A DNA stretch of 58,353 nt from an uncultured Alphaproteobacteria bacterium (GTDB lineage Bacteria; Pseudomonadota; Alphaproteobacteria; RF32; CAG-239): contig CALXPK010000006.1 of assembly GCA_944390265.1 (NCBI GenBank), forward strand, positions 1-58,353, read 5' to 3'. Each line of letters starts with the position of its first letter. Position 1 is the stretch's first letter. The notes beneath the pieces were generated by a model. That model searched no databases. It was not told the origin of the DNA and worked only from the letters and a program-made list of their open reading frames with translations. A program made the translations under genes and the position numbers. Below, one piece after another: positions 1 to 58,353 of the stretch.

Positions 1-320
1 GCTTTAATATCTTCCTTATATTCGGCATGTTGTTTTTCGGCCGAAGGTTGAAAAATCTCGCGCAAGGTTTTTTTGAAGTCTTTATCAACAACGGCATTTT
101 GCGCATTTTCCGCCGCATTTTGAGCGCCTTGCTCTTGGTCAATTTTCAAAACAGATGTTTTGGAAGAAGATTGTGCCAAAACAGAACATTTCTGATAAAA
201 GTCATCGCTTAAATTGCCGTTTTTGAAAGAAGCGGCAAGCTCTTCGGCTTTTTTTGCATCAATATTTTTGAGCTTTTGACAAAGCTCGTCAATTTGTTTT
301 TGTGTATAGGTCACAGCCAT
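1..320 (-). CDS. Hypothetical protein, N-terminal part (runs off the window start)
   Basis: ATG at 320 reads MAVTYTQKQIDELCQKLKNIDAKKAEELAASFKNG... with no stop before base 1; purine-rich RBS and a promoter upstream; absent from the ORF track because it is truncated. Confidence 0.7.
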   Translation of the reverse strand, partial: MAVTYTQKQIDELCQKLKNIDAKKAEELAASFKNGNLSDDFYQKCSVLAQSSSKTSVLKIDQEQGAQNAAENAQNAVVDKDFKKTLREIFQPSAEKQHAEYKEDIK

Positions 321-363
321 GGAAAAAATCCCCTTCTCACATCAAATCTTTTTCATTAGACGC

Positions 364-392
364 ATCATACCACAAAACAGATTCGCTGTCTA
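364..392 (-). promoter_or_regulatory. Sigma70-type promoter of the partial CDS
   Basis: TAGACA-N17-TATGAT on the minus strand. Confidence 0.5.
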
Positions 393-496
393 GGGCAAAT
401 TTTGTCCAAAATAGGCACAAAAACACCATGATTGAGCTTTTTTTGCGTTGATATCTTTGCTTTTTTGTTTGGTTAATTTCAGATTTGGGTATATAG

Positions 497-2989
<2,493 letters not shown>

Positions 2990-3019
2990 TCTGCCCAGAA
3001 AATCTGCCTAGAAAGGAAC

Positions 3020-3057
3020 AAACCCCCGAGTTTAGAATAAACTTCGGGGGTTTTTTT
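3020..3057. terminator. Intrinsic terminator between gyrB and the convergent gene
   Basis: AAACCCCCGAGTTT...AAACTTCGGGGGTTTTTTT hairpin with T tract. Confidence 0.8.
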
Positions 3058-3604
3058 AGTTAATACTGGTATAAAAGTAGATATTGCCGCTAAACCGCAG
3101 AAAATGTTTGATATTTGACAAACTGCAATTATTTTTTTCAAAATTAAAACACAATCCGCTGCATTCATCAACATTTTGATTAAAGAGCAAATATTTGTTT
3201 TGGTTAAAACAAGCGGAATATCCAAAGACAGAAAGCATTTGAGCAAGATTTTGCAAATTTCCTCTATTTCTGCGAAAAGTGCCAAAATTTTCTTCATCTA
3301 TAGGTTTAGCTTTGGCATGAATTTTTTTGCCAAAATCAAAAACCACTTCCGTTGTCACAGGCATGGGCAGGTCTTTCACCTCGTCAAAGGTCAGTGGTTT
3401 CACATAAAAAATGGTTTTATCAACCACAACCCCGACCAGCTCGCCCATATTAGGCGCAATTTTTTTGGTAATGATTTCTTTGCCGTCTTTAAAGAAAATC
3501 AAATCAAACGGAGAAACGCCGGAGATTCTTTCCAAATATTCTCTCACCTGAGCCACGGTAGGCCGGCAAGCATCAAAAATGCGAAAAATTTCTTCTTTTT
3601 CCAT
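3056..3604 (-). CDS. Hypothetical protein (182 aa), paralog of 4259..4801
   Basis: Aligns end to end with the 180-aa ORF (DAC.P...Q...YLERISG, FKDGK, GEL.G, DFGK..H.KA.P, LSVFGYS, GNIYF). Confidence 0.8.
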   Translation of the reverse strand: MEKEEIFRIFDACRPTVAQVREYLERISGVSPFDLIFFKDGKEIITKKIAPNMGELVGVVVDKTIFYVKPLTFDEVKDLPMPVTTEVVFDFGKKIHAKAKPIDEENFGTFRRNRGNLQNLAQMLSVFGYSACFNQNKYLLFNQNVDECSGLCFNFEKNNCSLSNIKHFLRFSGNIYFYTSIN

Positions 3605-3707
3605 AAAATAATTTTTTATAAAAATTAAACATATTTTTAGTTGATTAAGGCATAAGATTAAGCAGATAAAACCGATTTGTCAATCCATTATGCGGGAGAG
3701 AAAAAAG

Positions 3708-4205
3708 ATGAAATTTGCCATTATTTATTATAGTTTGAGCGGCCACACCAAAGAGATGGGCGAAGTCATTGCCGAAGGGATAAAAAAACAAGGCGGCGAG
3801 GTGCGCCTTTTTTCCATTATGGAAGAAATGGACGCAGAATATATCAATGCTTGTGATGGCGTTATTTTTGGCACCCCGACCTATTTGGCCAGCACCTGTT
3901 GGCAAATCAAAAAATGGTTGGAAGAAGACAGCCGCCCGCTGAAACTGGCCGGCAAATTGGCCGGCGTTTATGCCACCGCGCACTATGCCCAAGGCGGCGC
4001 AGATATCGCCATTATGAGTATCATCGGCCAACTTTTGGTCAAAGGTATGTTGGTTTATTCGGGCGGCGGTGCATGGGGTCAGCCTTACATCCACTTAGGG
4101 CCGGTGGCTTTGGACAAGGTTGACGGGCATTTTGAAAAGAGCAAGGAAATGTTTGCAATCTTTGGTGAGAGAATGGCGCAAAAAGCCAAAGACTTATTTG
4201 CCTAA
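3708..4205 (+). CDS. Flavodoxin / WrbA-like NAD(P)H-dependent FMN oxidoreductase
   Basis: YYSLSGHT FMN loop, GTPTY, LAGKLAG and HLGPV motifs. Confidence 0.88.
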   Translation: MKFAIIYYSLSGHTKEMGEVIAEGIKKQGGEVRLFSIMEEMDAEYINACDGVIFGTPTYLASTCWQIKKWLEEDSRPLKLAGKLAGVYATAHYAQGGADIAIMSIIGQLLVKGMLVYSGGGAWGQPYIHLGPVALDKVDGHFEKSKEMFAIFGERMAQKAKDLFA

Positions 4206-4212
4206 AGACAAC

Positions 4213-4248
4213 AAACCCCCGCAAGTTAAAAAAACTTCGGGGGATTTT
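4213..4248. terminator. Intrinsic terminator, homologous to 3020..3057
   Basis: AAACCCCCGCAAGTT...AACTTCGGGGGATTTT hairpin. Confidence 0.75.
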
Positions 4249-4258
4249 GTAATTTTTT

Positions 4259-4801
4259 TTAAAGGCTGACACAGAAATATATATTTCCGTAATCTTGTAA
4301 AAAATTGGAGATACTGAAATTTGAATAATTAGTGTCTTCAAATTCCAAGTCAAACAAAACAACATTACCGTCTTTAAAAAGCAAATAGCTGTTTTGCAAG
4401 GCGGGTATAGAATAACCAAAAACCGACAAGCGGTCGCACAAATTGGCATAAGATTTAGCTTTTTTAGCCACCATCAAAATTTGTTCTTTGGTAAGGGGGT
4501 TAGCTTTGGGATGAAGTTGTTTGCCAAAATCCAAAACATCTTGAAGCGAAAAATCTTTTTTGTTTTCAAGAGCCTCTTTGGTCAGCGCTTTGAAATAAAA
4601 AAGAGTTTTGCCGAACACAAAGCCGATGAGTTCACCCTGATTTGCCGCAATTTGAGAAGTGTTGAAAAGTTTTCCGTCTTTTTTGAAAACCAATTCAAAA
4701 GCCTCTGGCGTCTGACCGGAAATTCTTTCAAGATAAGCCTTAATCTGAGATATTGACGGATTGCACGCATCAATAATCTTAAATAATTCATTTGTTTTCA
4801 T
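4259..4801 (-). CDS. Hypothetical protein (180 aa), paralog of 3056..3604
   Basis: Full-length similarity to the 182-aa ORF; shared upstream sequence. Confidence 0.8.
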   Translation of the reverse strand: MKTNELFKIIDACNPSISQIKAYLERISGQTPEAFELVFKKDGKLFNTSQIAANQGELIGFVFGKTLFYFKALTKEALENKKDFSLQDVLDFGKQLHPKANPLTKEQILMVAKKAKSYANLCDRLSVFGYSIPALQNSYLLFKDGNVVLFDLEFEDTNYSNFSISNFLQDYGNIYFCVSL

Positions 4802-4960
4802 AAGATAATTTTTAAAAAATTAAACATATATTTATTTAGAGGTGAGATTCAATCTAATCTTAATAAAAATTTTGTCAAGAAAAAAACCCGATTTTGGTTG
4901 ACTTGTAAAAGTGCTTCGTCCTAAACTGAAGCAAACAAAAAATTTTTTAAGGTCAAAACA

Positions 4961-6076
4961 ATGTTTTCAAAATTTAAACTTGCTTTTCTTTCCGCCTTGT
5001 TGTGCAGTTCAGCGGCTATTGCCGGTGAATGGCAAACCGGCGGGCAAGGAAGCGCCACCGGCTTATATGGCTATACCGAGCCCTCAAGCCGCTATGATGA
5101 ACAAAACAGCCACAATCACGGGGTTGGCGATGCCAAATTGAGTGCTTATGCCAAATATCTGTTTGGCACAGATTGGGAGGCAGGTCTTTATGCCGACTTA
5201 ATGCTGGGTGTGGACCACGAGTTGGAAGACTACAACCAAGGCAAATGGGGCGAAGAAGTTTATGGCATTGTTGACAGCTCTTATGGCCGCTTGATGATTG
5301 GTCAAACCTGGAACGTGGCCGCCCAATTTCACACCGGCGCACCCGATGCCGGCCCGTTAGGGATTGAAAACAGCGATATAGTAGATTTTATTTTTAATCC
5401 CAACTGGCAAAGAAAAGGCAGCAATGCCCGCTTTGCCACCCTGAACACCACCTATATCAATACCGATGGTGTGGCGCCCAAAATAAGCTATATCACGCCG
5501 GAATATTATGGCACCATGCTTGGTTTTACCTATGTGCCGGAAACATACAACCGCCGCGGTTTGGTCAGCAAATCAGCCAATTATGAAGACAAAGGCGGTT
5601 ATATTGTCAGCTTGTATAATTATTTGGATTTTGACATTTTCAATGTAACCACCACCTTGGGCTATGCCGATTTTGTTGATAATGATCAAGAATATTCAGC
5701 CGGCATGAGCCTATCGCGCGGCAACTGGACATTAGGCGGCGGCTGGCGCATGACCGAAGCCGATGATAAAAACCCCGTTTCTGCTAATGCCGATATGCCG
5801 GAGTTTTTTGACGGTTATCGTGAAGGCTATGCTTGGAACGTGGGCTTGGGCTATGAGATTGGGCCGTATAAAACCTCTTTGTCCTATTTTGAATCTCATG
5901 CCAAAGAAAGTGATAATGAAGACAAAATTTTGATGTTCTCCAACCGCTATCAGGTCAATAAAAACTTGGATGTTTATTTGAGCGCCGCCAAAGTTGATTT
6001 CCGCGGCCAAAATCGTGAAGTCAGCCAAAACAACAAAGGCTATGCGGTGGTGAGCGGCTTGAGTCTGAATTTCTAG
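4961..6076 (+). CDS. Outer-membrane porin (Gram-negative porin family)
   Basis: Signal peptide, YGRLMIGQ, KISYITP, amphipathic beta strands and C-terminal Phe (GLSLNF). Confidence 0.88.
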   Translation: MFSKFKLAFLSALLCSSAAIAGEWQTGGQGSATGLYGYTEPSSRYDEQNSHNHGVGDAKLSAYAKYLFGTDWEAGLYADLMLGVDHELEDYNQGKWGEEVYGIVDSSYGRLMIGQTWNVAAQFHTGAPDAGPLGIENSDIVDFIFNPNWQRKGSNARFATLNTTYINTDGVAPKISYITPEYYGTMLGFTYVPETYNRRGLVSKSANYEDKGGYIVSLYNYLDFDIFNVTTTLGYADFVDNDQEYSAGMSLSRGNWTLGGGWRMTEADDKNPVSANADMPEFFDGYREGYAWNVGLGYEIGPYKTSLSYFESHAKESDNEDKILMFSNRYQVNKNLDVYLSAAKVDFRGQNREVSQNNKGYAVVSGLSLNF

Positions 6077-6085
6077 GAGAGAAAA

Positions 6086-6715
6086 ATGCCAAATATTTTG
6101 CTATTGTCGGATAACAAAGATTTTGCCGCAGATTTGAGCGAGCAAATTATGCTTTATGCGCACGATTTTACGGTTTTGCCTCAAGATGATGAAAACAGCC
6201 TGATAGATATGATAATTTTGGATGAAAAGGCAGAAAACTTGGAAAACTTGCGTGCCCATCACCCCAACACGCCGATAATTTTGCTGCAAAAAGAAGGCGA
6301 TGATTCGGTGACAAGCTCGGTTTTGAATCATGTCATTTTTAAGCCATTGTCTTTGGAAAAATTGTTGAACCAAATTCAAGCCGGCATCAATTTGCTGGAC
6401 AATTCCGAAGCCGGATATTTGAGCTTTAACCGCTATGAGCTTCGCCCCCTGCAAAAAGAAATTTACAATGAGCGTAATGGCGAAACCATCAAGCTGACCG
6501 AAAAAGAAGTGGCGATTATCAAATTTTTGTATAAAAACAAAGACAAAATCGTCGCCAAGAATGATTTGTTGCAAGAAGTTTGGGGCTATAGTCCGGATGT
6601 CAGCACCCATACGATAGAAACCCATATATACCGCCTGCGCCAAAAGGTGGAACATGATGACGCCTCGGCACAACTGATTGTCACCGAAGACGGCGGATAT
6701 AAATTGGTATTATAA
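6086..6715 (+). CDS. OmpR/PhoB-family response regulator (orphan, short receiver domain)
   Basis: DMIILD and IFKP receiver motifs; winged helix LTEKE...LLQEVWGY...THTIETHIYRLRQK. Confidence 0.9.
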   Translation: MPNILLLSDNKDFAADLSEQIMLYAHDFTVLPQDDENSLIDMIILDEKAENLENLRAHHPNTPIILLQKEGDDSVTSSVLNHVIFKPLSLEKLLNQIQAGINLLDNSEAGYLSFNRYELRPLQKEIYNERNGETIKLTEKEVAIIKFLYKNKDKIVAKNDLLQEVWGYSPDVSTHTIETHIYRLRQKVEHDDASAQLIVTEDGGYKLVL

Positions 6716-6742
6716 AAAAAGGCGGAGTTTTCTCCGCCTTTT
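6716..6742. terminator. Bidirectional intrinsic terminator
   Basis: AAAAAGGCGGAG-TTTT-CTCCGCCTTTT. Confidence 0.85.
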
Positions 6743-6746
6743 GCTT

Positions 6747-7164
6747 TCATTTTTCAGGATATAAATTGACATTGACTTCTTCATCTAAATAATACATATC
6801 GCCGGTCAAAGGGTCGATAATCAAATAGCCGATTAAACCGCCGATGAGGATATTTCCGGCATAATACCAGCCGCTCACGTGCCAATCTATAATGGTTGTT
6901 TGGGTTTTGTAGCCGTCTTTGGAAGCAATCACGGTATATTTTTGTGGGTCAAAATAGCCGCCGGCCGCCGTTTTAAGGTTAACTGTGGTTGGGGTTTGCC
7001 CTTCAAAAATGGTTTGTCCGTATCTATCCAAAATTTTGATATCTACTTTTTCCAAATTGGCCTTGATAGGCACGGTTTGCGAATTTTCACGCATCACCGT
7101 GGCACAAGAAGCAAGTATTGCGGTAAAAACACCGCAAAAAAACAAATAAAACAGTTTTTTTCAT
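6747..7164 (-). pseudogene. Lipoprotein gene with a +1 frameshift in an A7 tract right after the start codon (pseudogene, phase-off allele or sequencing error)
   Basis: RBS AAAGGA precedes ATG at 7164; ATG-A7-CTG is out of frame with the 132-aa ORF; with A6 it reads MKKLFYLFFCGVFTAILASC, a lipoprotein signal with a LASC lipobox; the body has a WY..GNILIGGLIGYLIIDPLTGDMY glycine-rich segment. Confidence 0.7.
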
Positions 7165-7190
7165 CAGAACATCCTTTGTTTGAATAAATA

Positions 7191-7392
7191 AAACAAAACC
7201 CACCGAAAAAGGTGGGCGGATGTTCGAAAACCGTTCATAGATAAAGACGGCCCGGCCTATTTGGCACAAAGCCTTATTCAGCCGACATCCGTCCGTGACA
7301 GAAGTCGGCATATTATTTATGAGTCGCTATATACAAGCGACTATCTATGAATAGGGTTTTCGACGCCCTAACGCTCATCTCTAAGCGTCAAC
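7191..7392 (-). ncRNA. Highly structured leader RNA, C4-antisense/ash-like, ending in a terminator
   Basis: Long-range IR TCGAAAACC/TTCATAGATA (7224-7243) with TATCTATGAA/GGTTTTCGA (7342-7363); internal hairpins at 7281-7309, 7322-7342 and 7369-7390; CCCACC/GGTGGG hairpin (7199-7216) plus U tract; TATAAT at 7398-7403. Confidence 0.55.
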
Positions 7393-7430
7393 AAAAGATT
7401 ATAAGGGAAATATAAAAAAGTAAAGTTTTT

Positions 7431-7868
7431 TTATTTTAAACCGAGTTCTTTATGAAAATATTTCAAACTGCAATACTCAAGCAAAGAATTATCATCTATC
7501 TTATTTTCATAGCGTTTTTTATATATTTTGATAAAAGTTTTAACTTTTTGCATAACAACATATTCTTTGCCCAAGAAAAAACGATAATCTTCACGACGAA
7601 TTGTTGGGTTTGTGATGGAATTAATATATTTGTTTCTGTTTTCATCAGAAATAACAACAGCTTTTGTAAAGTCAAGTCCTCCGTTTGTATGTGGAACGCG
7701 CATAACATATCTGTTATATTTGTTAAAATTAGAACGCAAGGGAACGGCAACCAAAATATTATCAATCTCACAAACAGAAAAACAATAAGGACGTTTGTCC
7801 TTAATCAAAATTTGTTCACATTCGGCATAGTCTGCATAAAATTGTTCTGTAAGAAAATGAAATTTCAT
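7431..7868 (-). CDS. tenpN: Type III toxin-antitoxin endoribonuclease toxin, TenpN family
   Basis: FLTEQFYADY...KRPY...AVPLRSN...GLDFTKAVVI...SLKYFHKELG matches the TenpN pattern; preceded by a repeat array and terminator. Confidence 0.85.
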   Translation of the reverse strand: MKFHFLTEQFYADYAECEQILIKDKRPYCFSVCEIDNILVAVPLRSNFNKYNRYVMRVPHTNGGLDFTKAVVISDENRNKYINSITNPTIRREDYRFFLGKEYVVMQKVKTFIKIYKKRYENKIDDNSLLEYCSLKYFHKELGLK

Positions 7869-7880
7869 AAAAAAATACCT

Positions 7881-7912
7881 AAAAAAATCAATACCCCTAA
7901 AAGGGGTATTGA
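7881..7912 (-). terminator. Terminator between the antitoxin repeats and the toxin gene
   Basis: TCAATACCCCT-AAA-AGGGGTATTGA perfect hairpin followed by T7 on the minus strand. Confidence 0.85.
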
Positions 7913-7926
7913 ATGTAGTAGTAAAT

Positions 7927-8028
7927 CTGTTTGAGCTTTTTTTATATTATCCTGCTCGCGGCTCTGCGAGCATTACTCCGTTTGAGCTTTTTTTATATTA
8001 TCCTGCTCGCGGCTCTGCGAGCATTACT
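7927..8028 (-). ncRNA. tenpI: Type III antitoxin RNA array (TenpI-like), two repeats with 51-nt period
   Basis: 7929-7977 is identical to 7980-8028; unit AGUAAUGCUCGCAGAGCCGCGAGCAGGAUAAUAUAAAAAAAGCUCAAAC has stem UGCUCGC/GCGAGCA, and loop GAGC can pair with downstream GCUC (H-type pseudoknot). Confidence 0.85.
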
Positions 8029-8038
8029 ACATATAATA

Positions 8039-8067
8039 TATGTAACATAAAAAAAGAAAAAAGTCAA
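8039..8067 (-). promoter_or_regulatory. Probable promoter of the type III TA locus
   Basis: TTGACT-N17-TACATA preceded by TGn; the -10 match is imperfect. Confidence 0.4.
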
Positions 8068-8072
8068 TATAA

Positions 8073-8885
8073 CTATAACCCTTTCTTAATTTCCACCACC
8101 ACCGGCACATGGTCGGACGGACGCTCACCGGCGCGCCAATCTTTCAAAATTTTGTAGCTGACCACGCGGTCTTTGAGGTTGGGTGAAACCCAAACATGGT
8201 CCAAACGCCGCCCTTTATTGTTGGTCTGCCAGTTGGGGTTGCGATAGCTCCACCAGGTGAAAATCTTTTCCGGCTCGGGGTGAAATTCACGTGCAATATC
8301 CACAAAATTAAGCGAGGCTTTAAGGCGGTTCAGGCGTTCCACCTCAATCGGCGTGTGTGATACGATTTTTAAAAGCTGTTTGTGATTCCACACATCATTT
8401 TCATAAGGAGCCACGTTAAAATCACCGCAAAGCAGCATTTTTTTGTTTTTAAGCTCGCTTTTGTGCTGCTCAAAGTATTCGGATATATCATCCATAAATG
8501 TCAGCTTGTGCGCAAAGGAAAGATTCTCTATCGGGTCGGGAATATCGCCGCCCGCCGGAATATAAATATCGTTGATTTCAATATCGTCAAACACGCATGC
8601 TTTGATATGGCGTGCGTCATGCTTGCCGACCCAGTCGCAACGTGCCACATTTTGCAACGGCTCTTTGCTCAAAATCGCCACCCCGTTATAACCGGCCATG
8701 CCGTAAAGCGCAATGTTGGGGTATCCCAAGGCACGAATGTCCTCAAAGGGAAAATCTTCTTCTTTGGCTTTCACCTCTTGCAGGCAAATAATGTTCGGAT
8801 TCTCGGTTTCAACCAGTTTTTTCAGCGCCTCCATGCGGATTCGGATGGAGTTGGCGTTCCATGTGGCGAGTTTGAATGTCGTCAT
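8073..8885 (-). CDS. xthA: Exodeoxyribonuclease III
   Basis: ATWNANSIR, CLQEVK, YNGVAILS, CGDFNVAP, FTWWSYR, GRRLDHVW and PSDHVPV motifs. Confidence 0.96.
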   Translation of the reverse strand: MTTFKLATWNANSIRIRMEALKKLVETENPNIICLQEVKAKEEDFPFEDIRALGYPNIALYGMAGYNGVAILSKEPLQNVARCDWVGKHDARHIKACVFDDIEINDIYIPAGGDIPDPIENLSFAHKLTFMDDISEYFEQHKSELKNKKMLLCGDFNVAPYENDVWNHKQLLKIVSHTPIEVERLNRLKASLNFVDIAREFHPEPEKIFTWWSYRNPNWQTNNKGRRLDHVWVSPNLKDRVVSYKILKDWRAGERPSDHVPVVVEIKKGL

Positions 8886-8888
8886 TTT

Positions 8889-9509
8889 TTATCTTTTCTT
8901 ATAGTTAAGCGGATTCTTTTTGTCTTTGCGGAATTGGAAGAGTTTGTTGTCCAAATCAACATCTTTTTGCGCGCCGTAGAGCGAAACCGTCACTTCCACC
9001 GATTGCGGGTCAGTCACTTTCCATTGTTTGAGCTCAAACGGGTCTTTGTTAAAAATGAGCGTGATGGGGTTAATATCTTTCTTTTGCGGATATTCCACCA
9101 CAATCATAATCGTGCCGCGGTCTTCATAAAAGTCGATAACCTTAAGGTTGCGCCCGTCAATTTTGATGTCATTGGCCAGAATGAGTGTGGCCGGAATATC
9201 GTCATAGTCAATATGGGTCACTTGGTCGAGCTCTTTGTCATTATAAACAATAAACTCGCCGTTGCCGATGATGTCCACATCAACCGGTGCGCCATATTCC
9301 ATGCGAATTTTGTTGGGTTTGGCAATATAAATTTTGCCCTCGGCGGTAGAACCGTTGCTGGCGGTTTGCACAAAATCCGCCTCTAAGGTTTTCAGATTGT
9401 TGAGGTACGATTCAATCTGGGCAATTTGTTCGGCGCTAGGTTGCGTTGCCGCTTGCACGTTGAAAGCAGATAAACTCAAAAACAAAAGCAAAGTCAAAAT
9501 TTTTTTCAT
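8889..9509 (-). CDS. lolA: Outer-membrane lipoprotein carrier LolA
   Basis: Signal peptide, LEADFVQ, KPNKIRMEY; alphaproteobacterial lolA-xthA synteny. Confidence 0.9.
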   Translation of the reverse strand: MKKILTLLLFLSLSAFNVQAATQPSAEQIAQIESYLNNLKTLEADFVQTASNGSTAEGKIYIAKPNKIRMEYGAPVDVDIIGNGEFIVYNDKELDQVTHIDYDDIPATLILANDIKIDGRNLKVIDFYEDRGTIMIVVEYPQKKDINPITLIFNKDPFELKQWKVTDPQSVEVTVSLYGAQKDVDLDNKLFQFRKDKKNPLNYKKR

Positions 9510-9524
9510 ATTGTCAAAACCTTT

Positions 9525-10448
9525 TTAAGCGTTGCGAGCTTTGAAAATGCCATTTTCAAAACCTTGAATTTCTTTGTTGGTTTCCGCCATTTCCAAGCGT
9601 TTTTCGGTGAGGGCGGCATATTCTTTTTCTCTTTCGATTCCAATATAGTTTCGATTCAGTTTTTTTGCAACCACCGAAGTTGTGCCCGAGCCGACAAACG
9701 GGTCAAGAACAACATCACCCTCGTTGCTGGAAGCCAAGATAAGTTTGGCAATCAGCTTTTCCGGCTTTTGGGTGGGGTGGTTGGTATTTTCTGGCATCGA
9801 CCAGAAGGGAATGGAAATATCGGTCCAAATGTTGGACGGGTGGGTCAGGCGGGTTTTGTGTGTGCCGTCATCAACCCAGTCTTTAGGTTGGCCGTTTTTA
9901 TCGCGATAAGGCGCAATCACGGGGCGTTGAATTTTCACCGCATCCAAATTGAAGGTATAATCTTTGCTTTTGGTAAAAAACCAAATATCTTCAAGGCAGT
10001 TTTTCCAGTTGTTGAGCGCGCCGCGGCCTTTTTCCCGCTCCCAAGAAATGCGGTTTTGCAAAAGAAAATATTTTCCCGCCACTTCCGGAATGGCAATCGA
10101 GGTCTTCCAGTCCGCGCAAATATAAATCGAGCCGTTTTCTTTGAGGAGCCTTGCCGTTTTTTTGAGCCATTTATCCAGCCATTTTTTATATTCTTCCAAG
10201 CCCATTTCTTTGAAAGTTGAGCCGGAAAAATTTTTGGTCAGATTGTATGGCGGGTCAACAATAATCAAATCAACCGAAGCCTCAGGCAACAAATCAAGCG
10301 CTTTGAAGGTGTCTTGCCACAAGGTCTTGTTCAAGACAAAATCCAAAGAAACCCGTGCCGAAATTTTAAGCGCTCTTTTAGCATAAGCATTAATCTCGGC
10401 CTTGGTCAGTTCAATGGTTTTGTTGCGGGGGGCTTTGTCTTTTTTCAT
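9525..10448 (-). CDS. Orphan site-specific DNA methyltransferase (N6A/N4C, beta class)
   Basis: DPPYN catalytic motif precedes HPTQKPE and VLDPFVGSGTT SAM-binding motifs; no adjacent endonuclease. Confidence 0.92.
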   Translation of the reverse strand: MKKDKAPRNKTIELTKAEINAYAKRALKISARVSLDFVLNKTLWQDTFKALDLLPEASVDLIIVDPPYNLTKNFSGSTFKEMGLEEYKKWLDKWLKKTARLLKENGSIYICADWKTSIAIPEVAGKYFLLQNRISWEREKGRGALNNWKNCLEDIWFFTKSKDYTFNLDAVKIQRPVIAPYRDKNGQPKDWVDDGTHKTRLTHPSNIWTDISIPFWSMPENTNHPTQKPEKLIAKLILASSNEGDVVLDPFVGSGTTSVVAKKLNRNYIGIEREKEYAALTEKRLEMAETNKEIQGFENGIFKARNA

Positions 10449-10461
10449 GGAAAAAAACGAA

Positions 10462-10743
10462 TTATTCTTCGCCAAATTTGTTGTTAACCAAATCGGTAAT
10501 GGCTTGCAAGGCTTCTTTGGCTTGTGCGCCGGAGCAGTTAACTTTGATGGTGGTGCCTTTGGAGGCAGCCAGCATCATCAAACCCATAATCGAGCAACCG
10601 CTCACGGTTTGGCCGATTCTTTCAACTTCAACTTCGCAATCAAACGGCGCCACGGTTTTTACAAAAGCGGCAGCGGCGCGTGCGTGCAAACCTTTTTTAT
10701 TTTGAATTTCAAGTTCGGCGGTCAGAACATTATCATCAGACAT
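10462..10743 (-). CDS. ptsH: Phosphocarrier protein HPr/NPr
   Basis: GLHARAAA (His15) and SIMGLMMLAA (Ser46) motifs. Confidence 0.93.
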   Translation of the reverse strand: MSDDNVLTAELEIQNKKGLHARAAAAFVKTVAPFDCEVEVERIGQTVSGCSIMGLMMLAASKGTTIKVNCSGAQAKEALQAITDLVNNKFGEE

Positions 10744-10745
10744 GG

Positions 10746-11144
10746 CTACATTCCCAACAATTGTGAAGCAATATTAATATATTTTTTGCCGGCTTCTTGC
10801 GCACCTTCAACTGTTTCTTTTATGCTTTTGTCTTTGCGCAAAGAAGCAATTTTAATCAGCATCGGCAGGTTCATACCGGCCAAAATCTCCACATTGGCTC
10901 TGTCCATGATAGAGATGGCCAAGTTAGAAGGTGTGCCGCCGAACATATCAGTCAAAACCACAACCCCGCTACCGGTATCCACTTTGCTGACCTTGTCCAA
11001 AATTTCGGCACGGCGCATTTCCATATCATCTTCGGGGCCGATGCACACGGCTTCCACGTTTTCTTGTTTGCCAACCACATGCTGCATGGCGGAAATAAAT
11101 TCCAGCGCCAAATTGCCATGTGTAACTAAAACCAAACCAATCAT
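10746..11144 (-). CDS. manX: PTS EIIA component, mannose/fructose family
   Basis: MIGLVLVTHG, LTDMFGGTPSN and GMNLPML motifs; adjacent to HPr. Confidence 0.92.
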   Translation of the reverse strand: MIGLVLVTHGNLALEFISAMQHVVGKQENVEAVCIGPEDDMEMRRAEILDKVSKVDTGSGVVVLTDMFGGTPSNLAISIMDRANVEILAGMNLPMLIKIASLRKDKSIKETVEGAQEAGKKYINIASQLLGM

Positions 11145-11165
11145 TGTGTTCTTCCTTCAATTTTT

Positions 11166-11585
11166 TTATTTTTTAGGGCCGTTTGTCCAGCATTTAACGG
11201 CACCGAACTTGGCCAAAACTTCTTCTTTGGTTTTGGCTTTGACATATTCATCGGCACGGGTTTGTTTGCCTTCCAAAACAATCTCTTCCACATTTTCCAC
11301 CGGCACGGCATAGGTGCGTTCCACCATTTTGCCCTGCAATTCCACAATCAGCAAAAACTCGGCCTCGGCCAAAGGACCTCTGGTTTCTTCATCAATATCA
11401 TCAAGTTTCACGGCCAAGTGATCATCTCTTTTAAGAAGAGCGGTTTTTTTGCCGTCAAATTGCAACACGGGGTTAACCGGGGCTCCTTCGCGCGCATCAA
11501 TAAAAATAGCAAGTTCGCCATATTTATTTTCAATAATTTCGTAGAAATCTTGTTTTTCAATCAGGGTGTAATATTGTGTTTCCAT
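11166..11585 (-). CDS. Hypothetical acidic protein (139 aa)
   Basis: Clean ORF with its own promoter, co-oriented with the PTS genes. Confidence 0.75.
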   Translation of the reverse strand: METQYYTLIEKQDFYEIIENKYGELAIFIDAREGAPVNPVLQFDGKKTALLKRDDHLAVKLDDIDEETRGPLAEAEFLLIVELQGKMVERTYAVPVENVEEIVLEGKQTRADEYVKAKTKEEVLAKFGAVKCWTNGPKK

Positions 11586-11621
11586 GGATTTTGACCTTAA
11601 AAAATCATATTATTGCTAAAG

Positions 11622-11650
11622 ATGATAGTACAATAAGACAAGAGTGTCAA
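11622..11650 (-). promoter_or_regulatory. Sigma70 promoter of the 139-aa gene / PTS operon
   Basis: TTGACA-N17-TATCAT. Confidence 0.7.
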
Positions 11651-11675
11651 TTTTGAGTTAACACATCAAAAGATA

Positions 11676-12902
11676 TTAATAAGATTGCGGCGTAATTTTG
11701 TTGTTGGCCACCTCAAAAAAGAGGGCATCATTCTTCAGGCTCATAAAAAGCTCCGGATTCGTTGACGTAATCCAGGCCTGAACTTTGAGGTCTTTAATTT
11801 TTGCAAGCAAAGCCTCGCGCTTCACATCGTCCAAATGCGCCACCACCTCGTCAAGGAGCATGACAGGGGCAAACCCTTGGTGCAAAGTTTGTGACTTGGT
11901 TTGAGCTAAGATAATGCTGATGAGGAGCGATTTTTGCTCGCCGGTAGAACAAAGCTCGGCCGGCATATGTTTTTTGCGATAATATACCTTAAAATCGGTG
12001 CGGTTCACACCGTCAACAGAGTCATTATACAAAACATTTTGCCGCTGGGCTTTGAGCTTGTTTTTATAAAAATCTTCCACATCCACCGCCGGCATTTTAT
12101 CGAGCATTTTTTCAATTATGCCGTCAAGTTCCAAACGCACGCTCGGGAAAATATCGTCCGGCTCATGCTCAATAAAGGTGTTGAGCTTGGCGGTTTGTTC
12201 CCGTCTGGCCGCGGCAATCGCCACTCCGAGCGAAGCCATATTTTCTTCCAAAGGCGTCAGCCAGTGGTTGTCTTTGGACCCGTTTTTCAAAAGCTGATAC
12301 CACTCTTTGTATAAGTGTTCAAAATTCGCCGTACGTTTGGCGTGTTCCATATCAAAAGCATAAACCAAACGGTCAAGAAAGCTGCGTCTGGGTTGTGAGC
12401 CGCCGCGGAAAAGTCGGTCCATTTGCGGGGTCAGCCACACGGCGGAAATATATTTTCCGAGCTCGGCTTGAGAAGAAATTTTGTTACCGTCGATTTTAAC
12501 GATTCTCCGTTCAAAGGAGCGGATATCATCATCACTTTCTTTGCTGCTTTTTTCAACCGCAGTGCCGATTTCATAGGATTCGCCGCCCTTCACAACCGTG
12601 GAAGAAACCGCCCAAGAAGTGGGGTTAATTTCGGTTGGAGCATATTCATCAGTCACAAGCGCCGGACGGATTCGCCTAATATCGGCCAGCCTTGCCCCGC
12701 GCAAACCTCTTCCGGGGGTAAGGAAAGATACCGCTTCCAAAATATTGGTCTTGCCGGTGCCGTTTTCGCCGGTGATAATAATCGGGCACAGCTCGGTATT
12801 GAGGCGCAAAAAAGGATAGTTTCTATAATCAGTTAAAGTCAGGCGCGTAACACCTGACTTTACTGAATTATCAACCTGAATATTTAAGGCCAAATTATCC
12901 AT
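11676..12902 (-). CDS. recF: DNA replication/repair protein RecF
   Basis: GENGTGKTNILEAVS, RRSFLDRL, CSTGEQK and LLDEVVAHLD motifs. Confidence 0.96.
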   Translation of the reverse strand: MDNLALNIQVDNSVKSGVTRLTLTDYRNYPFLRLNTELCPIIITGENGTGKTNILEAVSFLTPGRGLRGARLADIRRIRPALVTDEYAPTEINPTSWAVSSTVVKGGESYEIGTAVEKSSKESDDDIRSFERRIVKIDGNKISSQAELGKYISAVWLTPQMDRLFRGGSQPRRSFLDRLVYAFDMEHAKRTANFEHLYKEWYQLLKNGSKDNHWLTPLEENMASLGVAIAAARREQTAKLNTFIEHEPDDIFPSVRLELDGIIEKMLDKMPAVDVEDFYKNKLKAQRQNVLYNDSVDGVNRTDFKVYYRKKHMPAELCSTGEQKSLLISIILAQTKSQTLHQGFAPVMLLDEVVAHLDDVKREALLAKIKDLKVQAWITSTNPELFMSLKNDALFFEVANNKITPQSY

Positions 12903-12917
12903 TTTGCCCCTATAAAA

Positions 12918-14036
12918 TTAGACGCGCATCGGCATCAAAACATAGATGGCGCTGGAGTCTGTGGTATCATGAATAACTGAAGGCGAAGAAGCATCGGCAA
13001 AAGAAATGCGTACAGCCTCACCTTTAACTTCAGCCAAAATATCCAACAAATAACGGAAGTTATAGCCGATTTCGACCGATTCGCCTTCATATTTGGCTTC
13101 CAATTCTTCTTGAGCCGAACCTAAATCCGGGCTGGAAGTGGTGATGGTCACCTTGGAAGGAGCGGTAATCATCTTAATGGCGCGGGTTCTTTCCGCCACA
13201 ACTGAAACACGGTCAACGGCAGAAGCCAAATCTTTAACCGAAAGTTCCAAGTTTTTGTCATTGTCGGTCGGAATAACGCGTTCATAATCAGGATATGTGC
13301 CGTCAATGAGTTTAGAGGTCAAAGTCACATCTTCAAAAGCAAAGCGGACTTTGTTTTCAGACATGGAAACCATGATGTGGTCAGCATTGTTGTCATCCAA
13401 GAGCTTTCTGATTTCGGTAATGGTTTTTCTCGGTACAATCACACCGGCCAAGTTTTCGGCACCTTGCGGCAACGGGGTTTCAACACAAGCCAAGCGGTGA
13501 CCATCGGTGGCAACCACGCGCAAAACTTTAGTCTCGCCTTCGTTTTTAGCATGCATATAAACACCGTTGAGGTAGTAACGAGTTTCTTCGGTAGAAACGA
13601 CAAACTTAGTGCGGTCAATCACATCTTTGAGCTCTTCTTTGTCCATGGTAAAGTTGATGGGCAATTTGTCGCCGGAAATCACCGGAAAATCTTCAACCCC
13701 AATGGATGAAAGAGAAAATTTGGAGCGAGCGGAAGCAATGGTCAATTGGCCTTTTTCATCCGGGAAAGTGATTTCCACTTCTGACCCGTCGGAAAGTTTT
13801 CTGACAATGTCATAGAGCATATGCGCCGGAGCGGTTGTGGCACCGGTTTCGGTTGTTTTGGCATCAACAACTTCCGTAATTTCGGTATCCATATCGGTTG
13901 CCTTGAAGCTGATACCATCTTCCAATGCTTCGATTCGCACGTTGGACAAGACCGGAATGGTGTTTCTTTTTTCAACAATGCTCTGAACATGGCTCAGAGT
14001 TTTCAACAAATTAGCGCGTTCAATCGTAAACTTCAT
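12918..14036 (-). CDS. dnaN: DNA polymerase III beta clamp
   Basis: IPVLSNV, ETRYYLNG, ATDGHRL, KLIDGTYPDY and VLMPMRV motifs. Confidence 0.98.
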   Translation of the reverse strand: MKFTIERANLLKTLSHVQSIVEKRNTIPVLSNVRIEALEDGISFKATDMDTEITEVVDAKTTETGATTAPAHMLYDIVRKLSDGSEVEITFPDEKGQLTIASARSKFSLSSIGVEDFPVISGDKLPINFTMDKEELKDVIDRTKFVVSTEETRYYLNGVYMHAKNEGETKVLRVVATDGHRLACVETPLPQGAENLAGVIVPRKTITEIRKLLDDNNADHIMVSMSENKVRFAFEDVTLTSKLIDGTYPDYERVIPTDNDKNLELSVKDLASAVDRVSVVAERTRAIKMITAPSKVTITTSSPDLGSAQEELEAKYEGESVEIGYNFRYLLDILAEVKGEAVRISFADASSPSVIHDTTDSSAIYVLMPMRV

Positions 14037-14139
14037 TTCAATTCACCTGTTTTTAGATCTAAAAAAATATTATCAAAATACTATCACAAAAGCGGCAAAC
14101 CAGAAGAGAAAACAACGATTCGTCAACAACTTTTTCATA

Positions 14140-14175
14140 AAAAAACACCTCTTTGAGGAGCAAAGAGGTGTTTTT
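14140..14175. terminator. Intrinsic terminator between dnaA and dnaN
   Basis: AAAAACACCTCTTTG-AGGAG-CAAAGAGGTGTTTTT. Confidence 0.8.
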
Positions 14176-14198
14176 CTTTTCGGGGTAAAAGATAAAAT

Positions 14199-15638
14199 TT
14201 AGGCTTCCAAAACGCGTCTCAAAGCATCAACGTCCTCAGCCAAGCTCTTGTCTTCCAAAATGAGCTCTTCCACCTTGCGCACGGCATGCATAACCGTGGT
14301 GTGGTCGCGGTCAAATTTGCGGCCGATTTCAGGAAGAGAGCGAGAAGTGAGCTGTTTGGCCAAATACATGGCAATCTGGCGCGGACGAGCCACGGTGCGT
14401 GCTCTGCGGGATGATTGCATTTCCTTAACGGAGATGTTGAAGTGCTCGGCAACTTTCTTTTGAATCTCATCAATGGTGGTGCGACGGTCATAAGAACGGA
14501 GCATATCTTTCAACACATCTTGGGTCATATCCAAGGTGATTTCTTTGTCGCTCAAGAGCTGGGAGTGAGCAATCACGCGGCGCAATGCACCTTCGAGTTC
14601 TCTGATGTTTGAGGTGATTTTTTGAGCCAAAAATTCGCAAACTTTGGTCGGAACCTCAACGCCGAGCTGTTTGGCTTTGTTTTGCAAAATGCCCATGCGC
14701 AAGTCAAAGTCGGTCGGGTGAATATCGGCAACCAAGCCGCAACCCAAACGAGATTTCAATCTGGCTTCGATTCCGTCCAAATCAGCCGGAGATTTATCAG
14801 CCGAGATAATGATTTGTCTGCCTTCTTCAATCAAAGAATTAAAGGTGTAGAAAAACTCTTCTTGAGTGGTGTCTTTGCCGCCCATAAATTGAACATCATC
14901 AACCATCAACACATCAACGGAGCGGAATTGCTCTTTGAAAGCGGTGGTGTCTTTGTAGCGCAAAGCCCGAACAAATTTGTACATGAACTTTTCAGCCGAC
15001 AAATAAACAATATTTCTGGTCGGGTCTTGTTGTTTGATGTGCCAAGCAATGGCGTGCATCAAGTGGGTTTTGCCCAAACCGACGCCGGAGTATAAGAACA
15101 ACGGGTTGAAAGAAACGTTTCTGGATTCGGCCACTTTGCGCGCGGCGGCATAAGCAAATTCGTTGGTTTTGCCGACAACAAAATTGTCAAAAGTATATTG
15201 CGGGTTCAATGGAACGGACAGCGGGTCGGCATTGGCAAAAGTCTCAACATTGCCGGTAACCGAAGCCATACCGGATTGATAAATATGATTAGGTGTCGGC
15301 GTAGAGGTGATTTTTTTGAGCAAAGAGCGGCAAGTCGGGCTATACAAACCTTTGCCGTCGTCATTAACGGCCTGCACCACAAAATTGACGCTTTTAATCT
15401 CCGGATTTTTCTTTTCCCAAATTTTGTGGATTCTGTCACTATAATGGGTAATTACCCAGTTTCTCATAAAGCGGGTCGGAACACAAATATTCATCACCCC
15501 GTCATTAAAAGAACCCAAAGTCAAAGGTTTCAACCAGCTGTCGAAAGCGGTTTCACCGACCTCGGTTTTCAATTGGCTGCAAATCTGTCCCCATTGATCC
15601 TGAACAGAATTGTTGTTTGTTATTGCTTGTTCAGCCAT
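14199..15638 (-). CDS. dnaA: Chromosomal replication initiator DnaA
   Basis: YTFDNFVVG, NPLFLYSGVGLGKTHL, DDVQF, NIRELEGAL and RDHTTVMHA motifs. Confidence 0.98.
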   Translation of the reverse strand: MAEQAITNNNSVQDQWGQICSQLKTEVGETAFDSWLKPLTLGSFNDGVMNICVPTRFMRNWVITHYSDRIHKIWEKKNPEIKSVNFVVQAVNDDGKGLYSPTCRSLLKKITSTPTPNHIYQSGMASVTGNVETFANADPLSVPLNPQYTFDNFVVGKTNEFAYAAARKVAESRNVSFNPLFLYSGVGLGKTHLMHAIAWHIKQQDPTRNIVYLSAEKFMYKFVRALRYKDTTAFKEQFRSVDVLMVDDVQFMGGKDTTQEEFFYTFNSLIEEGRQIIISADKSPADLDGIEARLKSRLGCGLVADIHPTDFDLRMGILQNKAKQLGVEVPTKVCEFLAQKITSNIRELEGALRRVIAHSQLLSDKEITLDMTQDVLKDMLRSYDRRTTIDEIQKKVAEHFNISVKEMQSSRRARTVARPRQIAMYLAKQLTSRSLPEIGRKFDRDHTTVMHAVRKVEELILEDKSLAEDVDALRRVLEA

Positions 15639-16001
15639 TTTATCTCCCCATTTTTTATAGTTAACAACTCAAATTTTCTAAAATAGTTATGCATTGCAAT
15701 TTTTTTTCAGCCGTGCTTCCCGACACAATTTATTTTATTACATATTCCCTTATATAAGAAAATAAAGGACCGAAAAAAATTATCAATTGCTCTAATGACT
15801 ATCTTAATAATTACTTTTTTCGCAACGAACAAAACCTGAAAGACTTGCGTCTCTTTTGTTTTGCACTTTCATTGTTCCCGAAAGCTATTTGGATATTAAA
15901 GGTAAAAAAAATAATTACAACAGAACATTTTAAGAACATTGCAATTATATTTCTTGACAGGGATTTTTTGCAGAGTCGCAGGGATTCTCTTGTTTTTATG
16001 C

Positions 16002-16057
16002 AAAAAAACACAAACCGAAGCCTCTCAGTTAAGAGATTATATCGATTTGTGTTTTTT
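16002..16057 (-). terminator. Probable terminator after rpsT
   Basis: AAAAAAACACAAA.CGA...TCGATTTGTGTTTTTT imperfect long hairpin. Confidence 0.55.
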
Positions 16058-16083
16058 AATAAATTTGTCTCAGAAACTAAAAC

Positions 16084-16344
16084 TTAAAGAGCTTTAATTT
16101 TTTTAGAAAGACGAGAAACGGTACGAGCCGCTTTGTTGAGGTGGAACACACCTTTGCGAACAGATACCATCAATTCAGATTCGGCAACTTTAAGAGCTTC
16201 CAAAGCCTTGTCTTTTTCTTTAGCATTAATCAAAGCGTCAACTTTTTTAACAAAAGTGCGAACTCTGCTACGACGAGCACCGTTGATAACGGCTCTTTTA
16301 TTGTTGCGGTTAATTCTGGTTTTTGCCGATTTATGATTGGCCAT
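16084..16344 (-). CDS. rpsT: 30S ribosomal protein S20
   Basis: MANHKSAK...RSRVRTFVKKV...KGVFHLNKAAR; typical rpsT-dnaA synteny. Confidence 0.97.
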   Translation of the reverse strand: MANHKSAKTRINRNNKRAVINGARRSRVRTFVKKVDALINAKEKDKALEALKVAESELMVSVRKGVFHLNKAARTVSRLSKKIKAL

Positions 16345-16455
16345 ATTTTTAAATCCTGTATTAAAAAGTTATTACAATATATTTTTGATATGCTTTATAA
16401 ACTCTAAACAAGGGTTTAGTCAATAGCTATTTTGCGAAAAAAGCCTAAAATCTTG

Positions 16456-17220
16456 TTATTTTTTGCGTTTTTCCATAAAGGCCTGCAAAGATTCTTTGAA
16501 TCCGTTGGAGCCGAGGCAGATTTTGCAGTTTTTGTTTTCATAGGCGATTCCGGCTTCCAGATTCGAATTATAGGCTTGTTTGATGGCATCTTTGGCCAAG
16601 CGAATGGCATTTTGCGGCAGGGCGGAGATTCGCATGGCGGTTTTGACGGCTTCTTCAAACAAATCGGGCAGGGCCACAATTCGGCTGGCGATTCCGCAAG
16701 CCACGGCTTCTTCGGCATTAAGGGCGCGTCCGGTCAAAATCATTTCCATGGTTTTAGACTTGCCGATGGTTTTGGCCAAGCGCTGAGTCGAGCCAAACCC
16801 CGGAATAACGCCGAGGCTGATTTCCGGTTGGCCGAAGCGGGCATTGTCTGCCACCAAGATAATATCGCAGGAAAGAGCCAGCTCACAACCGATTCCCAAG
16901 GCATAACCGGCCACGGCGGCCACAATCGGCTTGGGGCAGTTGTCAATTTGCTTAAAATAGGTATAGGTCTTGTCCAAAGCCTCGATTCCGTAAATTTCCA
17001 CTTTGTTTTGCAACTCGGCAATATCAATACCGGCGGCAAAAGCCTTGTCGCTGCCTTTCAAGACAATGGCGGCAATGGAGTCGTCATTGCAAAACAAATC
17101 AAGTTGTTGTGAAAGTTCTTGCAGCATTTGCTCGCAAACGGCGTTGAGCGCACGCGGACGATTGAGGGTGATGATGCCGACCGAACCTCTGGTTTCGGTC
17201 AAAATAGTTTGATATTCCAT
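16456..17220 (-). CDS. Enoyl-CoA hydratase/isomerase
   Basis: LNRPRALNA, AFAAGIDI, GIGCELALSCD and FGQPEI (both catalytic Glu present). Confidence 0.93.
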   Translation of the reverse strand: MEYQTILTETRGSVGIITLNRPRALNAVCEQMLQELSQQLDLFCNDDSIAAIVLKGSDKAFAAGIDIAELQNKVEIYGIEALDKTYTYFKQIDNCPKPIVAAVAGYALGIGCELALSCDIILVADNARFGQPEISLGVIPGFGSTQRLAKTIGKSKTMEMILTGRALNAEEAVACGIASRIVALPDLFEEAVKTAMRISALPQNAIRLAKDAIKQAYNSNLEAGIAYENKNCKICLGSNGFKESLQAFMEKRKK

Positions 17221-17228
17221 TTTCTATC

Positions 17229-17588
17229 CTATAACTTGCTTTTAACGGTGATTCGGACAACAAGCGGCTTGGTCGATTCTTTGGCAATATCCAAGGTTTC
17301 GCCGTCGCGGTCAAAAGACAAAATATTGTCTCTTTTGCCTTGATAAATCCACCCGAGTTGGGGAAGTGTGTCGATATAAAATTTTTCCACTTTGGCAAAC
17401 CCGATTTTGGTGCTGGTGAAATAAGCCTCAACCAAACGGCTTTCTTCATTGCCGAAAGAAATGTTGTCTTTTTGCACCTGTTCCAAACCTTTGAGCAAAG
17501 GCACATCTTCCAAGCCTTCGATAAAAGCGGCTTGGCTGTTAAAAGCAAGCAGAACGGTCGCAATCAAAACACTGAAAAATTTTTTCAT
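17229..17588 (-). CDS. Exported hypothetical protein (119 aa)
   Basis: Signal peptide; EDVPLL.GL and FYIDTLPQLGW segments; located within the mutM-ech operon. Confidence 0.75.
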   Translation of the reverse strand: MKKFFSVLIATVLLAFNSQAAFIEGLEDVPLLKGLEQVQKDNISFGNEESRLVEAYFTSTKIGFAKVEKFYIDTLPQLGWIYQGKRDNILSFDRDGETLDIAKESTKPLVVRITVKSKL

Positions 17589-17600
17589 TTTTTCCTCATT

Positions 17601-18437
17601 TTATTTTTGCAAAGAAGGACAAAAGAAGGTTGAACGTCCGCCCAAAACAATCTTTTGGATTCCTCCGGTCTTTTTAATGTTGCAACGGCAATCAGGACAA
17701 GCCTGACCGGTTTTGTTATAAACACAATGCATATGTTGAAAATATCCCAAACTTCCGTCCGGTTTTTGATAGTCGCGCAAGGTAGACCCGCCGGCGGCAA
17801 TGGCTTTTTGCAAAACCTCTCGAACTTTTTTAATGAGCCGTGAACATTCCGGCAAAGACAAGCTGTTGGCCGGTCTGGTCGGAAGGATTCGCGCCTCATA
17901 TAAGGATTCGGAAGCATAAATATTTCCGATTCCCACAATAACAGACTGATCTAATAAAGCAACTTTAATGGCGGTTTTTTTCGACCGAAATTTTTGCTGC
18001 AGATATTTGCCGTCGATTCTTTCATCAAAGGGCTCCGGTCCCAGCTCTTGCAAAAACTTTGGTTTGGCGCCGTTTTTTTCATCAAAATACGTAAACATGC
18101 CAAACCTTCTGGCATCATGATAGGTGATAAAGCCGTTATCTGTTTGCATAACCACATGGTCATGCTTTTCTTTAGGCAATTTTTTATCGCTGATTTTAAT
18201 TTGCCCGCTCATACCCAAATGCCAAATCAGGCAGATTCCGTTATCCAAATGAATAAGAATATATTTTGCGCGGCGTTCATAAGCCAAAATTTTGGCACCC
18301 GTCACTTTGAGAGGCAAATCATCGGGGATTTTTTCGCGCAAATTCTTGTTATAAATGCAAACATTTTGTATAGTGGCTTTACCGATGGAGCGTTCCATGG
18401 CGGTTTTAATGGTTTCAACTTCGGGCAGCTCAGGCAT
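17601..18437 (-). CDS. mutM: Formamidopyrimidine-DNA glycosylase
   Basis: MPELPEVET, HLGMSG, GIGNIYASE and C-terminal zinc finger with GRSTFFCP. Confidence 0.97.
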   Translation of the reverse strand: MPELPEVETIKTAMERSIGKATIQNVCIYNKNLREKIPDDLPLKVTGAKILAYERRAKYILIHLDNGICLIWHLGMSGQIKISDKKLPKEKHDHVVMQTDNGFITYHDARRFGMFTYFDEKNGAKPKFLQELGPEPFDERIDGKYLQQKFRSKKTAIKVALLDQSVIVGIGNIYASESLYEARILPTRPANSLSLPECSRLIKKVREVLQKAIAAGGSTLRDYQKPDGSLGYFQHMHCVYNKTGQACPDCRCNIKKTGGIQKIVLGGRSTFFCPSLQK

Positions 18438-18478
18438 TTTGACCTCGGATTAATGGTGTTTTTTTAGAAAGATTATAA

Positions 18479-19555
18479 ATGATAAAAGACTTTTTACAAT
18501 TTATAAAAAAAACTCTCCTTGCCGTCAAATTATCTCGGCAGGGGCTGTTTACACTTCTTTCTCAAACCCAAACTTTTAAAAACAATTTGCTCCTTGCAAA
18601 AATAAGCGCAAAACCGCAAGCCGAGCCGGATTCGTTTTTGGCTCAATGCCGAAACCCCCATTTTTTATGTTTGGTGCAAGAACTGCTCTCTGCCGCATCT
18701 TTATGCGGATTCGCCTCATGTTTTCTGCCTTGTGTTGAAGACAAAATCTATCAGGATAAAGTAAAAATAAGTCTGCCGGAAAATGACTTTGATTGGCCTT
18801 TTTACAGCCGCCTGTTGCAAGAACTTTGCCGCAAAGATTTTGCCAAAGCCAAAGGCTTGTATAAAGCCTGGCAAAATGCCGCAGATTTGTCGGCCGATAT
18901 GCGCTTATACGGTGCCCTTTTAGAAGAGGTCAATCAATCCGCCGCCCCGCTTTATACCATTGATTGGGTGGCCTCATCCAAACAAACTCTGGTGCTGAAT
19001 TTTATCCAACCTGCCAAATTGACGGACAAACTTTCCGTCCCTGCACAAAAAAATTTGGCCTTGCGTTTTGCCGAACTTTTCTTTGTCGAAAAAATGTTAG
19101 TCGAGGCATGGAACGGCGTTCTTTGCACGCAAGATAATCAAATCGGCTTTATCAATATTTTGTCTGCGCAAAAACTGGAGCTGACCGACATCAATTTTGC
19201 CGTCGATTTTTGGCAGAAAAATAAAAAGCCGCAAACCTTGGTACAAAGCAAAATTGTCTATGCTTTCGGGCTTTTGAGGTTTTATTGTCCCGACATCAAT
19301 TTAGCCGAAGTTTTGGATTCGTTTTTGCGCCCGCATTTTTTGCCCAAAAGCAAAGGCGAGCAAAATTTGTTAAAAAACTTGCATAAGCACGGCATGGTCT
19401 ATATGCCGCCCGTCGACATCAAATTCACATCGCCGAAGAGTCTGACCTATTTGCTGGATTCGCATCGGCACAAAAAAGATTCGCGTTTCAAAAAATCTTC
19501 CGCGCTGTATGTCTTGCTTTTGCTGTTGGCCTATCTTCTTTTGCGCTATTTTTAG
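18479..19555 (+). CDS. Hypothetical protein, probably a degenerate UbiB/ABC1 kinase-like protein
   Basis: Divergent from mutM, where ubiE-ubiB usually lie; DMRLYGALLEE and IDW..SSKQTLVLNFIQ echo UbiB segments; C-terminal TM helix; no catalytic loop motifs. Confidence 0.5.
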   Translation: MIKDFLQFIKKTLLAVKLSRQGLFTLLSQTQTFKNNLLLAKISAKPQAEPDSFLAQCRNPHFLCLVQELLSAASLCGFASCFLPCVEDKIYQDKVKISLPENDFDWPFYSRLLQELCRKDFAKAKGLYKAWQNAADLSADMRLYGALLEEVNQSAAPLYTIDWVASSKQTLVLNFIQPAKLTDKLSVPAQKNLALRFAELFFVEKMLVEAWNGVLCTQDNQIGFINILSAQKLELTDINFAVDFWQKNKKPQTLVQSKIVYAFGLLRFYCPDINLAEVLDSFLRPHFLPKSKGEQNLLKNLHKHGMVYMPPVDIKFTSPKSLTYLLDSHRHKKDSRFKKSSALYVLLLLLAYLLLRYF

Positions 19556-19614
19556 ACTTGTCAGAAAAGCTGAAATGCGCTAAACTCAAAAAGTTTAGAT
19601 AGAGAAAAAAGGCC

Positions 19615-20166
19615 ATGAAAAAACCACAAAGAACCCGAAAATATTTTGCCCCGCAAAACGAAGGTCAAGAGCATATCTGCGATCATCCCGGATGCCATGA
19701 AAAGGGAGAATATCGCGCGCCCAAAGACCGGAGTTTGAAAGAATATTATTGGTTCTGCCTCAAACACGTTCAGGAATATAATCAAAAATGGAACTATTAT
19801 GACGGTGCCGAAGCGCAAGAAGAGGAAGATGCCCGCCGTGCCCGCATGCGTTTTCGTTGGTTTGGCGCCAAGGTCAAATATAGCTTTGGGGATGAGTTTG
19901 CCGATGAATATAATGCTTTTCGAGAATATGCCAGCGACTTTTCGGCCATGAATGCGGTTTATTTTACCGATGAAGACCGCCGCAATTTAAAGATTATGGA
20001 GTTGCAGGATTCGGAAGAAGAACTGACGGTAGACATGGTCAAAAAACAATATAAAAAATTGGTCAAAAAATATCACCCCGATGTCAACCGTGATGATGAT
20101 CAGGCAGAAGAAAAATTCAAACTTTTGGGTGCGGCATATAAAGCCATTTTGGCCAAACTCAGCTAA
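19615..20166 (+). CDS. J-domain protein with N-terminal Cys-rich domain (alphaproteobacterial type)
   Basis: CDHPGC...YRAPK...WFCLKHVQEYNQKWNYY and C-terminal KKYHPDVN J domain. Confidence 0.9.
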   Translation: MKKPQRTRKYFAPQNEGQEHICDHPGCHEKGEYRAPKDRSLKEYYWFCLKHVQEYNQKWNYYDGAEAQEEEDARRARMRFRWFGAKVKYSFGDEFADEYNAFREYASDFSAMNAVYFTDEDRRNLKIMELQDSEEELTVDMVKKQYKKLVKKYHPDVNRDDDQAEEKFKLLGAAYKAILAKLS

Positions 20167-20987
20167 TCTCTTTCGCGATTCTGAGCCAGTTTGGCATTAA
20201 TATATTTTTCCTTGAGCATTTGGTTTTGGGCGGCTTTAGCCTTCTTTTTGTCTTTCCGCACTTCTTTGCGGCCGGTTTTTTCACAAATGGTTCGGGCAAT
20301 TTTTTTGTCATCATGTTTTTCTTTGCCAAGTTCAACAATCTCTTTGGCTTCCATTTGTTTGATGGTTTTATCGCCGTCTTTGCCGCCGATTCCTTTGATT
20401 TTGTTCACGCCTTGCATCAGGTTGACCAACTCTTTGTCGCTGAGCTTATTCCAGCTTTTATCGGTTTGTTTAAGCTCTTTTTTAAACTCGGTTTTAAGGG
20501 TTTGAGCGGTTTTTTGCGGGGTGATGGAATTTTCGTTCAGGCTTTGGCGCAGGGTTTCTTTTTTCAAGCCTTTGAAACCGGCTTTTTTGGTCATGTCATT
20601 GGCCAGATTAACGGCCGCTTTCTTTTCCGTTTCCAGTTGCAAACGAATGGTGTTGTTGGTTTCCTGCTGATGCAAAATTTTCTTTTCGTCTTCGTGCAGA
20701 GCATTATATAAAGAATTGTTGCTTTGTTCCATCAACAACGGGTCGGCAACAATTTGCACATTGTCTTCATCATCATCTTCATCATCAAGCTGGCGGATTT
20801 TCTTTTGAATTTTTTTCAAGCCGGCGGGCAAATCATTGGGTTTGGGCGGTGTGGTTTTAAAAACACTGTCCTTTTTGGCCTCATATTCCACGGCCTGTTT
20901 AATATTGGTTTTTCTGGTGATTTTTTCTTGCTCTCCGATACTGCCTTTTTTCCATTCAATATTCGGATTCGAATCATTATCGGTCAT
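20163..20987 (-). CDS. Hypothetical highly charged protein
   Basis: GGAGG RBS before ATG 20987; Lys-rich with an acidic tract; ends in AQNRERD. Confidence 0.7.
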   Translation of the reverse strand: MTDNDSNPNIEWKKGSIGEQEKITRKTNIKQAVEYEAKKDSVFKTTPPKPNDLPAGLKKIQKKIRQLDDEDDDEDNVQIVADPLLMEQSNNSLYNALHEDEKKILHQQETNNTIRLQLETEKKAAVNLANDMTKKAGFKGLKKETLRQSLNENSITPQKTAQTLKTEFKKELKQTDKSWNKLSDKELVNLMQGVNKIKGIGGKDGDKTIKQMEAKEIVELGKEKHDDKKIARTICEKTGRKEVRKDKKKAKAAQNQMLKEKYINAKLAQNRERD

Positions 20988-21137
20988 CTGTTCCTCCGTC
21001 CGGCTCCTGCCGAAAGCTGCATTAACACTTTCTTTCAGAGTAGCCAAAGCGCGCCGATTTGTCAATTGTTGCCGAACGAAAGATTTATAAAGAAATTTCA
21101 ACATATTAGGATGTCTGTTTGAGAAAAACAAAAGCAA

Positions 21138-22817
21138 TTACAACTTTTTATACGTAATCATGACGGAGCCGTCAGACAAGTTTTTGGACATCACCTCAAC
21201 CTGAGTTTCGTCATCGCGGTTCAAAATAAAAGTTTTGGTGGTAAAACTGCTGATATGGTTGATAATATCATTTTTAAGAGCAGGCCAGTCTTCCACATTT
21301 GAGAAGAACTTGCGTTGCATATCAATCAGTTCGGAGAGGGTGGGGTCTTGTTCCAAAACGCCGTCGCCAATCTGCCAAAGTTTAAGATAGGCTTGGTTAA
21401 AGAAGTCAAGATGTCCGTCGGAGCCGAAAATGACCACGCCGTCAAAAAGGTTTTCCAAAGTTTCTTTCTGCACCGCAAGCAAAGAGTTGTAAGCGCGTCT
21501 GGTAGCCAGTTTGTCGGAAACATCTTCATAAGCAAAAACCAAACCGCCCATCGGGTGCGGGATTCTAACGCGGCGAATGGTCTGTTCGTTGGGCAGGTGC
21601 AGCATATCTTCTTTGGTTTCGATAATGGTTTGAAAATCTTTCTGTTCGCCGTTTTTAAAAGCCTGATAGTCCGGCACTTCCGGCAACAGGCGTTTTTCGC
21701 GCAAAATATCCAGAAAGGCCGAATAATTGGGCTGTTGCTCGAGCCAAACATCATCCAATTTCCAAAGTTGGGTAAAGGCTTTGTTATAAAAAGCCAGCTT
21801 TTGGTTTTGGTCAAACACGGCAAAAGCGGTTCCGAGCTTGCCCATAATTTCAAGGTGTGCATTTTGGTGGATTTTAAGGTTGCGTTTGAAGTCATCCAGC
21901 TCGGTAATATCAATCAATGCGCCCACGGTATAAATTTTATCAAGCGAGTCTTCCACGTGGAAAGGCGATTCGATTACCTCATACACTTTTCTTTCGCCGT
22001 TTTTGATAATGTTGACGGTTTGCTTTTTGGTTTTGTTGACCGAATGGGCGAGAAAAGCCAAATTTTTGGAGATATTTTCGCCGTTAACATTGCTGATTTC
22101 CAAATGGTTGACCAAAATATCTTCACGGCTTTTGTTGTCAAAAAACTCCATATATTTTTTGTTGATTTGGAAGATATTGAGTTTATCATCGCGCATCCAA
22201 ACCGGATAAGGGATGTTATTAATCAAATCCTCAAGTTGGATAATTTGCTTGAACCAGTTTCTTTTTTCCGATTCGAGCTCGGTAATGGTCTGCGATTCCA
22301 AGCTGATATCGCGAAACCAAATCATGTCGCAATAGATATTGCCGTCGATTCCGTTAATGCGCACGCCGGAAAGCCGCAAGCGTTTATTGTTATTTTTAAT
22401 CAAGAACTCATCATCAAAAGAAACCCCGTCCTCGCGTAGCAAATCAATATATTTTTGCAGGCGTTTCAAGTCATCTTTATAAAAATTTTTCAAAATCTCA
22501 TCAAAACTGGATTTTGTACCTTCGGGCAGATTCATCATCACGGCCAGGCGCCGCGAACAATGTTCGACAATGTTTTTGCGCGGGTCATCCACTTTTTCAT
22601 CGGGATAAATAAAAGCAAAATAGCCGTCTTTGGAGGCATAAAGCGTTTCGGCATATCTTTCGCGGTCGCGATTGAGAAAATAGTTTTTTTGCTTCATTTT
22701 CAGGTAGTTGTACCAATAATAAAAAGCCAGAAAGAGCAAACCAAAGAAGACCAGAGCCAAAGCATACCACAACTCCGGTGCCGCATAATACATATCAATC
22801 AACAATTCACGGGTCAT
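21138..22817 (-). CDS. Membrane-anchored multi-PAS protein, DivL-like, without a kinase domain
   Basis: N-terminal TM; IPYPVWMRD, LAFYNKAF..LW, LREKRLLPE, PHPMGGLVFAYEDVSD and ETLENL.DGVVIFGSDG repeats; stops at the end of the last PAS domain. Confidence 0.75.
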   Translation of the reverse strand: MTRELLIDMYYAAPELWYALALVFFGLLFLAFYYWYNYLKMKQKNYFLNRDRERYAETLYASKDGYFAFIYPDEKVDDPRKNIVEHCSRRLAVMMNLPEGTKSSFDEILKNFYKDDLKRLQKYIDLLREDGVSFDDEFLIKNNNKRLRLSGVRINGIDGNIYCDMIWFRDISLESQTITELESEKRNWFKQIIQLEDLINNIPYPVWMRDDKLNIFQINKKYMEFFDNKSREDILVNHLEISNVNGENISKNLAFLAHSVNKTKKQTVNIIKNGERKVYEVIESPFHVEDSLDKIYTVGALIDITELDDFKRNLKIHQNAHLEIMGKLGTAFAVFDQNQKLAFYNKAFTQLWKLDDVWLEQQPNYSAFLDILREKRLLPEVPDYQAFKNGEQKDFQTIIETKEDMLHLPNEQTIRRVRIPHPMGGLVFAYEDVSDKLATRRAYNSLLAVQKETLENLFDGVVIFGSDGHLDFFNQAYLKLWQIGDGVLEQDPTLSELIDMQRKFFSNVEDWPALKNDIINHISSFTTKTFILNRDDETQVEVMSKNLSDGSVMITYKKL

Positions 22818-22935
22818 CTTCTTTGCTAATTTTTTATTAAAGTTATTGCCTGATGAATGTTTTTATAATATAAAAAGGCATTCAAACAAAGAGTTTTTTT
22901 TAAATAGTGGACAAATTATAAGTAGGAGCGCATCA

Positions 22936-23601
22936 ATGTATAACTTAGCCTTTGACACCACCGCGGCGGCATGTTCCATCGCCCTTTTGCAAGATGACAA
23001 AATGCTGGATTCATATTCCCAAGCCATGGATTTTGGTCAGGCGGAAGTGCTCATACCGCAAATTAAAATATTGCTGGAAAAAAATCAGATAAGTTTTGAT
23101 GATTTGGACATGATAACCGTGTGCACCGGGCCGGGGTCTTTCACCGGCGTTCGCTCCAGCATCTCGGCGGCACGCGCATTTGGTTTGGCCAAACCGAAAA
23201 TTGCAATTTGCGGGGTTAATGCCTTTGATGCTTATTTGGTTTCTTTGGCTTTTGCGCCGGATGAAATCGGTTTTTACAATGCCGTGATAATTGAAACCAA
23301 GCGCGATGATTTTTATTATCAAATTTTTGATTCCGAGCTCAAAGCGCTGACCGAGCCGGCGGCAGATACAAGAGAAAACATCATCGCCCAGTTGCGCAAC
23401 AAAAAAGTGACCATGATTGGCGATGGGGTGGAGCGTTTTTTGATGAGTCCGACCGGTTTGAGCCTGCACTATGTCAAAGATGAAAACTTTTTGCCGATAG
23501 AAAATGTCGGTCTTTGCGGTTATAAACAATATCTGCGCAAAAGGGTAGATTATCCCAAACCGCTGTATTTAAGAGCTCCTGATGTTTGCCTGAAAAAATA
23601 A
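22936..23601 (+). CDS. tsaB: tRNA threonylcarbamoyladenosine biosynthesis protein TsaB
   Basis: LAFDTT, GPGSFTGVR and PKPLYLRAPD motifs; AGGAG RBS. Confidence 0.93.
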   Translation: MYNLAFDTTAAACSIALLQDDKMLDSYSQAMDFGQAEVLIPQIKILLEKNQISFDDLDMITVCTGPGSFTGVRSSISAARAFGLAKPKIAICGVNAFDAYLVSLAFAPDEIGFYNAVIIETKRDDFYYQIFDSELKALTEPAADTRENIIAQLRNKKVTMIGDGVERFLMSPTGLSLHYVKDENFLPIENVGLCGYKQYLRKRVDYPKPLYLRAPDVCLKK

Positions 23602-23604
23602 GAA

Positions 23605-25008
23605 CTACAAAGCATAACCATATTGCAAATCTTGGCTGGACAAGATGGTGGCAATGGTTTGCTGAATGTCTTGTTTTTGTCTTTGCTCGATGATATCGAT
23701 AATTTCCAGTTCCTGACGGTCAAGTCTGCGGTTGATGCCGAGAGAGTCATAATAAACTTTGCTGGCATTATAGAGTTTGGCCGCTTGCAGGTTGTTGCCT
23801 TGTTCATAATAAAAGCGAGAAAGCATTTTGTCGGCATTGGCCACTTGCTCGGCATTGATTTCTTCGTCGGCAATCTCCAACACGTGTTGATAAGTTTTCA
23901 TGGCTTGGTTATAAGAGCCGGCTTTGTTGTACATATCGGCGGCGCGATTCCAGGCATTAACGTTTTGCGGATGCAGCTCAATGGCCAGTTCAAAAGCACC
24001 GGTGGCCAAGCGCGTATCGGTAAGGGCCGAGAGCGTGCCGAAAGTGCAAGCCATGCCGGAAGTTTCTTGAAAAATTTGGTCTTTTCTGGCACCGTTGGTC
24101 ATGGCCGAAGCGGTTTCAATTTTGGCATCCATCAAATTTTCCATCAAAGCCAAAGCATAGGTGGCATCGCCTTCGGAAAGGTGCAAAATGGCGGTGGCAT
24201 CATCGGGCAGATTGGTGCCGCGGCGAATGTCATTAAACTTTCCTTGGGCGGCCAAAGCCAAAAAGTTTTTGACCTCGGCAATGGTTTGCAAAATCTCATC
24301 TTCGGAAATTTTTCCCTGATTGCGATACATCACGGTCTGCGCAATTTTCAAATCATCCACCTTACGGGCAATCATATCAATAATCAGGCCGATGAGTTCG
24401 GGCAAAGTTTTGTTGCTTTGCTGGTAGTGCAGAACTTCTCCGGCCATAATATCAAGCGAGGTTTGTTCTTGTTCGGCCGTTTTGCCTTTTTTCCAGTCAA
24501 AATCTATTCCGGCTTCTTTGGCTTGGTTGGCTTCGTTTTCTTTGGTTTGTTTCGCCTTTTTTTCTTCCTCTTCTTTTTGACGGGCGAGTTCTTGCTGTTT
24601 CAACATTTCTTGCCGGCGTTTTTCTTGTCTTTGCAGTTCGCGTTGCTGATCTCTGATTTGTTTTTGGCGCAGTTCTTCAAGTTCGAGCTCTTGTTGCAGT
24701 TCATTGCCGTCATCATCATCTTCATCATCATCGGTTTCATTTTTGAGGGCATTTTTTTTAAGCCGCTTATTTTTTGTTCCGGAAGATTTATCGAGCTTCA
24801 AAAAAGCAATGATAGATTTGACATAAATAACAATAACCAAAAATAAGAAAACAACAAAGGCCAACAACATCAAAAGATAAGAAGCAATCCGCACGTTGCT
24901 CATGCCGGACAAATACTTATCGACCACGCCGGCAAGCACATCAATATTGGTAACGGCGGAAGCAAAAAAACTTTCCGCACAAAAGAGAGTTATGATTTGC
25001 TCGAACAT
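23605..25008 (-). CDS. Membrane protein with coiled coil and C-terminal TPR repeats
   Basis: N-terminal TM helix; Q/E/K-rich coiled coil; AIELHPQNVNAWN...YNQAMKTYQ TPR pattern. Confidence 0.75.
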   Translation of the reverse strand: MFEQIITLFCAESFFASAVTNIDVLAGVVDKYLSGMSNVRIASYLLMLLAFVVFLFLVIVIYVKSIIAFLKLDKSSGTKNKRLKKNALKNETDDDEDDDDGNELQQELELEELRQKQIRDQQRELQRQEKRRQEMLKQQELARQKEEEEKKAKQTKENEANQAKEAGIDFDWKKGKTAEQEQTSLDIMAGEVLHYQQSNKTLPELIGLIIDMIARKVDDLKIAQTVMYRNQGKISEDEILQTIAEVKNFLALAAQGKFNDIRRGTNLPDDATAILHLSEGDATYALALMENLMDAKIETASAMTNGARKDQIFQETSGMACTFGTLSALTDTRLATGAFELAIELHPQNVNAWNRAADMYNKAGSYNQAMKTYQHVLEIADEEINAEQVANADKMLSRFYYEQGNNLQAAKLYNASKVYYDSLGINRRLDRQELEIIDIIEQRQKQDIQQTIATILSSQDLQYGYAL

Positions 25009-25104
25009 ATTTTTACTTTATACCATTTACAAAATGTTTTTTCGTGTCTAAGATACAAAAAATTATATAAGACATGTACCAACAATAATGGCAATAGATT
25101 AAAA

Positions 25105-25872
25105 ATGGGTTACTTTAGCCAAAGAAAAAAACATGCACGTCAAAATATGTTTATGCTGGTATCCTTGGTGATATTGGCCATAATCTATCTTTTGTTGTGG
25201 TTTGACGACGGGAACAATTCTTTTTTGCAAAACTTGCGTCATGCCCAGTTTCATTTTTACCTATATAATCTTTTTCTGGTGCTGTATACGGTTTTTCATC
25301 GTCAGATTTTATATTCAATTTTGGCGTTGTTGCTTTTGTTTTGCAACTATGGTTCTTTGGCCAAAACAGCGCGTTTATTCTTCAATCAAGAGCCTGCCGG
25401 TTTAAGCCGGTTAGACATCACCTATCAAAAAGGGGAGCAAAATTATCTTGCTCTGGCCAACGCCCAAAACATCAAAACGCAGGGAAAATTGGCGCTCAGC
25501 CCGCATTTGACGGCCTCTTTTGTCGGGCTGGAAGAGCAATCAAACCTCATCACTGTTGTCAATTTGGATTTTTCTTCAAAATATAAAAAAGAATATCCGG
25601 TTGCTTTGCGCAATTTGGCAAAATTTGTGATGAGCCAAAACGGTCCGGTCATTATTGTCGGCGATTTCGGCATTCCGAGCTGGGACATTTTGTTCCGAGA
25701 CTTTTTGAACAAAACCGGTTTGAGCGTCAAAAACCGCATTTTGTTTACCGATGGCAAAAGCGCATTTCGTTTTTGGTTTGTGCCGAGCATTAATATTTTG
25801 GGTTTTGACAATCTCGGCATTGCATCCATGAAAATGACCGGACAAAAATTTAATATCAAATTGGGCTATTGA
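25105..25872 (+). CDS. Membrane protein with a degenerate endonuclease/exonuclease/phosphatase (EEP)-like domain
   Basis: Three N-terminal TM segments; GPVIIVGDFG motif; no QE or SDH motifs. Confidence 0.55.
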   Translation: MGYFSQRKKHARQNMFMLVSLVILAIIYLLLWFDDGNNSFLQNLRHAQFHFYLYNLFLVLYTVFHRQILYSILALLLLFCNYGSLAKTARLFFNQEPAGLSRLDITYQKGEQNYLALANAQNIKTQGKLALSPHLTASFVGLEEQSNLITVVNLDFSSKYKKEYPVALRNLAKFVMSQNGPVIIVGDFGIPSWDILFRDFLNKTGLSVKNRILFTDGKSAFRFWFVPSINILGFDNLGIASMKMTGQKFNIKLGY

Positions 25873-27335
25873 ATTTTTTTCAAGTGGGTGGAGATAATTT
25901 CGGCCAGCTCATCATCTTGATTGGCTTTGGCATAGTCAAGTGCGGTTTGAAAAGTTTTTCGGGCTTGTTCTTTGTGTCCGACACTGAGCTCAATCAAGCC
26001 CATATTGGCATAATCTGTGGCAATACCGCTTAAACGGTTGTTCACCTGCTCCAAATCGAGCGATTGTTGAAACAAGCCCTTGGCGCGGCGAACATCATTT
26101 TTTTGCAAATAAATCAAGCCCAAAAGATTGTAGGCATTAGCCACATGAAAATTGGTATCGAAATGCCGATTTTTGCCGGTAATTTCTCGCAATATTTTTT
26201 CAGCTTCATCAAGTTTGTTTTGGGCAAAAAGGGCCAAGGCCATCAGATGCAAATTTTCATATCCGGCCGAAAAATTTTCTTGCTGTTGATACAAATTTTT
26301 GGCCTCAAACGTCAGCTGAATAACGGTTGGATAATCTTTTTTGGCCCAAGCCGCATAGGCCAAAATCTCTTTGCTGAAAGCCTCACCGGCGGCATTTTTT
26401 TCTTTTTTGTGGAGTTTGAGGGCAAGGCCGGCCATTTTTTCGGCTTTGGCAAAATCTTCCTGCATGAGGGAAAGTTGCCCGATTTGATTATAAATTTCGG
26501 CCGTTTGAACCGGCTGTTTGTTTTGCTGATAAATGGCAAGTGCTTTGTCATAATAGTCCTGAGCTTCTTCAAAGCGTTTTTGAATGGCCATCAACATACC
26601 GAGATTTCCGAAAATTCCGGCTTCTTCGGAAGAAAGTTTAAGCTCTTGAACAATCTTGAGTGCGGTATCAAACATCACCTGCGCCACATCGGAGACAATC
26701 GCGGTGCGATAGACGATTCCGGAGAGAACATAAGCCTCTGCCTCTTCATAAAAATTTTTCTGTTTATGAAAAATTTGCGCCGCCTGATTGGCATGAACGG
26801 AGGCTGAAAGCAAATCGCCGTCTTTGGCATCAAAAAAAGCCTGCAGATAAAGGCTGCGTGCCAAGGGATAATTCTTTTTGCCGGTTGCGGGCAGGTTGTC
26901 CAAACATTGCTTGGTTTTGTTGAGGTTGTTCTGGTTAAAGCAGAGAATTCCAAGCTCGGCAATCGCGGCTTTGTGGTTAGGATTCTCTTTGATAAAGTTT
27001 TCCAAATCGGCAATGTTTTTTCCCGCAGTTGCCATATTTTTCAAAACAAGTGCCAAAAAAAGCTGTTTGCGGCGCAACAAAAAAGTTTCGGCCGGCTTAA
27101 TTTTCCCTTTGGTCAAAGCCATCAAAGCGCTATGTTGCCGTTTTTTTATCAGAAGTTTGACAACCTGCATCAGATAAAAAGAAGACATATAAGTTTTGTT
27201 CTTTTGTTTTTTATAAAGAGCGGCAAAAGCAAGTTTATAAAAATGCCAAAATTTCAGCCGAGTGTAATAGCTTGCAATCGGCCAAAAGCACAAAACAAAA
27301 AAAAGCGGCAGGCAAATATATGCAAAATATTTCAT
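25866..27335 (-). CDS. Tetratricopeptide-repeat protein
   Basis: Multiple TPR units (GNLGML...FEEAQDYYDKAL, AYNLLGLIY...AKGLFQQSL); N-terminal TM helix. Confidence 0.85.
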   Translation of the reverse strand: MKYFAYICLPLFFVLCFWPIASYYTRLKFWHFYKLAFAALYKKQKNKTYMSSFYLMQVVKLLIKKRQHSALMALTKGKIKPAETFLLRRKQLFLALVLKNMATAGKNIADLENFIKENPNHKAAIAELGILCFNQNNLNKTKQCLDNLPATGKKNYPLARSLYLQAFFDAKDGDLLSASVHANQAAQIFHKQKNFYEEAEAYVLSGIVYRTAIVSDVAQVMFDTALKIVQELKLSSEEAGIFGNLGMLMAIQKRFEEAQDYYDKALAIYQQNKQPVQTAEIYNQIGQLSLMQEDFAKAEKMAGLALKLHKKEKNAAGEAFSKEILAYAAWAKKDYPTVIQLTFEAKNLYQQQENFSAGYENLHLMALALFAQNKLDEAEKILREITGKNRHFDTNFHVANAYNLLGLIYLQKNDVRRAKGLFQQSLDLEQVNNRLSGIATDYANMGLIELSVGHKEQARKTFQTALDYAKANQDDELAEIISTHLKKIQ

Positions 27336-27417
27336 CAATCTTTACGCAATGTTAGGGTTTATTTTTTATATTGCAGATAATAACAAGAGCAAACTTATAT
27401 GTATAGGGGTTTTTATC

Positions 27418-29847
27418 ATGGCAATAACAAAATTAACGTCAGACCAACTTTACACCCGTTGCGATCCGAAAAGTTTTGATTTTAACACCACGGCCGAGCT
27501 GGAAGAACGTCTTTCTGCTTTGGGACAAGACCGAGCTTTGAGCGCGGTTGAAATCGGCATTAACATCAAATCCAAAGGCTACAACCTGTTTTGCTTAGGC
27601 CCTGAAGGCACCGGCAAAACCAGCTTGGTCAAAAGAGTTTTGAAGCAAGAAGCGATAAATCGCCCCACACCGGATGATTGGGTTTATGTATATAATTTTG
27701 ATGAGCCGCATAAGCCGATTGCCATCGATTTTCCGGCCGGCACCGCACCCGATTTTGCCAAAGATGTCGATGGTTTGATTGAAGAACTTTCCGCCACGAT
27801 TCCCACCATTTTGGATAGTGATGAATATAAAGCTGCCATCAGCATCGTGCGTGAAAAATACAAACAAAAGAAAGAAGAATATGTCAAAATCTTGCAAAAG
27901 AAAGCCAAAGGCAAGAGCGTTTCTTTGTTGCACATGCCGGTAGGTTTGGTGGTTGCGCCGGTTAAAAACGGCGAGGTTTTGAGCCCCGAGGCTTTTGATG
28001 AATTGCCGGAAGAAGAGAAAAAAGCCCTGCTTGATGACTTGAACGCCATGCAGGCCGAAATTGAAGATTCGGCGCAAGATTTGCCCCAATGGGAAGAAAA
28101 ACAACGCAAAGAAACCGAGCAACTCAAAGAAAAGTTCATCAAAAATTCCGTAAAAAAACCGATAGATGCTTTGCGCAACAAGTATAAAAGCAACAAAAAA
28201 GCCGGCGAGTTTTTGAAAAACGTTCAAAAATACATGGTGGAAAATGTTGACGAGTTCATGCCGGAAAATGACAATAATAACGGTCCGGAAGATGCGCTGT
28301 CTTTGCTCTTTTCCAAGATGAACAAACAAGAAGAAGACAAGTTTGCCAAGTTCAAAGTTAACGTGGTCGTCAAAAGAGAAGCCGATTCCGGCGCCCCGAT
28401 TGTTTTGCTTGATCACCCCACCCAAGGCAACTTGGTCGGCCGTGTGGAACGTGTTCAACAATATGGTGCCTTGCTCACCGACTTCACCTTGATTAAGGCC
28501 GGTGCCTTGCATCAAGCCAACGGCGGTTTCTTGCTGATAGATGCCAGAAAGTTGCTGTTGCAGCCTTTTGCTTGGGATTCTTTGAAACGCGTCATTGCTT
28601 CCATAAATATTAAAATTGAAGCCCCGAGCGATGAAACCAGCTTCACCACCATTTCTTTGGATCCGGAACCCATCCCCTTGGATATTAAGGTCATTTTGAC
28701 CGGTGATTCCGAACTTTATGAGTTGCTCTCGGAAAAAGACCCCGATTTTTCGGACTATTTCAAAGTTGAGGCTGACTTTGGCGTCATCATGGACAGAACT
28801 CATGAAAACGAGTTGGAATATGCCAAGTTGATTGGTTCTTTGAGCAAGAAAAAACACTTGCGCTCGCTCAACCGTCAGGCGGTGGCCAAAGTGATTGAAT
28901 ATTCTTCGCGCTTGGCGGAAGATTCGCGCAAATTGACCGCACACATTTCTTCCATCGGCGATTTGCTGCGAGAAGCTGACTATTGGGCAAGAAAATCCAA
29001 ATCCAACCAAATCGGCAAAATCCACATTGAACAAGCCATTGATGCCCAAATCTATCGTTCAGACCGCATCAAACAACTGATGTTGGAACAAATTGATGAA
29101 GGCACCATTTTGATGGATGTGGAAGGCGAGCGCGTAGGACAGATTAACGGCTTGGTCGTTTACAACTTCTCTCGCAACTGTTTTGGCAAACCCGCCCGCA
29201 TCACCACGCAAGTGCGTATCGGCAAAGGCGAGTTTTTGAACATTGAAAGAGAAATTGAGCTCTCAGGGCCGATTCACACCAAAGGCGTGCTCATTTTGCA
29301 AAGCCTGATTGCCAACCGCTTTGCCAAATATAAACCTTTGTCTTTGTCCGCATCAATAGTCTTTGAACAATCTTACGGCGGGGTCGACGGTGACAGTGCT
29401 TCTTCTACCGAGTATTATTGCTTGATTTCTGCCTTGACCGAAGTCCCGATTAAACAAAGCATTGCCGTCACCGGTTCTATCAACCAGTTTGGTGAGATTC
29501 AACCCATCGGCGGCGTTAATGAAAAGATTGAAGGCTTCTTTGATGTCTGCAAGCATCGCGGCCTGACCGGCAAACAAGGCGTGATTATTCCGAGAACCAA
29601 CGTCAAAGATTTGATGTTAAGGGAAGATATTTTGACCGCGGTTGATGAAGGCATGTTCTCCATTTATGCGGTTGACCATGTGGATGACGGTATTGAGATT
29701 TTAACCGGCATCAAAGCCGGAAAAGCCGGCAAAGACGGCAAATATCCCAAAGGCACCATCAACTATCTGGTTCAACAAAAACTGGATGAATATTATAAAT
29801 ATTATGTCAAATATGCCAAAGAAACGCACGGCAGTTTGGGCAAATAA
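27418..29847 (+). CDS. Lon-family (LonC/YcbZ-like) ATP-dependent protease
   Basis: GQDRAL, GPEGTGKT and GALHQANGG motifs; Ser-Lys dyad in VDGDSAS...GGVNEKIEGF. Confidence 0.92.
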   Translation: MAITKLTSDQLYTRCDPKSFDFNTTAELEERLSALGQDRALSAVEIGINIKSKGYNLFCLGPEGTGKTSLVKRVLKQEAINRPTPDDWVYVYNFDEPHKPIAIDFPAGTAPDFAKDVDGLIEELSATIPTILDSDEYKAAISIVREKYKQKKEEYVKILQKKAKGKSVSLLHMPVGLVVAPVKNGEVLSPEAFDELPEEEKKALLDDLNAMQAEIEDSAQDLPQWEEKQRKETEQLKEKFIKNSVKKPIDALRNKYKSNKKAGEFLKNVQKYMVENVDEFMPENDNNNGPEDALSLLFSKMNKQEEDKFAKFKVNVVVKREADSGAPIVLLDHPTQGNLVGRVERVQQYGALLTDFTLIKAGALHQANGGFLLIDARKLLLQPFAWDSLKRVIASINIKIEAPSDETSFTTISLDPEPIPLDIKVILTGDSELYELLSEKDPDFSDYFKVEADFGVIMDRTHENELEYAKLIGSLSKKKHLRSLNRQAVAKVIEYSSRLAEDSRKLTAHISSIGDLLREADYWARKSKSNQIGKIHIEQAIDAQIYRSDRIKQLMLEQIDEGTILMDVEGERVGQINGLVVYNFSRNCFGKPARITTQVRIGKGEFLNIEREIELSGPIHTKGVLILQSLIANRFAKYKPLSLSASIVFEQSYGGVDGDSASSTEYYCLISALTEVPIKQSIAVTGSINQFGEIQPIGGVNEKIEGFFDVCKHRGLTGKQGVIIPRTNVKDLMLREDILTAVDEGMFSIYAVDHVDDGIEILTGIKAGKAGKDGKYPKGTINYLVQQKLDEYYKYYVKYAKETHGSLGK

Positions 29848-29848
29848 G

Positions 29849-29877
29849 AAAAAGGGCGGTGCAAGCCGCCTTTTTTT
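29849..29877 (+). terminator. Intrinsic terminator
   Basis: AAAAAGGGCGG-TGCAAG-CCGCCTTTTTTT. Confidence 0.8.
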
Positions 29878-29893
29878 GGATTAAGGGAACAAA

Positions 29894-30379
29894 ATGTATA
29901 AGATTCTTTTTGTCTGCACCGGTAATATCTGCCGCTCACCCACGGCCGAAGGCTATATGAAAAAAATTGTGCAAGAGGCAGGCTTGAGCCGTGAAATCTA
30001 TGTCGATTCGGCTGCCACCTCCAGCTATCATGAAGGCGATGCGCCGGACATGCGTTCGGTAGAATGTGCTTTGCAGCATGGGCTGGATATCAGGGGGCTG
30101 CGCTCTCGTCCGGTGCGGGCTGAAGATTTTGCCGAATTTGACCTCATTTTGGGCATGGATTCGCACAATATCTGGAATTTGGATATGAAGCGCCCGCAGG
30201 GGGATTCCCGCTACAATCATGCCAAAGTCCAAAAACTTCTTGAATATGCGCCGGCCTATGGCGAGGATATTCCCGACCCTTATTACGGCAATGACGGTTT
30301 TGAAAATGTTTATCAGATGATATCGGCGGCTTGTGATAACCTGCTGGCCGAATTAAAAATCAAACTCGGTCAAAATTAA
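29894..30379 (+). CDS. Low-molecular-weight protein-tyrosine phosphatase
   Basis: VCTGNICRS P-loop and DPYY motifs. Confidence 0.95.
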   Translation: MYKILFVCTGNICRSPTAEGYMKKIVQEAGLSREIYVDSAATSSYHEGDAPDMRSVECALQHGLDIRGLRSRPVRAEDFAEFDLILGMDSHNIWNLDMKRPQGDSRYNHAKVQKLLEYAPAYGEDIPDPYYGNDGFENVYQMISAACDNLLAELKIKLGQN

Positions 30380-31430
30380 TGCGCGGGTCAACCAACGAAT
30401 AAGTAATATCGCTGATGAGTTTCAAAATAAGCCCGAGCAAAGCAAAAATATAAAGCGTGCCGAAAATGACCGGATAATCGCGCGTCATAATCGCCTCATA
30501 GCCCAAAAGACCCAAGCCGTTGAGCGAAAAAATCACTTCAATCAGGAGCGCGCCGCTAAACAGCATTTTGATGAGAAGAGAGGGAAAACCGGCAATCACA
30601 ATCAGCATCGCATTGCGAAAAACATGCCCGTACAAAATTTGGTTTTGCGTAAGGCCTTTGGCTTTGGCGGTCAAAACATAAGGCTTGTTGATTTCATCCA
30701 AAAAAGAGTTTTTGGTCAGCATGGTAAGTGAGGCAAAACCGCCGATAACCATGGCCAAAACCGGCAAAGTAATGTGCCAAAAATAATCAACAATTTTGCC
30801 GAATAGAGAGAGTTGTTCCCAGTTGTCAGAGGTGAGCCCGCGCAGCGGAAACCAGTTAAGATACGTGCCGCCGGCCAAAAAGACAATCAGAAACACGGCA
30901 AACAAAAACACCGGAATGGCCGAACCGAGAATAACCGCAAAAGAGCTCCAAATATCAAAAGCCGAACCGTCGGTCACGGCTTTTTTAATGCCGAGCGGAA
31001 TGGCAATCAGATAGATAATCAAAGTTGACCACAAACCCAAAGAGATGGAAACCGGCATCCGTTCCACAATCAGTTCCACCACGGTTTTGTCTTGATAAAA
31101 ACTTTTGCCAAAGTCAAAGCAGGCATAATCTTTAATCATTTTCCAAAAGCGGGTGAGCGGCGGCTGGTCAAAGCCGAATTGCTTTTTGAGTTCGTTAACC
31201 AAATCTTCCGGCACCCCTTGCGCCCCTTGGTAGGCATTGTTGGTGGCAAGATTCATTTGTGCCGTGCCTGAGATTTGTGAGGTGGCACTCACGTTCATGC
31301 CGCGATATTTGGCCAAAGTATGCTCAATCGGGCCGCCGGGAGCAAATTGCACCAAAACAAAATTGATGCACAAAATGCCAAACAAGGTGAGCGGAATAAG
31401 CAAAAGTCTTTTGATAATATAATTTCTCAT
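30360..31430 (-). CDS. yejB: Peptide/microcin C ABC transporter permease YejB
   Basis: YIIKRLLLIP, QFAPGGP, TKNSFLDEI, TAKAKGL and HVFRNAML motifs. Confidence 0.92.
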   Translation of the reverse strand: MRNYIIKRLLLIPLTLFGILCINFVLVQFAPGGPIEHTLAKYRGMNVSATSQISGTAQMNLATNNAYQGAQGVPEDLVNELKKQFGFDQPPLTRFWKMIKDYACFDFGKSFYQDKTVVELIVERMPVSISLGLWSTLIIYLIAIPLGIKKAVTDGSAFDIWSSFAVILGSAIPVFLFAVFLIVFLAGGTYLNWFPLRGLTSDNWEQLSLFGKIVDYFWHITLPVLAMVIGGFASLTMLTKNSFLDEINKPYVLTAKAKGLTQNQILYGHVFRNAMLIVIAGFPSLLIKMLFSGALLIEVIFSLNGLGLLGYEAIMTRDYPVIFGTLYIFALLGLILKLISDITYSLVDPRINFDRV

Positions 31431-31436
31431 GATATT

Positions 31437-33269
31437 TTACCTCTTGCTTTGGGGCTTAACCCACCATGTTTCGGGCTGAAAACCGGCTTTGTCATCATTT
31501 TTGGGATAATCCAAGCGCTGGTTGTAGGCCACGCGGTTATAAGAAGTATACCATTGCGGAATCAGATAATATTCATGGCGCATCACACGGTCAAAGGCAT
31601 GGAGAGCGGCCAGATAATCTTCTTTTTCGTGGGCTTGAACAATTTTGTTGAGCAAGGCATCCACAACCGGATTCTTCACACCGGCAATATTGTAGCTTCC
31701 GTGAATATCAGCTGACGCAGAACCCCACATTTCTTTTTGCTCGTTCCCCGGCATTTGGCTCATCGGAAAAGAAACAATCGCCATATCGAAGTCAAAATTA
31801 TCCAGTCTGTTTTTGAAAATATTGACTTCCAAATTGCGAAAAGTGGCTTTAATACCGATTTTTTCCAAATTTTTCAAAAAGGGCAGCATCACGCGGGTAA
31901 AGCTGGAGCCGTTGGCATTGTTGCTCAAAATTTCAAACTCAAGTGGTTGTCCTGTTTCAAGGTTGGTCATTTTGCCGTCAACAAAATCATAGCCGCCGAG
32001 CTTGAGCAGACGTACCGCTTCTTTAAGATTTTTTCGATTGTCTTCAATGGTTTTGAAGCTGGGATTTTGCGGCAAAGGGCCAAAAACTTCCGGCGGCAGT
32101 TGCTCTTTGAATTGGTTGAGCAAAGCCAGCTCTTTGCCTTTGGGCAGGCCGGTTGCGGCCATTTCGGTGTTGGAAAAATAGCTGTCCAGCCGTGAATATT
32201 GATTATAAAAGAGTTTGTCATTGGCCCAATCAAAGTTAAAAACTTGAGCAATGGCTTGGCGTACGAATTTGTTTTGAAATTTGGGCTTGCGCAGATTGAA
32301 AGCAAAACTTTGCAAAATGGCGGTGCGATTGTGCGGCAATTCCGCTTTAATGATTTTGCCATTTTTAACCAGATTGTTGTCATAACCGGTGGCCCAAATT
32401 TTGGCAATATATTCTTCGCGCAGGTCGATATTACCGGAAAACAGCGCTTGCAAGGTCACGGTCGTGTCTTGATAATAGTCGTTGCGAATGGTGTCAAAAT
32501 TAAAAAATCCTTTGCGCGAGGGGAGGTCTTTGGCCCAATAGTTCGGATTGCGTTTTAGCTCCACAAATTTGCTCGGTTCAAACTTGGTGATAATATAAGG
32601 CCCACTGCCCAAAGGCGGCGTGAGCGAGGGTTTGGCAAAATCTTTGCCGTCCCAATCTTTTTTGGAAAAAACGGCCAGTTGGGAAAGAATAAGCGGCAGT
32701 TCTTTGTTTTTGGCGCCTTTTTTGAAATAAAAACGCACGTGGCGGTCATTGAGCTTTTCCACGCGCTCCACATCGGCATAATAAATTTTGTAAAGCGGGG
32801 CGCCTTTGGTTATCAGACTGTTGAAGGAAAAAATCACATCATCGGCCGTAACCGGTGAACCGTCGGAAAACTTGGCCTTCGGGTTGAGGATAAAGCCGAC
32901 AAAAGAATTGTCCTCGGGCAACTCAAATTTTTGCGCAATCAGGGGATAAACGGTAGAATAATCATCAGAGGGCACCACCCCGAGTGTGTCCATGGTCAAA
33001 GCCACGGTTTCAGCCGAGGCAATTCCTTTGAATATAAACGGGTTGAAACTGTCAAACGTACCGTAAGCCGGCATCACCACGCGCCCGCCTTTAGGCGCAT
33101 CGGGGTTCACATAGTCAAAAGAGATGAAGTCATCGGCATATTTTGCTTGCCCGTAAAGCGCCAAATGATTGGCCACGGTGACTTTTGCCTGAACGGAAAA
33201 TCCGCACAAGAAACATAAAACCAAGCAGAAAAAGAAAGCGGCCTTATTTATGATAGTTGCTTTCGTCAG
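31437..33269 (-). CDS. yejA: Peptide ABC transporter substrate-binding protein YejA (start uncertain, possibly CTG at 33269)
   Basis: FDYVNPDAPKGG, GTFDSFNPF, GSGPY and YWAKDLP motifs; the signal peptide has no ATG, and a GGAGG lies 5 nt before an in-frame CTG. Confidence 0.9.
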   Translation of the reverse strand: MTKATIINKAAFFFCLVLCFLCGFSVQAKVTVANHLALYGQAKYADDFISFDYVNPDAPKGGRVVMPAYGTFDSFNPFIFKGIASAETVALTMDTLGVVPSDDYSTVYPLIAQKFELPEDNSFVGFILNPKAKFSDGSPVTADDVIFSFNSLITKGAPLYKIYYADVERVEKLNDRHVRFYFKKGAKNKELPLILSQLAVFSKKDWDGKDFAKPSLTPPLGSGPYIITKFEPSKFVELKRNPNYWAKDLPSRKGFFNFDTIRNDYYQDTTVTLQALFSGNIDLREEYIAKIWATGYDNNLVKNGKIIKAELPHNRTAILQSFAFNLRKPKFQNKFVRQAIAQVFNFDWANDKLFYNQYSRLDSYFSNTEMAATGLPKGKELALLNQFKEQLPPEVFGPLPQNPSFKTIEDNRKNLKEAVRLLKLGGYDFVDGKMTNLETGQPLEFEILSNNANGSSFTRVMLPFLKNLEKIGIKATFRNLEVNIFKNRLDNFDFDMAIVSFPMSQMPGNEQKEMWGSASADIHGSYNIAGVKNPVVDALLNKIVQAHEKEDYLAALHAFDRVMRHEYYLIPQWYTSYNRVAYNQRLDYPKNDDKAGFQPETWWVKPQSKR

Positions 33270-34638
33270 TCCATCCTCCGAAAGGATAAGATAACACTTC
33301 TTCCCGAGAATCGTTTTGCGGCTGAACCGAATTTTCCTCCGGCTTTTCCTCGGCATTATCAAGAGAAGATTTGCGCATATCGGCCCATTCCTTGCGCAGG
33401 TTATTAAGCGTTTTTTGCGTGTTGGTAATCGGCACACTGATAGGTTCGGGCTTTATATCGAGAGTATTTTCAACGCTTTCGGCAAAAGAAGGAGCCACTT
33501 TCTCCTCCGGCCGATTGAGAATAATCTCTTGTTGATTAACATTTTCCTCTTGAGTCGAGAGAATAATTTCCGGCGCGGCATTTTGTTCATCTTCGTCAGA
33601 AAGTTCAACAATCGGCGTTTCTTTTCTATCGGGCAGAGGCGCAACCTCTTCTTCCTCGTCTGTTTGACCAAAACTGCGTTCCAAAGCCATGGAAAACGGG
33701 TCTCGCGAGTTCAGCTCCCGATTTTCGGTTTCCGGAGCTTTTTCTTTTTTGATAAAAGAGCCGATTTTGTTGGACAGTCCGCTCAACAAAGAAGTTGTTT
33801 TTTTCTCAAGGTTCGGTTGCCCCAAAGAGCTTTTTGCCGTGACCGGAGCTTGAGGAGCCCGAGCCTGCACGTGTTTTTCAAAATCAGAGTCGACATCAGC
33901 TTTGTTAAAAGCCGCCCCGCGATATTTTCTGATTTCATCGGAAAGCGGCGCCAAAATGGTAAACACTTTGCCAAACACGCCGGTTTCAATCACGTTTAAA
34001 AAGACGCGTTCATTATCATGCTTGTTCAAAAGGGACAAAACATTTTGATAGCGGGCGCAAAACTCCAAAATTGTGCCGGCCAACACCACATCATTTTGAG
34101 CCTTATCATAGAGGCGCATTTGAAAATTGGGCTGATTTTGGTTAATTTCGATAATCACCTTACCCAAAGCCCATTTTCCGCCGTTGCGCACGCGGCTCCA
34201 GAGGGATTCGATTTGCTCGCGCGAGGCCAAAGCCGCCCGATTGATAATTTCGGCAATCAATTCGTTCATATCGGAAATCAGAATATCAATCCGGCTGAGG
34301 ATAAAGCCGTCTTTAATCTGTTGTTCGGATTCGAGCATGATTCGCGCCACCAAATCGGTATATTCCTGATTTTTGCGCATTTGCAAAAAGAGCTGATAAA
34401 GAGCTTTAGAGGTTTTTTGGTTGTTGATATGTTGGTTAATATAGCCAAAGACCACCCACAAAACCAACACCGGCAAGATAACCAATGCCACATAGATAGA
34501 AAGATCAACCACCCCCAGAGAGCTGAGCTTTGTTCCGACCGTATTATCTTGGACATAAGCCACGGCATAAATCAGCCACAAAAGGCTGGAAAAAATGGCC
34601 GCAAAGAAAGAAAATGCCAGCACTCTAATTCTCCTCAT
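33244..34638 (-). CDS. Two-TM membrane protein resembling a shortened TipN/GPR/RgsE-type polar protein
   Basis: Two N-terminal TMs (ILPVLVLW); LWSRVRNG...FCARYQNVL...D...TGVFGKVFTILA segment; disordered acidic tail. Confidence 0.5.
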   Translation of the reverse strand: MRRIRVLAFSFFAAIFSSLLWLIYAVAYVQDNTVGTKLSSLGVVDLSIYVALVILPVLVLWVVFGYINQHINNQKTSKALYQLFLQMRKNQEYTDLVARIMLESEQQIKDGFILSRIDILISDMNELIAEIINRAALASREQIESLWSRVRNGGKWALGKVIIEINQNQPNFQMRLYDKAQNDVVLAGTILEFCARYQNVLSLLNKHDNERVFLNVIETGVFGKVFTILAPLSDEIRKYRGAAFNKADVDSDFEKHVQARAPQAPVTAKSSLGQPNLEKKTTSLLSGLSNKIGSFIKKEKAPETENRELNSRDPFSMALERSFGQTDEEEEVAPLPDRKETPIVELSDEDEQNAAPEIILSTQEENVNQQEIILNRPEEKVAPSFAESVENTLDIKPEPISVPITNTQKTLNNLRKEWADMRKSSLDNAEEKPEENSVQPQNDSREEVLSYPFGGWTDESNYHK

Positions 34639-34791
34639 AATTGTTAGAAACAATCAATAATTATCAGATATAGTAGTATATTTGCGTGATATTTCAACGA
34701 AAATTTACACAAATATGCAAAATAAGAGTCGAAAGATTAAAAAAAATGTGTTATGACCTTTCACAGGTAAAAACAAAATAAGAGAAGTTGA

Positions 34792-35757
34792 ATGAACAAT
34801 AATACGACATTAGTTCTTGATTTTGAAAAAAATATTGTTGAAATTGAAAACAAAATTGAATCTTTGAAACATCTGGCCGAAGGTCAAGATGTGGACATTT
34901 CGCAAGAGGTAAACCGTTTGCAACAAAAACTGGAAAGACAGGTCAGAGCATCTTATTCAAACTTAAGCCCGTGGGAAAAAACACAAGTGGCGCGCCATCC
35001 GGAGCGTCCGCATTGCTTGGATTATGTCCATGGTTTGATAGAAGACTTCACGCCGCTTTGCGGTGACCGTCTCTTTGCCGATGATGAGGCCATGATTGGC
35101 GGTATCGGCCGTTTTAAAAACATTTCGGTTGTCGTGTTGGGACAAGAAAAAGGCCATGATTTGGAAACCCGCCTGAAATACAATTTCGGCATGGCCAAAC
35201 CGGAAGGCTATAGAAAAGCGCAAAGATTGATGACCTTAGCCGATAAATTTAATATGCCGATTATCTGCTTTGTTGATACCTCGGGTGCTTTCCCCGGAGT
35301 GGAGGCCGAAGCCAGAGGTCAGGCTGAAGCCATTGCCTCTTCCATTCAAAAATCTTTGCAAGTCAAAGTCCCGCTCGTTTCCGTTGTGATAGGTGAAGGC
35401 GGTTCCGGCGGTGCCATCGCCATTGCCACGGCCAACAAAGTGTTGATGTTGGAACACGCCATATATTCGGTCATCTCACCGGAGGGCTGCGCCTCCATTT
35501 TGTGGCGTTCGGCCGACAAGGTCAAAGAAGCCACCGAGGCTTTGAAGTTGACGGCACAAGACTTGAAAAAACTCGGCATTATTGATGAGATTATTCCCGA
35601 GCCTTTGGGCGGTGCCCATCGTGACCCCAAAGCCACAATCGAGCATGTGGGTAATGCCATTTTGCGCAATTTGAAAGAATTGTTGCCGTTGAGCGGCGAA
35701 GAGCTCAAAAAGCAACGCAATGAAAAATTCTTGAAAATGGGTCGCAATCTTGAATAA
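34792..35757 (+). CDS. accA: Acetyl-CoA carboxylase carboxyltransferase alpha subunit
   Basis: ARHPERP, PEGYRKA, GEGGSGGA and YSVISPEGCASILW motifs. Confidence 0.98.
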   Translation: MNNNTTLVLDFEKNIVEIENKIESLKHLAEGQDVDISQEVNRLQQKLERQVRASYSNLSPWEKTQVARHPERPHCLDYVHGLIEDFTPLCGDRLFADDEAMIGGIGRFKNISVVVLGQEKGHDLETRLKYNFGMAKPEGYRKAQRLMTLADKFNMPIICFVDTSGAFPGVEAEARGQAEAIASSIQKSLQVKVPLVSVVIGEGGSGGAIAIATANKVLMLEHAIYSVISPEGCASILWRSADKVKEATEALKLTAQDLKKLGIIDEIIPEPLGGAHRDPKATIEHVGNAILRNLKELLPLSGEELKKQRNEKFLKMGRNLE

Positions 35758-36886
35758 TTTTTCGGGTGACATAATGCTCATATTGATTGCCGGTGTAGCC
35801 TTGCTGCTCATCGGCAATCTTTGCTATATGATTCTGAAAAGCAAAAAGACGGGCATGGATTCGTTTGCTGATATTTTACTGCGCGGGCAAGCTGAACTTG
35901 CCGGTAGATTGAGTCAATTATCCGAGCTGAATAGGCAAGAGCAAAATCGCTTAACCGATGCCATCAATGAGCAAAAACTGGCGGTTTTGAAAATTATGGA
36001 TGAAAAATTGCTGGCCGTGACCAAAAGCGTGGGCGAAGGGTTGCAACAATCCACCACCAAAACCACCGAAACCCTGCAAGATTTGCGTGAACGTTTGGCC
36101 AAAATTGATGTCGCGCAACAAAAAATTTCTTCTTTGTCGGAACAAGTTGTCTCTTTGCAAGAGGTTTTGAGCAACAAACAAGCCCGCGGTGCTTTTGGCG
36201 AGATTCAGCTCAACGATTTAGTCACTTCGATTCTTCCGCCTTCGGCTTATGAGTTTCAGGTGGTGATGAGCAATCAAAAGCGCGCCGATTGTGTTTTGCG
36301 TTTGCCCAACCCGCCCGGAACAATCGTGATAGATGCCAAATTTCCGCTTGAGAGCTATCAGGCGTTAAGAAATGCGCAAAACGAAAGGGAGAAAATTGAA
36401 GCGGAAAGATTCTTCCGTGCTTCGGTCTTAAAACATATCAAAGACATATCGGAAAAATATATCATTGTCGGTGAGACGGCAGAGTCGGCACTGATGTTTT
36501 TGCCGAGTGAAGCCATCTATGCCGAATTGCACGCCAATTTTCGCGATGTGGTTGAGGCCTCATACCGTGCCAAAGTTTGGATAGTTTCTCCCACCACATT
36601 GATGGCCACGCTAAACACGGTGCGGGCGATTCTCAAAGATGCCTCAATGCGAGAGCAGGCCGGAATCATACAACGCGAAGTAGGTGTTTTGGTTGAAGAT
36701 ATCACCCGCTTGGATGACAGAATTGAAAATTTATCCAAACATTTTGACATGGCCGCGCGAGATATCAATGACATTAAAGTTTCTTCTGGCAAAATCTCCA
36801 AAAGGATTAAAAAGATTGAAGATTTTGAGCTTGGGGAGGCTGACCACACCTTGGCCATAGAGCACAAAATGGCACAAAATGAATAA
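35750..36886 (+). CDS. rmuC: DNA recombination protein RmuC
   Basis: KQARGAFGE, IDAKFPLE, MFLPSEAIY and VSPTTLMA motifs. Confidence 0.95.
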   Translation: MNNFSGDIMLILIAGVALLLIGNLCYMILKSKKTGMDSFADILLRGQAELAGRLSQLSELNRQEQNRLTDAINEQKLAVLKIMDEKLLAVTKSVGEGLQQSTTKTTETLQDLRERLAKIDVAQQKISSLSEQVVSLQEVLSNKQARGAFGEIQLNDLVTSILPPSAYEFQVVMSNQKRADCVLRLPNPPGTIVIDAKFPLESYQALRNAQNEREKIEAERFFRASVLKHIKDISEKYIIVGETAESALMFLPSEAIYAELHANFRDVVEASYRAKVWIVSPTTLMATLNTVRAILKDASMREQAGIIQREVGVLVEDITRLDDRIENLSKHFDMAARDINDIKVSSGKISKRIKKIEDFELGEADHTLAIEHKMAQNE

Positions 36887-37012
36887 AACGTTGGATAGAT
36901 TCTTTTTTTGATTTTTATTTTTTTTTGAAATCCGATATTGATTTCTCGAACAAAAAAAGATAGTTTATTGAAAAACATTAAATTTAAGTATAATTAAAAT
37001 ATAAGAGGTAAA

Positions 37013-37297
37013 ATGACTAGATCAGAATTAATTGAAAAAATTGCAGCTAAAAACCCGCATTTAATGGTAAAAGACGTTGAACGCATTGTTGCTGTTGTTT
37101 TTGATAAAATCATCAGCTCATTGGCTGCCGGAGACAGAGTTGAGTTCAGAGGCTTTGGTGCATTTTCGGTTCGCAAACGCACGCCGCGCGTTGCCAAAAA
37201 CCCGCGCACCGGAGAGCAGGTTAAGGTTGAAGAACGCAACATTCCGCATTTCAAAACCGGTAAGCAATTGTTTGAACTGTTAAACAAAAAGAAATAG
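37013..37297 (+). CDS. ihfB: Integration host factor beta subunit
   Basis: [24 protein letters not shown] and PHFKTGK motifs; lapA follows. Confidence 0.93.
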
Positions 37298-37346
37298 GGT
37301 CAAACAAAAGTTTATCAAACCATTTTAACAAGAAAAGGACACCGTC

Positions 37347-37733
37347 ATGGCATTTATAAAAACGCTCATCAGATTGATTGTATTGGCCGTTGTTTTGTAT
37401 TTTGCCTTCATCAACAACGATCTGGCCGTGTTTAGTTTATGGCCGTTTGACATTGAGGTGACGGTTTCTTTGAGTGTTGCGATAGTCTTTTTTGTTTTGT
37501 TTGGTTTCATCTGGGGTAAATTTGATTCATGGTTTGCCTACTCGCCGGTGAGAAGTTCGCTGCGCCAACAGAAAAAACAAAACAAAAAGCTGACCAAAGA
37601 GCAACAAAAACTGACCAAAGAGGTAGAAGGGTTGCAAGGAGACATCAGCGAGATGAAAGAAAAAGAAGCTGCCCGCCCCAAACCTCCGCTCAAACAAAGA
37701 ATTTTAGCTTGGTTTAAGCGCAAAAAAGACTAA
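37347..37733 (+). CDS. lapA: LapA-family (lipopolysaccharide assembly A-like) membrane protein
   Basis: Two TMs with FAFINN..AVFSLWPF followed by a coiled coil; downstream of ihfB. Confidence 0.75.
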   Translation: MAFIKTLIRLIVLAVVLYFAFINNDLAVFSLWPFDIEVTVSLSVAIVFFVLFGFIWGKFDSWFAYSPVRSSLRQQKKQNKKLTKEQQKLTKEVEGLQGDISEMKEKEAARPKPPLKQRILAWFKRKKD

Positions 37734-37760
37734 TTGTCATAATAACAAAAGGTAACAACT

Positions 37761-38642
37761 ATGAACTGGCTTACAGACTTTGTCAGACCGAAAGTAAAGA
37801 AAATCACGGCAAAAGAGATTGCCGACAATTTGTGGACCAAATGCCCCAACTGCGGCCAAATGCTTTTCAACAAAGAGTTGGAAAAAAACAATTTTGTCTG
37901 CCACAAATGCGATCATCATTTGCGTCTGCCCATCAAAAAGCGTTTGGAGCTGTTGTTTGACAACGGCGAATATAAAGAAATTTTCTTGCCGAAGTTGAAA
38001 GAAGATCCGCTTAACTTTAAGGATTCGAAAAAATATACCGACCGTTTGAAAACATACCGCAAAAATACCGGTGATGACGATGCCATCAAGGTGGCACAAG
38101 GAGAAATCGGCGGCATAACATCCGTTGTGGCGGTGATGGATTTTGCCTTCATGGGCGGTTCCATGGGTATGGCGGTTGGTGAAGGCATTGTCAAAGCGGC
38201 TGAAACCGCCATCAAAAACAATTGCCCGTTGATAACGGTGACGGCTTCCGGCGGTGCGCGTATGCAAGAAGGTATGCTTTCTTTGATGCAAATGGCCAGA
38301 ACCACGGCGGCGGTTAACATGGTCAAAGAAAAAGGCTTGCCTTATATTGTTATTTTGACCGACCCGACCACGGGTGGTGTTTCTGCCTCATTTGCCATGT
38401 TGGGCGATGTTCATATTGCCGAAAAAGGTTGTATGATTGGTTTTGCCGGTGCGAGAGTAATTGAGCAAACCATTCGTGAAAAATTGCCGGAAGGCTTCCA
38501 GCGTGCCGAATATTTGAAAGAGCATGGTATGGTAGACATGGTTGTCCGCCGTGCCGAAATGAAAAACGAGCTGGTGAAGGTGATTAGCATTTTGATGCAC
38601 CAAAAACCAAAATTGAACACCTTGTCCATCACGGCCAGATAA
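37761..38642 (+). CDS. accD: Acetyl-CoA carboxylase carboxyltransferase beta subunit
   Basis: LWTKCPNC...CHKC zinc ribbon, FMGGSMG, SGGARMQEG and PTTGGVSASFA motifs. Confidence 0.98.
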   Translation: MNWLTDFVRPKVKKITAKEIADNLWTKCPNCGQMLFNKELEKNNFVCHKCDHHLRLPIKKRLELLFDNGEYKEIFLPKLKEDPLNFKDSKKYTDRLKTYRKNTGDDDAIKVAQGEIGGITSVVAVMDFAFMGGSMGMAVGEGIVKAAETAIKNNCPLITVTASGGARMQEGMLSLMQMARTTAAVNMVKEKGLPYIVILTDPTTGGVSASFAMLGDVHIAEKGCMIGFAGARVIEQTIREKLPEGFQRAEYLKEHGMVDMVVRRAEMKNELVKVISILMHQKPKLNTLSITAR

Positions 38643-38658
38643 ATCAAAAAACAAAAAG

Positions 38659-38689
38659 AAAAAAGGGGCGCACAAGCGCTCCTTTTTTT
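38659..38689 (+). terminator. Intrinsic terminator after accD
   Basis: AAAAAAGGGGCGC-ACAA-GCGCTCCTTTTTTT. Confidence 0.85.
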
Positions 38690-38691
38690 GT

Positions 38692-38822
38692 GTCGAACGA
38701 GGCACTTCAGCCCCGTCCAAAAAAAGAGAGAGCATCGCGATACGCAGGGCACGGAAATCAAACTTTTGACGTCAAACACGCCGTGTTTGCGCGGCACGGA
38801 GAAAAAACTTTTGGGATCAAAC
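38692..38822. repeat. Diverged copy of the 113-bp intergenic repeat at 49401..49653
   Basis: Shares AGGCA...CCGTC.AA..AA.GAGAGCATCGCG...GC...GG...ATCAAACT....GTCAA.C; internal duplication GGCACGGA...AAACTTTTG...TCAAAC. Confidence 0.65.
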
Positions 38823-38899
38823 GTCCTACGTTTGTTAGGGGTTTATTAAAGAATATGTGACATAATCTTTCATATTCAGAAAAAATTTTGAGGAAGAAG

Positions 38900-40396
38900 A
38901 TGCTGAGCTTAAAACACGTTGCCATAAGTTCTTTTAATGAAAACTTAGCTTATGTTCACAGAGATTGTGATGCTTATAAGATAGATGACATTCGCTCGTT
39001 GACCAAAGTTGAAATTCACGGCGGTGTCAAGCCGGTTTTTGCCTTTTTGCAAGTGGTTGATGATGATGAGCTGGTCAAACCCAACGAGATTGGGTTGAAC
39101 AACGAGGCCTTTGAATGCATCAATCTGCCGGAAGGTGCCAACGTCACCTTAACCATTTCTTCCCCGCCGCCGAGCTTGGCTTCAATCAAACGCAAAATTG
39201 CCGGCAACATTTTGAGCTCGGGCGAATATAGTGCCATTGTTAATGACATTGCCTCCAAGCGCTATTCCAACATGGATATTGTCTCATTTCTGGTGGCGAG
39301 CGGTTCTTTTATGACCGCGCCTGAGGTTTTGTCTTTTACCGAGGCTTTGGTTGGGGACAATACCCTGCATTGGGACAATGACAACATTGTGGTTGACCAC
39401 CACTGTTTAGGCGGAATCCCCGGCAACAAAACCGACATCATCATCACCGCAATTGTGGCGGCTTATGGCTTGCCCATGCCCAAAACGGCTTCACGCTCGC
39501 TGACCTCCTGCGCCGGCGTGGCCGATACCATGTCTGTTTTGGCCAATGTTGATTTGGATGAAGAAGAACTGCGCCGAGTGATAAAAGAAACCCGCGGCGC
39601 CATTGTCAATTATGAGAGTTTGTCGATTGCCGAGGTTAACAAGCTGGTTTCTTCGGTGGAAAGAAACATTGGTTTAACCCAGTTGCATCACATTGCCGCC
39701 TCCATTTTGGCCATCAAACTGGCGGCCGGGGTCACGCATTTGGTGATAGATATTCCGGTCGGACCCAACTCCCGCATCAAACGCACCGGCGAGGCCATGA
39801 GATTGCGCAAATTGATAGAATATGTGGGTGATATGCTCTCGATAGAGATTGACGCGGTGATAACTGATGGCAGTGAGCCGATAGGAAACGGCGTCGGCGC
39901 CGTGCTGGAAGCCCGAGATGTGATGAAGGTTTTGCGCAACAAAGAAGATGCCCCGCAAGATTTGAAAGAAAAAGCTTTGTTCTTGGCGGGAAGAATTTTG
40001 GAATTTGACCCCAAACTGCGCGGCGGACAAGGCTACCATGTGGCCAAAGAGATTTTGACCTCAGGCCGAGCTTTGGAAACCATGAACAAAATCATTCATG
40101 CTCAAGGCAAAGCCCCGCAACCGCAACTTGGGCATCTGACCCGTGATATTGTTTCCAATATCTCCGGCGTGGTGGAGAGCATAGACAACGAGCGTATTAA
40201 CAAAATCGGCGTTATGGCCGGAGCTTCGCAATACCCCGGCGCCGGATTGGATTTGTTGAAAAAAGTGGGCGACAAAGTGGAGCAGGGCGAAACCTTGTAT
40301 CGCATTCACTCGGTCAACTCCACCGATTTTGCCTTTGCCAACAGCATGGTCGACGGCTATACCGGATATGAAATCTCGGGTCGAAGCAAATATTAA
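38900..40396 (+). CDS. AMP phosphorylase / thymidine phosphorylase family protein (long type) with variant motifs
   Basis: N-terminal extra domain; VDHHCLGGIPGNKT, PKTASRSLTSCAGVAD, IDIPVGP, TDGSEPIGNGVG..LEARDV and KKVGDKVEQGE motifs. Confidence 0.88.
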   Translation: MLSLKHVAISSFNENLAYVHRDCDAYKIDDIRSLTKVEIHGGVKPVFAFLQVVDDDELVKPNEIGLNNEAFECINLPEGANVTLTISSPPPSLASIKRKIAGNILSSGEYSAIVNDIASKRYSNMDIVSFLVASGSFMTAPEVLSFTEALVGDNTLHWDNDNIVVDHHCLGGIPGNKTDIIITAIVAAYGLPMPKTASRSLTSCAGVADTMSVLANVDLDEEELRRVIKETRGAIVNYESLSIAEVNKLVSSVERNIGLTQLHHIAASILAIKLAAGVTHLVIDIPVGPNSRIKRTGEAMRLRKLIEYVGDMLSIEIDAVITDGSEPIGNGVGAVLEARDVMKVLRNKEDAPQDLKEKALFLAGRILEFDPKLRGGQGYHVAKEILTSGRALETMNKIIHAQGKAPQPQLGHLTRDIVSNISGVVESIDNERINKIGVMAGASQYPGAGLDLLKKVGDKVEQGETLYRIHSVNSTDFAFANSMVDGYTGYEISGRSKY

Positions 40397-40425
40397 AAAA
40401 ACTTTCAAAAAAATTTGCTTGCCCT

Positions 40426-40454
40426 ATTGCATCGCCTGTTTTGTCTTCCTATAT
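40426..40454 (+). promoter_or_regulatory. RpoH (sigma32)-type heat-shock promoter of dnaK
   Basis: ATTG-N18-CCTATAT, close to the alphaproteobacterial CTTG-N17/18-CYTATNT consensus. Confidence 0.65.
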
Positions 40455-40501
40455 AGATTAATAGCAAAATTAAACACCAGTTTAACAAAGGAAAATAAAA
40501 C

Positions 40502-42400
40502 ATGAGCAATAAAGTAATTGGTATTGACTTGGGTACAACCAACTCCTGCTTTGCCGTTATGGAAGGCGGAGAAGCCAAAGTTTTGGAAAACTCTGAAGGC
40601 GCCAGAACAACTCCTTCAATGGTTGCATTTACGGATACGGAACGCTTGGTCGGTTATCCGGCAAAACGTCAGGCCGTAACCAACCCGGAAAATACTTTGT
40701 TTGCAATCAAACGTTTAATCGGTCGTCGTTATGATTCTCCGGAAGTTCAAAAAGACAAAAGCATTGTGCCGTATAAAATTGTTCCCGGTGACAATGGCGA
40801 TGCCTGGGTAGAAGTTAAAGGCCAAAAATATGCTCCGTCACAAATTTCTGCCATGATTTTGCAAAAAATCAAAGAATATGCCGAGAGCTATTTGGGCGAA
40901 AAAGTTGAAAAAGCCGTTATTACCGTTCCGGCATATTTTAACGACTCTCAACGTCAGGCCACAAAAGATGCCGGTAAAATCGCAGGATTAGATGTTTTGC
41001 GTATCATCAACGAGCCGACAGCTGCTGCTTTGGCTTATGGTATGGATAAAAAAGCATCCGGCACCATTGCGGTTTATGACCTTGGCGGTGGTACATTTGA
41101 TATTTCCATTTTGGAAATCGGTGACGGCGTATTTGAAGTAAAATCCACCAACGGTGATACCTTCTTGGGTGGTGAAGATTTTGACCGCCGCATTTTGGAC
41201 TATTTGGTTGATGAATTTAAGAAAGAAAACGGTATTGATTTGAAGAACGATCGTTTGGCTTTGCAACGCTTGAAAGAAGCTGCTGAAAAAGCTAAAATTG
41301 AGTTGTCTTCAACCACCCAAACCGAAATCAACTTGCCGTTCATCACGGCTGATGCAACCGGCCCGAAACACCTCAACATCAAATTGACCCGTGCCAAATT
41401 GGAAGACTTGGTTGCCGACTTGATTGAAAAAACGGTTGAACCTTGCAAAAAGGCCTTGGCTGATGCCGGCTTGAAAGCCAACGAAATCAGCGAAGTCATC
41501 TTGGTCGGTGGTATGACTCGTATGCCGAAAGTTCAAGAAAAAGTTAAAGAGATTTTTGGTAAAGAGCCGCACAAAGGCGTTAACCCGGATGAAGTTGTGG
41601 CTGTTGGTGCCGCAATTCAAGGCGGTGTCTTGATGGGCGATGTTAAAGACGTCTTGCTCTTGGATGTTACCCCGTTGTCTTTGGGTATTGAAACCTTGGG
41701 CGGTGTCTTCACTCGTTTGATTGACAGAAACACCACCATCCCGACCAGAAAATCTCAAGTTTTCTCAACGGCTGAAGATGGTCAAACCGCTGTGACGATT
41801 CGCGTCTTCCAAGGTGAACGTGAAATGGCTGCCGACAACAAATTGCTTGGCCAATTTGACCTGGTTGGCATTCCGCCAGCACCGCGTGGCATGCCGCAAA
41901 TTGAAGTAACCTTCGATATTGATGCTAACGGTATTGTGAACGTATCTGCAAAAGATAAGGCCACCAACAAAGAGCAAGCCATCCGCATTCAAGCCAGCGG
42001 CGGTTTGTCTGATGCCGATATTGAAAAGATGGTTAAAGATGCTGAAGCCAACGCTGAAGCCGATAAAAAACGCAAAGAGTTGGTAGAAGCCAAGAACCAA
42101 GCCGAGGCTTTGGTTTTGAGCACCGAGAAGACCTTGAAAGAACACGGTGACAAAGTATCTGCCGCAGAAAAGAGCAAGATTGAAGAAGAAATCAAAACTT
42201 TGAAATCTGCTTTGGAAGGTGACGATATTGACAACATCAAAGCCAAGACCGAAAGCCTGATGCAGGCTTCTTTGAAGCTCGGTGAAGCTATGTACAAACA
42301 AGCTGAAACCGCTCAAAGCACAGCTAGTGCTGCCGGTCCGGAAGCTGAAGAGAAGAAGGACGAAAAGGTTGTCGATGCAGACTTTGAAGAAGTTAAATAA
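40502..42400 (+). CDS. dnaK: Chaperone DnaK
   Basis: [25 protein letters not shown] and GVNPDEVVA motifs. Confidence 0.99.
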
Positions 42401-42420
42401 CAACTTTTCATGAACAAAAG

Positions 42421-42450
42421 AAAAACCCCGTCATTTTGGCGGGGTTTTTT
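42421..42450. terminator. Bidirectional terminator between dnaK and the convergent orphan operon
   Basis: AAAAACCCCGTCA-TTT-TGGCGGGGTTTTT. Confidence 0.85.
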
Positions 42451-42468
42451 GTTGGATGTAAGAGCAAA

Positions 42469-44256
42469 TTATTCATATTGATTGTCGCGTTTCATCGGCA
42501 TGGATGTATTTCCGTTGCGAGGGCGACGCTCGCCGGAATTTTTATCCAAATTAGCGCGGCGATAAGGTCTGTCGGCAGATTTTGCGCTCCCTCTGTCTGC
42601 AAAAACTTTGGAACGACTATCAGTGCGCGGGCGACCGGTTTTTGCCCCTTTCAATTCTTGCAAGCGTTTTTGGGCATGATCTGTCGGGCGCGGCATTTTT
42701 TCTGCCAACTTGGCTTTCAGCTCTTCCGGCAAATCGGTCAATTCGGAAAGCCTGGGCGGGTTCACCATTTTGACCTCGGGGTCGTTTAAGCAAGCCAGCA
42801 TCAGTTTGGCTTTGAAGATGTTGTTTTTAATATCGCCGAAGCAAATTTCCGGCCCGTTTTTCTTGGCCTGAGCCACAATTGCGGCAAAAACCTCATCGGA
42901 AGGAACATTGCCGCTGTAACCTCTGACCACCACATCTGTTTCTCGGCGGTAAGTGATATCGGCGTCAAACTCGCCGGTCTGAGCTTTTTCGGCGCTATCA
43001 AAAACCTTAAAAGCAAGTGCAGAAGTCTGAGCCGGTTTATATTCTTGCACAATTTTGTTGTTTTTCTTGCCCCAATCTTGCCAAGAAGACAGGCTTTGCG
43101 CTTTCCAGCCGGAAGCTATGTTTTCAGCTTGCGGTGTCGGACTGCGGGTAAGAGCCGGCTCGGCATTTTCAATTTCATCAACATTCAAAACATTTGGCTT
43201 GTCGGCAGTTTCAGCTTCCGGAGTCTGATTTTGCGGATGAGAAACAATTTCTTGAGAAACAAGATTTTGTTCATGAGTATGCTCATCATCTTCCTCTTCA
43301 AGAAAACTGATTGTTGTGGGTTGAGGTTTGTCTTGTTTAGGCTCGGCAAGATTTTGTGTGTCAACCGGCGCGGTGTTTTCAGGCATATTTGGGGCAGAAT
43401 CTTCAGCGGCGGAAGATTGTTCTTGCTGAGGCGTGGCTTGAGATTGTTTATCATATTCTTGCTTGAGAAGTGCCAATTTTTGCAAAGTTTCTTGCACAAC
43501 CGAAGATGAAGCAAATTTTTCATCTTGCAGATAATTTTGCCAAAATTTCACTTCTTCGGCGCTGGGTTTCCATGTTCCTTTGCAAATATCATCAAGGCGA
43601 TAAAACAAGATTCGCCCGTAGAAAGCCTCTTGTTCAGATTTTTGTTTTTGCGGATTTTCTAAGTTATATTGTTTGCTTTGATCAAAGCATTTGGTCAAAA
43701 ATTTGGCATCGGAATTAGGAAAACTCTGAAACGCGTTTATCAAAGTTTGCCAATCATTATCTTTGATGAGTTGGCTTTTTTCCCGCGCCACAAAACGCAC
43801 AAAATCGGCAATTTTCTGGCGTTCGGAGATTCGAATATTTTCCGAGTTTTCGGTCAAGGGCATATCCATTTCATCTTGAATATCGGGAATATTTTCTTTG
43901 AAGAGCTTAAAAATTTTGTTGTTGTCAAAATCCAAATAGCGCTCAGAGCGGATATATTCATCTTTCTGCACCTTGGCATCGGCTTTTTGAATTTCTTCCA
44001 AAGAAAAATCGTTTGAACTGAATAACCACCATTTGTCAATATTTTGAGCATCGCGTTTTGTCAAAGCCAGATGGTCATCCAAAAAAGCACGCAGTTGTTG
44101 AGAGCAATAATTGCCAAACTCTTTGCTTTGGTGGAGGGCGGCCATGGCCGAACCTTCACCTTTTTCTTTATCCAAGTCGCGGATGGCCTTATAAATCTCA
44201 TAAGGCGATTTTCCGATTAAAGATTTTGCAAATTCTTCCATATCTGTTTCCGTCAT
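42469..44256 (-). CDS. Hypothetical protein (595 aa) with low-complexity linker, LPD7-like C-terminal domain and basic tail
   Basis: Long ORF, RBS AGGA, 9 nt after the upstream gene; SDEVFAAIVAQAKKNG..I.FG..KNNIFKAKLMLA segment; Arg-rich terminal region. Confidence 0.8.
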   Translation of the reverse strand: MTETDMEEFAKSLIGKSPYEIYKAIRDLDKEKGEGSAMAALHQSKEFGNYCSQQLRAFLDDHLALTKRDAQNIDKWWLFSSNDFSLEEIQKADAKVQKDEYIRSERYLDFDNNKIFKLFKENIPDIQDEMDMPLTENSENIRISERQKIADFVRFVAREKSQLIKDNDWQTLINAFQSFPNSDAKFLTKCFDQSKQYNLENPQKQKSEQEAFYGRILFYRLDDICKGTWKPSAEEVKFWQNYLQDEKFASSSVVQETLQKLALLKQEYDKQSQATPQQEQSSAAEDSAPNMPENTAPVDTQNLAEPKQDKPQPTTISFLEEEDDEHTHEQNLVSQEIVSHPQNQTPEAETADKPNVLNVDEIENAEPALTRSPTPQAENIASGWKAQSLSSWQDWGKKNNKIVQEYKPAQTSALAFKVFDSAEKAQTGEFDADITYRRETDVVVRGYSGNVPSDEVFAAIVAQAKKNGPEICFGDIKNNIFKAKLMLACLNDPEVKMVNPPRLSELTDLPEELKAKLAEKMPRPTDHAQKRLQELKGAKTGRPRTDSRSKVFADRGSAKSADRPYRRANLDKNSGERRPRNGNTSMPMKRDNQYE

Positions 44257-44265
44257 GGTTTTATC

Positions 44266-47200
44266 CTATCTTCCTTCTTGATTTTGGCGAGCATAGCTTT
44301 GAGCCAAGTTTTCCATATTTTGACGAACATCTTTACCCTTGCCTTCAATGGTTGCTTGTTCAAGCGGTTTGTCTTCCACCAGATATTGGTTCAAGTCGAC
44401 AATATCAACTTTGCTGTTTGGTTTTTGATATTTGTCTTTTAAAACCGGATTTAAGGAAATGTCTCTGGAGGCATCAGCCACAACATTATCCTTTTTGATA
44501 AAATGCGGAATATATTTGGTAAAGTGAGACAAGGTAATTTTGTTAGCAAAATTATCTTTAGATAAGTTGCTTTGCATCAAACTTTGACGAGCTTCCATGA
44601 CCACACAGGCTTTGTCACGACTATCGGTCATTTGTTTGGTTTTATAGTCGGTCAAAATCGGTTTTCCGGAAGCGGTCACGGTTGTGTTACCGGGAACATT
44701 ATCGGCAATCACCTTATCCAAATCGGCTCGGCGTTGGAGCAAGAATTGGTTCATGTCTTTTTCCGGAGCTTTGGCTTTGCGCTCTTCTTCCACGCGGGCG
44801 CAGTAGTCTTTCCAAGCCTTATCTTTGCCGGCTTCCATATTTGGGGTCACGCCGTAAACAATTTTATATTCATCCAACAGAAGTCCTTTATTGGGGTCTT
44901 CTTTGGGTTGTTGTTTTGTTTCTTGAGGTTTTTCCGGCAGAGTAGGTGTTACGGCCGGCGTTTCTTCCGGTACGACTGTTTTTTGGGCAGGAGCTTTGTC
45001 TTTGCGCAAAATCTTATCAAAGAAGCTACCGATTCTTTCTTTGAGCGATTTTTTCGGCTGTTTGGTCACAATGCCGACCATACCCAAGCCCAAATCTGTT
45101 TTGTTTCTGACCATGCCATAGTCTTCAACGGTTTTTTGCGTAACATGTTCAACAACCTTTTGTTCAAAAGCGCCGTCATGGTTGGCATAGGTGGTATATT
45201 GTGTGCCTTCATGCGAATGCACGGCAGTCCCGTTGGCATCAATCTTGGCATTAAAGCCCAACACACCGTCATTTTGGTGCGGGTTGCTGGCTACATGCCC
45301 CACTTGGTTGATGTCGTTAATATGATTATCAATCTGTTGAAAGGCTTTGATGGATTCCGGGGTGATATTCACACCGTCCCCATTCACGCTGCCGGCCAAA
45401 GTATTGACGCTGTCTTGCGAAATGCCGGTGGTTTGGCTCCATTCGGCACCCAAAACTTTGTGGTTGGCCATAGAGTGAACATCCGCCCCGCCCTGAACGT
45501 GAAGCAGGTTGTTGTCGGCAGTTAAAGCACCGGCATCATGAGCGGCCAGCAAATAACGATACGGGTTAATATCTGTTCCATGTTCGGCATTATAAGCATT
45601 AATGGCATCAACGCGTTGTTGCAATAAATCCGGATTGTCATTATACCAAGAATTAAGAATGCGTTGAGCGCCTTCAACATAACCATCTTTATAAACGGTA
45701 ACGGTTTCTTTTTCGACGGTTCTTTCAATATGTTCTCCGGTTTTTTCTTCATGTTGGAAAATGGTGTTATCTTGGAAATGGTCGTTAAAGAGATTGATTC
45801 CGGCATTAGCTAAATAACGTCCGCCTAAACCGGCAACAACGGTAACAGCAGTTTGTGCCACAGCCCATCCGGCAGATTCGGCCGTGCTTAATCCGGCTTT
45901 TTTCGAGTCTTTGTAGTTGGTGATGATACCGGTTCCGGCACCGATAGTCAAAGAGCCATAGCCCAGAGCGGCAGCAACCCCGGGGTTACCGGTTGCAGCA
46001 AAGCCGAGAGCTGCGGCGCCCATTACCGTGGTGGCCATGGAAGCTAAGTTGCGAGGTTCTTTCACAAATTGCAACAAACCGGCTTTTTTGCCTTCTTTTT
46101 TGCGTTCTTTGCGCCAATGACGATATTTGCGGATAAGCATGCCGGCGGCAAGAGTTGTACCGATAGCCGCACCGGCAACCTTATTCAGCCCCATCGTTGC
46201 GGCGGTTAAAGAAGCATCAGATGCGGCAACTGTAGCCACGGTTGTAATTGCGCCGGAAACCAATAAAGCAGACAAACCGCCCATGGCCGTACGTCTGAGC
46301 ATTTCTTTACGAATTTGTTTTTTATCAATTTTATCGGTGCGGTCTTGAGCGCGTTTGTCATATTTATCCACGCCATTGATAACCTTCAAAACAACGGCTT
46401 TATCACGACCCACTTTTTGCGCCATGCGGTTAGCCAAGCCGGCGGTGTCATTCACTGCGGCATCAATACCGCTTTCATAACCCTGATGAGAAATCGTCAT
46501 CGGTTTGTTGATGTTGCGCAAATCTGTTAAGAAATCAGCCAAATATTGTTTGTTGGTAAATTGGTCTTTTTTCTCTTCCGCACCTTGCACGGTTTTGTCG
46601 GCAACATGAAAAGCATACAAGGTATTGGGCAAAATTTCGCTGATACCGTCTTGAATTTCTTGCTTGCTCGGTTTTTTGTCGGCAGTCAAATTTTGCACAA
46701 TATAGTTTTGCTTGGTCAGATTAACAACCGATTCAAGTTTAGAATCTTTGGCAATTTTATAGCCTTTTTGCCAAGTAGCTTGGGATTGCCCCTTTTCGTC
46801 CACAAACTGAGGCTCAATTTGGCCTTTTTCATCCAAGAACTTGAAGTTGGAAGCCAAAGCATAAGCCTCATCATTGAGCTCAACATCAGCCGCGTCTTTT
46901 TGCAAAGCATCAAAACGGGCATCAAGTTCGGGGGCATCATTTTCGGTGATATTTTCAATGTTCCATTCGCTGTCATATTCTTTGATAATTGGCTCAAGAA
47001 TTTGCGAACGAACGGTAGAAATATTTTGTTTTATTTCTTGCAATTTTTGGTCATTGCCGAGATATTTTGTTCGGGCATCAAACATAATGTTGTAGCCTTC
47101 ATAAGTATCGGCAATGTTGGTCACATCGGCAAAGAACAAACCATAGCCTTGAGCGGCTTGAGCGGTCAAGTCGTCAATTCTTTCTTCCAATTTGGAAATA

Positions 47201-47994
47201 TCGGCTTTTTGGGCAGAAACATTGGCTTTGGAATCTTTTTTCAAAGTATCGGCAACTTCTTGCTGTTTTTTATCATAAAGTTGCCCCAGCATTTTGGGTG
47301 GGGTCACCATAAAAAGCTCTTGATTATGGAGCATTTTATCCGCCACGGCATTTTCATAAGCCTGAGTTTCTTTATGAGAGAGGGGGCGCAGTTTGCCAAG
47401 CTCTTCAATGGCATTTTCCGGAGATTTGATGCCGTTATTATAAGAAGCATCGGAGATATATTGCAAATCTTTGAGGGCTTCCAATTTAACTCTGTCAAGC
47501 CAAAATTCATTCGTATCGGAATTGGCACTTCTATCGCGATATTCACCAATGTCTTGCGGAGCATCATCAACAACTTCAATTTGATCGGCCAGAGAGTTTA
47601 TATCGGCTTGTTGCTCATCTCCATTAATATTAAGCATTTCTCTTTGCTTTTTGAGTGTTGCAATTTTTTCGAGTGCTTTCTGAGCTTGCGGAGTATAACC
47701 ATAAGTATTTCCTTGATACTCTTTACCAAAGGTTTCAATATATTGTAGCATGGATTCTAAAGCATTTTCATCAACATCAAGAATCCCGTCGGCAAAATCT
47801 TGAATATCTTTTTGAGCTTGAAGAACCGATTCTTCAAATAAATCATTATGAACATTTTTAAAATCGGGATTATTTTCTTGTAAGATATCTTTATTTTCAA
47901 CCTCATCAGGTGAGCTTAAATAAACCTCAAAGGAATGCAAAAGGGAATCTAAATCTTCTTTAGAATATTTTCTGTTTTGAGTATCAGCCATCAT
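44266..47994 (-). CDS. Large hypothetical protein (about 1240 aa) with central Gly/Ala-rich hydrophobic helices
   Basis: Long ORF with GGGAGA RBS and its own promoter; no signal peptide; ends in ARQNQEGR. Confidence 0.85.
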   Translation of the reverse strand: MMADTQNRKYSKEDLDSLLHSFEVYLSSPDEVENKDILQENNPDFKNVHNDLFEESVLQAQKDIQDFADGILDVDENALESMLQYIETFGKEYQGNTYGYTPQAQKALEKIATLKKQREMLNINGDEQQADINSLADQIEVVDDAPQDIGEYRDRSANSDTNEFWLDRVKLEALKDLQYISDASYNNGIKSPENAIEELGKLRPLSHKETQAYENAVADKMLHNQELFMVTPPKMLGQLYDKKQQEVADTLKKDSKANVSAQKADISKLEERIDDLTAQAAQGYGLFFADVTNIADTYEGYNIMFDARTKYLGNDQKLQEIKQNISTVRSQILEPIIKEYDSEWNIENITENDAPELDARFDALQKDAADVELNDEAYALASNFKFLDEKGQIEPQFVDEKGQSQATWQKGYKIAKDSKLESVVNLTKQNYIVQNLTADKKPSKQEIQDGISEILPNTLYAFHVADKTVQGAEEKKDQFTNKQYLADFLTDLRNINKPMTISHQGYESGIDAAVNDTAGLANRMAQKVGRDKAVVLKVINGVDKYDKRAQDRTDKIDKKQIRKEMLRRTAMGGLSALLVSGAITTVATVAASDASLTAATMGLNKVAGAAIGTTLAAGMLIRKYRHWRKERKKEGKKAGLLQFVKEPRNLASMATTVMGAAALGFAATGNPGVAAALGYGSLTIGAGTGIITNYKDSKKAGLSTAESAGWAVAQTAVTVVAGLGGRYLANAGINLFNDHFQDNTIFQHEEKTGEHIERTVEKETVTVYKDGYVEGAQRILNSWYNDNPDLLQQRVDAINAYNAEHGTDINPYRYLLAAHDAGALTADNNLLHVQGGADVHSMANHKVLGAEWSQTTGISQDSVNTLAGSVNGDGVNITPESIKAFQQIDNHINDINQVGHVASNPHQNDGVLGFNAKIDANGTAVHSHEGTQYTTYANHDGAFEQKVVEHVTQKTVEDYGMVRNKTDLGLGMVGIVTKQPKKSLKERIGSFFDKILRKDKAPAQKTVVPEETPAVTPTLPEKPQETKQQPKEDPNKGLLLDEYKIVYGVTPNMEAGKDKAWKDYCARVEEERKAKAPEKDMNQFLLQRRADLDKVIADNVPGNTTVTASGKPILTDYKTKQMTDSRDKACVVMEARQSLMQSNLSKDNFANKITLSHFTKYIPHFIKKDNVVADASRDISLNPVLKDKYQKPNSKVDIVDLNQYLVEDKPLEQATIEGKGKDVRQNMENLAQSYARQNQEGR

Positions 47995-48026
47995 TTTTTC
48001 TCCCAACAGGGTTCTCATATAATATC

Positions 48027-48055
48027 ATCATACAACAAAAAAGACGTATTGACAA
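48027..48055 (-). promoter_or_regulatory. Sigma70 promoter of the two-gene orphan operon
   Basis: TTGTCA-N17-TATGAT. Confidence 0.65.
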
Positions 48056-48194
48056 ACATTTTGTCTAAAAAATCTAACTTTTAATAAAAATATAACGGCA
48101 AATGCTTAATTTTTGCTAAAAATACTTGCTTTCGGCAAACAAAAAACCTAAATAAAGGGTAAGTTAAAAAAACACAAATCATGAAGCTAAAAAA

Positions 48195-49349
48195 ATGAGT
48201 ACAGAAACAGACTATTACGAACTGTTGGAAGTTTCCAAAACTGCAAGTGCCGATGAGATAAAAAAGTCTTATCGTCGGCTGGCCATGAAATATCATCCGG
48301 ATTTGCATCCCGGAGATAAAGAAGCGGAAACAAAGTTCAAAGAGATTAACGAAGCCTACGAGGTTTTGAAAGATGAACAGAAGCGGGCAGCTTATGACCG
48401 CTACGGGCATCAAGCCTTTACCGGCGGCATGAACGGCGCCGGCGGCAATCCGTTTGGCGGTTTTGAGTTCAATTTTGGTACCGGTGGTTTTTCCGATGTC
48501 TTTTCCGACATTTTTTCCGAGTTTATGGGCGGCGGCAGAAGACAGAGCAATCCCAATGCGCCGGAGCGCGGTTCAGATTTGCGTTATAATTTGGACATCA
48601 CGTTGGAAGAAGCCTTTTCCGGCGTGGAGAAAGAGATAAAAATTCCCACCACCAAAGTTTGTGAAGCCTGCTACGGACATGGCACGGCAGACGGCAAAGA
48701 AGCCGATATTTGCCCGGATTGCAAAGGCAGCGGCAAAATCAGGCGTCAGCAAGGTGGCTTTTTCGTGGTTGAAACCACTTGCCCCAAATGCGGCGGCACC
48801 GGCCGTATAATCAAAGACAAATGCAAGGCATGCAAAGGCCAAGGTTTCATTGCCAATGAAAAATCCTTAAAAGTGAAGATTCCGGCCGGTATAGAAGATG
48901 AAACGAGGATGCGCATTGTTGGCGAGGGCGAAGCCGGCCTGCGCGGTGGAGAAAACGGCGATTTATATGTTTTCATCAATGTGAAAGACCACAAGCTATA
49001 CAGCCGTGAGGGCGGCAACTTATATGCGGCCGTTCCCATCTCAATGACCACGGCGGCGCTGGGCGGAAAAATTGAAATTCCGGCCATAGACGGTGAGAAA
49101 ATAGAGGTAGATATTGCCGCCGGCACTCAAACTGACCAAGTGGTTAAAATCAAAGGAAAAGGCATGCCGATTATGCGTTCAACCAGACGCGGCGATTTGT
49201 TCATCAAATTGCGGGTAGAAACGCCGGTCAACTTGACCGACAGGCAAAAAGAGCTGCTGCAAGAGTTTCAAAGCATAAGCCAAGAAAACGCCTGCCAGCC
49301 CGAAGCCAAAGGCTTTTTTGATAAAATCAAAGATTTGTTTGTAGCATAA
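48195..49349 (+). CDS. dnaJ: Chaperone DnaJ
   Basis: J domain KYHPD, G/F-rich region, four CxxCxGxG repeats and C-terminal domain. Confidence 0.98.
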
Positions 49350-49356
49350 AAAAACG

Positions 49357-49386
49357 AAAAGCGCTGATTAAAACGGCGCTTTTTTT
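49357..49386 (+). terminator. Intrinsic terminator after dnaJ
   Basis: AAAAGCGCTG...CGGCGCTTTTTTT. Confidence 0.8.
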
Positions 49387-49400
49387 GTAACAAGAGAACG

Positions 49401-49653
49401 GTCTAACTTTTGCGGTCAAGCAGACTTTATTTCATTTTATTCAAACAAGGCAGGGAAACACCGCCAAGAAAAGGAGAGCATCGCGGTCCGCAAGGCTCAG
49501 GCAGAGCGGCAATCAAACTGATGCGGTCAAGCTGGCTTCATTTTTAATTTTATTCAAACAAGGCAGGGAAATGCCGTCAAGAAAAGGAGAGCATCGCGGT
49601 CCACGGGCCTCAGGCAGAGCGGCAGTCAAACTGATGCGGTCAAGCTGGCTTCA
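49401..49653. repeat. Tandem repeat, about 2.3 copies of a 113-bp unit
   Basis: TGCGGTCAAGC at 49411, 49522 and 49635; ATTTTATTCAAACAAGGCAGGGAAA at 49434 and 49547. Confidence 0.9.
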
Positions 49654-49658
49654 GCTTG

Positions 49659-49989
49659 CTTGGTTCGAATACCGCCGATAAAAGTAAATATAAAAAAAGA
49701 GTTCTCTGCAACAAGCAAAGAACTCTGGAATTGGCGCGCCCTGCGGGCTGGAGGAAAAAATAATCTCCGGTGGAGATTATTTTAACGACAGGCGAAGATT
49801 TGTTAGTTTGGAGGCAAGCGAGAGCGCAGGCGAGAAACGTTACAAATCAAGTGACCGCAGCGAGTTAGTGTTAAAAAAACACTTACGAGCCAGAGCGAAC
49901 CTTGGTTCGAATACCGCCGATAAAAGTAAATATAAAAAAAGAGTTCTCTGCAACAAGCAAAGAACTCTGGAATTGGCGCGCCCGGCGGG
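49659..49989. repeat. 89-bp direct repeat (49659-49747 and 49901-49989) containing the tRNA-Arg 3' end and its terminator
   Basis: The copies differ at one base (CCCTGCGGG vs CCCGGCGGG); the spacer carries the palindrome AAAATAATCTCC-GGT-GGAGATTATTTT. Confidence 0.92.
49934..49968 (-). terminator. tRNA terminator (second copy at 49692..49726)
   Basis: AGAGTTCTTTGC-TTGTT-GCAGAGAACTCT plus T tract on the minus strand. Confidence 0.8.
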
Positions 49990-50050
49990 ATTCGAACTCA
50001 CAACCTTCTGATCCGTAGTCAGATGCTCTATCCAATTGAGCTACGGGCGC
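49974..50050 (-). tRNA. tRNA-Arg(ACG)
   Basis: GCGCCCG/CGGGCGC acceptor stem, D arm GCTC/GAGC, anticodon arm TCTGA-CTACGGA-TCAGA, TTCGAAT loop and encoded CCA. Confidence 0.97.
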
Positions 50051-50070
50051 ATTATCTGACAACAGAGAAC

Positions 50071-50099
50071 TTAATACAGCGAAATATTTTTTTTTGCAA
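50071..50099 (-). promoter_or_regulatory. Promoter of the tRNA gene
   Basis: TTGCAA-N17-TATTAA with TG upstream of the -10. Confidence 0.55.
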
Positions 50100-50281
50100 G
50101 TAAAATTTTCATAAATTTAAAAGAATTTTAATCTATTTTTTTTATTCTGCATTCAACAAAGAAATATGTTTTGTTTCAAATTATTATTTATGCCTTGTTT
50201 TTTTGATAAAAAAATCTTTACAAAGAAGAATAAAGGTGTAAAAAAAATTATGAACAATTTTTACAAAAGGTACTTGGTTAG

Positions 50282-51397
50282 ATGAAAAATATTGCAATAA
50301 AATTATCCATAGCTTCTCTGGCTGTTTTAGCATTCGGAGGATGTTCATATTCATCAGATGCGCTTTTCCCGTCTTTGATGGGGGTTGATTCTTCAGAAGA
50401 AGTCCCCGCTGTTAATACGGCAGAGGTCAAAAGCGGAGACATTCCTGAGTTAGGAACCACCAATTTTCAACCTTTAGAAATTTCTGAAGGAGGCAACACC
50501 GGTACTTTTGTCGGTCAAAAAGTTGTCACATTCAGAAATGAGCTGGCTCAACTTCAAGAATCCATTCGCAAACATAATGAAGAATTGCAAAAGATTCGCG
50601 CATCCGTCATCAACAATGCATTGCAATATCACAAATTGATTGGCACCATTGAAGCCAAATTGCAAGTCGGCACCACGCCGGGCAACCCGCAAATGTTTGG
50701 CATGTTGCAAGGGGCACAAAACAACATTCAGGTTATGAATGCCAACACCATTGCCTTGAACCAATTGGCCACCCGCATTGCCAGCGATGCCGCCATGACC
50801 AACTATTTGTTGGATTCCATCCGCGCCGCATATAGCGTATCCGGTGCCGTTGATGAAGATCACCGTCAGTTGCGCATTTTGGAAAACGAGACCAACCAAA
50901 CCTCCATTTTAATCGGCAGCTTGTTGCAAGAGGTGAATTCCGATGCTGAACGTCAGTTGCAATACATTGAAACCGCCCGCAACTACATTGTGGATTTGAA
51001 CACAGCCATCAAAGCCGGCAGCTATGGTGTCAGCAATGTTCCTTTGCCGGGTGCATCTTACACCAACGCTTCGGCCACCCAATTTAGCGCCAAATCTTCT
51101 CAATCATCGGGTTCGCCGTTGTTTGTGGCCAAGTTCAACAAATCAGACGTTAAATATCACGATGGTTTGAAACAAGCCGTGAGCAGTGCTGTTTCCAGAA
51201 AACCGGGAGTGATGTTTGAGGTTGTTGCCGTTTCTCCGGCCAATGGAAATGCTTTGACCAAAAACTCGGCTCAAAACAATGCCACCCAAATCTTTCAAGA
51301 GATGGTTGAAATGGGCGTTGGTCCGGAAAGAATCAGCCTGAGTTCCAAAACCAGTGCTGCAGCCAATTCAGCCGAAGTTCAAATTTACGTGAAATAA
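50282..51397 (+). CDS. Lipoprotein with coiled-coil region and OmpA-like C-terminal fold
   Basis: Lipobox FGGC; TGTFVGQKV, LQVGTTPGNP and GAVDEDHRQL segments; C-terminal MGVGPERI...EVQIYVK. Confidence 0.75.
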   Translation: MKNIAIKLSIASLAVLAFGGCSYSSDALFPSLMGVDSSEEVPAVNTAEVKSGDIPELGTTNFQPLEISEGGNTGTFVGQKVVTFRNELAQLQESIRKHNEELQKIRASVINNALQYHKLIGTIEAKLQVGTTPGNPQMFGMLQGAQNNIQVMNANTIALNQLATRIASDAAMTNYLLDSIRAAYSVSGAVDEDHRQLRILENETNQTSILIGSLLQEVNSDAERQLQYIETARNYIVDLNTAIKAGSYGVSNVPLPGASYTNASATQFSAKSSQSSGSPLFVAKFNKSDVKYHDGLKQAVSSAVSRKPGVMFEVVAVSPANGNALTKNSAQNNATQIFQEMVEMGVGPERISLSSKTSAAANSAEVQIYVK

Positions 51398-51412
51398 AGC
51401 AAAATGAGCTAT

Positions 51413-51445
51413 AAAATGCCCTGCCGTCAAAAGCAGGGTATTTTT
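51413..51445 (+). terminator. Intrinsic terminator
   Basis: AAAATGCCCTGC...GCAGGGTATTTTT. Confidence 0.75.
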
Positions 51446-51461
51446 ATTTGAGGAAAAAGCG

Positions 51462-52172
51462 ATGACCGCCGCGCAAAAGTTAAAAGATGAGTTGCAAAAT
51501 CTGGCAGATGAACAAAAAGCCAAACATTTGTCAAAGTTTTTTAAAACCGGCAAAGGCCAATATGCCGAAGACGACAAGTTTTTAGGCATCAATGTTCCGG
51601 TTAATAAAAGCCTTGTCAAAAAATATTATAAATACATTGCGCCGGCAGATATGGCCGAGATGTTGCACAGCCCGTGGCATGAATATCGCTTTGCCGCCTT
51701 GCAGTGCATGGTGCTGCAGTATGAAAAAGCAGATGATGAAAAGCAAAAAGCGCTGGTGGAAATCTATTTGAATAATCTGAGCGGCATCAATAATTGGGAT
51801 TTGGTCGATTGTTCGGCTCATAAAATTATCGGGGCTTGGGCCGTAAAGAAACAAGAGCTGAGCCAAATTGAAAATCTGGCCGATTCGCATAATTTATGGC
51901 AAGAAAGAATTGCGGTTGTGGCAAGTTGGGCTTTTATCAAGAACAAACAATATGATTTGACATTGAAATTGGCCGTAAAATTCATCAATCATGAACATGA
52001 TTTGATGCACAAAGCCGTTGGCTGGATGTTGCGTGAGGTGGGCAAACAAAACAAACTTGCTTTGACCGATTTTTTGGATATTTATGCCGCAAAGTTGCCG
52101 CGCACAACCTTGCGTTATGCCATTGAGCGATTCCCAAAGGCGGAAAGAGAAAAATATATGCAAAAAAAATAG
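51462..52172 (+). CDS. DNA alkylation repair protein (AlkD-like)
   Basis: FFKTGKGQY.E.D.FLG, INNWDLVD, DLMHKAVGWMLREVGK and RTTLRYAIE motifs. Confidence 0.92.
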   Translation: MTAAQKLKDELQNLADEQKAKHLSKFFKTGKGQYAEDDKFLGINVPVNKSLVKKYYKYIAPADMAEMLHSPWHEYRFAALQCMVLQYEKADDEKQKALVEIYLNNLSGINNWDLVDCSAHKIIGAWAVKKQELSQIENLADSHNLWQERIAVVASWAFIKNKQYDLTLKLAVKFINHEHDLMHKAVGWMLREVGKQNKLALTDFLDIYAAKLPRTTLRYAIERFPKAEREKYMQKK

Positions 52173-52198
52173 GAATAGTGAGGAGCTATTCCTATTTT
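52166..52198. terminator. Bidirectional terminator
   Basis: AAAATAGGAATAG...CTATTCCTATTTT between convergent genes. Confidence 0.7.
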
Positions 52199-52214
52199 GT
52201 AATGAGAAAATATT

Positions 52215-52802
52215 TTACATATAAGGCCAACCGATAACTTGGGTGATGACCACTTTTTCTTTATCCAGATTCATTGCCTCGGCCACTTTGTCCATATCCA
52301 CATAGCCGCGCACCACGTTGTTCAAACCGCGGCTGGCACAATAAAGCCCCACATTTTGATAAGCGGCGGCCGCATTCATCGAGGCATTTTTTACATCATT
52401 ACCGGTAAAAATCAAGGTAATGGGAGCTTCTTTGGTGTAGTCTTGCAAATTAATATATTGAGAAACATTGTCATCGGAAACAAATTTCAAAGTATTTTCG
52501 GGGGCTATATATTTCCAAATAGCGCCGGCTTTAATCACATAGACATTAAGGTCTTGTTTGTTTTGAGAAGTCGGAATGGTGCGTTTACCATCGTGAGAAA
52601 TTCCCCAAGCCGCATAAAGAATATTGCTCAAATCTTTGTCTTCAACCGCTTTCGGGCTAAATTCGCGGGTGGTTTTGCGTTGCGAGATAGCTTCCATCAA
52701 AGGCATACCGCCGGTAGTGTCCGGAGCGGGCAGTTTAATATCTTCAACGGCCAAAGCCGGAGTTGCGGCAAGTAAAAAGGCCGCGAGTAAAATCTTTTTC
52801 AT
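52215..52802 (-). CDS. Exported nitroreductase-family protein (SagB/ThcOx-like)
   Basis: Signal peptide; IKLPAPD..GGMPLMEAISQRKT.REF, KRTIPT and QNVGLYCAS.GL motifs. Confidence 0.88.
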   Translation of the reverse strand: MKKILLAAFLLAATPALAVEDIKLPAPDTTGGMPLMEAISQRKTTREFSPKAVEDKDLSNILYAAWGISHDGKRTIPTSQNKQDLNVYVIKAGAIWKYIAPENTLKFVSDDNVSQYINLQDYTKEAPITLIFTGNDVKNASMNAAAAYQNVGLYCASRGLNNVVRGYVDMDKVAEAMNLDKEKVVITQVIGWPYM

Positions 52803-52950
52803 TAAAAATATCCTCCTTGTTTTTGTGTTTTAATAAAAATATCTTAGTGCAGAGAAATAAAAATAAAAGCAAAAAAAGCACAAAGAGAGATAATTGGCCG
52901 ATATAAGCACAAATCAAGCCATAATCGGTGGAAAAAGTTGTATGTAAGCC

Positions 52951-54087
52951 TCAATCCAAGGTATTTTTATAGGCTTTGACGGTGAAAAAGGTGATAACAC
53001 TCATCAAAATCAAAAGCGGCCACAGGTCGGGCAAAATTTCTGCCCAGCCGGCACCTTTGAGCATAATGGCGCGGGTAATGCGGATAAAATAAGTGAGCGG
53101 GAACATATCCGCCAGAGCCTGCGCCCACAAAGGCATACCGTCAAACGGAAACATAAATCCGGTCAAAAGCAGGCAGGGAAGCAGCACAAAAATGGACATT
53201 TGCAGGGCTTGGGTTTGGTTTTTGGCAATGGTAGAAATAAAAAAGCCCAAGGCCAAATTGCAAATGATGAACAAAAACATACAGACAAACAACACGCTCA
53301 AACTGCCGAATACCGGAATTTCAAACAGCAAATTGGCAATCAGCAAAATCAAGGTGGCTTGAAACATTCCGATAAAAATAAACGGCATGATTTTGCCAAT
53401 CATAATTTCAAGCGGAGCCAAAGGCATAGACATCAAATTTTCCATAGTGCCGCGTTCTCTTTCTCGGGTCAGAGCCAGAGAAGTCATCATCACGCCGGTA
53501 AAGACCAAAACCATTCCGATAAGCCCCGGAACAATATTATATCGGGTAAATCCTTCGGGGTTATAAGATTTTTGCACCTGAATGGAGAAAGCCGGCGTGG
53601 CGTTGTTTTGCAAATAGGCCAAACTTCCGTTAAATTCTTTTTGTGCCACGGATTGATAAATGCCGTCCATGGCGCTGGTTGCACCGATAATGGAAACCGG
53701 GTCGGAGGCATCGGCTTGCAGCAAGAGTGTGGGGCGGTTACCGTGAATCACGTCTCGGGTAAAGTTCTCGGGAATGGTAATAACAAAAAGCACACGCCCC
53801 TGTTGCAAAAGTTTTTTGCCTTGTGCGTCGGAAGAAGCTTTGTGCGTGATGTTAAAATAATCTGACTTTTCAAAGGCGCTGACAATACTACGTGTCAAAA
53901 ATGTATTATCGCGTGAGATAACGGCCGTGGACAAATGCTTGGGGTCCATATTAATGGCATAGCCAAAAAGCATCAACTGCATCACCGGCAGCATAATAAT
54001 CATAATCAGTGTGGTTTTATCACGCTTCAGCTGAATAAACTCTTTGCGAATAAGGGCTCTTAAACGTTGGAAAGAAAAACGAAACAT
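52951..54087 (-). CDS. ABC-2 type transporter permease (YbhR/YbhS-like)
   Basis: KEFIQLKRD, LFGYAIN, RERERGTMENL and LTGFMFP motifs; AGGAG RBS before ATG 54087. Confidence 0.92.
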   Translation of the reverse strand: MFRFSFQRLRALIRKEFIQLKRDKTTLIMIIMLPVMQLMLFGYAINMDPKHLSTAVISRDNTFLTRSIVSAFEKSDYFNITHKASSDAQGKKLLQQGRVLFVITIPENFTRDVIHGNRPTLLLQADASDPVSIIGATSAMDGIYQSVAQKEFNGSLAYLQNNATPAFSIQVQKSYNPEGFTRYNIVPGLIGMVLVFTGVMMTSLALTRERERGTMENLMSMPLAPLEIMIGKIMPFIFIGMFQATLILLIANLLFEIPVFGSLSVLFVCMFLFIICNLALGFFISTIAKNQTQALQMSIFVLLPCLLLTGFMFPFDGMPLWAQALADMFPLTYFIRITRAIMLKGAGWAEILPDLWPLLILMSVITFFTVKAYKNTLD

Positions 54088-54088
54088 T

Positions 54089-55006
54089 TCAGTTCTCCTT
54101 TGCCTTGTTAAGATAATAGATAAACGCGTCCTCAAGCGAGGTTTCAATCTCTTTGCTTTGAAATTGAGCCAAAGTTTTTTGTGCTTCAATCAGCTTTTGC
54201 AGTTTTGTCGGATTGGTACCGCAAATGTGCAAATTTTCACCAAACAGAGCCATGGTGGCAATATCGGAATTATGTTCAAATTTTTGCCGCAACAACGGCA
54301 CATCGGCACCGGATATTTCAAAGGTTTTGAGTTTGGTTTCGGCAATTACCTGAGCCACGGTTCCGCGCGCCATAATATTGCCGTAAGCAATGTAAATAAT
54401 CTCATGGCATCTTTCCGCCTCGTCCATATAATGCGTGCTGACCAAAACGGTCAGCCCTTGGTTGGAGAGTTGGTTAATTTCGTCCCAAAATTCGCGGCGC
54501 GCTTTGGGGTCAACACCGGCGGTCGGCTCATCTAATAACAAAATTTCGGGCTGATGCAAAATACAAGCGGCCAGAGCCAAACGCTGCTTCCATCCGCCGG
54601 ACAAAGTACCGGCCAGTTGGTTGGCGCGGTGAGTCAAATGCAGTTTTTCCAAAGCCTCGTCCACGCGTTGTTTCACATGGTCCATTTCATAAATATTGGT
54701 TACAAATTCCAAGTTTTCGCGAATGGTTAAATCTTCCCAAAAGCTGAATTTTTGCGTCATATAGCCCACTTTTTTGCGGATGAGATCGGTTTGGGTGCAA
54801 ATATCATACCCCAAACACGTGCCTTCACCGTGGTCCGGTGTTAACAAACCGCAAAGCATTCGAATGGTGGTGGTTTTGCCGCTGCCGTTTGGCCCCAAAA
54901 AACCATAAATTTTGCCTTTGGGGACTTGCAAAGAAATATTGTTGACCACCACACGGTCGCCAAAGTGTTTGGTCAAATTTTTAACATCAATGGCCCATTT
55001 GGTCAT
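54089..55006 (-). CDS. ABC transporter ATP-binding protein
   Basis: GPNGSGKTT, LSGGWKQR, LLDEPTAGVD and STHYMDE motifs. Confidence 0.95.
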   Translation of the reverse strand: MTKWAIDVKNLTKHFGDRVVVNNISLQVPKGKIYGFLGPNGSGKTTTIRMLCGLLTPDHGEGTCLGYDICTQTDLIRKKVGYMTQKFSFWEDLTIRENLEFVTNIYEMDHVKQRVDEALEKLHLTHRANQLAGTLSGGWKQRLALAACILHQPEILLLDEPTAGVDPKARREFWDEINQLSNQGLTVLVSTHYMDEAERCHEIIYIAYGNIMARGTVAQVIAETKLKTFEISGADVPLLRQKFEHNSDIATMALFGENLHICGTNPTKLQKLIEAQKTLAQFQSKEIETSLEDAFIYYLNKAKEN

Positions 55007-55946
55007 GGCGGTCAATCCTTATGGTTACCGGTTGTCCGGGGTGCAGATTTTGTTTTTTGTCGGCAAACACGGCCTCAATCATATAAACCAGTTTTTCGCG
55101 GCTTTCCACGCTGTAAATAACCGGCGGCGTAAACTCGCTTTGTGTTGAGATAAAAGAAACTTTGGCTTCAAGCGGCATCCGGCACCCGTCGCAATTAATA
55201 CTTAAAGGCATATTGAGTTTGATTTTGGGCAAGATTTTTTGCGGCACAAAGAAGCGGATTTTAACATTTTCGGGTGGCAAAATGGCCACAACCGGATTTC
55301 CGTTCGGCACAAATTCTCCCAGCCGGAAATAAACATCTTCCACTTGCCCGCCAACCTTAGATTTAACCAAATTATTTTCAGCTTGTTTTTTGATTTTAAT
55401 CAAATTTTGTTTGGCAATTTCAATATCATTTTGCGCTGCTTTGAGCTCATCTTCTCGGGCAGATAATTTGGCCGATTCGAGCGAGGCTTCAAGCTCGGCC
55501 ACTTTTTCTTTGGCGCTTTGATAATCTGCGGTTTTCTTGTCATAGTCCGACTTGCTGACAATATTGGTTTTGACCAAATTTTTGGCGCGTTTATATTCTT
55601 TTTCGGCATTTTCCAACAAAGCGTCAGCCTGTGCTTTTTGCTTGATGATGACTTCAAGTTCTTGCTTGCGTTTGCCTTTGCTCAAATTTGCCAAATTGGC
55701 ATAAGCCTTATCAAGCTCATTTTGTGCCTGCACCAAGTTTGCTGACCAAATTTCATTATCAATGGCAAAAAGGTCATCGCCGATATCAATTTTCTGCCCT
55801 TTGCTCACAAATATTTCATCTAAAATACCTGAGGTGTATGGCGAAATATAAACATATTCACCTTCAACATAGCCGTTAAATTCATTATCCGATGACGGCG
55901 CGCAAGCAGACAAAAGAAGTAGGGCTGAAAAGATAAATTTTCTCAT
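54987..55946 (-). CDS. HlyD-family membrane fusion lipoprotein (YbhG-like)
   Basis: LSAC lipobox, GYVEGEYV, coiled coil and EFTPPVIYS motif. Confidence 0.92.
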   Translation of the reverse strand: MRKFIFSALLLLSACAPSSDNEFNGYVEGEYVYISPYTSGILDEIFVSKGQKIDIGDDLFAIDNEIWSANLVQAQNELDKAYANLANLSKGKRKQELEVIIKQKAQADALLENAEKEYKRAKNLVKTNIVSKSDYDKKTADYQSAKEKVAELEASLESAKLSAREDELKAAQNDIEIAKQNLIKIKKQAENNLVKSKVGGQVEDVYFRLGEFVPNGNPVVAILPPENVKIRFFVPQKILPKIKLNMPLSINCDGCRMPLEAKVSFISTQSEFTPPVIYSVESREKLVYMIEAVFADKKQNLHPGQPVTIRIDRHDQMGH

Positions 55947-56575
55947 TTGTCCTCCTTTGCCGCATCAAGCACGGCATCGCAGTTTTGTGCCAAAGTTTTT
56001 TGAATGGCTTGCACCAGTTCCGGTGTATATTTTTGGATTCCCAAACGGCGGAATAACGATTCGCGGTGGATTCGAAACATCACCGCCTGCCCAAACAAAC
56101 TATGCGTTAACAAAATAACCTTAAGGTCCGTATCGGCAACACCCAAGTCCTGCGAAATCAGCTGAGCAAAATGTTTATGCATCGGCTCAAACACTTCGGT
56201 GTAAAAATAGGTATATGCCTCGGAAGGATGAACCAATTCTTTGAGTAAGAGTTCAACTTTGGCATTTTGGGTTTTATCATCACAAAGAAAATATAAAAAC
56301 TGCGACAAAATAAATTTCAGTTCTTCACGCGGAGATAGTGCCGAGGTAGGTTTATCCAAAGCCTTATCAATAAAATTTTGCTTAATGAAGAGTGACAAAT
56401 TTTGAATGGCGGCATCATAAAGTTTTTGCTTGCTGCCGAAATAATAGTTAATGGAACAAAGGTTAACTTTGGCTTCTTTGGCAATATCGCGGGTGGAAAC
56501 ACCGTCCGGCCCATATTTTGCAAAAAGTTCGGAGGCTTTTGCCAGCAATTTTTCTTTGGTCGAGGTCATACCCAT
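55943..56575 (-). CDS. TetR-family regulator (CecR/YbiH-like)
   Basis: HTH STRDIAKEAKVNLCSINYYFGSK; first gene of the efflux operon. Confidence 0.9.
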   Translation of the reverse strand: MGMTSTKEKLLAKASELFAKYGPDGVSTRDIAKEAKVNLCSINYYFGSKQKLYDAAIQNLSLFIKQNFIDKALDKPTSALSPREELKFILSQFLYFLCDDKTQNAKVELLLKELVHPSEAYTYFYTEVFEPMHKHFAQLISQDLGVADTDLKVILLTHSLFGQAVMFRIHRESLFRRLGIQKYTPELVQAIQKTLAQNCDAVLDAAKEDK

Positions 56576-56606
56576 CTCCTTAAAGGAAAATTTTTAATAT
56601 GAAATA

Positions 56607-56643
56607 AGTATAACACAAATAAAAAATTAAGTCAAACGTTTGA
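56607..56643 (-). promoter_or_regulatory. Sigma70 promoter of the efflux operon with an overlapping palindromic operator
   Basis: TTGACT-N17-TATACT with extended TG; palindrome TCAAACGTTTGA (56632-56643) overlaps the -35 box. Confidence 0.75.
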
Positions 56644-56657
56644 AATATTTTTAAAGT

Positions 56658-56691
56658 AAAAAAATAAAGGTCGGAGTTTTCCGACCTTTAT
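56658..56691 (-). terminator. Terminator after feoB
   Basis: ATAAAGGTCGGA-GTTT-TCCGACCTTTAT plus T tract on the minus strand. Confidence 0.8.
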
Positions 56692-56706
56692 CAAATCAGA
56701 CCATGC

Positions 56707-58353
56707 TTAAAAAATCAGTTGCAGGCCGGTGTAGATGATGAAAGCCGCCAACCAAGCAATAAAGCATTGCAATAACACAATCGACAAAGCATAGCGTGTG
56801 CCGAGCTCTTTTTTAACCGTGGCAATGGCGGCCACACATGGGGTGTAGAGCAAAGAGAAAACCAAGAAAGAATAAGCGCTGAGCGGGGTTAAAATCGTCG
56901 GCAACAGTTCAATCTTGCCTTCAAGCAAAACACCAAGCGTGCTGACCACGCTTTCTTTGGCGGCAAATCCGCTCAAAAAGGCGGTAGACAAGCGCCAATC
57001 ATCGATTCCAAGAGGTGCAAAAATCGGCGTAATCAGGCTACCGATACTGCTCAAAATGCTGTCCGCCGAGTTAGAAACCAAATTGAGGCGGCTGTCAAAA
57101 GAGCTTAAGAACCAAATGATGATGGTGGCCACAAAAATAATGGTGAAGGCTTTGGTGATGAAATATTTGGCCTTATAATAAATCAGGCGCCAAACATTTT
57201 TCAGTCCCGGCAGACGATAGTTTGGAAGCTCCATCACAAAAGGTACGGCCTCACCGCGAAAAACGGTAGATTTGAAAATGAAAGCCAAAACCAAACCAAC
57301 CAAAATGCCCAAAACATACAAACTGATAATGACCAAAGTTTGATATTGAGCAAAGAAAGCGGCGGTGAGCAAAACATAAATCGGCAGCTTGGCGGTGCAA
57401 CTCATAAACGGAGTGAGCATGATTGTCATCTTGCGGTCGCGTTCAGACGGAAGCGTGCGTGCCGCCATAATGGCCGGTACCGAGCAACCAAAACCAATCA
57501 GCATCGGCACAAAACTGCGGCCGGAAAGACCGAGCTTACGCAAGAGCTTGTCCATAAAGAAAGCCACGCGCGCCATATAGCCGCTGTCTTCCAGCAAAGA
57601 GAGAAAGAAGAACAATAAAACAATCACCGGCAAAAAGCTCAAAACACTGCCGACACCGGCAAAAATACCGTCAACCACCAGCGAGATAACCACCGGGTTC
57701 ATGCCATAGTTTTGCAAACCAAGGCGCACTTCTTCTCCCAACATATCAATCAGTTTCTCGACCAAACCGGAAAGATAAGTTCCCATCGGACCGAAAGAAA
57801 GATAAAAGACCAAGGCCATCAGAAGCAGGAAAACCGGCAGAGCCGTCCATTTTCCGGTCAAAATGCGGTCAAATTTTTCGCTTCGGCTGCGTTCTTTGGT
57901 TTGCTCCGGCTTAAAGACACATTCTTGGCAAACTTGGCCGATAAAGGTAAAGCGCATATCAGCCATGGCGGCTTCTCGGTCCATACCGGAATCTTCTTCC
58001 ATCTGCTCAACGATTTGTTCCAAAATATCGGTGTGGTCTTTATCCAAATGCAAGGCTTTGCGGATGGGTTCATCACCTTCGGTGAGTTTGGAAGCGGCAA
58101 AACGCAGCGGAATGCCGGCCGCGGCGGCATCATTTTCAATCAAGTGAATAATCGAGTGAATGCAGCGGTGCAAAGCGCCTTTGTCTTTGCCGTCGCTCGG
58201 GCAAAAGTCCACTCTGTCCGGCACTTCGCGATACCGTGCCACGTTCACAGCGTGTTCAATGAACTCATGCACAACCTCATCCTCGAGGGCGGCAATCCGA
58301 ATCACCCGCACCCCCAGAATGGCGTCCAAGACGCTGATATCAATGCTCGCACC
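56707..58353 (-). CDS. feoB: Ferrous iron transporter FeoB (5'-truncated by the window end)
   Basis: LEDSGYMARVAF, GFGCSVPAIM, FMSCTAKLP, FVMELPNY, AKESVV and LYTPCVA motifs; GTPase domain mostly outside the window. Confidence 0.96.
   Translation of the reverse strand, partial: GASIDISVLDAILGVRVIRIAALEDEVVHEFIEHAVNVARYREVPDRVDFCPSDGKDKGALHRCIHSIIHLIENDAAAAGIPLRFAASKLTEGDEPIRKALHLDKDHTDILEQIVEQMEEDSGMDREAAMADMRFTFIGQVCQECVFKPEQTKERSRSEKFDRILTGKWTALPVFLLLMALVFYLSFGPMGTYLSGLVEKLIDMLGEEVRLGLQNYGMNPVVISLVVDGIFAGVGSVLSFLPVIVLLFFFLSLLEDSGYMARVAFFMDKLLRKLGLSGRSFVPMLIGFGCSVPAIMAARTLPSERDRKMTIMLTPFMSCTAKLPIYVLLTAAFFAQYQTLVIISLYVLGILVGLVLAFIFKSTVFRGEAVPFVMELPNYRLPGLKNVWRLIYYKAKYFITKAFTIIFVATIIIWFLSSFDSRLNLVSNSADSILSSIGSLITPIFAPLGIDDWRLSTAFLSGFAAKESVVSTLGVLLEGKIELLPTILTPLSAYSFLVFSLLYTPCVAAIATVKKELGTRYALSIVLLQCFIAWLAAFIIYTGLQLIF

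Follow-up and report, generated by a model that had tools for sequence, protein, structure and literature searches.

Does the short, AT-rich segment next to the xth gene of an uncultured alphaproteobacterium encode a complete type III toxin-antitoxin system, and does such a system protect its host from phages? The window, meaning the whole stretch of 58,353 nucleotides analysed here, had been given a preliminary description in which a TenpIN-like type III locus with a pseudoknotted repeat RNA was recognised. This reading holds, since profile search, ToxN fold, active site and covariation all agree on it. We are confident that the locus is a complete tenpIN toxin-antitoxin cassette, acquired horizontally as an insertion of about 670 bp. 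We have established the family and fold of the toxin, the conservation of its active site, the architecture of repeats and terminator, the covariation of the pseudoknot and the status of the cassette as a transferred insertion. Within the known TenpIN family the cassette is nothing out of the ordinary. The further proposal of an active anti-phage module would carry over to this locus what is known of the family.

All elements listed beforehand were found again on the minus strand (Table 1): the two-repeat array, the open reading frame, the terminator and the low GC content were each recovered, by Tandem Repeats Finder, the ORF list, a terminator scan and a GC count, respectively. The cassette has a GC content of 29.7%, against 43.5% for the window. 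Tandem Repeats Finder reports positions 7929-8028 with a period of 51, 2.0 copies and 100% matches; direct comparison finds 51-nt copies at 7926-7976 and at 7977-8027 that differ by one mismatch, at a single tail position. The tandem repeats thus lie directly upstream of the toxin gene on the same strand, with a putative promoter, and the order is repeat array, 11-bp terminator, reading frame. The array had been called minimal. Published tenpIN repeats have a mean of 2.2 copies (range 1.9-3.0) and a mean length of 50.9 nt (range 39-57) according to Table 2 of Blower 2012 (PMC3401426), so that two copies are the norm of the family. A 17-nt direct repeat at the cassette ends (7408-7424 and 8051-8067; 82% identical) was considered as a trace of an attachment site and rejected, because it is A-rich and of low complexity.

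Table 1. Features of the tenpIN cassette, in positions of the window
Feature	Position	Strand	Basis or remark
Whole tenpIN cassette	7406..8076	minus	about 670 bp extra compared with the empty site in congeners
Right edge of cassette	~8076, +/- about 4 nt		overlaps last codon and stop codon of xth
Putative -35, TTGACT	8062..8067	minus	TTGAC invariant in 4/4 aligned control regions; putative function
Putative extended -10, TGT then TACATA	8039..8047	minus	17 nt after the -35; putative
tenpI repeat 1 (6A RNA unit)	7977..8028	minus	Rfam RF02925, 55.2 bits; Tandem Repeats Finder; covariation
Repeat 1, stem 1	8023-8017 with 8010-8004	minus	
Repeat 1, stem 2	8015-8012 with 7987-7984	minus	
Repeat 1, A-rich loop	8003-7988	minus	
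tenpI repeat 2 (6A RNA unit)	7926..7977	minus	Rfam RF02925, 57 bits; covariation
Repeat 2, stem 1	7972-7966 with 7959-7953	minus	
Repeat 2, one-nucleotide loop	A7965	minus	
Repeat 2, stem 2	7964-7961 with 7936-7933	minus	
Repeat 2, A-rich loop	7952-7937	minus	A7 at its end
Terminator	7881..7912, hairpin to T7 tail 7912-7888	minus	11-bp stem (5 G-C pairs), 3-nt loop, T7
Weak Shine-Dalgarno-like AGG	7878..7880	minus	9 nt before ATG; putative, by eye from the sequence
tenpN toxin gene, 145 aa, ATG start	7431..7868	minus	NCBIfam, AF2 model, fold matches, alignment

The promoter is the least certain of these elements. An arrangement of TTGACT, a 17-nt spacer with a TGn motif and a weak TACATA is visible by eye, and TTGAC is unchanged in four of four aligned loci, the toxins of which share 53-97% identity with the TenpN of the window; a consensus promoter scan of the region, in contrast, did not call a -35/-10 pair, which we count against a working cassette. 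The hexamer at 8044-8039 is a weak -10 that lacks the T at position 6, and two of the related loci (L015 and L016) have TATATA at the aligned position. The nearby TATATT (8040-8035) was rejected as -10, since at 21 nt it is too distant from the -35. Initiation at the putative -10 would place the 5' end of the transcript about 4 nt before repeat 1. The terminator is the strongest hairpin in both the fold and the repeat/hairpin analyses, and two terminator-like sites occur in the region where shuffles give 0.4 +/- 0.7. Its stem carries a compensatory change in L016, and the -35, the terminator and their spacing are conserved among relatives.

The reading frame encodes a TenpN toxin. It matches the NCBIfam TenpIN equivalog NF047358 over 141 of 141 profile positions with 103.1 bits (cut-off 90), the toxin-family profile check that the preliminary description had asked for. 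A search of the 1.47-Mb genome with the TenpIN model found this locus alone, with 102.5 bits. The AF2 model (pLDDT 84.6, pTM 0.81) has a long helix at residues 102-121 and shows the fold of ToxN-like endoribonucleases. Among 48,161 chains compared by VIA-align the four best matches are type III toxins, namely ToxN 4ato (Z 12.0, 3.3 Å, 135 residues aligned), AbiQ 4glk (11.1), E. coli ToxN 7d8o (10.7) and CptN 4rmo (9.3), followed by MazF, Kid and CcdB at Z 5.5 or lower. With ToxN as the best match, a reading frame unrelated to the ToxN fold, which would have spoken against the assignment, is not what we find. Counted against it are the missing matches to the toxin in Pfam and PADLOC, sequence-only PDB searches that stayed below significance (CptN E 0.073; ToxN E 0.09 with a profile), and a Foldseek search that returned nothing at E <= 0.001, its top three rows being CptN, ToxN and ToxN at E 0.011-0.035. 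The toxin is not a CptN by sequence (17.8 bits on NF047359, cut-off 90), and no ToxN-type Pfam family was hit at E <= 10, so with ToxN/AbiQ it shares the fold alone.

The predicted active site is the motif P43-L44-R45-S46 within AVPLRS. All 13 aligned sequences have P43 and R45, and the serine is replaced by threonine in three distant homologues. In the solved TenpN the motif reads P53-L54-R55-S56, and the exchanges R55A and S56A are reported to abolish toxicity (PMC13682666). The active-site Arg-Ser is therefore kept, a correspondence that rests on the shared motif and not on an alignment with the solved sequence. Between the copies in genomes G000 and G004 the tenpN genes differ by six synonymous and five non-synonymous codons (pN/pS ~0.2). 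The expectation that such a locus would be missed by ordinary annotation was borne out in part: nine plasmid homologues were deposited as "hypothetical protein" (eight) or without any entry (one), while NF047358 and Rfam do hold parts of the system. The name under which Rfam keeps the antitoxin RNA, 6A, gives no hint of an antitoxin role.

What kind of RNA do the repeats encode? Both form a 7-bp stem (UGCUCGC/GCGAGCA) in the minimum free energy and centroid structures, and the 176-nt leader folds with z = -6.27, a value that none of 200 shuffles attained. By eye, the loop GAGC can pair with GCUC after the A7 run, which allows either repeat to adopt an H-type pseudoknot whose long loop is A-rich. 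Covariation bears out this structure, proposed beforehand, for both stems: in 24 units from 18 loci all 230 of 230 cells are standard pairs, and compensatory changes occur in seven of eleven pairs (5/7 in stem 1, 2/4 in stem 2). None of 500 shuffles reached the observed pairing, and slid controls pair in 27-41% of cells. Covariation now backs the pseudoknot that cryo-EM work modelled for tenpI at 3.9 Å. The antitoxin had also been thought a new variant. It is not, since both units belong to the Rfam family RF02925 "6A RNA", with 57 and 55.2 bits over the full 52-position model and thus above the gathering score of 41.2. The two repeats share with 6A the conserved loop AGAGC, the A-run and the downstream GCUC; Rfam differs in listing 6A only as "Gene; sRNA", a single hairpin with no stated function, and its model does not encode the stem 2 pairs. 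Neither the link between 6A and tenpN nor the pseudoknot was found in the Rfam annotation or in the paper text that was searched. 6A was probably first described in the supplement of Weinberg 2017.

In the bacterial genomes examined, 6A RNA occurs only beside tenpN. Among 151 genomes picked by taxonomy, the same nine carry 6A and TenpN, which share contig and strand, and the other 142 have neither. In five whole genomes all ten 6A matches lie at the tenpN locus, and of the 20 nearest loci 16 have 6A units immediately before tenpN. One can read the Rfam family as the antitoxin of a single TenpN subclade, and its covariance model is an off-the-shelf tool for tenpI, which had to be curated by hand in a 2025 survey.

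The cassette appears to be a recent arrival at its site. It adjoins xth and is carried by 2 of 13 congeners, and by 2 of 41 relatives. In the alignment, the genomes G001, G002, G007, G009, G010 and G012 have an empty site, with 14-34 bp between the flanks that correspond to 6747-7405 and about 8080-8885 of the window. Between the carriers G000 and G004 the cassette is 97.0% identical and the adjacent flanks 87.7% and 84.3%, which, for two species, points to recent transfer. None of the 79 other loci shares the xth or lipoprotein flanks. Contigs assembled from four runs span the two cassette junctions in X1 and X2; in X6 they span the left one. Neither a contig that skips the cassette nor an empty-site allele was seen in these four runs, whose short contigs give no proof of absence. 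The neighbouring genes serve housekeeping functions (xth, lolA, an adenine methyltransferase and a response regulator), so this is not a defence island, which we count against a working phage-defence cassette.

From these features and the studied members of the family we propose how the locus may work; RNA processing, 2:2 stoichiometry, toxicity, neutralisation and a role in phage defence are attributed to it by analogy. One promoter would drive a short transcript with the two 51-nt tenpI repeats. Most transcripts would end at the strong terminator, and occasional read-through would yield the tenpN mRNA; rare read-through would leave the RNA antitoxin in excess over the toxin. Each repeat would fold into an H-type pseudoknot in which stem 1 has 7 bp and stem 2 has 4 bp; a single nucleotide would form the first loop, and the second, of 16 nt and rich in A, would run along stem 1. 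With its ToxN fold and Arg-Ser site, the endoribonuclease TenpN would cut the precursor into units and would be kept inactive by the single-stranded tails of two units lying in its active-site groove. The inactive complex would most likely be a closed ring of two proteins and two RNAs, as solved for enterobacterial TenpIN. The two repeats would supply exactly one such ring, with one or two full units depending on the cleavage site. For a P. luminescens system a single repeat is reported not to have neutralised the toxin (PMC3401426), and for enterobacterial TenpIN either repeat alone is reported to have done so (PMC13682666). If the supply of antitoxin collapsed, for example by transcription shut-off during phage infection or by loss of the cassette, free TenpN could cleave cellular and phage RNA, and the growth arrest would amount to abortive infection or addiction.

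A connection with phages is suggested from another side. We located single 6A units by an exact-match pattern and then scored them with the Rfam model. Thirteen viral contigs, about nine distinct sequences, carry one unit above the Rfam threshold with intact and covarying stems. Several of the units come with a promoter and a terminator of their own. A tenpN gene was found on none of the 13 viral records, two of which are estimated to be complete phage genomes. One contig, L110, has a derivative of the cassette lineage of the window, with one repeat and no toxin gene. These units are candidate phage antitoxin mimics. That they disarm the TenpN of the subclade to which the window belongs is possible, with chances that we put somewhat short of even. 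If this is true, 6A would serve bacteria as an antitoxin and would also be widespread in phages as a counter-defence RNA, and the cassette of the window would be an active target of a natural arms race. The solo units are in any case testable candidates for natural RNA-based anti-defence. They resemble the pseudo-ToxI of phage PhiTE (PMC3475682), a phage-borne type III antitoxin RNA without a toxin, and the 13 contigs have the same layout; the PhiTE case, as reported there, differs in concerning ToxIN, whereas the function of solo 6A is a candidate one. Two pattern matches, L108 and L118, were discarded as chance matches, with 5 of 7 stem-1 pairs and no Rfam match. The unannotated reading frames after the solo units of L120 and L122 were rejected as divergent toxins (hhalign probability 0.1%, no NCBIfam or PHROG toxin matches). 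In the INPHARED phage collection, tblastn found no match.

How far does the evidence carry the cassette as phage defence? For the family it consists of one distant member in a heterologous host, which we count against: three coliphages are reported to have plated less well on E. coli with the tenpIN of P. luminescens (PMC3401426). The solo units on the 13 viral contigs were counted as indirect support for the phage connection. A working pair might also persist as a selfish addiction module that gives its host no real protection from phages. The very small size of the insertion, its low GC and its stand-alone position among housekeeping genes would suit such an element, as would the signs of recent transfer (97% identity between two species, against 84-88% in the flanks), the unrelated contexts of the 79 other loci, the patchy presence in 2 of 41 relatives and the decayed copies in four of the nine carriers of the taxonomy-selected sample; the cptIN loci tested in Blower 2012 are reported to have given no resistance to phages (PMC3401426). 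Yet toxin-less 6A on phages, two complete genomes included, is explained most easily if TenpN harms phages, the P. luminescens system aborts coliphages, and addiction and defence are compatible with each other. We therefore regard pure selfishness as unlikely, but as the most serious of the alternatives.

Two further readings question the pair itself. The locus may be an inactive relic, in which reading frame and repeats look intact while the toxin is harmless or the operon silent. The weak -10 hexamer and the uncalled promoter would fit, no RNA run containing the stretch is among the public runs listed, which also counts against a working cassette, and relics are known in the family, with split or truncated tenpN beside 6A units (G073, G188, G157 and G093). 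Against decay stand a full-length reading frame above the equivalog cut-off, intact catalytic residues and the low pN/pS, repeats that are the same but for one position, and the control elements kept in relatives; we hold a relic to be very improbable. The repeats might, lastly, be a trans-acting sRNA whose regulatory role has nothing to do with the reading frame and whose adjacency is coincidental, as the bare Rfam label of 6A and its presence on viral contigs without a toxin gene could suggest. This is strongly disfavoured and hardly credible, given the strict pairing of 6A with tenpN in whole genomes and in the taxonomic sample, its upstream position in most of the nearest loci and a structure that agrees with the solved tenpI architecture as reported (PMC13682666).

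The preferred reading, a complete tenpIN cassette, adds to a family of more than 700 predicted members with one solved structure an intact system with near-perfect repeats from an uncultured chicken-gut alphaproteobacterium, which is useful for annotation and unsurprising. Its closest counterparts are the TenpIN systems of P. luminescens (Blower 2012) and of enterobacteria, the latter solved by cryo-EM (Nadig 2026, PMC13682666). As far as these sources describe them, the cassette shares with them the equivalog model, the PLRS motif, the order of promoter (putative here), two repeats of about 51 nt, terminator and toxin, and an H-type pseudoknot with stem 1 longer than stem 2, a 1-nt L1 and an A-rich L2 (PMC13682666). 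The toxin has 145 aa, compared with 143 and 153 aa in the studied systems. There are distinct differences, too. The repeats here are nearly identical, with one mismatch, whereas the solved enterobacterial pair is reported as non-identical and undetectable by Tandem Repeats Finder; the triad has Asn47 in its third position here, against His57 in the solved toxin (PMC13682666); and the host is an uncultured gut alphaproteobacterium, not an enterobacterium. CptIN (E. rectale, PDB 4RMO) also has a ToxN-fold toxin (Z 9.3 to our model) and, as reported, a similar pseudoknot topology, a long A-rich loop with A-minor contacts and a 2:2 ring (PMC13682666), but the window toxin stays far below the cut-off of the CptIN sequence model and cptI repeats are given as 40-48 nt (Blower 2012, PMC3401426). 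ToxIN and AbiQ (PDB 2XDD, 4ATO, 7D8O, 4GLK) provide the best structural matches, at Z 10.7-12.0, and the same operon logic. They differ in sequence, where similarity to the window toxin is not significant (E 0.09), in ToxI repeats reported as 36 nt in 5.5 copies (PMC3401426), and in a 3:3 triangular complex with balanced loops (PMC13682666).

[quoted passage not shown] The preliminary description had listed repeats, a terminator, a 145-aa ORF, AT-richness and minus-strand orientation, and all of these were found by TRF, the terminator scan and base composition (29.7% GC in the cassette vs 43.5% in the window). The region holds two terminator-like sites vs 0.4 ± 0.7 in shuffles. The leader of 176 nt folds with a z-score of -6.27, equalled by 0 of 200 shuffles, and this folding recovered the 7-bp stem that had been noted in each of the two repeats. 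The promoter stood in part: no promoter of the cassette was called by the consensus scan, but all four control regions compared (toxins 53-97% identical to that of the window) share the -35 TTGAC, and its spacing to the first repeat is kept in the same alignment. By eye the promoter reads TTGACT, 17 nt ending in TGT, and TACATA. A transcript starting about 7 nt past this putative -10 element would begin no more than some 4 nt ahead of repeat 1.

Coordinates of the cassette parts and of neighboring features in the window
Feature	Position	Strand	Description
Order of cassette parts	8067 -> 7431	minus	TTGACT hexamer, two repeats, terminator, ORF
Tandem repeats	7929-8028	minus	TRF: period 51, 2.0 copies, 100% matches
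Repeat copies	7926-7976 + 7977-8027	minus	repeat search: 51 nt each, 1 mismatch
Intrinsic terminator, strong	7912-7888	minus	11-bp stem, 3-nt loop, T7 tail
Toxin ORF	7868-7431	minus	145 aa
Flanks of the empty site	6747-7405, ~8080-8885		14-34 bp apart in six congeners
Adenine-specific DNA methyltransferase	9525-10475	minus	1.5 kb from the cassette
Multi-copy element	7146-7371		intergenic, beside the cassette
Sub-threshold Rfam matches	7206-7300		sRNA-Xcc1, 35.1 bits vs 53; C4 antisense RNA, 24.9 vs 45

The toxin ORF is a TenpN. It reaches 103.1 bits against the TenpIN equivalog model of NCBIfam (curated cut-off 90) over all 141 profile positions, which bears out the earlier TenpIN-like assignment; the CptIN model gives 17.8 bits (cut-off 90). 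Pfam and PADLOC returned no match for the ORF, and sequence searches of the PDB were not significant (CptN, E 0.073; ToxN, E 0.09 with a 13-sequence profile). The AlphaFold2 model built on the 13-sequence alignment is confident (pLDDT 84.6, pTM 0.81). Foldseek found no match to it at E ≤ 0.001, the top three rows nevertheless being CptN, ToxN and ToxN. The suspected ToxN fold emerged from an exhaustive structural search of 48,161 chains, where ranks 1-4 are all type III toxins: ToxN from B. thuringiensis (4ato; Z 12.0, 135 residues aligned), AbiQ (4glk; Z 11.1), ToxN from E. coli (7d8o; Z 10.7) and CptN (4rmo; Z 9.3). The next matches are MazF/Kid/CcdB with Z ≤ 5.5. The motif A41-V-P43-L-R45-S46 corresponds to P53-L54-R55-S56 of the TenpN solved by cryo-EM, in which R55A and S56A each abolish toxicity (PMC13682666). 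A41, P43, R45 and a C-terminal YFHKE are invariant in the toxin alignment. From the orthologue in G004, the second cassette-bearing genome of the genus, tenpN differs by 6 synonymous and 5 non-synonymous codon changes; from these small numbers pN/pS comes to about 0.2.

The repeats of the window are tenpI and equally the "6A RNA" of Rfam. Both units match RF02925 end to end (57 and 55.2 bits; gathering score 41.2), an entry typed only as "Gene; sRNA" and drawn as a single hairpin. The pseudoknot proposed earlier holds in 230 of 230 cells when 24 units from 18 loci, taken by Rfam coordinates, are aligned; in stem 1 five of the seven pairs change on both sides, in stem 2 two of the four. Stem 2 takes the loop/downstream forms GAGC/GCUC, GAAC/GUUC and GGGC/GCCC, with a fourth, GUGUA/UACAC, out of register at the genome locus L021. 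Values as high as these came from none of 500 shuffles, and pairing fell to 27-41% once the partners were shifted by 1-3 columns. Stem 2 is absent from the Rfam model, so its covariation does not depend on the way in which the units had been collected; stem 1 belongs to the model, and its count leans towards the structure. Each unit combines a 7-bp stem 1 and a 4-bp stem 2 with two loops, one a single A and the other 16 nt long with A7 at its end. The tenpI of the cryo-EM paper has the same anatomy: its stem 1 exceeds stem 2 in length, L1 is one nucleotide, and L2 is long, rich in adenosine and runs along stem 1 (PMC13682666).

Across bacterial genomes, one TenpN subclade has RF02925 as what behaves like its antitoxin repeat. 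Of the 20 genome loci closest to the toxin of the window (34-97% identity), 16 have a same-strand 6A RNA immediately upstream, and two of the other four have no upstream DNA in the locus. Only 2 of the next 20 loci (29-39% identity) carry it, and this drop argues that 6A models the antitoxin of a single subclade. In five whole genomes all 10 matches to 6A are tandem pairs at a tenpN locus. Among 151 genomes, 6A and TenpN each occur in nine, the identical nine, on shared contig and strand; these genomes were selected by taxonomy, not tenpN content, and are mutually related, so that the counts are not independent. The comparison covers loci L015-L037 and genomes G041-G188. In four of the nine carriers (G073, G188, G157, G093) tenpN is split, truncated or stop-containing and the upstream 6A still recognisable; the toxin seems to decay earlier than its antitoxin. 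Among the searchable paper texts none contains "RF02925" or "6A RNA motif", no passage linking the two was found, and the main texts of Weinberg 2017 and Nadig 2025 do not mention 6A or Rfam in a tenpN context. Beside the cassette itself, the identity of 6A RNA and its toxin-less phage copies are the most interesting material.

The cassette is a recent insertion. Six congeners have the empty site, and carriers are restricted to G004 and G000, the genome taken as that of the window (2/13 in the genus, 2/41 relatives searched). On the left the junction is sharp (7405/7406); on the right it falls inside the final codons of xth, the product of which ends in KKGL* in the window, KKN* in G004 and KKG* at empty sites. 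Between G000 and G004 the cassette is 97.0% identical, the adjacent lipoprotein gene 87.7% and the adjacent repeat element 84.3%. The flanks recur in 0 of 79 other genome loci, and nine records of small plasmids carry relatives (26-44% identity). By title, the nearest records are uncultured gut proteobacterial and alphaproteobacterial MAGs, and public DNA runs with the stretch (20 rows, 11 studies) come for the most part from chicken-gut metagenomes. The neighbors are xth, lolA, an adenine methyltransferase, an OmpR-type response regulator and a porin-like ORF without NCBIfam match; these surroundings are not a defence island.

Some neighboring features deserve a remark of their own. The methyltransferase has partial CcrM similarity (126 bits vs a cut-off of 830), and no restriction partner was noticed among the listed ORFs. 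The multi-copy element holds several hairpins, has dozens of matches across congeners (71-86% identity) and two further ones in G000, and showed far higher read depth in one run. In G004 the tenpIN promoter and xth are separated by a second element (L014/L015 at the end of contig C17, L013 at the start of C19). With terminal inverted repeats of about 24 nt, an internal tandemly repeated motif and a duplicated target of about 17 nt at its flanks, it resembles an IS or transposon, and the assembly is interrupted within it.

The identity of the locus was recognised correctly in the preliminary description, but how unusual the antitoxin is was overestimated. Two repeats had been called minimal. 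In Table 2 of Blower 2012 tenpIN has on average 2.2 repeat copies (1.9-3.0) of 50.9 nt (39-57), and its toxin averages 164 aa (70-259) (PMC3401426); the locus sits on these published means. The solved TenpIN complex is a ring of two proteins and two RNAs, a number that the two repeats match (PMC13682666), and hence a two-repeat array is the family norm. The Nadig 2025 survey counts 722 TenpN homologues, some alpha-proteobacterial, and distinguishes two types of tenpI array, one with identical and one with non-identical repeats (PMC12283969); the array here is of the former type. Family, fold, catalytic motif, operon layout, pseudoknot and mobility are demonstrated for the cassette. By analogy with studied relatives, the terminator would keep antitoxin RNA in excess over toxin, TenpN would cut the precursor into units, and loss of antitoxin supply would set the RNase free. 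The tenpIN of P. luminescens is known to defend E. coli against phages (PMC3401426), a role that by the same analogy we infer for this cassette.

Scanning IMG/VR with an exact pattern for the 6A core yielded 27 loci, 12 of them with a TenpN frame immediately downstream. In 13 of the remaining 15, 6-7 of the 7 stem-1 pairs are formed, using a strand that the pattern left unspecified, and the same 13 exceed the Rfam 6A threshold as single units (44.8-68 bits). The other two fail on both counts and were rejected. The solo units (L106, L107, L110-L114, L116, L120-L122, L124 and L127) have intact, covarying stems. They represent about nine distinct sequences, some being near-duplicates (L111/L127 and L112/L116 are identical as printed, L106/L113 and L107/L121 very similar). 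TenpN was not found on any of the 13 records, searched entire; two of these are estimated to be 100% complete, and one of the two has direct terminal repeats. The positive controls, two further records, did match, with scores of 123.6 and 153.7 bits. Other orphan Rfam motifs (DUF3800-I and DUF3800-XI RNAs) occur no more than about 1 kb away from 6A/tenpN loci (L106 1752-1832; L053 3064-3111), on one phage and one Erysipelotrichales contig.

These solo units are candidates for phage antitoxin mimics, and several have a promoter and terminator of their own. They may also be deletion remnants. The viral locus L110 is homologous to the control region of the window from the -35 through the terminator to the start-codon position, with one repeat (four positions different) and ATG GAA TAA at the tenpN start; by its sequence, it is a one-repeat, toxin-less derivative of the same cassette lineage. 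The units may, again, be partners of an unrecognised toxin; of two adjacent unannotated ORFs that were tested, neither is TenpN-like. Downstream of the solo units lie genes for phage repressor-like proteins, an integrase, an endolysin and tRNAs, besides members of PHROG families whose function is unknown. The virus section of the Nadig 2025 survey treats tenpN-carrying phages only (PMC12283969). A parallel to the solo units is found in the pseudo-ToxI of phage ΦTE (PMC3475682).
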